Part shown: piece after piece, positions 1-11,800 of the stretch | Layout: every line of letters starts with the position of its first letter | How positions within the stretch are numbered: position 1 is the first letter of the stretch | Source of the DNA: a virus | Direction: 5' to 3' (one strand) | Virus genome (UHGV): UHGV-0208676 | Length of the DNA: 11,800 nucleotides | Position numbers and translations under genes: made by a program | Notes under the pieces: generated by a model | The model's input: the letters and a program-made list of their open reading frames with translations, nothing else | Told to the model about the DNA's origin: nothing | Databases searched by the model: none

Positions 1-2
1 AT

Positions 3-920
3 GCGATCACCTGGCTTCGTGATCACCTTCTGGAACTAAAAGATGGTGTTGGCGGCTGGCAAAATGCACTGGAAATCCTTGGTACATTCATCGCGGGTGT
101 CTGGGTATCCAGGGTTCTGGGGGCTTTCGGGAAAATATCAGGTTTGCCGGTCCCGCCGTGGTTAAAAGGCTGGATGGCTTATGCTGCGTATTTGTACTCT
201 GATCGCGAAAATATTGGTGCCAGTGCGAAGTCATCCTGGGATTACACGAAACAAAATATTGGAGATTCATTGCGCTGGCTTGGCATTGATACCGATTTTG
301 GTCGTAATCCTCATACCGTAAAAGGCGCAAATATTCAGTCAGATATTCCAGGTGCTGAGCCGGAACAATATGCACAGGCTACGAAACGAGGAGAACGGAA
401 TAACAATCCGGGAAACCTTAATTTTGCTGGTCAGGCAGGGGCTTCTCTTGAACGCCCGGGCGGGCGATTTGCCAGATTTGAAACTGCCTTTGATGGATTA
501 CGGGCTCTTGCTCGTCAGTTAATGCTGTACGCCGGACGGGGAATAAACAGTGTGGAGAAAATTATCTCTACCTGGGCACCTGCGTCTGATAATAACAACA
601 CAACAGCGTATATCAGGGCTGTATCGCAACGACTGGGAGTGGATCCCCGGGCTGCCCTGAATATGAGTGATCCGCAAACCATGTCAGCATTGATGAGCAG
701 CATTATCCAGCATGAGAATGGAAGAAATATCTATTCTCGAGAGCTGATTAATAAGGCTGCCGTGGCGGGAATTAGTGGCAAAGTGACAGAGGTTAACCAG
801 CAAAATACCTACCACATTTACGGTGGCGGAGATCCGCACGCTGTCGGTAATGAGGTTGCACGTCGGCAACAGTCTGCAAATGCTCAGGTCATGCGAAGTA
901 ATCAGGTGAGGGTGGGTTAG
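3..920 (+). CDS. Tail tape-measure protein, C-terminal part (5'-partial; frame is open from the window start)
   Basis: The frame of the 144..920 ORF has no stop back to base 3, so the gene continues upstream of the window. Hydrophobic stretch near the start (ILGTFIAGVWVSRVLGAF), Gly/Asn-rich segment, and position directly upstream of baseplate genes with TAGTG stop-start overlap to the next gene. Function inferred from position and composition only. Confidence 0.45.
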   Translation, partial: AITWLRDHLLELKDGVGGWQNALEILGTFIAGVWVSRVLGAFGKISGLPVPPWLKGWMAYAAYLYSDRENIGASAKSSWDYTKQNIGDSLRWLGIDTDFGRNPHTVKGANIQSDIPGAEPEQYAQATKRGERNNNPGNLNFAGQAGASLERPGGRFARFETAFDGLRALARQLMLYAGRGINSVEKIISTWAPASDNNNTTAYIRAVSQRLGVDPRAALNMSDPQTMSALMSSIIQHENGRNIYSRELINKAAVAGISGKVTEVNQQNTYHIYGGGDPHAVGNEVARRQQSANAQVMRSNQVRVG

Positions 921-1507
921 TGGATATTCTCTCTACACTTTTTCATCAGCAGAGCAGAAAAATAGGAATGATTGTTCCCAGTGTTGTTATTTCAGAGAAG
1001 CATACAGATATGCTTGAAATAACAGAGCATCCGGTAGAGGTCGGGGCCGCTGTCGCTGATCATGCCTATAAAAAACCGTCAGAAGTGGTGATGGAGGTTG
1101 GTTTCGCCGGTGGCGGCGCATTGCTGGATTTTGCCAGTAACCTGACGGCTACCAGCCTGCTCGGCCTGAGTCCTCAGCAGACGTATCAGGAGCTACTGGG
1201 TCTGCAGGAAAGCCGTATCCCCTTCGATGTGGTAACCGGTAAACGGCTGTACAGCAACATGTTGATCCGGGCGCTGGAAGTGACGACGGACAAGACAACC
1301 GAAAACGTCCTGTCCGCTGTCCTCACCCTGAGGGAGGTCATTATCTCCCGGACACAGCAGATTACCGTCGCGGATAAAACCAACATGAAGGAAGGGGCCA
1401 GCACGTCGGCGGTACAGAACAGCGGCAACAAAACCACAAAGCCTCCAGATACTTCACTGCTGAAAAGCATCACGGGTAACGTGGCGTCATTACTGGGGGG
1501 CGGCTAA
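920..1507 (+). CDS. Hypothetical phage tail/baseplate-associated protein (195 aa), GTG start
   Basis: Long ORF, GTG start overlapping the upstream stop (TAGTG) and TAATG overlap with the next gene, indicating translational coupling within a tail operon. No motif recognised. Confidence 0.5.
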   Translation: MDILSTLFHQQSRKIGMIVPSVVISEKHTDMLEITEHPVEVGAAVADHAYKKPSEVVMEVGFAGGGALLDFASNLTATSLLGLSPQQTYQELLGLQESRIPFDVVTGKRLYSNMLIRALEVTTDKTTENVLSAVLTLREVIISRTQQITVADKTNMKEGASTSAVQNSGNKTTKPPDTSLLKSITGNVASLLGGG

Positions 1508-1809
1508 TGACAATTCAGGAAATTCCGCTGACAGCGGACAACCAGCAGTTCAGCATCGTCCTGGGTGGTGTCACCTGGCGGATTAGCATCATATGGCGCG
1601 ATCTGTACTGGATTATGGACCTGCAGAACGACAGAGGGGAGCCGGTAATCTCCGGTATTCCTCTCGTCACTGGTGCTGAGCTGCTGGCGCAGTACGCCTG
1701 TATGGGGCTTGGTTTTAAGCTGGTGGTGGTCTGTGATGACAACACACAGGATTACCCCACAAAAACTGACCTGGGCGGTCGCAGCCATTTACTGGTATCA
1801 ACGGAGTAA
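1507..1809 (+). CDS. Hypothetical small phage tail protein (100 aa)
   Basis: ORF coupled to the upstream gene (TAATG) and ending 2 nt before the next start; codon usage and GC similar to flanking tail genes. Confidence 0.5.
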   Translation: MTIQEIPLTADNQQFSIVLGGVTWRISIIWRDLYWIMDLQNDRGEPVISGIPLVTGAELLAQYACMGLGFKLVVVCDDNTQDYPTKTDLGGRSHLLVSTE

Positions 1810-1811
1810 GC

Positions 1812-2876
1812 ATGTCACAGAACTGGATGAGACATTTCGAGCTGCAGCTTGTGGACGGGAACGGTCAGGGAATTGAGCTAAGTGATTTCAAAGTCACCTT
1901 TACGATCGACTGGTTCAACATCAGCAGCGCGTCCCGGGTAGGGACTATCAAAATTTATAACCTCTCGGCAGATACTGTGAACCGAATTACCGGGCAGGAG
2001 TTTTCGAAAGTGCGTCTGATTGCCGGTTACGACGGTATCGCGCCGGAGGTGTCAGCAAGCGACGTAGGGACCGTGCGGGAAGTTGACGCGGCGGACGTGG
2101 GCCAGAGAGATGGCCGCAACTACGGACTGATTTTCAGCGGTGAAATTCGCTACTCGGTCACAGGAAAAGACAGTCCGGTTGATACCTACGTCCTGATTCA
2201 GGCAGCAGATACTGATCTGGCTTTTGCTACCAGTATAACCTCACAGACGCTGGCTGCCGGTTACACGGTCGCTGATGTGAACCGTGCGCTGATGAAAGAC
2301 TTCGAAGCCAAAGGCGCGACCGAAGGCCTGACGCCTGAAATGCCTGCTACTGTATTCCCTCGGGGGCGGGTACTCTTTGGCATGACGCGGCATCTAATGG
2401 ATAACGTAGCCGGACAATGTGGCGCAACATGGCAATTCGTGGACGGTCAGCGCCAGATGGTGGCGAATAACGAATATGTTCACGAAGCGATTGTGCTCAA
2501 CAGCGCTACCGGGCTTATTGGAATGCCGCAGCAGACTATCGGTAACGGCGTAAACGTCCGCGCGCTTATTAATCCGAACATCCGGGTTAACGGGCTCATT
2601 CAGCTGGATCAGGCTTCCGTCTATCGTACCGCGTTGTCGAACAACGATATTGCGATGGCTGGTGGTCAGATCACCGACCAGAACACGGACGGAAATATCA
2701 CGCTCAGCGGCACCACATCGCAGCCTGCCAGCATCGCAACGGATGGCGTTTATATTGTGCGCGGGATTATGTACACTGGCGACACAAGGGGCCAGGCGTG
2801 GTACATGGATATGATGTGTGAAGCGCGTGGCGCGGCGGATCTTGTTTCCTCATCAGCGAGGGAAAGAGGGCTTTAA
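1812..2876 (+). CDS. Putative baseplate hub protein (Mu gp44 / P2 gpD-like) of a contractile tail
   Basis: 354-aa ORF with a GGAG RBS 5 nt upstream, placed between tape measure and spike as in Mu-type tail modules, with similar size to Mu gp44. Assignment is by synteny and size, not by a recognised motif. Confidence 0.45.
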   Translation: MSQNWMRHFELQLVDGNGQGIELSDFKVTFTIDWFNISSASRVGTIKIYNLSADTVNRITGQEFSKVRLIAGYDGIAPEVSASDVGTVREVDAADVGQRDGRNYGLIFSGEIRYSVTGKDSPVDTYVLIQAADTDLAFATSITSQTLAAGYTVADVNRALMKDFEAKGATEGLTPEMPATVFPRGRVLFGMTRHLMDNVAGQCGATWQFVDGQRQMVANNEYVHEAIVLNSATGLIGMPQQTIGNGVNVRALINPNIRVNGLIQLDQASVYRTALSNNDIAMAGGQITDQNTDGNITLSGTTSQPASIATDGVYIVRGIMYTGDTRGQAWYMDMMCEARGAADLVSSSARERGL

Positions 2877-3208
2877 TGAAACGGTTATGTTTGGCGTTAG
2901 TTATGATGGTTACTGCTCCGGCGATGGCTGCAATTCAGTGCGGCAACTACACGATGACCGGTGACGGAATGACTGTTATTAACGGTGAAACTGTCACATC
3001 ACAGAAGATAAAATTTCTGGGAAAAGATGGTGACTATTCAAACATGAAAATGGACATGGGCCTGATGCCTTCCCGTGATGGTAACAATTACGGCTTTGAG
3101 TTTGTGAAACGTAACGGAAAAGCTTTCCTGAACGTCCAGCTGCTGCAGAACAGCATGGACGCGCCGAAAATCATTGGATCTTTCCCGTGTAAAAAGGCGT
3201 TACGCTAA
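2876..3208 (+). CDS. Small secreted protein (110 aa) with N-terminal signal peptide, possible moron
   Basis: N-terminus MKRLCLALVMMVTAPAMAA has a basic n-region, hydrophobic core and AxA signal peptidase I site; two Cys (mature N-terminal region and C-terminus). TAATG overlap with the hub gene stop. GC appears lower than the hub gene. Confidence 0.55.
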   Translation: MKRLCLALVMMVTAPAMAAIQCGNYTMTGDGMTVINGETVTSQKIKFLGKDGDYSNMKMDMGLMPSRDGNNYGFEFVKRNGKAFLNVQLLQNSMDAPKIIGSFPCKKALR

Positions 3209-3245
3209 AGTTTGATGTCAATCTTCCGAGATGAGCGCTTTAAGG

Positions 3246-3274
3246 TTGACGAGATATTGTTCAAAGTTCACAAT
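3246..3274 (+). promoter_or_regulatory. Candidate sigma70-like promoter for the inserted two-gene cassette
   Basis: TTGACG at 3246-3251, 17-nt spacer, CACAAT at 3269-3274 (weak -10, repeated once as cacaatcacaat), about 30 nt upstream of the 3304 start. Sequence pattern only. Confidence 0.25.
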
Positions 3275-3303
3275 CACAATCCCTTTAGTAAGAGAAATAA
3301 TCC

Positions 3304-4077
3304 ATGGCGGCAGGCATCCCATTAGAAAAAGCGCAAAAATATATTGAACAATTCAATGCGCTTCTATTGGATAGGGAAAGTTTAGATCCCTTCACTGAAA
3401 AGAAAATTCGAGAGGAACTTTCTGTCTCTCCAACGCCTGCTACCAACATTGCACTATCTTATCTGGATGCAATAACCGGAAAGATTGAAAGCGCGTTACG
3501 TTATCTCAGGATAAGCCTAGAAGTAAACGATGTAACGTTGGCAATGCACTATCATCACATTTTAATTAATACATTTAGCTATAATGAACTCAAGGATGTC
3601 TATGTCCCGCTGGCAAAGAAGTATCGGACAAAACTCTTTAGTCACAACGCATACAGTTGGGCGTACCGTTGCGGCGAGCGTGAACAGTTAAAATTTTATA
3701 TGGAAGAGCACATTAAGCTTCTTTCTGAATCAGAAGGCAGGAGTAATGCTATGAAGCACAAAGAAGAACTCCTTGCAGAAATGGATAATTTCTATAGCGC
3801 CACACAGTGCTCGAAGGAACAGTTCCAGACCTTAGCATCCATAATCTGGGGCTTGCTAAGTGAATACAAGGCTACGACAGGTTTCGTTCAGCTTAGTGGA
3901 AGCGGTTGCTATGTTGTTGATATTAAAAATCTTGAGCCTAAAACTATTGCCAAAATGAACTTCGACTTGGCTGATAGAGTCTGCGCTGAATCTAAACTGG
4001 ATGATTGTTCCCTGTTAGCTAGATTTACCTCTCCGCGTCAGTTGCATACGGGGGTGAGCTACCATGTCGGTAACTAG
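3304..4077 (+). CDS. Hypothetical protein (257 aa), first gene of an AT-rich accessory cassette
   Basis: ORF in a visibly AT-rich segment compared with flanking baseplate genes; preceded by a 95-bp non-coding gap; 14-nt overlap with the downstream gene. No catalytic motif recognised by eye. Confidence 0.7.
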   Translation: MAAGIPLEKAQKYIEQFNALLLDRESLDPFTEKKIREELSVSPTPATNIALSYLDAITGKIESALRYLRISLEVNDVTLAMHYHHILINTFSYNELKDVYVPLAKKYRTKLFSHNAYSWAYRCGEREQLKFYMEEHIKLLSESEGRSNAMKHKEELLAEMDNFYSATQCSKEQFQTLASIIWGLLSEYKATTGFVQLSGSGCYVVDIKNLEPKTIAKMNFDLADRVCAESKLDDCSLLARFTSPRQLHTGVSYHVGN

Positions 4078-4459
4078 CAATCAGATTCTCGATACCGCTC
4101 GATTATGTCTGTCTGAAAATATTGAGAGTGGATTTCGAAGCGCTATCTCAAGGGCGTATTACAGTATGTTACATGAGTCTATTAGCTCACTTACTGCCAT
4201 ACCGCATTTTACCCATGAGCATCACAAAAATACTGTGGGTTATATGTCAACGCCCTCAGAGTGCAAATCAGAGCCATACCCGACAAATACACTGAAATCC
4301 CTAGCTTTCGTACTTCGCCAGTGGCGGGATGCTAGAAATGAAGCTGACTATGATCTGACGAATGTGACTGTTTCGAAAGAGATGGGACAGGATGCAATCG
4401 AGGCTGCTGAACTCTATTTTGAGCGCTGGGAACAGCTAAAGTCTGCTAGAGTTTCATGA
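4064..4459 (+). CDS. HEPN-like protein (131 aa), second gene of the accessory cassette
   Basis: N-terminal helix motif SAISRAYYSMLHES and C-terminal LRQWRDARNEADYD resemble conserved helices of small HEPN-domain proteins, with Tyr where the canonical Rx4-6H histidine is expected. GGGGTGAG RBS; followed directly by an intrinsic terminator. Confidence 0.65.
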   Translation: MSVTSNQILDTARLCLSENIESGFRSAISRAYYSMLHESISSLTAIPHFTHEHHKNTVGYMSTPSECKSEPYPTNTLKSLAFVLRQWRDARNEADYDLTNVTVSKEMGQDAIEAAELYFERWEQLKSARVS

Positions 4460-4476
4460 ATAAAATTAACGTTATC

Positions 4477-4500
4477 AAACCCGCTTCGGCGGGTTTTTTG
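4477..4500 (+). terminator. Rho-independent terminator after the accessory cassette
   Basis: Stem AAACCCGC (4477-4484), loop TTCG, stem GCGGGTTT (4489-4496), then a T-run to 4499; sits 18 nt after the 4459 stop and upstream of the spike RBS. Confidence 0.8.
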
Positions 4501-4518
4501 CTTTCTGGAGCCTACTAA

Positions 4519-5271
4519 ATGGCAGTATCTGACCAGACCCGCAGCGGCGACCTTGCCGAAACATTCAAATCTGAACGGGAAACAACAAAGAACCAGATCC
4601 GTGTCGCCTTGCCTGGCATTATTCAGTCATTCGATCCTGATGCGGTGACGGCAGTTGTGCAGCCTGCTATCCGTTCGGTTGAAAAGGATAATGACGGCAA
4701 CCGCATTACCAAAAATTACCCATTGCTGGTGGATGTGCCAGTGGTATTCCCGCGCGGCGGAGGATGTACGCTAACGTTCCCAGTTAAAGCCGGTGATGAA
4801 TGTTTGGTGATTTTTGCCGATCGTTGTATTGATTTCTGGTGGCAGAGTGGCGGGATACAGGAGTCGGTCGATGACAGAATGCATGATTTATCGGATGCGT
4901 TTTGTATTGTCGGTCCCCAGTCGCAGGCAAGGAAGATTAGCGGTATTAATACCAGTGCCACACAGTTGCGTAGTGATGACGGCAGCACCTATTTTGAGCT
5001 TAATCCTGATACCAGGAAAATTAAAATTGTCGCTCCAGGTGGTCTTGATGTGGTTGCCCCTCTGGCTGATTTTTCTGAGAAAGTAACCATTCATGGCCTG
5101 TTAACCTGGATGGGGGGCATGGTGGGGTCTGTGGTTTCTGGTGTGGCTTCAAAAATCACTGGTGCTGTTGAGTTCTTGGGGAGCGTGAAGGCTAACGGCA
5201 AGCCAATCGATGATACGCACACTCATGGTGGTGTTCAGCGCGGTGGAAGCAATACCGACGGAGTAAACTGA
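4519..5271 (+). CDS. Baseplate central spike protein (P2 gpV / Mu gp45 family)
   Basis: GGAG RBS 8 nt upstream; central region VVFPRGGGCTLTFPVKAGDECLVIF is typical of gpV/gp45 spike OB-fold region; C-terminus carries HTH (H-x-H) as in metal-binding spike tips; followed by W-, J- and I-like genes in canonical order. Confidence 0.8.
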   Translation: MAVSDQTRSGDLAETFKSERETTKNQIRVALPGIIQSFDPDAVTAVVQPAIRSVEKDNDGNRITKNYPLLVDVPVVFPRGGGCTLTFPVKAGDECLVIFADRCIDFWWQSGGIQESVDDRMHDLSDAFCIVGPQSQARKISGINTSATQLRSDDGSTYFELNPDTRKIKIVAPGGLDVVAPLADFSEKVTIHGLLTWMGGMVGSVVSGVASKITGAVEFLGSVKANGKPIDDTHTHGGVQRGGSNTDGVN

Positions 5272-5624
5272 TGCGATACAGACGTGAAGACGCCGATGGC
5301 GATTACACCTTTGGCAGCGGTGATGACACCTGGCTGATTAACTCACCGGAGGCCGTGGCGCAGGCGGTAAAAACGCGATTCGAATTGTGGTATGGGCAAT
5401 GGTTTCTCGACACCACCGAGGGGACTCCGTGGATCCAGTCCGTACTCGGTAAGCAGAAGCCGGAAACCTACAACCTGGCGATCCGTAAGCGCATCCTCGA
5501 AACGCAGGGCGTTAAATCAATCCTCTCTTTCAATACGACGCTGGATACCACGACCCGACGTGTCATGTTTTCCGCTGAAATCGACACTCTTTATGGAATA
5601 ACGACTGTTACATCGGAGGCGTAA
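5271..5624 (+). CDS. Baseplate wedge protein (gp25 / GPW-like, Mu gp46 position)
   Basis: 117-aa ORF with ATGA-type overlap to the spike gene, GGAG RBS; size and position between V-like and J-like genes match the gp25/W slot. Confidence 0.7.
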   Translation: MRYRREDADGDYTFGSGDDTWLINSPEAVAQAVKTRFELWYGQWFLDTTEGTPWIQSVLGKQKPETYNLAIRKRILETQGVKSILSFNTTLDTTTRRVMFSAEIDTLYGITTVTSEA

Positions 5625-6823
5625 TGGCTCTGAACCTTGATTCTCTCGGTTTATCTGCAAAGGTAACCGCAGAGGGGATCAGTGCGCCTGATTATCAGAC
5701 GATACTCAGCACCCTGATTAGCTATTTTCAGCAGATTTATGGCAGTGATGCCTACCTCGAACCGGACAGCAAAGACGGCCAGATGGTGGCTCTGATGGCG
5801 CTGGCGATTCATGATGCCAATAATACTGCGATAACTGTCTACAACTGTTTTTCACCGGCAACCGGCTATGGGGCTGCACTGACCAGTAACGTGAAAATAA
5901 ATGGTATTTCACGTAAAGGCGCGACGAACTCTACGGTTGATTTGCTTCTTACAGGAACTGCCGGAACAACCATCATTAATGGCAGCGTGAAAGATGGTAA
6001 TAATGTGATATGGCGTTTGCCTGCTTCAGTGGTGGTCGGCGTGGATGGTACAGTGATGGCGACCGCAACATGTTCCGTCAGTGGTGCAGTGGCGGCGCTG
6101 GCTGGAACTATCACTGAAATTAATACGCCAACCCGTGGCTGGGTTTCGGTAACCAATCCTGCTGCAGCTACTGTAGGCACTCCGGCAGAAACTGATGCGG
6201 AGTTACGTATCCGTCAGTCGCAAAGTGTTGCGTTGCCATCAATAACCCCATTTGAAGCACTGGATGGTGCTGTTTCTAATGTTACCGGTGTAACCCGCCA
6301 CAAACTCTATGAAAACGATACTGGTTCAGAGGACGGTAACGGGTTACCGCCACACTCTGTTGCTGTAATTGTGGATGGCGGTGATGTGACGGATATTGCT
6401 CAGGCTATCAGAGGAAATAAAGGCCAGGGGACAGCCACTCACGGTACAACATCCGTTACGGTTCCGGATAAATACGGCAATCCCCATGTAATCAAATTCT
6501 CGCGTTCCAGTGATGTGCCTGTTTATGCCCGGATTAAATTAAAAGTTTTTACGGGTTATACCTCACAGATAGGGCAGCAGATCCAGCAGGCTATTTCCGA
6601 CTATATCAATAGTCTGATGATTGGTGATTCGGTCCTTTTAAGTCGCATTTACTCACCGGCGAATCTTGGCGTGGTGAGTGGCGGGAATGCACGCTATTAC
6701 GATATTCAGGAACTGACGATTGGGAAATCCCCGGGGGCTTTGTCGTCATCAAACATTGATATCAGATACAACGAATCTGCGTCCTGTACCCCGGAAAATA
6801 TCGTTATAACGGTGGAGTCATGA
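5624..6823 (+). CDS. Baseplate J-like protein (P2 gpJ / Mu gp47 family)
   Basis: 399-aa ORF with GGAGG RBS 5 nt upstream; size and position after the gp25-like gene and before an I-like gene; Gly/Thr/Val-rich central region typical of J-family wedge proteins. Confidence 0.75.
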   Translation: MALNLDSLGLSAKVTAEGISAPDYQTILSTLISYFQQIYGSDAYLEPDSKDGQMVALMALAIHDANNTAITVYNCFSPATGYGAALTSNVKINGISRKGATNSTVDLLLTGTAGTTIINGSVKDGNNVIWRLPASVVVGVDGTVMATATCSVSGAVAALAGTITEINTPTRGWVSVTNPAAATVGTPAETDAELRIRQSQSVALPSITPFEALDGAVSNVTGVTRHKLYENDTGSEDGNGLPPHSVAVIVDGGDVTDIAQAIRGNKGQGTATHGTTSVTVPDKYGNPHVIKFSRSSDVPVYARIKLKVFTGYTSQIGQQIQQAISDYINSLMIGDSVLLSRIYSPANLGVVSGGNARYYDIQELTIGKSPGALSSSNIDIRYNESASCTPENIVITVES

Positions 6824-7500
6824 GCAAATACACCGAACTAATCACGAACTACCACGCCACCAAACCTAAATTTCTTGCGCATGTTGATCTGATGACCCGG
6901 CCGCTTATTGATGTTGCGGCGGCCACCAGAGGGTTGATTACTGCATTTGATATTGACTCCGCGGTTGGTGTGCAACTTGACATTCTTGGATTGTGGATCG
7001 GACGTAGCCGTGTTGTCAGCCAGCCTATCTCAGGTGTCTATTTCAGCTGGGATACCGACGGGCTTGGATATGATCAGGGTGTATGGCAGGGGCCATACGA
7101 TCCTGATTCCGGATACATGTACCTCAGCGATGAAACTTATCGTGTCATCCTTAAAGCGAAGATTGCGATTAATAACTGGGACGGACGGAATGATTCGCTT
7201 CCGGTAATTCTTGACGCGGCAACAGCAGGATCCGGGCTGCGAATGCAGATAGTCGATAACCAGGACATGACGATATCGGTCTGGGTCTTTCCTGATACTG
7301 ATATTTCAGATGTATCGCGTGAGTTAATTGCGGCAATTAAACAGGGGTATCTAACAGTAAAAGCCGCCGGGGTATGGGCGGGGGGCATTGAAACACCTTC
7401 GGTGGAAACTCCATCGGAAGGCTCTAAATTTTTTGGTTTTGATATGGATAACGAATTCATCAGTGGTTTTGATGTAGGGGCATGGGGAGTATTACTCTGA
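6820..7500 (+). CDS. Baseplate wedge / tail-fibre attachment protein (P2 gpI-like, Mu gp48 / YmfQ-like position)
   Basis: 226-aa ORF overlapping the J-like stop by 4 nt (ATGA) and overlapping the fibre start (TGATG at 7498-7502); canonical position between J and the fibre. Confidence 0.7.
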   Translation: MSKYTELITNYHATKPKFLAHVDLMTRPLIDVAAATRGLITAFDIDSAVGVQLDILGLWIGRSRVVSQPISGVYFSWDTDGLGYDQGVWQGPYDPDSGYMYLSDETYRVILKAKIAINNWDGRNDSLPVILDAATAGSGLRMQIVDNQDMTISVWVFPDTDISDVSRELIAAIKQGYLTVKAAGVWAGGIETPSVETPSEGSKFFGFDMDNEFISGFDVGAWGVLL

Positions 7501-9920
7501 TGGCAAAAAATGACTTTAAAGCATTCGCAACGGGTAAAAATGCCAATGTTATGTCGCAGGAGGAATGGGAAGCGTTGCCTGCGCTTTTATCCGGATTTAC
7601 AGCAGGGAAAGCATCCAGTGCGCAAGTCAATAAGGTTATTCGGCAGGCCAGCTTTATTGCTGCAGCTCTGGCCCAGTTTGTAAGTGACAAAACGCAACGG
7701 GATGTGCTTGATAATGGTGATCTGCCCGGTTTTGTTGAATTGCTGGGATCGGGGTTTGCTGTTGAATACCTGAGCCGCAAGAATCCGTTTGGCGATATCA
7801 AATCGGATGGCACGGTAGAACGCGCTCTTGAAAATCTGGGGTTACAGGATGTAAAAGCTGGTTCATTGAACAATCTGTACACTAACCATTCCCGTAGTGT
7901 CTTAATGGAATTGCCGTTATTATTCCCAGACTACGATACAGTGCTGGCTGCTCAGTCTGGTGCGGAATATATGTATCCACAGGGATTTGTGGTGACAGGA
8001 GAAAAAATCTATCTGAGTTATACCGTTGAGCCAAAGCAGACACGGAACGTTATAGTTCAGTACACAACATCCGGCGAATATGAGGGATATTATTATGTCG
8101 ATAATGGAGGTCGTGGCGTTGTCAGCGAAGGCCTTGTGGTGACAACGGATTACGGTGGATTACGTTTGTTCATGTCAGGAGAAAATGGATTACTGAAACA
8201 GTTTTCGCTTGATGGGGCAATTTCTGGTTCAGTATTGCCGTTAATTGATGAACATGACGTCGGTGTTTACAACCAGTTCAGCTATCGTAAAAACCGCTGG
8301 GTGGTTGAACAGTCAGCGCCGGAAGTGGGAGGCCTGATCACCCGCACAGTATTTGCGGTGTATGATTTTCAGTTTCGTCGGACGGGGACATTCACATTAC
8401 CGTTGCATGATTCCGGATATATCACGGAAAGCACAGACAGCTATGCAAGACGCTTCACAAAACGTCAGGGAATTGCTGTGGGAGACGATTATATTGCCTG
8501 TTCTTATGGTGGCTATTTTAATACCGGGGCATCAGCCGGATTTAACCAGTTTCAGGGGGTTAAGGTCTTTTCTCCGGATGGAGTAAAGCTGCAGGAATCC
8601 ATTCTTCATCCCCAAAAAATGATAGATGTGCTTACCAGCCAGGGTTTTACACCTTCGCGCATTGAGAACGAAGGAATTTGTATTTCTGACGACGGCGGCA
8701 GTATATATTCGCTTTATATCTTTCTGGAGCGTGGGTTACCACAGGCTTATCAGAAAGGAATTGTTCTGATGAAAGAGTTCAGTACTGGCAGAGATGCTAT
8801 TGATTTTCGTCAGGCAGCCTGGTTGTACACGGGGTTTGATGTGTCTCATGCCAGTATTGGAACATTTCCCCGTAGTGCCCAGGGGTTGGTAAATCCGGTG
8901 CTGGGGACTGTATTCACATCACTGTCTGAAATTCTGGCATATATGCGCTCTGTGAGTCAGAAATGGTTTTGTCTGCATACAACCACGACACCGATTAAAG
9001 ATCTGAGTGGAAATGATATTCCTGCTGACAATTATGTGTTCATCAAGAATGCTAATAACCAGACATTCTATATAACGCAGGAGTCAGCTGAAGGTGGAAT
9101 AAAATATAAAGCTGTCACCACAGGCAGCGGAGAATATGGTTTTCAGCGACAAAGAGAGGCAACCTGGTCCAATGTTATCACCATCGCACAAAAGAGCGAT
9201 GGTGAGGACCAGTTTAATCGTATTGTTGCCGCATCGAAAAGTGGTTCAGGTAACAATCAGGATAAAATACTGGTAGTTGACCAGCAGGCATCAGAGGGGA
9301 ATAACACACTGATAATTGGCGGTGCTTCATCTGTGTTCAGGTCAGCGACAGTGATTGATTTTGCAACGAATCAGGATGCAAATGCCACTGGAGGAGAAAA
9401 AAGATGGCGCATAGATTCATCAGGAAATCTCCGCCCTTATACAGATAATACGTATTCGATCGGTTATGCCTCATGGCGACCCGCACAGGTTTATGCAGCT
9501 ACAGGAAGTATCAGTACATCAGACCGGACTCGTAAACAGGACGAAACAATTCTGTCGGATGCAGAAAAAAGGGTTGCCAGAAAGTTGCTCGGGTATATCT
9601 GTCGGTTCCGTTTCAGGGATGCTGTGTCCAGCAAAGGGAATGCTGCCAGATGGCATGTAGGAGTGATTGCCCAGGACGTACAGAAGGTATTCTCTGAGGA
9701 AGGGCTGGATGCTTTTGATTACGGTATTTTGTGTCGTGATGAATATCCGGCGGAATATGAAGTGGTTTACGGGACTCGTATGGAGCTTGGTCCTGATGGA
9801 CTCCTTGCAATGGAAGAATACGATACCGGAGAGCGTAAGCTGGTCAGGGAGGCTGGCGAAATAATGTCTGTAAGGAATGATGAGCTGCATTATTTCATGT
9901 TGGCATCGCTGGCCAGTTAA
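7500..9920 (+). CDS. Tail fibre / tailspike protein with C-terminal intramolecular chaperone (peptidase S74-like) domain
   Basis: Start placed at ATG 7500 (GGGGAG RBS 10 nt upstream, TGATG coupling) rather than the ORF-track 7482. Conserved fibre N-terminal anchor (FATGKNANVMSQEEWEALP...KVIRQASFIAAALAQFV). C-terminal 133 aa (9519-9917) has S-D-x3-K (STSDRTRK) and GVIAQDVQKVF motifs typical of auto-cleaving chaperone domains. Confidence 0.75.
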   Translation: MAKNDFKAFATGKNANVMSQEEWEALPALLSGFTAGKASSAQVNKVIRQASFIAAALAQFVSDKTQRDVLDNGDLPGFVELLGSGFAVEYLSRKNPFGDIKSDGTVERALENLGLQDVKAGSLNNLYTNHSRSVLMELPLLFPDYDTVLAAQSGAEYMYPQGFVVTGEKIYLSYTVEPKQTRNVIVQYTTSGEYEGYYYVDNGGRGVVSEGLVVTTDYGGLRLFMSGENGLLKQFSLDGAISGSVLPLIDEHDVGVYNQFSYRKNRWVVEQSAPEVGGLITRTVFAVYDFQFRRTGTFTLPLHDSGYITESTDSYARRFTKRQGIAVGDDYIACSYGGYFNTGASAGFNQFQGVKVFSPDGVKLQESILHPQKMIDVLTSQGFTPSRIENEGICISDDGGSIYSLYIFLERGLPQAYQKGIVLMKEFSTGRDAIDFRQAAWLYTGFDVSHASIGTFPRSAQGLVNPVLGTVFTSLSEILAYMRSVSQKWFCLHTTTTPIKDLSGNDIPADNYVFIKNANNQTFYITQESAEGGIKYKAVTTGSGEYGFQRQREATWSNVITIAQKSDGEDQFNRIVAASKSGSGNNQDKILVVDQQASEGNNTLIIGGASSVFRSATVIDFATNQDANATGGEKRWRIDSSGNLRPYTDNTYSIGYASWRPAQVYAATGSISTSDRTRKQDETILSDAEKRVARKLLGYICRFRFRDAVSSKGNAARWHVGVIAQDVQKVFSEEGLDAFDYGILCRDEYPAEYEVVYGTRMELGPDGLLAMEEYDTGERKLVREAGEIMSVRNDELHYFMLASLAS

Positions 9921-9928
9921 TAATATTA

Positions 9929-9957
9929 ATGTAAGGAGTGATACAAGCTCCTTACAT
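9929..9957. repeat. Perfect 10-bp inverted repeat (hairpin) just downstream of the tail-fibre stop
   Basis: ATGTAAGGAG (9929-9938) and CTCCTTACAT (9948-9957) separated by a 9-nt loop; no T-run follows, so not a canonical intrinsic terminator. Confidence 0.5.
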
Positions 9958-10115
9958 CATGCATTTATGCGATTGTGCGTTATCCCATTGTTTGTTGCTG
10001 AGAGTGAAACACCGGAAACATACTGGGTGGATTGAAATTTTCGGGCGTGGCAAGCGTATGAATATGCCGTGGTGGGGCGGTTTTGATCCGCGCGCGTGCG
10101 ATGTGGCAAGCCTGA

Positions 10116-10442
10116 TGGATTTTGCTGCGCCAGCGTGGCGTGAATTTCCGAAGCCTGACTGACAGTATTGATACCAGTACCCCAATGGGCCGTTTCTTTT
10201 TTCATGTGATGGGTGCCCTGGCTGAAATGGAGCGTGAACTGATTGTTGAACGAACAAAAGCTGGACTGGAAGCTGCTCGCGCACAGGGACGAATTGGCGG
10301 TCGCCGTCCCAAACTTTCACCAGAACAATGGGCACAGGCCGGACGATTAATTACATCAGGAGTTCCTCGCCAGAAGGTGGCGATCATCTATGATGTTGGC
10401 GTATCGACTTTGTATAAGAAGTTTCCGGTCGGAGATAAATGA
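10116..10442 (+). pseudogene. DNA invertase (Pin/Gin/Hin serine recombinase family) remnant, C-terminal part only
   Basis: Translation VNFRSLTDSIDTSTPMGRFFFHVMGALAEMERELIVERTKAGLEAARAQGRIGGRRPKLSPEQWAQAGRL...STLYKK matches the C-terminal half of Pin/Gin-type invertases including the HTH region. The frame hits an in-frame TGA at 10113-10115 and the upstream translation has no invertase-like sequence, so the N-terminal catalytic Ser region is absent. The ORF-track start at 10122 is a TTG. Confidence 0.8.
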
Positions 10443-10740
10443 AACCGCAGCACGTCGTATGCAAGAACGTGCCACGGCTGGCTGATGGACGTTCGATAGC
10501 GCGAGTTTGAATGAAAATCAGCCGGAGATGATTTTACATAATTGCTACGGAATTATTCAATACAGGGATTGCTTGTGTCTGCATGGATTGACCTGAAATA
10601 GTCCCGAAAATTTCTCTAAAAAACTCGAAAACAATGGTAACTAATTGAATGTATTAATATGCAATGGTACGTGTTTGGGATTAAAAGATGAACGTGATTT
10701 TGTTTAACACATTAATTTTAAATGATTTTCTTGTTTGTTG

Positions 10741-10772
10741 ACGAAAACAGGAATCGTGTTCGGTCTCTTTTT
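10741..10772 (+). ncRNA. sdsR: Fragment resembling the 3' terminator hairpin of sRNA SdsR (RyeB); possible prophage attachment-site duplicate
   Basis: CGAAAACAGGAATCGTGTTCGGTCTCTTTTT resembles, from memory, the SdsR 3' end (CGAAUACAGGAAUCGUAUUCGGUCUCUUUUU) with a few mismatches. Sequence just upstream does not resemble the SdsR 5' part as I recall it. In E. coli K-12 the sdsR/ryeA locus lies next to pphA. Confidence 0.4.
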
Positions 10773-10906
10773 ATCTGTTAAAAGCCAGAAGCATTCCCTT
10801 CGCTGACTTTATAGTCAACCATAACACACACTCTACTGTCTGAGTCCAGCGTTTTTTAACATTCTTGTTAAGATTATGTGATCTTTAGCGCGGGAGGAAA
10901 ATATTG

Positions 10907-11563
10907 ATGAAACAGCCTGCGCCCGTTTATCAGAGAATTGCGGGTCATCAATGGCGACATATCTGGCTTTCAGGCGATATACACGGTTGTCTTGAGCAGT
11001 TGCGCCGCAAATTATGGCATTGTCGTTTTGATCCGTGGCGAGATTTACTTATCTCAGTGGGAGACGTTATCGATCGTGGGCCGCAAAGTTTACGTTGCCT
11101 GCAGTTACTGGAACAACATTGGGTTCGTGCGGTAAGAGGCAATCATGAACAGATGGCGATGGATGCGCTGGCATCCCGGCAGATGTCTTTATGGTTGATA
11201 AATGGCGGCGACTGGTTTATTGCGCTGGCAGATAATCAACAGAAACAAGCGAAAACGGCGCTGGAAAAATGTCAGCATTTGCCCTTTATTCTTGAATTAC
11301 ACAGTCGCACCGGCAAACATGTTATTGCTCATGCCGATTATCCAGATGATGTCTATGAATGGCAAAAGGACGTCGATTTGCATCAGGTCTTGTGGAGCCG
11401 CTCGCGATTAGGTGAACGCCAAAAAGGGCAGGGAATTGCAGGTGCTGATCATTTCTGGTTTGGTCATACACCTTTGCGCCATCGCGTGGATATTGGCAAC
11501 CTGCATTATATTGATACCGGTGCTGTCTTTGGGGGAGAACTGACTCTTGTGCAATTGCAATAA
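10907..11563 (+). CDS. pphA: Serine/threonine protein phosphatase 1 (PP1/lambda-phosphatase-like metallophosphatase)
   Basis: Motifs GDIHG, GDVIDRG and GNHE present; 218 aa from ATG 10907 (GGAGG RBS about 9 nt upstream; the ORF-track 10904 is a TTG one codon earlier). N-terminus MKQPAPVYQRIAGHQWRHIWLSGDIHGC matches my recollection of E. coli PrpA; convergent with a yebW-like gene as in K-12. Confidence 0.85.
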   Translation: MKQPAPVYQRIAGHQWRHIWLSGDIHGCLEQLRRKLWHCRFDPWRDLLISVGDVIDRGPQSLRCLQLLEQHWVRAVRGNHEQMAMDALASRQMSLWLINGGDWFIALADNQQKQAKTALEKCQHLPFILELHSRTGKHVIAHADYPDDVYEWQKDVDLHQVLWSRSRLGERQKGQGIAGADHFWFGHTPLRHRVDIGNLHYIDTGAVFGGELTLVQLQ

Positions 11564-11755
11564 TTAAAAATCACCGTATTCCTGTGCAGGTCGCCAGAAA
11601 CCATCTATAAAATCCTCAATCGGAAAACAACCGCCATGGCGGATCCGTTGATCGCTCATAGAATAAAGACACTGCTGTTCCGTGTTGTAGACATCCACAA
11701 CAATATCTTCACAACCGCCATCCAGGTAGCAAACAAAAAGTACCAGCGCGAACAT
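11564..11755 (-). CDS. yebW: Small Cys-containing protein of unknown function (63 aa), YebW-like
   Basis: 63-aa ORF convergent with and abutting pphA, matching the K-12 yebW-pphA arrangement as recalled; GGGGA SD-like sequence upstream of the ATG on the minus strand. Confidence 0.6.
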   Translation of the reverse strand: MFALVLFVCYLDGGCEDIVVDVYNTEQQCLYSMSDQRIRHGGCFPIEDFIDGFWRPAQEYGDF

Positions 11756-11800
11756 TTCATCCCCGAAGTGTGGTGCCGTACCGTTAAGTTTAGGAGAGAT

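Follow-up and report, generated by a model that had tools for sequence, protein, structure and literature searches.

A mobile gene pair encoding a TPR protein and a HEPN-fold protein occupies a variable cargo slot in the baseplate operon of a SEN34-like prophage

The window analysed here, an 11,800-nt stretch of the virus genome UHGV-0208676, contains a cassette of two overlapping genes (hereafter A and B) that is inserted in the baseplate operon of a SEN34-like prophage and for which the genomic case as a mobile accessory module is strong. It had been proposed from the letters of the DNA that this segment is a horizontally acquired, self-contained moron, a view that is upheld by the presence of other cargo in the same slot of relatives and of the same pair in slots of unrelated phages. 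Gene A encodes a protein with an array of TPR-like repeats and gene B a small HEPN-fold protein. In our estimation the chances are about even that the two form an abortive-infection or toxin-antitoxin-like defence system of two components, in which B would be an RNase effector and A a sensor or inhibitor replacing the MNT protein. HEPN-containing candidate systems are now common in prophages and the HEPN superfamily itself is known; what sets this accessory or defence module apart is the new partner of its HEPN protein and the non-canonical active site predicted for the latter.

The arrangement of the locus is given in Table 1. Both open reading frames of the original prediction were recovered with exactly the same coordinates and with a 14-nt overlap, and the 95-bp gap upstream of gene A (3209-3303) was likewise confirmed. 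Each gene starts with ATG, and the Shine-Dalgarno sequence of gene B, GGGGGTGAG, sits within the 3' end of gene A; the overlap suggests that translation of the two genes may be coupled. Gene B was missed by the PGAP annotation of strain BH100N, in which the DNA is 100% identical. The segment is AT-rich, as had been claimed, with a GC content of 0.42 (3209-4476) compared with 0.538 for the upstream genes (920-2876) and 0.496 for those downstream (4519-7500). No other 1.27-kb stretch of the window has so low a GC content, which lies approximately 1.9 SD below the window mean. No RNA families were detected in the window by Rfam. Some RefSeq records give the product of the gene at the left border the name "STY1065/STY2022 family phage-derived protein"; the final few codons of this gene vary with the type of cargo that follows.

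Table 1. Co-ordinates of the cassette, its borders and its putative signals within the window
Feature	Position	Strand	Remarks
Left-border gene, 110-aa protein with N-terminal signal-peptide-like segment	2876..3208	+	phrog_3443; conserved backbone, not cargo
Left recombination junction	3196..3213	.	Homology to other-cargo relatives stops (blastn end points 3195-3213)
Promoter-like element, sigma-70-type, TTGACG-N17-CACAAT	3246..3274	+	About 30 nt 5' of gene A start codon; putative function
Gene A, 257-aa TPR protein	3304..4077	+	phrog_17809
Gene B, 131-aa protein, HEPN fold of AF0298/UPF0332 (HEPN-T) type	4064..4459	+	phrog_5176
Intrinsic terminator, AAACCCGC-UUCG-GCGGGUUUUUU	4477..4500	+	Also right slot border
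Right-border gene, baseplate central spike	4519..5271	+	N-terminal spike domain and GpV apex motif; conserved backbone

The DNA matches a prophage of E. coli BH100N at 100% identity; among named phages, Salmonella phage SEN34 of the genus Brunovirus is the closest. The original prediction had assigned the surrounding genes to a Mu-type tail module, an assignment that has to be replaced by that of a SEN34-like (Brunovirus) E. coli prophage. A Mu gp42-48-like set of genes (DNA circulation, gpP/gp44, gp45, gp46, gp47 and gp48) was considered and rejected, as the gene set of the window differs from it. The open reading frames of the window form a tail and baseplate operon, all pointing the same way. 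The neighbouring genes encode a Dit-like protein, a Pam3-gp18-type plug, an E217-gp41-like hub and the 110-aa signal-peptide protein, together with the GpV-apex spike, a sheath-initiator or W-like protein, Baseplate_J and DUF2612. Nor is the hub gene directly upstream of the cassette, as had been supposed, since the gene for the 110-aa protein intervenes. Adjacency of the hub and spike genes, which had been expected in related modules, was seen in none of the relatives examined, because in these the slot was always filled by some cargo.

Comparison with E. coli relatives revealed the borders of this slot. Homology to relatives with other cargo breaks off at the left junction and restarts at approximately 4474-4487, inside the terminator hairpin. 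Of 304 complete E. coli genomes with a match to its flanks, only 27 carry the cassette, carriers being those in which at least 80% of a 1.9-kb query was covered. At least seven alternative cargos are found in the slot, and every one of them ends at the same terminator hairpin. They include a diverged A/B-like pair of 258 and 123 aa (TL20), the second member of which is annotated as "HEPN domain-containing", and a second family of TPR plus HEPN-like pairs, of 243 aa with 142 or 130 aa (L003, L006 and L007). Others are a lone 170-aa protein (at least 25 genomes), a 79-aa DUF4282 protein (approximately 17 genomes), a 138-aa membrane or secreted protein (SEN34 itself and L085) and a reverse-strand gene encoding 121 aa (L086). 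When the flanks alone served as query, they were joined in one match in 41 genomes, none of which had an empty slot. The pair is therefore not shared by all related prophages as a conserved structural component, a point on which the original prediction could have failed; the cargo differs. We conclude that the slot between the gene for the small secreted protein and the spike gene is a hypervariable cargo hotspot, and that SEN34-like myoviruses have it inside their baseplate operon.

One of these cargos, the 170-aa protein WP_001551481.1, appears in the DefensePredictor supplement as a "predicted novel defense gene" with a log-odds of 9.44, and shows remote similarity to ApeA-like HEPN. Gene A is not among the matches listed in the DefensePredictor supplement. 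We also considered whether the 170-aa protein (L004) is a homolog of B, and rejected this (hhalign probability 0.1%).

Homologs of A and B co-occur in the Enterobacterales and in Aeromonas. In Yersinia and Rahnella the pair occupies the same slot as in the E. coli prophage. Aeromonas bestiarum (locus L015) encodes a pair whose A protein is 73% identical and which is located between tape-measure and DNA-circulation genes, in a true Mu-like module. Of 69 loci found in IMG/VR with B patterns, the SEN34-like slot accounts for 50, the other 19 being at different sites. These other copies occupy at least six positions in unrelated phage backbones, and the pair is therefore a mobile moron rather than part of the virion. 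In siphovirus-tail or lambda-like regions it is found between the tail tube and tape measure genes, between the lambda-type tape measure gene and gpL (M|L), and after a gpK-like NlpC/JAB gene, whilst the sites outside tail clusters are between lysozyme and terminase genes and near the gene for replication protein O. We encountered no copies of the pair on plasmids, and only one GenBank phage record contains a homolog of A; the contexts seen in this analysis are exclusively phage or prophage. The family is rare, being present in six of 185,579 species-representative genomes, which is consistent with a niche moron but has little comparative power. Distant B-like genes are also present in a proteobacterial MAG and in Methanobrevibacter, with uninformative neighbours.

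Pairing of the two genes is strict. A lies directly 5' of B in 65 of the 69 viral loci and in all six enterobacterial genome loci; two further viral loci are cut by the end of the contig, and in the remaining two B has a partner of 276 aa that appears unrelated, its assignment to family A, examined for L083, being unsupported. The pairwise identities of A and of B are correlated (r = 0.94), a correlation that could be explained by linkage of adjacent genes alone. In 97% of the comparisons A diverges faster than B.

The pair travels with flanking signals. Upstream of gene A a candidate promoter had been proposed, and the corresponding TTGACG-17-CACAAT element is present as a 9/12 match to the consensus, but a scan for such elements does not in itself rise above chance (3 sites against 3.9 expected), sites of this quality being no commoner than in shuffled sequence. 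The element is, however, conserved with the cassette. The Aeromonas Mu-like copy contains a nearly identical element, TTGACG-17-CACAAT, at an equal distance to the start codon, and approximately ten other copies possess a -35/-10 pair matching the consensus at 9-10 of 12 positions, located 41-62 nt (mostly 57-62) 5' of gene A. The strong intrinsic terminator that had been predicted is also present, with an 8-bp stem and a UUCG loop at 4477-4496, followed by a T-run (-13.1 kcal/mol, z = -3.1), but it is not private to A and B, being common to every cargo of the slot. Nearly all copies of the pair are followed, 13-27 nt 3' of B, by a hairpin of the form AACCCGC-loop-GCGGGT(n), and lambda-like loci contain a compensatory variant of the stem, CCCAGC/GCTGGG. 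Thus terminator and low GC content are confirmed for the unit, and the putative promoter is represented by a consensus match that is conserved with the cassette. Promoter-like element and terminator move together with the pair between backbones.

One product of the cassette had been described as HEPN-like, and this holds for protein B by profile, by AlphaFold model and by structural match. The model has a pLDDT of 89.6, and its best Foldseek match is 2hsb (AF0298, a UPF0332 HEPN protein) with TM-scores of 0.68/0.71 and a probability of 1.0, followed in order by sacsin HEPN, 1wol and 2q00. When searched against the PDB, the B family profile retrieves the HEPN proteins 9xbd (E 2.6e-6) and 2hsb (E 2e-3). 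The Pfam model PF05168 scores 19.6 bits on relatives, below its cutoff of 22. B is confidently assigned to the HEPN superfamily, with a fold of the AF0298/UPF0332 type, and its motif pattern places it in the AF0298-like clade.

The canonical Rx4-6H histidine is absent from the end of helix 3 in B, where the sequence is R88-D-A-R91-N-E-A-D95-Y96, and its position is taken by D or Y in 22 of 22 and 36 of 36 aligned members. Within the close family, H53, H54 and N56 (H53-H54-x-N56) are invariant and are located in an insert separating helix 2 from helix 3; the model places H54 in the 43-53 loop and short helix that connect helix 2 (21-42) with helix 3 (74-95). Residues conserved in at least 90% of the 36 diverse cassettes are E21, R25, S29, R30, Y32, Y33, H37, H54, R91, D95 and Y96. 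B thus retains the arginine of the motif, has lost the histidine and possesses a second conserved histidine, as do AF0298-like HEPN-T (UPF0332) proteins. We know of no demonstration of RNase activity for the AF0298-like clade. This combination, with the second histidine in the helix 2-3 insert, has been described for AF0298-like HEPN-T and AbiV proteins, for which an alternative active site was proposed (Anantharaman et al. 2013, PMC3710099). The conserved constellation of polar residues argues for B being catalytically active and not just an inert scaffold, although lacking the canonical catalytic histidine it could be a non-catalytic binding module.

Protein A had been regarded as having no recognisable domain, which proved incorrect. 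Its N-terminal half consists of tandem helical repeats that match TPR profiles and structures (approximately residues 7-139), and these are followed by two long helices (146-187) and a C-terminal domain of beta-beta-alpha-beta topology (192-242). No solved relative of the C-terminal domain was found. The possibility that this domain is a degenerate MNT nucleotidyltransferase was rejected, as neither profiles nor folds support it and its acidic residues are unconserved. A search of 1.84 billion representative proteins found only 121 clusters of the A family; the length is constant at about 250-260 aa, nearly all falling within 240-290 aa, and owing to this near-constant length the 121 representative clusters contain no informative fusions. 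No polar or catalytic residue is conserved across the family, and A is therefore most likely non-enzymatic.

Neither protein is assigned by profile searches to a virion family (such an assignment would have told against the original prediction), and neither has a significant match in Pfam or NCBIfam, including the defence and toxin-antitoxin models. PADLOC-DB v2.0.0 gave no match to A or B at E <= 1; relatives obtained only sub-threshold matches to HEPN_IX (E 3e-4 to 0.05). The PHROGs of both proteins are categorised as "unknown function".

The nearest structural relatives of B are the AF0298/UPF0332 proteins (2hsb and the unpublished 9xbc/9xbd), with which it shares the four-helix fold (TM-score approximately 0.7) and the motif variant SRAYYxM...H and RNxxDY, in which R is kept, H is absent and a histidine is found in the helix 2-3 insert. 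B and 2hsb share a mere 19% or so of their residues, however, and whereas classical members of this type are accompanied by an MNT protein, the partner of B is the 257-aa TPR protein. Nothing of relevance to 9xbc/9xbd or to the RefSeq entries of A and B was retrieved from the literature. The arrangement resembles that of the HepT/MntA (HEPN-MNT, type VII) systems in that the partner gene comes first and overlaps a small HEPN gene, and the logic of a neutralised HEPN RNase would be common to both. In contrast to MntA, A has no match to the NTase fold, no G[GS]...DxD motif (G[GS]x9-13DxD) and no conserved acidic pair, and B is not of the DUF86 type and is without Rx4H, so that A would not be expected to neutralise B by AMPylation. 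The pair is not a HEPN-MNT pair because the MNT partner, which was tested for, is absent.

Good functional analogies are provided by two experimentally established HEPN defence proteins that are likewise carried as accessory genes of temperate phages. HepS of the Gifsy-1 prophage is activated by a tail-tip protein of the incoming phage and cleaves tRNA (PMC13043305), and Tha of Staphylococcus aureus phages is activated by a tail protein of the incoming phage and cleaves tRNA or RNA (PMC11087260). These are single proteins with the canonical Rx4-6H motif, whereas A and B would delegate sensing to a separate TPR protein; a profile search with B found no homology to HepS. Repeat proteins coupled to effectors are also known, including AbiU2 with a Sel1-repeat gene and the LA2681 HEPN with TPRs, in which the repeat module accompanies a HEPN effector (PMC3710099), and BcTir/BcTpr and the TPR sensors of Avs/STAND systems, in which the repeats are presumed or have been shown to sense or regulate (preprint 10.1101/2023.05.26.542521). 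The HEPN families concerned differ from B, no STAND NTPase is present in A or B, and A has its additional C-terminal alpha/beta domain.

Morons of HK97 and lambda possess an independent promoter and terminator and deviate in base composition. The present cassette likewise deviates in base composition. The slot described here shares with them, and with the defence hotspots of P2 and P4, the presence or absence of cargo among close relatives. At the P2/P4 hotspots alternative cargos likewise occupy one fixed position (Rousset et al. 2022, PMC9122126). The present slot differs from all of these in its location within a SEN34-like baseplate operon and in its right border, which is the shared terminator hairpin. 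Literature searches found no description of this baseplate hotspot or of a pairing of TPR and AF0298-type HEPN proteins, a prior description of either being not fully excludable.

Taken together these features lead us to the following model. The segment 3209-4500 is a mobile accessory unit, or moron, comprising a putative promoter, A, B and terminator, that may be expressed in the lysogen from its own promoter, with transcription halting at the hairpin and not reaching the spike gene. As a member of the AF0298-like HEPN-T clade, B would act as a small dimeric RNase in which R91 and the alternative H54, with D95, Y96 and E21, may form the active site instead of the Rx4-6H histidine. A, coupled to B and translated first, would bind and silence it, the role that falls to the MNT protein in classical HEPN-MNT pairs. 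A protein of an infecting phage might then be recognised by the TPR half of A, which evolves fast, so that B is released or activated and cuts host or phage RNA, and the infection would be aborted. More tentatively than for the two-component defence reading itself, which we place at about evens, we suggest that this is an undescribed prophage immunity system in which a TPR sensor gates an HEPN RNase with a relocated histidine, and that the slot is a hotspot for defence cargo with the shared terminator hairpin as its exchange border.

It is possible, though we think it unlikely, that the pair benefits the phage in a way other than defence, for example in counter-defence or manipulation of the host, with B an inert RNA- or nucleotide-binding HEPN protein and A an adaptor acting on host proteins. 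The missing Rx4-6H histidine would fit such a role, as inactive HEPN binding modules are known (PMC3710099), and so would the failure of the pair to match any defence model and its occurrence solely in phage and prophage contexts. However, B keeps E21, R25, R30, H37, H54, R91, D95 and Y96, and residue conservation of this kind is what Anantharaman et al. used to recognise active HEPN versions (PMC3710099). In addition, a promoter-like element and terminator belonging to the pair within a late operon suggest that it is expressed in the lysogen, as is typical of morons that protect the host.

We give still less credence to a plain toxin-antitoxin addiction module, in which B would be the toxin and A the antitoxin, stabilising the prophage or the cassette without sensing phage. 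The order of an overlapping, probably coupled upstream partner followed by a small HEPN gene is that of MNT-HEPN modules, the pairing of A and B is strict, both co-diverge, and the pair moves among many elements, all of which such a module would share. On the other hand, A is large (257 aa), is based on TPRs, has no NTase features and lacks a DNA-binding domain; typical type II antitoxins autoregulate via such a domain. Its faster divergence suits recognition better than plain neutralisation, and no plasmid match was obtained. Addiction nevertheless overlaps with the defence model, because many toxin-antitoxin pairs are actually defence systems. It is highly improbable that A and B are assembly or structural accessory proteins of the tail or baseplate, as although most copies lie inside tail and baseplate clusters, the pair is missing from most close relatives, which contain unrelated cargo there, copies occur in lysis-terminase and replication regions, the unit has a promoter-like element and terminator of its own and a deviant GC content, there is no match to virion families and both PHROGs are of "unknown function", and to our knowledge HEPN and TPR folds do not occur as virion components.

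If the pair is a defence system as we favour, a compact architecture of 1.3 kb that combines a TPR sensor with an HEPN effector would be added to the catalogue. HEPN proteins of the AF0298 type, which are mainly known as partners of MNT proteins, would then be real effectors with a relocated active site, and the pair would open the AF0298-like HEPN-T clade to functional study for the first time. Further systems may be sought in the baseplate-operon hotspot, where machine learning has already predicted at least one other cargo to be a defence gene. The locus also raises the question of how late transcription of the tail operon proceeds through a strong terminator just 5' of the spike gene. Even without a phenotype, the pair is a clear example of a moron that carries its own promoter and terminator from one phage backbone to another.

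The exchange slot between the 110-aa signal-peptide gene and the spike gene is bounded on its right-hand side by a strong intrinsic terminator, which is kept in all relatives (L002-L008, L015, L051-L053) regardless of the cargo that they carry, with compensatory changes in the stem, and whose position corresponds to the recombination border on that side. On the left-hand side, the 110-aa protein has a signal-peptide-like N-terminus and two cysteines, and its gene is conserved as part of the backbone, yet the final 3-5 codons vary with each cargo. The terminator is placed within the expected late tail operon, and late transcription may proceed past it by antitermination.

Features of the window and of related prophage loci
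Feature	Locus	Coordinates	Remarks
110-aa protein gene	window	2876-3208	follows the hub gene and precedes the slot; phrog_3443; "STY1065/STY2022 family"
Strong intrinsic terminator	window	4477-4500	~20 nt 5' of spike gene
Tail fibre or spike, 812 aa	window	7482-9920	intramolecular chaperone domain (Peptidase_S74) at the C-terminus
Truncated serine recombinase or invertase	window	10122-10442	C-terminal part of resolvase domain and HTH_7; TTG start
Calcineurin-like metallophosphatase, 219 aa	window	10904-11563	beyond tail module
Second TPR and HEPN-like pair family, same slot	L003; L006; L007	2059-3218; 1807-2960; 1746-2905	243 aa and 130-142 aa
170-aa protein, alternative slot cargo	L004	1909-2421	in E. 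coli GTEN_23 and in phage vB_EcoM-606R2
DUF4282 membrane protein, 79 aa, slot cargo	L005	1963-2202	
138-aa slot cargo, SEN34 gp21-like	L085	906-1322	N-terminal TM or signal segment
121-aa reverse-strand gene, slot cargo	L086	913-1278	

Among the alternative cargos, the second pair family is strongly diverged from the gene A and gene B pair of the window; its B proteins are homologous to the gene B product (E 1e-6 to 1e-10), whereas its A proteins show only weak C-terminal similarity to that of gene A. The 170-aa cargo contains an Rx4H-like motif (R-N-N-L-F-H) and figures among the predicted novel defence genes of DefensePredictor, with remote similarity to ApeA-like HEPN proteins; no homology to the gene B product was detectable. 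Searches of the L005, L085 and L086 cargos with PADLOC and Pfam gave no match except DUF4282.

Gene B (4064-4459) was not called by PGAP in the E. coli BH100N prophage (L001 5278-5720), despite 100% identical DNA. Its close homologs in other records are annotated, some of them as "HEPN domain-containing protein". The only GenBank phage record with a gene A homolog (43% identity) is that of Klebsiella phage ST405-OXA48phi1.3, in which two short ORFs are annotated 3' of this gene (L095 3319-3662); gene B may be disrupted or mis-annotated in this phage.

The window and the BH100N prophage differ 3' of the DUF2612 gene, where BH100N has a shorter fibre and an assembly protein. The metallophosphatase in this part of the window is of a similar kind to the lambda-type Ser/Thr phosphatases. 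The region 3' of the truncated recombinase gene (10500-10900) is very AT-rich (GC ~0.34), and together the two are probably what is left of a fibre-switching invertase of the Pin/Hin type at the end of the prophage.

What the first reader, a model, noticed from the sequence alone, without database searches (positions are those of the whole stretch)
4064..4459. HEPN-like protein with Tyr in place of the canonical catalytic His
The 131-aa product has the helix pattern typical of small HEPN proteins (SAISRAYYSMLHES near the N-terminus, LRQWRDARNEADYD near the C-terminus). Where catalytic HEPN RNases have Rx4-6H, this one reads R-N-E-A-D-Y. It could be a non-catalytic or variant-chemistry member; a His cluster (HFTHEHH) lies between the two helices.
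Basis: partly seen in the sequence, partly recalled or inferred. Interest (0 to 1): 0.6.

Follow-up and report, generated by a model that had tools for sequence, protein, structure and literature searches.

The report
Phage-borne HEPN protein with helical-repeat partner
The 131-residue protein is a genuine HEPN-fold protein, and its tyrosine-for-histidine motif is normal for a large, already described HEPN branch; what is new is that it always travels through phage genomes with an uncharacterised 257-residue helical-repeat partner, as a self-contained two-gene cassette that is probably a toxin-like or anti-phage module.

Summary

The Tyr is not an oddity. R-x-x-A-D-Y plus a His in the helix-2/3 insert occurs in about 99% of 150 representatives of a clade with at least 1,473 clusters. 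AF0298 and PDB 9xbd have it too. Anantharaman 2013 and Yao 2020 ("Class II" HEPN, no RX4H, conserved Tyr, no biochemistry) already described it.

The new point is context. Instead of the usual MNT nucleotidyltransferase, the upstream, translationally coupled gene (3304-4077) encodes a TPR-like protein with no family assignment. The pair, with its own terminator (4477-4496) and low GC, recurs in about 70 distinct versions, in Mu-like, lambda-like and this myovirus's tail modules and elsewhere. It matches no PADLOC, Pfam or NCBIfam model.

The best reading is a prophage "moron" encoding a HEPN effector controlled by a TPR-like partner, acting as a toxin-antitoxin-like or abortive-infection module. 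That function is inferred, not shown.

The parts
3246..3301 (+). Two overlapping sigma-70-like promoter candidates in the 95-nt intergenic region upstream of the partner gene (unproven)
   Evidence: One search gives TTGACG-17-CACAAT and ATCACA-17-AATAAT, each matching 9/12. The region holds 3 such sites against 3.6 expected by chance, so this is position-compatible only.
3304..4077 (+). Partner gene, 257 aa. Eight TPR-like helices (res 7-139), two long helices (146-187), a small beta-beta-alpha-beta unit (192-242) and a disordered conserved tail (245-253).
4050..4066 (+). Shine-Dalgarno-like GGGGGTGAG and the ATG of the HEPN gene, embedded in the last codons of the partner gene (14-nt overlap, translational coupling)
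   Evidence: Sequence. Across 38 distinct tails, the ATG lies inside the partner's Tyr/His codon (TAT-G / CAT-G) and a GGRG run sits 8-10 nt upstream, even where the partner's amino acids differ.
4064..4459 (+). HEPN-fold protein gene, 131 aa (AF0298/PF05168-type branch)
4136..4174 (+). Helix-2 signature R25...S29-R30-A-Y32-Y33-x-x-x-H37
   Evidence: R25 in 146/150, R30 in 140/150, Y32 in 146/150, Y33 in 145/150 and H37 in 145/150 clade representatives.
4220..4225 (+). [quoted passage not shown]
   Evidence: Invariant in the family. Aligns to the insert His of AF0298 and 9xbd. A His is present in the insert of 143/145 representatives. The role was proposed for AF0298-like HEPNs in PMC3710099.
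4325..4351 (+). R88-D-A-R91-N92-E-A-D95-Y96 motif at the C-terminal end of helix 3, at the position of the canonical RX4-6H
   Evidence: Invariant in the family. R91 in 149/150, D95 in 149/150, Y96 in 148/150 and A94 in 134/150 of the clade.
4477..4506 (+). Intrinsic terminator (8-bp stem, 5 GC pairs, TTCG loop, T-run) closing the cassette
   Evidence: An equivalent hairpin lies within 130 nt of the HEPN stop in 41 of 44 distinct loci in all contexts, with compensatory stem changes.

Best explanation
Window 3246-4506 is a self-contained accessory cassette (a 'moron') inserted between the baseplate and spike genes of an E. coli myovirus-type prophage. It encodes two translationally coupled proteins. 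The downstream 131-aa protein is a HEPN-fold protein of the AF0298/PF05168 ('Class II') branch. In this branch the canonical RX4-6H histidine is replaced by an invariant Tyr, and a His from the helix-2/3 insert is conserved instead. I infer that it is the effector: most likely a metal-independent RNase, or at least an RNA-binding toxin, that uses R91 with H54 and Y96/D95. The upstream 257-aa TPR-like protein occupies the place that the MNT nucleotidyltransferase antitoxin holds in classical HEPN modules. I infer that it binds the HEPN protein and controls it, acting as a sequestering antitoxin, as a sensor of a phage or cellular cue, or as both. Expressed from the prophage, the pair would act as a toxin-antitoxin-like or abortive-infection module that benefits the phage by excluding competitors or stabilising the prophage. 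Shown here: the fold, branch membership, motif conservation, obligate pairing, co-divergence, mobility between unrelated phage positions, the terminator, the GC difference and purifying selection. Inferred: RNase activity, which residues catalyse, the physical interaction, and the defence or addiction role. My confidence is about 0.95 for the HEPN fold and about 0.95 for the conserved two-gene cassette, but only about 0.45-0.5 for the functional reading. The overall figure below reflects the latter.
Against: No experiment bears on activity, and Yao 2020 state that no biochemistry exists for Class II HEPNs. Neither protein hits any PADLOC defence model, and the partner accession is not in the DefensePredictor tables held. 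The promoter candidates are no more frequent than chance, so expression from the lysogen is unproven. The cassette could instead be transcribed only with the late tail genes. Two contigs (L042, L043) carry a 1-nt frameshift early in the partner with an intact HEPN gene. If real, this argues against the partner being an indispensable antitoxin. The partner has no recognisable catalytic or DNA-binding domain, so its role is assigned by position and analogy only.
Confidence: 0.5

Rival explanations
1. Non-catalytic HEPN. The protein has lost RNase chemistry along with the motif His. It acts as a binding or adaptor module for RNA, nucleotides or protein, with the TPR-like partner as co-scaffold. 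It might work during the lytic cycle in host takeover or anti-defence rather than as a toxin.
For: No His lies 4-6 residues after R91, and only 15 of 145 clade members have a formal Rx4-6H. Anantharaman 2013 discuss non-catalytic, RNA-binding HEPNs such as MtlR and some MNT-associated ones. The L042/L043 partner frameshift with an intact HEPN is easier to tolerate if the HEPN is not toxic. The location inside late operons with an unproven promoter also fits.
Against: Near-invariance of a whole set of polar residues (R25, R30, H37, insert His, R91, D95, Y96) across a clade down to about 25% identity is more typical of an active site than of a scaffold. The same paper proposes an alternative active site for precisely this family. 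The motif sits at the canonical catalytic location, the end of helix 3.
Confidence: 0.2
2. The invariant Tyr is a regulatory acceptor site (AMPylation or another modification), as in HepT/MntA. The partner is a novel modifying enzyme or recruits one, so the system would be a type VII-like toxin-antitoxin module with a non-MNT antitoxin.
For: Yao 2020 note that the conserved Tyr of Class II HEPNs 'can be adenylylated'. A Y-to-F version of the closest solved relative was crystallised (9xbc against 9xbd), which suggests its depositors consider the Tyr functionally important. The partner sits in the MNT position with the same overlap architecture.
Confidence: 0.1
3. The pair is a tail-assembly accessory (chaperone or baseplate factor) of the phage, not a conflict module.
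For: 44 of 65 viral loci sit in the same baseplate-spike slot. Other copies are also in tail modules. TPR proteins are often chaperones.
Against: Closely related phages lack the cassette or carry another gene in the slot. The same pair occurs in non-homologous tail systems (myovirus baseplate, lambda-like tip, Mu-like) and outside tail modules, between Mor and lysozyme or next to Rha. It has lower GC and its own terminator. An IS2 insertion disrupts the HEPN gene in one prophage, and the HEPN fold has no precedent as a virion assembly factor.
Confidence: 0.05

Closest known systems
[quoted passage not shown] 2013
   Different: It shares only about 20% identity and is archaeal. Its class is described as MNT-associated, whereas the window protein has a TPR-like partner and a phage context. 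AF0298's own neighbours were not examined here.
PDB 9xbd / 9xbc, 'HEPN domain-containing protein' (unpublished as far as the held library shows)
   Same: It is the best sequence-profile hit (E 2.6e-6 over residues 26-125). It has SRAYYAMFY, an insert His followed by G five residues later, and RNRSDYDL. 9xbc carries F in place of the Tyr.
   Different: Its organism, partner and function are unknown, and no paper was found. It was not present in the fold-search libraries.
Class II HEPN/MNT modules (PF05168/PF01909; Makarova and Koonin; Yao et al. 2020)
   Same: It has a small stand-alone PF05168-type HEPN without RX4HXY but with a conserved Tyr. It is the downstream gene of an overlapping two-gene module.
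   Different: The upstream gene is not an MNT: there is no NTase fold or motif. The window protein itself scores below the PF05168 cut-off. These modules are found mainly in archaea and thermophiles, whereas this one is in enterobacterial and Aeromonas phages.
[quoted passage not shown]
   Different: HepT has RX4HXY, with a catalytic His and the Tyr two residues later. It belongs to DUF86/PF01934 and is neutralised by MntA oligoAMPylation. None of these features is present here.
Prophage-encoded HEPN abortive-infection nucleases HepS (Gifsy-1) and Tha (S. aureus)
   Same: They are HEPN proteins carried by prophages as accessory genes. They are activated by proteins of incoming phages and protect the lysogen. 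They serve as the functional model for the best explanation.
   Different: Both have canonical RX4-6H motifs. HepS is a solo tetramer, and Tha is controlled by an antisense-encoded inhibitor. Neither has detectable sequence relationship to this pair or a TPR-like partner.
DS-28 (DefensePredictor, validated E. coli two-gene system with a 'HEPN family nuclease')
   Same: It is a two-gene E. coli system combining a small HEPN with a protein of about 250 aa of unknown function.
   Different: Its HEPN has a canonical R-N-S-V-A-H motif and comes first in the operon. The 252-aa partner sequence is unrelated.

Membership tests
HEPN superfamily (fold level) | Four-helix up-down bundle matching solved HEPN domains, with the conserved motif at the C-terminal end of helix 3 | tested here: met
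Pfam PF05168 (HEPN) | Score above the curated gathering cut-off (22 bits) | tested here: not met
   The window protein gives no PF05168 hit even at E<=10. Seven of 22 family members hit weakly (best E 3.8e-5). Four of 10 distant clade representatives exceed the cut-off (23.5-35.9 bits). Membership therefore holds only transitively, at clade level.
Canonical catalytic HEPN RNases | R-x(4-6)-H motif with the His available for catalysis | tested here: not met
   The motif reads R91-N-E-A-D-Y96-D97-L-T, with no His at +5 to +7. Only 15 of 145 clade representatives have a formal Rx4-6H.
AF0298-like HEPN-T family (Anantharaman 2013) | R of the motif retained, motif His absent | tested here: met
   R91 is present in 149/150 and Y96 in 148/150.
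AF0298-like HEPN-T family (Anantharaman 2013) | [quoted passage not shown] | tested here: met
   H53/H54 are invariant and lie in the insert helix 53-62. They align to the AF0298 and 9xbd His. An insert His occurs in 143/145 representatives. Spatial proximity to R91 was not measured.
Class II HEPN/MNT toxin-antitoxin module | Adjacent MNT nucleotidyltransferase (PF01909, GSX10DXD) | tested here: not met
Type VII HepT/MntA | RX4HXY motif in a DUF86-type HEPN, with neutralisation by MntA AMPylation of the Tyr | tested here: not met
   The motif is absent, there is no DUF86 hit and there is no MNT. Modification itself is not testable here.
Type II-like toxin-antitoxin module | Two small co-transcribed, translationally coupled genes, with the toxin neutralised by direct binding of the partner | not testable with these tools
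   The gene arrangement fits: a 14-nt overlap with a conserved embedded SD and ATG. Toxicity and binding need experiments or a complex model, and the structure jobs were exhausted. The partner frameshift in L042/L043 is a caution.
Known anti-phage defence systems (PADLOC-DB v2) | Match to a model of a known or candidate defence protein | tested here: not met
   There are zero hits at E<=1 for either protein. AbiV and DS-28 were compared and are different.
Phage moron (autonomous accessory cassette) | Variable presence at a conserved slot, deviating base composition, own terminator and own promoter | tested here: inconclusive
   Variable presence is met. The GC drop is met. The terminator is met and travels with the cassette. 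The promoter is not established, because the candidate sites are no more frequent than chance.

The most novel reading that the evidence does not exclude
The R-x-x-A-D-Y HEPN clade performs chemistry distinct from classical HEPN RNases. The invariant Tyr, retained in about 70 phage-borne pairs that lack any MNT, would be a catalytic residue working with the insert His. It might act, for example, as a general acid/base or as a nucleophile forming a covalent RNA intermediate. The fast-evolving TPR-like partner would be a dedicated sensor that releases or activates the HEPN protein on recognising a protein of a competing phage. This would define a new, widespread, phage-encoded abortive-infection system and give the first mechanism for the large, biochemically unstudied 'Class II' HEPN branch.
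Probability: 0.2. Interest if true: 0.7.

Novelty: new variant of a known kind. Interest (0 to 1): 0.4.

Why it matters
The Tyr-for-His substitution by itself adds nothing new. It has been in the literature since 2013, and the 2020 work names the conserved Tyr.

Two things are worth having. First, the PF05168/AF0298-type branch is very large: 9,583 Class II modules were counted by Yao et al., and at least 1,473 50%-identity clusters were found here for this sub-clade alone. Nobody has shown what it does. A version from E. coli prophages, free of the MNT partner, is a convenient entry point for toxicity, RNase and mutagenesis tests. The persistence of the Tyr without an MNT already argues that the Tyr is not merely an AMPylation handle.

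Second, the TPR-like-plus-HEPN cassette is a conserved, mobile, two-gene phage module. It is absent from current defence-system catalogues and only half annotated in RefSeq E. coli genomes. If it proves to be an exclusion system, it adds to the emerging picture of prophage HEPN nucleases (HepS, Tha) and of accessory slots inside tail operons.

Tried and rejected
- **Direct family scans.** Scans of both proteins against Pfam, NCBIfam and PADLOC gave nothing usable. PHROGs gave only unknown-function families 5176 and 17809.
- **DotG/IcmE hits.** The PDB profile hits to DotG/IcmE (E 1.8e-5) are spurious. They are many weak matches of a 'LKxxGF..ELKDAG' repeat to residues 63-111, with per-domain E-values above 1.
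- **AbiV.** It was considered because Anantharaman group it with AF0298 for lacking the motif His. It was rejected because lactococcal AbiV has 91-RNHKSKH-97 and an RNA antitoxin, and there was no PADLOC AbiV hit.
- **DS-28.** This DefensePredictor system was rejected: it has a canonical RNSVAH motif, the reverse gene order and an unrelated partner. The partner accession WP_000718774 is absent from the held supplements, some of which are truncated.
- **MNT-like partner.** A loose G[SGA]x8-14DxD/E regex hit several distant upstream ORFs but is uninformative. The iterated partner profile then recruited most of them as TPR-like partner homologues.
- **Failed or limited searches.**
  - No paper was found for 9xbd/9xbc.
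  - The search for related loci on the divergent alignment A3 failed and was replaced by a degenerate DNA pattern.
  - The genome-contig scan with the partner returned only 4 loci.
- **L086 partner.** It was not recognised by the first profile (hhalign probability 2.9%) but was recruited after iteration. Four other loci (L116, L128, L147, L152) have abutting 228-401-aa upstream ORFs with TPR-like sequence features that no profile recognised.
- **rsmX.** The weak Rfam rsmX hit at 4431-4499 (24.9 bits against a 56-bit gathering score) is just the terminator hairpin.
- **tRNA genes.** None are present in the window.

Full report
**1. The observation.** It is a real gene. It has 28 homologous 90%-identity clusters in Enterobacterales and Aeromonas. 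An exhaustive profile search found 1,473 50%-identity representatives at E<=1e-3. dN/dS is 0.046-0.053 against relatives whose synonymous sites are nearly saturated. In the 22-sequence family alignment, R88, A90, R91, N92, A94, D95 and Y96 are invariant. So are R25, S29, R30, Y32, Y33 and H37 in the N-terminal helix, and H53, H54, N56, G59 and Y60 between the helices.

**2. Is it HEPN?** Direct scans against Pfam, NCBIfam and PADLOC gave nothing, and PHROGs returned only unknown-function family 5176. A profile of the family hits solved 'HEPN domain-containing protein' 9xbd/9xbc (E 2.6e-6 and 1.1e-5) and AF0298/2hsb (E 2e-3) over nearly the full length. Seven of 22 family members hit Pfam HEPN PF05168 weakly. 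Four of ten distant clade representatives exceed its 22-bit cut-off.

**3. Is the Tyr unusual?** No. AF0298 reads R-E-E-S-D-Y and 9xbd reads R-N-R-S-D-Y at the aligned position, and both have an insert His aligned to H53/H54. Counts among the best 150 clade representatives are given below.

| Residue or feature | Representatives carrying it |
|---|---|
| R91 | 149/150 |
| D95 | 149/150 |
| Y96 | 148/150 |
| A94 | 134/150 |
| Y32 / Y33 / H37 | 145-146/150 |
| His somewhere in the helix-2/3 insert | 143/145 |
| Formal Rx4-6H | 15/145 |

Position 97, which is His in four members of the close family, is otherwise variable.

This is published knowledge. Anantharaman et al. 2013 describe the AF0298-type HEPN-T family as lacking the motif His while keeping the Arg. 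They note a second strongly conserved His from the insert between helices 2 and 3 that could build an alternative active site (PMC3710099). Yao et al. 2020 define 'Class II' HEPN/MNT pairs (PF05168/PF01909) and say they lack RX4HXY.

**4. Surroundings.** The window is the tail/baseplate region of an E. coli prophage: baseplate hub, spike, sheath-initiator-like protein, baseplate J and wedge proteins, and a tail fibre. The HEPN gene overlaps by 14 nt a 257-aa upstream ORF (3304-4077).

The cassette has the following anatomy:
- GC is 0.39-0.45 against 0.50-0.55 in the flanks.
- A 95-nt upstream intergenic region holds promoter-like hexamers, though these are no more frequent than chance.
- A strong intrinsic terminator sits at 4477-4496.

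**5. The pair is an obligate, mobile module.** In 69 viral contigs recovered with the HEPN alignment, 65 of the 67 with enough upstream sequence have a partner homologue ending within a few bases of the HEPN start. A second set, recovered with a degenerate pattern for the RAYYAxYH helix, showed the same layout, with abutting upstream ORFs of about 250-300 aa.

An iterated partner profile recruited most of those upstream ORFs. As a specificity control, 117 of its 121 hits among 3,421 ORFs lie directly upstream of a HEPN hit, and the other four are bookkeeping artefacts. That amounts to about 70 distinct pairs with a median partner length of 257 aa.

The partner co-diverges with the HEPN protein and evolves faster. 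At 33% HEPN identity it is 17-19% identical yet homologous over its full length, with hhalign probability 97-98%.

The HEPN start codon is embedded in the partner's penultimate Tyr/His codon, with a GGRG run 8-10 nt upstream, in essentially all versions. A terminator hairpin with compensatory stem changes follows the HEPN stop in 41 of 44 distinct loci.

The cassette sits in many unrelated places:
- this baseplate-spike slot;
- a lambda-like tail just before gpM;
- a Mu-like tail between the tape measure and the DNA-circulation protein;
- between Mor and the lysozyme of Aeromonas Mu-like prophages;
- next to Rha, FtsK-gamma, CoiA-like and glycosyltransferase genes.

Related phages lack it or carry another gene in the slot. 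Only 27 of the 190 E. coli genomes that carry the flanks hold the full cassette.

**6. Mechanism.**

*Shown:* a HEPN fold of the AF0298 type; a conserved polar constellation at the canonical catalytic location plus an insert His; strict pairing and translational coupling with a TPR-like protein; and autonomy and mobility of the cassette.

*Inferred:* the HEPN protein is the effector, most likely a metal-independent RNase using R91 with H54 and Y96/D95. The partner, which takes the place of the MNT antitoxin, binds it and controls it as a sequestering antitoxin, a sensor, or both. Expressed from the prophage, the module would serve exclusion of competing phages or prophage stabilisation, in the manner of HepS and Tha.

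That the Tyr remains invariant in dozens of pairs without any MNT argues that its role is intrinsic to the HEPN protein, not only that of a modification acceptor.

Evidence against or missing:
- no biochemistry exists for the class;
- neither protein matches a defence catalogue;
- the promoter is unproven;
- two contigs have a partner frameshift with an intact HEPN gene;
- no complex model or distance measurement was possible.

I put the functional reading at about 0.5. The rivals are a non-catalytic HEPN (0.2), Tyr as a regulatory acceptor with a novel modifier (0.1), and a tail-assembly accessory (0.05).

**7. Comparison and novelty.** At fold and branch level this is a new, sub-threshold member of a known kind, the AF0298/PF05168-type 'Class II' HEPN. 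It is not a member of the following:
- the canonical Rx4-6H RNases (motif tested, not met);
- HepT/MntA (no RX4HXY, no DUF86, no MNT);
- Class II HEPN/MNT modules as defined (no MNT);
- AbiV, DS-28, or any PADLOC system.

What differs from every described system is the partner. I therefore rate the cassette a new variant of a known kind.

**8. Verdict.** Interest is moderate (0.4). It is low for the Tyr motif itself. It is higher for the uncharacterised, widespread TPR-like/HEPN phage cassette, which offers a tractable E. coli handle on a large, biochemically unexplored HEPN branch.

Noticed in passing
window 4064-4459; L155 (E. coli F11, NZ_CP076123.1) 6815-7210: RefSeq/PGAP annotates the 257-aa partner (WP_000718774.1, 'hypothetical protein') but leaves the intact 131-aa HEPN ORF unannotated. 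All 15 listed E. coli genomes show only one hypothetical protein under the match. The protein database held no full-length cluster more than 90% identical to the E. coli protein.
   Followed up: partly
window 4036-4066 (partner residues 245-254): The partner's disordered but conserved tail (R-x-L-H-T-G-V-S-Y) doubles as the translation-initiation region of the HEPN gene. The invariant Gly and Tyr coincide with the GGRG Shine-Dalgarno run and with the ATG embedded in TAT-G/CAT-G. Arg, Leu and His show many synonymous changes, which indicates protein-level constraint as well. The tail is not conserved in the Aeromonas subfamily, where the genes do not overlap.
   Followed up: partly
L037 4280-4391 (IMGVR_UViG_2585427779_000001): In one E. 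coli prophage the HEPN gene is interrupted directly after E93, inside the RNEADY motif, by an IS2 end that is 100% identical to annotated IS3-family IS2 transposase regions. The partner gene is intact.
   Followed up: yes
L042 and L043, about 3330 (partner gene): A single-base deletion relative to the near-identical L044 frameshifts the partner near codon 40, while the HEPN gene stays intact. It is either a sequencing error or evidence that the partner is not an indispensable antitoxin.
   Followed up: partly
window 2876-3208: A 110-aa ORF lies between the baseplate hub and the cassette. Its N-terminus looks like a signal peptide (MKRLCLALVMMVTAPAMAA), and it belongs to PHROG 3443, unknown function. 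The same position holds 102-116-aa or 288-294-aa proteins in related prophages, so it may be a second variable slot.
   Followed up: no
L007 3409-3921 (Escherichia phage vB_EcoM-606R2): A closely related sequenced phage has a different 170-aa hypothetical gene in the slot that the cassette occupies in the window. This marks the hub-spike junction as an accessory-gene hotspot.
   Followed up: partly
window 4477-4496 and 41 other loci: The cassette terminator keeps the stem AACCCGC/GCGGGTT with variable loops and compensatory variants (CCCAGC/GCTGGG, CCTCGC/GCGGGG). The weak Rfam rsmX hit at 4431-4499 is this hairpin.
   Followed up: yes
window 10122-10442: A 106-aa ORF corresponds to the C-terminal part of a Pin/Hin-type site-specific recombinase and appears N-terminally truncated. 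E. coli F11 has an intact pinE and an invertible tail-fibre-assembly segment at the equivalent place. The window instead carries a long 812-aa tail fibre (7482-9920), so the fibre/invertase region has been remodelled.
   Followed up: no
window 10904-11563: A 219-aa ORF carries metallophosphatase motifs (GDIHG, GDVIDRG, GNHE), visible by eye. It resembles a lambda-type Ser/Thr phosphatase. From memory it may be the host pphA gene flanking the prophage end; this was not tested.
   Followed up: no
L013/L014 4232-5399: One subfamily of the pair (HEPN 62% identical) sits among genes with no Pfam assignment at all and with opposite-strand small ORFs downstream. This context is unlike the tail modules and was not identified.
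   Followed up: no

What the first reader, a model, noticed from the sequence alone, without database searches (positions are those of the whole stretch)
3304..4077. 257-aa partner protein with no recognisable motif
No nucleotide-binding, nuclease or nucleotidyltransferase motif could be identified by eye; the GSG at LSGSGCYVVD is too close to the following Asp to be a minimal nucleotidyltransferase signature. The protein looks helix-rich. Its 14-nt overlap with the HEPN-like gene implies coupled expression, so it may be a sensor, regulator or antitoxin-like partner.
Basis: inference. Interest (0 to 1): 0.55.

Follow-up and report, generated by a model that had tools for sequence, protein, structure and literature searches.

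The report
TPR/pseudo-nucleotidyltransferase partner of phage HEPN gene
The 257-aa gene is real and always travels with a small HEPN (putative RNase) gene as a mobile two-gene cassette in prophage tail regions; its predicted fold (protein-binding repeats plus a catalytically dead, antitoxin-like domain) suggests it holds and controls the HEPN protein, probably as an uncharacterised toxin-antitoxin or phage-exclusion module.

Summary
ORF 3304-4077 (+) encodes 257 aa, overlaps the 131-aa ORF by 14 nt, and has no significant Pfam, NCBIfam or PADLOC hit; it matches only phrog_17809, which has no known function.

The partner is a PF05168/AF0298-type ("class II") HEPN protein. In 56 of 56 related loci (23-100% identity) the two genes overlap by 4-38 nt and diverge in step (r = 0.98). 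dN/dS, measured in eight close relatives, is 0.03-0.10 for both.

The cassette has low GC and its own terminator. It occupies several different phage tail-module junctions, and once lies beside SoFic.

Best reading: a non-catalytic, TPR-sensor-bearing variant of the HEPN/MNT toxin-antitoxin system that acts in phage exclusion. This function is inferred, not shown.

The parts
3209..4518 (+). Two-gene cargo cassette (moron) between the conserved lipoprotein gene and the baseplate spike gene
   Evidence: GC is 0.40-0.43 here against 0.50-0.56 in the flanks. Phages vB_EcoM-606R2 and SEN34 share the flanks but carry other genes at this spot.
3246..3301 (+). Two overlapping sigma-70-like promoter candidates in the 95-nt spacer upstream of the 257-aa gene (weak evidence)
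   Evidence: TTGACG-17-CACAAT and ATCACA-17-AATAAT each match 9 of 12 positions. The number of sites in the region is no higher than in shuffles, so only their position is suggestive.
3304..4077 (+). 257-aa gene: TPR-like plus MNT-like (pseudo-nucleotidyltransferase) protein, phrog_17809
3322..3720 (+). N-terminal domain, residues 7-139: eight helices forming four TPR-like hairpins
3709..3741 (+). Junction motif HIKLLSESEGR (residues 136-146), the most conserved stretch among close family members
   Evidence: Invariant H136, I137, L139, L140, S141, E144 and R146 in A1; degenerate in distant members.
3739..4029 (+). C-terminal domain, residues 146-242: alpha-alpha-beta-turn-beta-alpha-beta, MNT/nucleotidyltransferase-like fold without catalytic residues
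3892..3921 (+). LSGSGCYVVD (residues 197-206): end of beta1, turn, and beta2; possible vestige of the NTase G-S...D-x-D site
   Evidence: Strands at 192-197 and 202-207. S198, Y203 and D206 are conserved in close members; D/E206 is lost in the most distant ones.
4064..4459 (+). 131-aa HEPN gene (PF05168 / UPF0332 / AF0298-type, 'class II' HEPN), phrog_5176
4325..4351 (+). HEPN motif R88-D-A-R91-N-E-A-D95-Y96, with D in place of the canonical H and an invariant Tyr
   Evidence: Invariant in A3. R91, D95 and Y96 are kept in partners of the most distant family members. This matches the AF0298-type description in PMC3710099.
4477..4506 (+). Intrinsic terminator (8-bp, GC-rich stem, loop TTCG, T-run) closing the cassette before the spike gene
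   Evidence: with the sequence. The sub-threshold Rfam hits here are driven by this hairpin.
2876..3208 (+). Flanking 110-aa lipoprotein gene (STY1065/STY2022 family, phrog_3443); conserved neighbour, not part of the pair

Best explanation
The 257-aa protein is the non-enzymatic control subunit of a mobile two-gene HEPN module carried as a moron by temperate phages of Enterobacterales and Aeromonas.

Shown:
- It is a conserved gene under purifying selection.
- Its stop codon always overlaps the start of a PF05168/AF0298-type HEPN gene.
- The pair moves as a unit between different phage tail-module junctions.

Predicted from structure:
- Residues 7-139 form four TPR-like hairpins, a protein- or peptide-binding scaffold.
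- Residues 146-242 adopt an alpha-beta-turn-beta-alpha-beta fold that best matches MNT, the antitoxin of HEPN/MNT systems.
- The GSX10DXD catalytic motif is missing and no acidic residue is conserved across the family.

Inferred mechanism:
1. The MNT-like pseudo-enzyme domain binds the HEPN protein, a presumed RNA-targeting effector that uses R91/D95/Y96 plus the conserved His at 53/54. It keeps HEPN inactive by direct binding (type II-like) rather than by AMPylation (type VII).
2. The TPR domain senses a trigger, most plausibly a protein of a superinfecting phage, or loss of the labile partner.
3. HEPN is then released and attacks RNA, aborting the infection or killing cells that lose the prophage.
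4. In the lysogen the cassette would be expressed from its own promoter and end at its own terminator.
For: Gene reality and family.

Obligate pairing: 56 of 56 loci have a 4-38 nt overlap (mode 14), and the identities of the two proteins correlate at r = 0.98. Partners of members at 21-30% identity are still HEPN homologues (E 1e-25 to 1e-50).

Partner identity: HEPN. Its closest solved relative, 9xbd, was co-crystallised with a canonical MNT chain.

Non-catalytic nature: across 31 diverse members only N219 and L222 are invariant.

Moron features: low GC, terminator and promoter-like sites, and a variable hotspot.

Mobility and defence-like context: the pair sits at a myovirus hub-spike junction, at two different siphovirus tail junctions, in a Proteus prophage moron region, and next to a SoFic homologue with Ogr/Delta genes.

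Background: HEPN/MNT biology and the 'class II' pairs are described in PMC7641770 and PMC3710099.
Against: - There is no experimental or complex-model evidence that the two proteins bind, that the HEPN protein is toxic or an RNase, or that the cassette protects against phage.
- Class II (PF05168) HEPN proteins lack RX4H and had not been validated as toxins in PMC7641770.
- No PADLOC model matches either protein.
- Promoter-like sites are no more frequent than in shuffles.
Confidence: 0.5

Rival explanations
1. A plain addiction (toxin-antitoxin) module with no sensing role. The 257-aa protein is a labile antitoxin of the HEPN toxin, the pair merely stabilises the prophage or element, and the TPR domain serves oligomerisation or stability.
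For: The organisation is a tight two-gene overlap with the larger 'antitoxin-position' gene first, as in MNT-HEPN operons. The pair is carried only on mobile elements.
Against: The pair sits at moron and defence-type hotspots that hold alternative cargo, and once lies next to SoFic. A conserved 130-residue TPR domain is more than most antitoxins need. There is no DNA-binding domain for autoregulation.
Confidence: 0.17
2. Not a toxin system. The class II HEPN protein (no RX4H) is a non-catalytic RNA or nucleotide binder, and the TPR protein is its adaptor. Together they modulate host or phage gene expression or RNA metabolism for the prophage's benefit. The MNT resemblance is a coincidence of a common small alpha/beta fold.
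For: The canonical His of RX4-6H is replaced by Asp. PMC3710099 notes that HEPN domains lacking the motif may act non-catalytically. The fold match is modest and Foldseek is insignificant.
Confidence: 0.2
3. The 257-aa protein is an active nucleotidyltransferase that AMPylates Tyr96 of the HEPN protein, as MntA does in type VII systems, using a divergent active site.
For: It has an MNT-like fold and occupies the MNT gene position. An invariant Tyr directly follows the HEPN motif. Class II HEPN proteins keep a Tyr thought to be adenylylatable.
Against: GSX10DXD is absent. Beta2 carries a single D/E that is lost in distant members, beta3 has no acidic residue, and only N219 and L222 are invariant family-wide. 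hhalign and Pfam are negative for NTP_transf_2.
Confidence: 0.06
4. A phage structural or assembly factor, such as a tail or baseplate chaperone, encoded where it is used.
For: It lies inside tail gene modules, on the same strand as the tail genes.
Against: It is absent from close relatives with about 98% identical flanking baseplate genes. It occurs at different positions in unrelated tail modules and outside tail modules. It has atypical GC and its own terminator. It matches no structural or assembly family.
Confidence: 0.03

Closest known systems
Class II HEPN/MNT pairs (PF05168 HEPN plus PF01909 MNT; e.g. AF0298/UPF0332 proteins; PDB 9xbd HEPN plus nucleotidyltransferase complex)
   Same: The 131-aa partner belongs to this HEPN type: PF05168 hits, profile E 3e-7 to 9xbd and 6e-5 to AF0298, D in place of H, and a conserved Tyr. 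The upstream gene overlaps the HEPN gene. The upstream protein's C-terminal domain has an MNT-like fold.
   Different: The upstream protein is 257 aa rather than under 150 aa. It has an N-terminal TPR-like domain, lacks GSX10DXD, and has no sequence similarity to MNT. It is phage-borne in Enterobacterales, whereas PMC7641770 describes class II pairs as widely distributed in hyperthermophilic bacteria and archaea.
[quoted passage not shown]
   Different: HepT is PF01934/PF08780 with RX4HXY, whereas here the motif is R-x3-D-Y in a PF05168 protein. MntA neutralises by poly-AMPylation through GSX10DXD, which is absent here, so neutralisation would have to be by binding.
HEPN families with TPR/Sel1 partners catalogued by Anantharaman et al. 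2013 (AbiU2 with a Sel1-repeat gene; LA2681 fused to or in an operon with TPR)
   Same: A HEPN effector is genomically coupled to a helical-repeat protein in conflict-type contexts.
   Different: These are other HEPN clades with a canonical Rx4-6H motif, and the partners have no MNT-like domain. The present pair is not listed there.
Tha (tail-activated HEPN anti-phage system of Staphylococcus aureus prophages; PMC11087260)
   Same: It is a prophage-encoded HEPN-based system that protects lysogens and is triggered by a phage protein (abstract). It is a functional analogy for the proposed role.
   Different: The host and HEPN family differ, and no TPR/MNT-like partner is described in the abstract. 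No homology was tested or claimed.
DefensePredictor DS-28 (E. coli HEPN family nuclease of 163 aa plus a 252-aa hypothetical protein; PMC13092281)
   Same: It is a validated two-gene E. coli defence system built from a small HEPN protein and a partner of about 250 aa.
   Different: The gene order is reversed (HEPN first). The HEPN protein is Csx1-like with an RNSVAH motif. By inspection, the partner sequence shows no evident resemblance to the 257-aa protein. The accessions of the present protein are absent from the supplements that are held as text.

Membership tests
Minimal nucleotidyltransferase / MntA antitoxin (PF01909) | GSX10DXD catalytic motif plus a third acidic residue on beta3 | tested here: not met
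   The region reads S198-G-S-G-C-Y-V-V-D206-I-K. There is a single acidic residue, which is lost in distant members, and beta3 (LLARF) has none. The motif definition is from PMC7641770.
Minimal nucleotidyltransferase / MntA antitoxin (PF01909) | Sequence-profile similarity to NTP_transf_2 / MNT | tested here: not met
   There is no Pfam hit even at E <= 10 for 11 members. hhalign of the C-terminal domain against five PDB MNT sequences plus one consensus-like MNT sequence that I composed gives 0.07% probability. A PDB profile search finds no MNT.
Minimal nucleotidyltransferase / MntA antitoxin (PF01909) | Pol-beta-type nucleotidyltransferase fold (alpha-beta-turn-beta-X-beta core) | tested here: inconclusive
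Minimal nucleotidyltransferase / MntA antitoxin (PF01909) | Gene immediately upstream of, and overlapping, a HEPN gene | tested here: met
   56 of 56 loci overlap by 4-38 nt.
TPR (tetratricopeptide-like helical repeat) proteins | Stacked helix-turn-helix hairpins with structural similarity to solved TPR domains | tested here: met
TPR (tetratricopeptide-like helical repeat) proteins | Pfam TPR-clan match above the gathering threshold | tested here: not met
   Only sub-threshold TPR_12/TPR_14/TPR_2/Sel1 hits appear in distant members (E 0.03-0.2). The profile hits designed TPR proteins at E 0.006.
HEPN PF05168 / AF0298-type (partner protein) | Profile similarity to PF05168/UPF0332 proteins | tested here: met
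   9 of 27 members hit PF05168 (best E 2e-5). PDB hits are 9xbd at 3e-7 and 2hsb (AF0298) at 6e-5. IMG names it 'UPF0332 family'.
HEPN PF05168 / AF0298-type (partner protein) | Conserved R with D replacing the canonical H, plus an alternative conserved His N-terminal to the motif | tested here: met
   R88, R91, D95 and Y96 are invariant, as are H37, H53 and H54. R91, D95, Y96 and one His are kept in the most distant partners. The criterion is from PMC3710099.
HEPN PF05168 / AF0298-type (partner protein) | RNase activity or toxicity | not testable with these tools
   This needs expression and cleavage assays.
Known anti-phage defence systems (PADLOC-DB v2.0.0) | Match of either protein to a defence-system model | tested here: not met
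   There are no hits for the window proteins. For distant pairs there are only two weak hits above E = 0.001 (Cas10_Id at 0.0013 and HEPN_IX at 0.0019).
Phage structural / assembly proteins | Match to a structural or assembly family, or conserved presence in the tail module | tested here: not met
   The PHROG matches have unknown function. The genes are absent from near-identical tail modules.

The most novel reading that the evidence does not exclude
This family would be a previously unrecognised branch of HEPN/MNT systems. In it the nucleotidyltransferase antitoxin has become a pseudo-enzyme fused to a TPR sensor, so control of a class II HEPN effector has switched from AMPylation to trigger-sensitive binding. 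Temperate phages would spread it through tail-module moron hotspots as a superinfection-exclusion (abortive infection) system. It would also give the first functional handle on the class II PF05168 HEPN proteins, which had not been validated as toxins in 2020 (PMC7641770).
Probability: 0.3. Interest if true: 0.65.

Novelty: new variant of a known kind. Interest (0 to 1): 0.5.

Why it matters
[quoted passage not shown] Even so, its PF05168 'class II' branch had no demonstrated activity or biological role as of that 2020 paper.

This cassette offers a tractable E. coli example. A class II-type HEPN protein is paired with a repeat-bearing, apparently catalytically dead, MNT-like protein. The pair is carried by prophages at hotspots that exchange accessory cargo.

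If it proves to be a defence or exclusion module, three things follow:
- a new system is added to the phage-defence catalogue;
- enzyme-to-pseudo-enzyme evolution of an antitoxin is documented;
- the hub-spike junction of this prophage group is flagged as a place to look for further systems.

If it proves inert, it is simply one more uncharacterised moron.

Tried and rejected
- Pfam, NCBIfam and PADLOC scans of both proteins found nothing significant.
- A PDB sequence-profile search with the C-terminal domain gave only chance-level proteasome coiled-coil hits.
- hhalign of the C-terminal domain against an alignment of five PDB MNT sequences plus a consensus-like sequence I composed was negative.
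- Foldseek of the C-terminal model against the PDB found nothing with E < 0.1.
- The afdb50 library was unavailable.
- A profile search of the 5.8-billion-protein collection with 31 diverse members added only a few more Enterobacterales sequences. It found no fusions and no Pfam-annotated relatives that would link the family to canonical MNTs.
- DefensePredictor supplements do not contain the protein's accessions. DS-28 looked similar in outline but differs in gene order, and by inspection its partner sequence shows no evident resemblance.
- Literature searches for UPF0332 plus HEPN, and for HEPN/TPR/prophage combinations, found no description of this pair.
- Rfam gave only sub-threshold hits caused by the terminator hairpin, so there is no RNA antitoxin candidate.
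- The repeat search found no flanking direct or inverted repeats that would mark an insertion mechanism.
- A model of the two-protein complex could not be made with the available tools.

Full report
**Observation.** The window carries the baseplate part of an E. coli prophage. It is 100% identical to strains BH100, F11 and Ecol_542. The module contains a Dit-like protein, a plug, a hub, a spike, Baseplate_J, DUF2612 and a tail fibre. ORF 3304-4077 (+) encodes 257 aa and overlaps the 131-aa ORF 4064-4459 by 14 nt. 'LSGSGCYVVD' is residues 197-206. Neither protein has a significant match in Pfam, NCBIfam or PADLOC. Both fall in PHROG families of unknown function, phrog_17809 and phrog_5176. The 257-aa gene is real. 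About 50 homologue clusters of 256-261 aa exist in Enterobacterales and Aeromonas. The N-terminus MAAGIP is conserved. dN/dS is 0.055-0.098 for this gene and 0.029-0.10 for its neighbour.

**Context.** The pair lies between the conserved lipoprotein gene (2876-3208) and the spike gene (4519). Here GC drops to 0.40-0.43, against 0.50-0.56 in the flanks. Phages vB_EcoM-606R2 and SEN34 share the flanking baseplate genes, at about 98% and 68-89% identity respectively, but carry other small genes at this position. This junction is therefore a cargo hotspot. A strong intrinsic terminator (4477-4506) follows the 131-aa gene, and two sigma-70-like sites lie in the 95-nt upstream spacer. The number of promoter-like sites is not above chance. 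No RNA family and no flanking repeats were found.

**Coupling.** Fifty-six loci were collected from E. coli genomes, species-representative genomes, viral contigs and metagenome assemblies. In every one the 257-aa homologue is followed by a homologue of the 131-aa protein whose start overlaps the upstream stop by 4-38 nt (mode 14). The identities of the two proteins to the window copies correlate at r = 0.98. The pair occurs in several settings:
- at the myovirus hub-spike junction;
- after the tape-measure and lipoprotein genes of one siphovirus type;
- before the tape-measure gene of another siphovirus type;
- in a moron-rich region of a Proteus prophage;
- next to a SoFic defence homologue (E 1e-47) in an element with Ogr/Delta genes.

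It therefore behaves as one mobile functional unit, not as a tail component.

The order alpha-beta-turn-beta-X-beta is, from my knowledge of SCOP fold d.218, the core of the nucleotidyltransferase fold. I also classed Rel, FAM46C, CdnE and RsfS/iojap as that fold from memory.

The resemblance is structural only:
- Foldseek finds nothing better than E 0.1;
- hhalign against MNT sequences gives 0.07% probability;
- no member hits PF01909.

The MntA catalytic signature GSX10DXD (PMC7641770) is absent. The turn reads S198-G-S-G. Beta2 has a single D206, which is lost in distant members, and beta3 has no acidic residue. Across 31 diverse members only N219 and L222 are invariant. The protein is therefore best read as non-enzymatic.

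**Partner.** The 131-aa protein is a PF05168/UPF0332 HEPN protein. It has invariant R88, R91, N92, D95 and Y96, plus H37, H53 and H54. This is the AF0298-type pattern described by Anantharaman et al.: D replaces the canonical H, and an alternative His comes from the insert between helices 2 and 3. Yao et al. call such pairs class II HEPN/MNT. They lack RX4HXY, keep a Tyr, and had not been validated as toxins. The closest solved relative, 9xbd, was crystallised with a canonical MNT chain, and 9xbc is the Tyr-to-Phe variant of the DY motif.

**Mechanism.** The best-supported reading is a variant HEPN/MNT module. The MNT-position protein has lost catalysis and gained a TPR domain. It would restrain the HEPN effector by binding rather than by AMPylation. 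The TPR domain would act as the trigger-sensing or partner-binding surface. The result would be phage exclusion, abortive infection or addiction. The following steps are inferred, not shown: physical interaction, HEPN toxicity or RNase activity, the trigger, and expression in the lysogen. The rivals are a pure addiction module, a non-toxic RNA-binding or regulatory pair, a divergent active AMPylator, and a structural factor. They are weighed in the rival explanations section.

**Comparison and novelty.** The module works most like HEPN/MNT toxin-antitoxin systems. The 257-aa protein fails the sequence and motif tests for MNT membership. The partner passes the tests for PF05168 HEPN. HEPN proteins coupled to TPR or Sel1 proteins are known for other HEPN clades. 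Prophage HEPN defence triggered by phage proteins is known from Tha. A superficially similar validated E. coli system, DS-28, has the reverse gene order, and by inspection its partner sequence shows no evident resemblance. I found no description of this pair in the literature searched. I rate it a new variant of a known kind, of moderate interest. The architecture is well supported. The function is plausible but untested.

Noticed in passing
window 4477-4506: A strong rho-independent terminator (AAACCCGC-TTCG-GCGGGTTT plus a T-run) sits inside the tail operon, between the HEPN gene and the spike gene. Late tail transcription would have to read through it.
   Followed up: partly
window 4064-4459; L001 7265-7660; L049 1765-2160: RefSeq/PGAP records of E. 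coli F11 and RIVM_C029670 annotate the 257-aa gene but not the overlapping 131-aa HEPN ORF. GenBank and IMG entries for the exact protein do exist (AQV47925.1, 'UPF0332 family'), and the ORF is under purifying selection.
   Followed up: partly
protein collection, cluster of P0001: The 257-aa and 131-aa proteins are filed in one 90%-identity cluster, probably a clustering artefact. This may be why the exact 131-aa sequence did not appear in the homologue search.
   Followed up: no
window 2876-3208; L006 5419-5838; L030 5349-5825; L040 5411-5839: A lipoprotein-like gene (signal peptide ending in a Cys) lies immediately upstream of the pair. This holds at the myovirus hotspot (phrog_3443, STY1065/STY2022 family) and, with non-homologous proteins, in siphovirus contexts. 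These may be superinfection-exclusion lipoproteins sharing the same moron spots.
   Followed up: no
window 9938-10442 and 7482-9920: The Pin/Gin-type invertase is 5'-truncated: only the last 56 residues of the resolvase domain plus HTH_7 remain. The tail fibre is an 812-aa protein with a Peptidase_S74 chaperone domain. The related prophage in L001 has an intact pinE and a different set of fibre and assembly genes.
   Followed up: partly
L056 3170-4567 and 5001-6171: A pair at 23% identity to the window's lies next to a SoFic-like Fic protein (PADLOC E 1e-47) and near Ogr/Delta genes. This suggests a defence hotspot of a P2/P4-like element.
   Followed up: partly
window 10904-11563 and 11564-11755: A calcineurin-like Ser/Thr phosphatase gene and a DUF1482 gene follow a low-GC stretch (0.38 at 10501-11000). 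They may be further cargo near the prophage end.
   Followed up: no
PDB 9xbc / 9xbd: The closest solved relatives of the 131-aa protein differ only by Tyr to Phe at the DY of the RNxxDY motif. 9xbd also contains a canonical MNT chain. Someone is evidently studying modification or catalysis at this Tyr in a class II-type pair, but no paper was found in the library.
   Followed up: partly

Follow-up and report, generated by a model that had tools for sequence, protein, structure and literature searches.

A truncated pin invertase gene very probably left behind by a tail-fibre module swap in an Escherichia coli prophage

Downstream of a prophage tail-fibre gene, next to the chromosomal gene pphA, an open reading frame of E. 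coli encodes the C-terminal part of a Pin/Gin-type DNA invertase. Where did the rest of the gene go, and with it the invertible DNA segment on which such an enzyme acts? A sequence-only reading of the locus had proposed that the replacement of a fibre module removed both. We analysed the window, i.e. the whole stretch of 11,800 nucleotides containing this frame, by comparison with complete bacterial genomes, sequenced phages and protein profiles. The stretch belongs to the E. coli chromosome. At its right end, the part carrying pphA and yebW matches all of the 5,426 complete E. coli genomes; from base 1 to ~10741 it consists of prophage DNA, namely the end that encodes tail, baseplate and fibre. 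Among sequenced phages, the induced myoviruses vB_EcoM-606R2, 611R5 and 683R1 come nearest, with 98.5% identity over window 1-7843; Yersinia phage YP3 and Salmonella phage SEN34 are remoter relatives. The host element is a SEN34/vB_EcoM-606R2-like myovirus prophage inserted at the pphA-yebW locus, with the invertase remnant at its right end (Table 1). Rfam and tRNA scans of the window returned no match. The spacer at the prophage end (window 10431-10773) is 87% identical to the Actinobacillus pleuropneumoniae phage record PP818812.1, which was unexpected for an E. coli prophage/chromosome junction.

Table 1. Position of the features discussed in the text, in window coordinates, with the basis of each assignment.
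Feature	Position	Strand	Basis and remarks
Tail-fibre gene	7500..9920	+	ORF list, tblastn, Pfam, PHROG tail spike and tail fiber matches
Conserved 40-bp block, encodes RKNPFGDIKSDGT	7773..7812	+	Three-way alignment; common to resident-type and imported fibres, all three sequence types
Single degenerate crossover-like site, CTCTTGAAAATC TG GGGTTACAGGAT	7825..7850	+	Half-site weight matrix (PWM); pixL-homologous position; without inverted partner
Hairpin, 9-bp stem tgtaaggag / ctccttaca	9930..9956	+	Read from sequence; directly past fibre stop codon, no T-run
Decayed fragment of 97-aa small membrane-protein gene (phrog_1443)	9975..10131	+	PHROG, DNA identity, local alignment
Junction zone, imperfect 17-nt microhomology TGCGCCAGCGTGGCGTG	10126..10142	+	Four-way and pairwise alignment, base by base; common to small gene and pin
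Pin/Gin-type DNA invertase remnant, codons ~82-184 of 184 and stop	10131..10442	+	Pfam, alignments to Gin and Pin
Prophage-side spacer, pin to chromosome	10443..10741	none	K-12-type prophage-free genomes match from ~10742 only
pphA (serine/threonine phosphatase 1), chromosomal neighbour fixing the locus	10907..11563	+	Annotation in relatives; Pfam Metallophos

The translation of the frame 10116-10442 begins WILLRQRGVNFRSL and ends in KKFPVGDK before the stop codon (in full, WILLRQRGVNFRSLTDSIDTSTPMGRFFFHVMGALAEMERELIVERTKAGLEAARAQGRIGGRRPKLSPEQWAQAGRLITSGVPRQKVAIIYDVGVSTLYKKFPVGDK); as had been seen, it is closed upstream by a TGA at 10113-10115. This frame matched the Pfam Resolvase profile over positions 89-144 of 145 (E 1.4e-18) and HTH_7 over positions 1-43 of 45 (E 1.9e-14), and PHROGs assigned the remnant to DNA invertase. 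It aligned with residues 80-181 of Gin (PDB 3uj3, E 3e-48), with the Hin DNA-binding domain 1hcr, and with residues 80-184 of the intact 184-aa Pin found at the same chromosomal locus in strain CD45 (97% identity). These matches bear out that only the C-terminal part of a Pin/Gin-type invertase is left: helix E, the oligomerisation helix, and the HTH_7 DNA-binding domain are kept along with the end of the catalytic domain, the catalytic Ser9 region being absent. Alignment to full-length invertases, which the sequence-only reading had put forward as a check, located the breakpoint at pin codon ~82. The extent first given to the remnant, 10116-10442, is thus correct at the 3' end and wrong at the 5' end, where pin-derived DNA begins at ~10131 and 10116-10130 belong to a fragment of another gene read out of frame. 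The reading frame is unbroken across the 103 codons of the remnant. Over codons 83-184 it differs from CD45 Pin at 14 positions, 12 synonymous and two non-synonymous; codon 82 adds a third amino-acid difference (Q in the window, E in CD45), Q being the allele of strain CS6L. The remnant is 96.5-97% identical to same-locus pin alleles versus 86-91% to pins elsewhere and is therefore the resident prophage's own pin.

Intact relatives show what this prophage lost. Strains CS6L and CD45 carry the same prophage at the same site, in the order fibre, tfa, inverted tfa, inverted alternative fibre end and pinE, the last gene lying 460 bp upstream of pphA, and phage vB_EcoM-606R2 has the same layout. 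The CS6L and CD45 backbone is 97% identical to the window up to position 7843; homology to CS6L covers window 4475-7843 and resumes at 10126. The invertible segment of CS6L is bounded by the inverted repeats AAACCTTGGTTTGGGAGAAG and CTTCTCCCAAACCAACGTTT, which contain TTGGTTTGGGAGAAGG, the inversion site of the e14 P-segment (PMC12529663). When the CS6L fibre was compared to the window by tblastn, residues 1-115 alone matched, at 7500-7844, and, queried in the same way, neither Tfa protein and none of the alternative fibre ends of CS6L or CD45 matched the window. Two opposed fibre C-terminal exons, each with its tail fibre assembly gene as in the Mu S/U-S'/U' or e14 StfE/TfaE arrangement, were not found. 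Comparison with intact relatives, also proposed beforehand, therefore establishes that same-locus prophages carry the invertible segment, the pix inverted repeats and pin, and the homology gap from 7843 to 10126, with no Tfa or alternative end left inside it, upholds the proposal that a module replacement deleted the invertible segment together with the 5' end of the invertase gene. Another part of the tail region also differs: window 3196-4474, in the baseplate region (ORFs 3304-4077 and 4064-4459), has no DNA match in the prophages of CS6L and strain P4, which are elsewhere 93-98% identical, and represents a second swapped module.

The replacing DNA is a fibre module. From ~7813 to 10131 the resident sequence is exchanged for the body of an S74-chaperone fibre and its flank, a gain of ~2.3 kb of foreign DNA made up of the fibre body and a fragment of the gene phrog_1443. 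The mechanical start of the fibre ORF is at 7482 (812 aa), relatives start at the ATG at 7500 (806 aa), and the stop codon is at 9918-9920. Its N-terminal 115 aa are the constant part of the resident prophage and the remainder is the imported body. The Peptidase_S74 profile (PF13884) matched residues 680-742 of the 812-aa ORF (nt 9519-9707) with E 1.7e-9 and 38.2 bits versus a cut-off of 22, in agreement with the earlier claim that the fibre ends in a chaperone domain of its own; this C-terminal domain places it among the Peptidase_S74 intramolecular-chaperone fibres. The fibre of THO-006, from an unrelated prophage, is 98% identical to that of the window from residue 91. Copies of this body, 97-98% identical, occur in the THO-006 prophage alongside an e14/Mu-like baseplate (gpV, GP46, gpJ, YmfQ, StfP), in many ST131 genomes, and at the pphA locus of four complete genomes, strain P4 among them; at the DNA level it was found in none of 50,697 sequenced phage records. 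Homology to THO-006 begins at 7773 and identity to CS6L fades past ~7812. The 40-bp block delimited in this way lies just upstream of the pixL position, at the boundary between the constant and variable parts of the fibre, and is likely to be where homologous crossover took place on the left side of the module exchange. In RefSeq, the S74 fibre of P4 (L001 10099-12522) and THO-006 (L003 3624-5999) is split into a partial pseudogene and a 'tail fiber domain-containing protein' of its own. By tblastn the THO-006 fibre is a single unbroken frame from residue 91 to 805, and the RefSeq split probably arose as an artefact of annotating a chimeric fibre.

The DNA between the fibre and the remnant also came from elsewhere. 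The phrog_1443 fragment corresponds to about nt 86-246 of the 294 nt of the intact gene, the first 85 nt being absent and frame-breaking indels occurring in the first 50 nt of what is left. It is housed in a chimeric ORF of 74 codons (9938-10162), fused out of frame to pin, which matched phrog_1443 over positions 42-84 of 97 (E 1.8e-14) and phrog_34165 (E 1.5e-19). At the DNA level the fragment is 93-95% identical to intact copies, of which ~1,900 E. coli genomes (A26 and AS19 being the strains examined) and 53 records of lambdoid phages each have one directly 3' of a tailspike or fibre gene. The fragment arrived with the imported fibre module. A full-length phrog_1443 ORF of ~97 codons does not exist here, its 5' part being missing or frame-broken and its 3' end being replaced by pin. 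The codons for "WILL" and the TGA at 10113-10115 that precedes the remnant arise from reading this fragment in the frame of pin. Between 9921-9974 and the 5' end of the small gene, similarity did not exceed that of shuffled sequences. The hairpin at 9930-9956, a perfect 9-bp stem, is kept in P4 and THO-006 with an altered loop region.

The right join was mapped by alignment to a single base. At the junction the small gene reads ...TGCGCCGGTGGTGGCGTGTCTG, pin reads ...TGCGTCAGCGTGGCGTGAATTTC and the window reads TGCGCCAGCGTGGCGTGAATTTC. C10130 is of the small-gene type and A10132 of the pin type, so that the switch occurs at C10131, inside pin codon 82; since this point sits in an imperfect microhomology, the join is illegitimate, neither site-specific nor homologous. 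Window 9921-10125 was contiguous in none of the 5,426 complete E. coli genomes, and the junction-spanning 30-mer GATTTTGCTGCGCCAGCGTGGCGTGAATTT was absent from the genome_contigs and metagenome_contigs collections. The exact junction being seen nowhere else, its reality rests on one sequence. Uniqueness in every collection searched and a position within microhomology are also what would be expected if an assembler had joined the end of a fibre/small-gene contig to that of a pin-pphA contig via the short motif GTGGCGTG. We consider such an assembly chimera very improbable: an imperfect overlap of 17 nt would not suffice for assemblers to merge contigs, backbone identity is unbroken on either side, and four complete genomes with the same fibre at the same locus and an even shorter pin remnant show that the replacement is biologically real.

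Among the 5,426 complete genomes, pin from at least codon 81 onward is contiguous with pphA in 49, the full-length pin region is so in 42, and the S74 fibre is followed by a shorter pin remnant at the pphA locus in four (P4 type). In the P4 type, the small-gene fragment ends at the equivalent of window 10080 and is followed by 166 unrelated base pairs and the last 20 codons of pin. This alternative junction, composed of the same fibre with 160 bp of flank, the 166 bp and the last 64 bp of pin, is common to P4 and THO-006. The 166-bp insert (L001 12685-12850 in P4, L003 6162-6327 in THO-006) stands in for window 10081-10378 and showed no similarity to any of the loci compared. The spacer and the last 64 bp of pin in P4 match the resident type and not that of THO-006; the 3' scrap of pin therefore served as right-hand homology in at least one cassette transfer. 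Other decayed forms of pin occur: pinE of CS6L is full-length with a 1-nt frameshift, phage vB_EcoM-606R2 has codons 1 to ~88 left (L004 15489-15803), and K-12 pinH (b2648) has codons 38-94 left (L008 7066-7305). The gene decays repeatedly in SEN34/606R2-like prophages and elsewhere. In three independent truncations the breakpoint falls in the range of codons 81-94, the fragment beginning at 82 in the window and ending at ~88 in 606R2 and at 94 in pinH, a sample too small to speak of a hotspot.

Could the fragment still be a working protein? Inversion switches of fibre segments have recently been linked to phage defence in K-12. The truncated product, made of helix E and the HTH domain, might bind pix/gix-type sites of other prophages and modulate their inversion, or the chimeric ORF 9938-10162 might itself be functional. 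The intact frame of 103 codons and the mostly synonymous differences from intact alleles would fit such a role, and a site-binding fragment could in principle interfere where the invertases of different prophages act in trans on one another's segments (PMC12529663). The synonymous bias is, however, not evidence of selection on the fragment, because divergence of working alleles before a recent truncation gives the same pattern. No ATG with a Shine-Dalgarno sequence was found at the 5' end of the remnant, and a promoter scan of 9700-10950 returned weak consensus matches, not above chance; a terminator scan of the same region found no canonical intrinsic terminator. Nor is the truncated form conserved: it has no other copy, and P4-type relatives keep 20 codons only. 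A functional fragment is thus very unlikely in our estimation. With no plausible translation start and no remaining substrate, we take the sequence to be a recent pseudogene that has not yet decayed, and it is very probable that this is a non-functional 3' piece of pin left by the fibre-module swap. It would be a long shot to suppose that a dead but expressed helix-E/HTH protein sits on pix/gix-type sites of other prophages and damps or biases their inversion, or, more broadly, that the fibre block and the 3' end of pin are homology arms by which receptor-binding cassettes move between unrelated prophage families.

We then considered the missing half of the gene. In the Gin/Hin/Cin family, the Fis-dependent recombinational enhancer sits in the 5' part of the invertase gene, and by analogy any enhancer in that part of pin would be gone along with the 5' 243 nt that are missing from the window. 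The catalytic nucleophile of Gin is Ser9 (PMC3575834), which falls within the part that the remnant has lost. An intact N-terminal half in another frame or on the other strand, which would make this a full-length gene broken by a frameshift or a sequencing error, was looked for and rejected. Pin residues 1-80 compared to all six frames of the window by tblastn gave a best E of 0.64 over 7 aa, and pin 5' DNA gave by blastn chance 13-16-mers only. The statement that no catalytic N-terminal region lies upstream therefore extends to the whole window and both strands, and the gene is truly truncated: of the hallmarks of a serine recombinase DNA invertase, helix E and HTH_7 are present and the N-terminal catalytic domain with its nucleophilic serine is not. 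Although the frameshifted but full-length pinE of CS6L is a precedent for such a lesion, the identification of the DNA upstream of the remnant as phrog_1443, added to these negative searches, leaves this explanation with practically no probability.

Crossover sites were searched with a half-site weight matrix derived from gix and hix half-sites and the pix sites read in CS6L. One site in the window stood out, the gix/hix-like 26-mer CTCTTGAAAATCTGGGGTTACAGGAT at 7825-7850 within the fibre gene, with a score of 16.7, compared with 34.2 and 25.3 for the intact pix sites of CS6L and 606R2 and with a mean maximum of 9.9 ± 2.5 (largest 21.7) in 100 shuffles; the next best site in the window (7.7) was within shuffle noise. 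Three-way alignment showed that its position is homologous to pixL of the intact relatives. A search of the window for the pix 20-mer with up to 3 mismatches found no match. The remnants of gix/pix-like sites that had been suspected in 9921-10121 and at the 3' end of the fibre gene were not there, the matrix scan detecting no scoring site in 9921-10125 and the fibre 3' end, and the weak candidate lies in the fibre gene instead. Two inverted 26-bp crossover sites bounding a segment are thus not present in the window; a lone degenerate site has no partner to recombine with, which makes inversion impossible also by invertases that other prophages supply in trans. The site at 7825-7850 travels with the imported S74 fibre in P4 and THO-006, also across unrelated prophages. 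It could be what is left of an older inversion system in the donor, or just a conserved LENLGL coding motif. That Pin itself excised the segment by site-specific deletion between crossover sites, with no module replacement, is almost certainly wrong, as the left boundary does fall within ~12 bp of the pixL-homologous site but the right one lies inside pin coding sequence with no crossover-like site there, and ~2.3 kb of foreign DNA gained is beyond what a deletion explains.

On this basis, we propose the following origin by module replacement. The ancestor would have had the Mu/P1/e14 layout, that is, the constant part of the fibre, pixL, a variable end with its Tfa, an inverted Tfa with the alternative end, pixR and pin. 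A foreign cassette, in which a long fibre body ending in an S74 intramolecular chaperone was followed by a fragment of the downstream phrog_1443 gene, would have replaced everything from just before pixL through pin codon 81, either in one step or by replacement followed by deletion. The 40-bp block suggests that the left join was a homologous exchange at a natural module boundary, and the alignment places the right join, as an illegitimate event, in the 17-nt imperfect microhomology. The loss would have comprised pixR, the alternative fibre end, the two Tfa genes and pin codons 1-81 with the catalytic serine, leaving a fibre that is fixed in one form and does not need a separate chaperone. 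The remnant is an ordinary case of prophage decay that followed the exchange of a tail-fibre module, and its significance goes little beyond labelling: it should be annotated as a pin pseudogene fused to a phrog_1443 pseudogene, and the fibre should be read as fixed, with no host-range switching, and self-chaperoning. It nevertheless provides a clean example of a fibre-module swap, in which one side was joined by homologous exchange where the constant part meets the variable part and the other through microhomology. It also shows one and the same S74 fibre cassette, a piece of pin attached, circulating among E. coli prophage families that are unrelated.

Compared with known systems, the remnant is closest to PinE of e14 and to the Pin alleles of SEN34/606R2-like prophages such as that of CD45, with 97% amino-acid identity over residues 80-184, the same place as last prophage gene before pphA and the same downstream spacer. 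Unlike these alleles, it lacks residues 1-81, pixR and the whole invertible segment, and it cannot be an active invertase. Its homology to Gin of Mu (PDB 3uj3, 4m6f) relates it to Cin of P1 and Hin of Salmonella as well, and the ancestral layout kept by its relatives is of the same fibre-switching inversion type; it differs from Gin, Cin and Hin in being the helix E and HTH half alone, without a pair of crossover sites and with the gene's 5' part gone. K-12 pinH (b2648) is likewise an annotated invertase fragment without an invertible segment but has another breakpoint and another partner, the window fragment being a 3' part fused to a phrog_1443 fragment. As for the fibre, it resembles S74 (endosialidase-type) fibres and tailspikes, its residues 641-802 being 35% identical to the C-terminus of the A26 tailspike, whose gene precedes an intact phrog_1443. 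Unlike the usual S74 fibres, it is grafted on a constant N-terminus that is normally served by a separate Tfa and an inversion switch.

Follow-up and report, generated by a model that had tools for sequence, protein, structure and literature searches.

An attR junction beside pphA, very probably formed by integration of a lambdoid prophage into the 3' end of the small RNA gene sdsR

The window analyzed here, a stretch of 11,800 nucleotides from the virus genome UHGV-0208676, contains at positions 10443-10903 what is very probably the attR site of a lambdoid prophage, integrated into the 3' end of the small RNA gene sdsR (ryeB) by tyrosine-integrase site-specific recombination. The prophage combines a Rac-like early region with contractile (myovirus-type) tail and baseplate genes. 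The original prediction had suggested that prophage and host meet here at an attachment core within the sdsR/ryeA locus, and the BLAST comparison with E. coli bears this out, placing the change from host to phage sequence at the 3' end of sdsR. Phage attachment at the ryeB/sdsR 3' end is already known from Salmonella; the window presents an E. coli example of it and not a discovery of the site.

Host and phage sequence on the two sides of the junction

In the BLAST comparison, positions 10742-10903 are present in every complete E. coli genome (5426/5426), while positions 10443-10741 are found in just 228. Pairwise alignment with K-12 gives exact identity from position 10747 rightward to pphA, with a sole SNP at 10796. 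Judged from these alignments, the prophage boundary lies at about 10747, and the segment 10443-10746 is phage P arm and not host spacer. The position implied by the original prediction, which let the junction begin at 10443, has to be shifted rightward, exact K-12 identity starting only at about 10747. On the host side, the sdsR-pphA spacer (B' side, 10773-10906), which is the K-12 sequence except for the SNP and is likewise present in 5426 of 5426 genomes, leads into pphA (10907-11563, plus strand). This gene encodes the host serine/threonine protein phosphatase, with a Pfam Metallophos domain and RefSeq homologues in DH1, C25 and FDAARGOS_946, and is followed in the window by yebW, in the same order as in K-12.

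Reciprocal BLAST of the uninterrupted K-12 sdsR-pphA region against the complete E. coli genomes found the region intact in 5190 of the 5426, which supply the unoccupied attB for an empty-site comparison, and split in 236. About 4% of complete E. coli genomes have the sdsR site filled, nearly always by an element with the same P arm. The break falls at the identical nucleotide in 228 E. coli genomes and in more than 30 viral contigs; among IMG/VR sequences, more than 30 contigs carry the same junction of phage arm and host flank, and a few of the flanks are unlike the E. coli spacer. The best match to the window among complete E. coli genomes covers 84% of it at 97% identity, and none of these genomes spans the whole window.

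The interval had been described as an AT-rich non-coding gap between an invertase remnant and pphA, a description with which both composition and coding content agree: the GC fraction is 0.31-0.36 over 10500-10900 against about 0.5 in the flanks, and besides the start of pphA no ORF longer than 31 aa and no meaningful-looking small ORF was found within 10443-10903. The remnant itself (10122-10442, plus strand, 106 aa) is the C-terminal part of a Pin/Gin-type serine invertase, matching positions 89-144 of 145 of the Pfam Resolvase model together with HTH_7, and no further phage coding sequence stands between it and the att region. The frame upstream of it is full of stop codons, and homology to the intact pinE of FDAARGOS_946 starts only at about 10110-10165. 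As only a remnant of the invertase is left, this copy of the prophage may be defective, or it may be truncated at its left end.

The neighbouring tail-fibre region is mosaic. A tail-fibre ORF of 812 aa, with a Peptidase_S74 chaperone domain at its C-terminus, occupies 7482-9920 at the place of the invertible tail-fibre segment and intact pinE of FDAARGOS_946; of the invertase, the segment 7482-10442 keeps only the C-terminal half. Positions 1-10486 of the window occur at other chromosomal loci in many genomes, which shows that phages with different att systems swap the tail module.

Directly to the right of the boundary, positions 10747-10772 (plus strand) match the last 26 nt of K-12 sdsR exactly and comprise the loop, the 3' stem arm and the T-run of its terminator. 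The sequence at 10747-10773, ACAGGAATCGTGTTCGGTCTCTTTTTA, has a single copy in the window, is the exact K-12 sdsR 3' end and has 0 matches in shuffled windows. To the left of 10747 the likeness is only degenerate (GAC-GAAA in the window versus GACCGAAT in K-12), and upstream of GAC-GAAA the alignment with K-12 finds no counterpart of the sdsR body. The fragment has no sdsR promoter, no seed region and no 5' stem arm.

Rfam gives the same picture. At gathering thresholds it reports nothing in the whole window, and only sub-threshold fragments appear at permissive E-values: SdsR_RyeB (RF00111) scores 20.4 bits at attR, derived from the 3' 26 nt, against a gathering score of 38, and SraC_RyeA (RF00101) reaches 24.4 bits in the window, its gathering score being 37. 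Measured against an SdsR_RyeB gene, with its full-length match, seed region and terminator, the attR fragment falls short; so does the locus as a SraC/RyeA gene, for which the promoter and the segment up to the core are kept and the antisense body is replaced by the P arm. That the upstream part of the sRNA is missing here, as had been recognized from the sequence, is thus upheld by both the unalignable sdsR body and the low SdsR_RyeB score. This settles the annotation: no sdsR gene lies beside pphA, and the real sdsR should be looked for at the far end of the prophage.

The original prediction had also described an SdsR-like hairpin followed by a T-run. The exact match at 10747-10772 confirms the resemblance to sdsR, but the hairpin stem is broken at attR, where one base has been lost and one mismatch gained. 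The hybrid hairpin has an MFE of -5.7 kcal/mol (z = +0.43), no better than shuffled sequence, versus -15.8 kcal/mol (z = -3.1) for the native sdsR terminator. A terminator scan of 10300-11000 called none, in agreement with the broken fold, and the attR hairpin is predicted to be a disrupted terminator at which transcription would not be expected to end. These properties weigh on the reading in which the attR fragment is functional, either as a terminator insulating pphA from phage late transcription or as a short SdsR-like sRNA. Its intact T-run and 3' stem arm, and its position between plus-strand phage genes and pphA, are what such a role would call for; the predicted instability of the hybrid stem, the negative scan, the missing sdsR promoter and seed region and the sub-threshold Rfam score nevertheless make a function of this kind very unlikely.

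Attachment sites of related lysogens and of a free phage

In C25, yebY/sdsR and pphA are separated by a prophage of about 42 kb, which has a tyrosine integrase and an excisionase at its yebY side. Its early region is Rac-like (recET, kilR, ralR, ydaT); it also carries a lysis cassette of the lambda type and a baseplate module for a contractile tail that resembles the one in the window. FDAARGOS_946 is organized alike, with an intact prophage of about 42 kb, an intact pinE and an invertible tail-fibre segment. At the attL of both, Rfam detects sdsR in full length at 118.1 bits and the RyeA body at about 180 bits, and the elements follow each other in the order full sdsR, core, about 130 bp of phage DNA (P' arm) and end of int. 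The sdsR at attL, with its 3' end supplied by the phage, has a perfect 11-bp stem and a longer T-run, with a folding energy of -15.8 kcal/mol. The Rfam SraC_RyeA model begins exactly at the attL-type sequence AAUUAAAAAAAGACCG.

A search of species-representative genomes with Int returned just two close relatives, one locus in Shigella flexneri and one in E. coli, both with an Int 94% identical and with sdsR about 130 bp from int; the breadth of the family was judged from the IMG/VR junctions with non-E. coli flanks. Across the four loci examined, all from related genomes, int and xis are located about 130 bp from sdsR in each (4/4). The core is present as a direct repeat at both ends of the prophage in the related lysogens C25 and FDAARGOS_946; the window, which ends short of the other boundary of its own prophage, holds one core copy. 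The proposal that the prophage uses an sRNA gene as its integration site is well supported by what the far end of these lysogens contains, namely the repeated core, a full sdsR and xis-int. The two outcomes that would have spoken against the original prediction did not occur, since no full-length sdsR lies beside pphA and the far end of the related lysogens shares the core.

The corresponding free-phage site is found in the record PP818812.1, where P arm, core and P' arm are contiguous at 45969-46434 and are followed by int, forming an uninterrupted attP; it is the only phage record with this attP and int. The P arm of PP818812.1 follows the last tail gene and shares 87% identity with window positions 10431-10757, and the Int of this phage is 97.8% identical to that of C25. 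The record (our locus L004, 45969-47508) bears the label 'Actinobacillus phage vB_Apl-pPE4'. The host given in this label appears doubtful, because the core is an enterobacterial sdsR 3' end and the Int is 97.8% identical to an E. coli prophage Int.

Six sequences (attB, attP, two attL and two attR) were aligned, with attP taken as PP818812.1-like and attB as K-12-like. attP and attB differ just to the left of ACAGGAATCGT and at two positions to its right, the alleles there being A and T in attP but G and C in attB. attL joins the host left arm to the phage alleles A and T, and attR, as represented by the window, joins the phage left arm to the host-type alleles G10758 and C10767, so that the alignment displays the reciprocal pattern of attB x attP giving attL and attR. 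By these diagnostic positions, strand exchange falls within 10747-10757, the 11-bp block ACAGGAATCGT over which attP and attB are identical; the pattern of the diagnostic SNPs is repeated in more than 30 IMG/VR junctions. Inverted arms flanking a short central block are the usual overlap geometry between two core-type Int sites, and the 7-nt loop of the sdsR terminator, AGGAATC (10749-10755), which lies between inverted stem arms, is the probable overlap region.

Some variation was observed around this point. The attL of E. coli ECMA0423 (L103, 3700-3720) has the host-type G at the first diagnostic position, yet continues with phage flank, and the same attL as well as the attR of C25 (L003, 46775-46800) contain an extra T in the stem (TTCGGTTCT). 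Either attP polymorphism or some play in the exchange point would account for the G in L103 and the extra T.

The distribution of alleles also bears on the origin of the fragment beside pphA, which the original prediction had taken for a phage-carried partial duplicate of the sdsR 3' end and not for the displaced host copy. attP does hold a copy of the terminator region, and the left arm at 10740-10746, which the att alignment identifies as the phage's imperfect copy of the sdsR terminator left arm, is phage-derived. The duplicate reading nonetheless has to be reversed and is, in our estimation, highly improbable: G10758 and C10767 are host alleles and are followed by host spacer, the phage alleles are those found at attL, and a phage origin applies to only about 7 of the 33 nt of hairpin plus tail. 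As far as the aligned alleles can tell, the fragment from the exchange point rightward is the original host sdsR 3' end, with the phage left arm fused to its left. The analogy with e14 at icd, which had been drawn from the supposed duplicate, survives in that a phage-borne copy completes the target gene; it fails in that this copy sits at attL and not beside pphA.

Decay of sdsR in place was rejected on the strength of the att alignment, and the broader account, in which the native gene decayed or was partly deleted by non-specific (illegitimate or homologous) insertion of a tail-fibre and invertase cassette with no att junction, can point to the nearby rearrangements seen in the invertase remnant and the mosaic tail-fibre region but retains next to no probability in view of a break nucleotide that is the same throughout 228 genomes of E. 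coli and over 30 contigs of viruses, of the 300 bp left of the break being contiguous with core, P' arm and int in the free phage, and of the full sdsR and repeated core at the far end of related lysogens. On that account one would look for breaks that vary from strain to strain, or for a core that has no copy linked to an integrase; neither is what the sequences show.

Integrase, arm sites and relation to known systems

By its sequence, the integrase of the attR-forming prophage family is assigned to the lambda/HK022 family: it features the domains Phage_integrase, Phage_int_M and lambda Arm-DNA-bind_1, shares about 41% identity with HK022 Int and is encoded adjacent to an Exc-type excisionase. 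The motif CYCGAAWWW has two copies in the P arm of attP and three in its P' arm, always in the same orientation, and these copies make up five of the six matches in the 7.5-kb locus, for which shuffled sequences give an expectation of 1.4; in the window alone the motif is not enriched (3 matches vs 1.75 expected). Two P-arm and three P'-arm repeats are the same arrangement as in lambda. Within the window, the P arm between 10524 and 10746 is AT-rich and non-coding, is 87% identical to the attP arm of PP818812.1 and contains two candidate arm-type Int sites that follow the motif, CCCGAAAAT at 10603-10611 and, with one mismatch, CTCGAAAAC at 10625-10633.

The far end of the P arm is formed by a conserved two-hairpin module (10443-10523, minus strand), with hairpin 1 at 10445-10477 and hairpin 2 at 10480-10523. 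The module is common to about 70 phage records, among them Stx phages, phiP27 and Rac-SA53, and to 94 IMG/VR contigs, and in three att systems it takes the same place, directly after the last tail gene, 220-300 bp from the core and opposite int. Stem 1 is fully paired on the minus strand only, where the A-C oppositions of the plus strand become G-U pairs, and its variants are compensatory (ccgca/tgcgg, ctgcg/cgcag, ccgta/tacgg). On the minus strand it is followed by an imperfect U-rich tract. The hairpin of PP818812.1 reaches -31 kcal/mol (z = -4.9) and is weaker in the window. A simple terminator scan did not call the two-hairpin module, and the Rfam match there, to CssrB, has 28 bits, far under the gathering score of 76. 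As a hypothesis, we propose the module as a candidate tI/sib-like terminator for int-sense (and ryeA-sense) transcripts.

In the integration mechanism that these elements suggest, attP brings an imperfect copy of about 37 bp of the sdsR terminator, Int would bind the five arm-type repeats (two in P, three in P') and the two stem arms as core sites, and strands would be exchanged in or beside the 7-nt loop AGGAATC. Of the two products, attL beside yebY has a complete sdsR, whose perfect terminator comes from the phage, and then int and xis; in attR beside pphA, the site seen in the window, the P arm of the phage is joined to the final 26 nt of the host's original sdsR. For the prophage of the window, attL would accordingly be expected to read yebY, full sdsR, the phage-type core ACAGGAATCGT(A)TTCGGTCT(T)TTTTTAATTG, three CYCGAAWTT repeats and int/xis.

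The system resembles lambda and HK022 in its tyrosine integrase with N-terminal arm-binding domain, in the Exc-type excisionase and in an int that is convergent on the core, and it resembles lambda in having a hairpin 200-300 bp beyond the core, where lambda has tI/sib. It differs from them in its core and arm sequences and in an attB that lies within an sRNA terminator and not between gal and bio. Arm-site binding, IHF and Xis sites and sib-like retroregulation are properties of lambda that we only infer for this phage. With e14 at icd and with the integrators at tRNA and tmRNA 3' ends it shares a surrogate 3' end that restores the target and a displaced remnant at the other junction, as well as a symmetric stem-loop as core. 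In contrast to those cases, the phage targets a regulatory sRNA that an antisense gene overlaps, and sdsR is kept but parted from the ryeA promoter and from the downstream pphA.

The closest precedent comes from Salmonella, where PhiW104 is described as integrating in the last 23 bp of ryeB and the ryeA/ryeB locus as having been used repeatedly by foreign DNA (Balbontin et al., 2008, J Bacteriol 190:4075, as cited in PMC7380047 and PMC3603311). In Citrobacter, a prophage carries the name 'Cfr111.52.RyeB' in an integrative-element naming scheme (PMC10111431). The likeness to PhiW104, as that phage is presented in PMC7380047, extends to an att site in the last ~23 bp of ryeB that is internal to the antisense gene ryeA, and to a lysogeny in which sdsR stays whole and ryeA is altered. 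The present case differs in its E. coli host, Rac-like early region and myovirus-type tail.

A further Salmonella element, with a 73% identical Int, has the same core and conserves the same three P' arm repeats. In its record, OK490361.1 (L007, Salmonella ZC-S1_prp), the core, three CTCGAAATT repeats and fragments of the 73% identical integrase are found beside a sopE-type gene, and the element probably remains from one of the insertions at the ryeB site that have been described in Salmonella. Three IMG/VR contigs (L012, L044 and L079) have the same P arm and core and host flanks reading TTTTTATCTATAAAGCC..., versus TTTTTATCTGTTAAAAGCC in the E. coli spacer. The dissimilarity of these flanks suggests that sdsR serves the phage family as a target outside E. 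coli as well.

Consequences for sdsR, ryeA and pphA

In K-12, SdsR, RyeA and pphA form a coupled unit, in which pphA owes most of its transcription to read-through from the sdsR promoter and sdsR is subject to interference from ryeA transcription (PMC6610125). The primer used for ryeA promoter mutagenesis by Choi et al. (2019; PMC6610125) matches the window exactly at 10801-10840, which places the -10 element of ryeA, TATGGT, at 10823-10818 on the minus strand. The ryeA promoter is intact and now faces the phage P arm. In a lysogen, sdsR is about 42 kb away from the ryeA promoter and from pphA, so that both couplings should be lost. In Salmonella, altered expression of ryeA and ryeB upon PhiW104 lysogeny is mentioned in PMC7380047.

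In the P' arm adjoining the core, we observed a promoter-like sequence, TTTGCA-16-TACAAT, on the minus strand (L003, the C25 locus, 4745-4718; L004, the PP818812.1 locus, 6370-6343). It points into sdsR in the antisense direction at attL and could substitute for the ryeA promoter.

A rewiring of the SdsR/RyeA/pphA circuit by lysogeny in about 4% of E. coli strains is a tentative proposal, which we consider possible but rather unlikely as a whole, and we infer all four of its steps. First, the ryeA promoter at attR would produce a chimeric RNA that extends about 370 nt into the phage arm, up to the tI-like hairpin, and keeps only 26 nt of complementarity to SdsR. Second, the sdsR at attL would be freed from transcriptional interference by RyeA and from its antisense control. 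Third, pphA would be deprived of its main promoter, the read-through from sdsR. Fourth, int-sense transcripts, or transcripts from the P' arm promoter, would run antisense through sdsR, and the host sRNA could then act on the int mRNA in the manner of lambda sib. With the junction very probably being an attR of a known kind, the interest that remains is regulatory: the insertion parts a coupled unit in a sizeable minority of strains.
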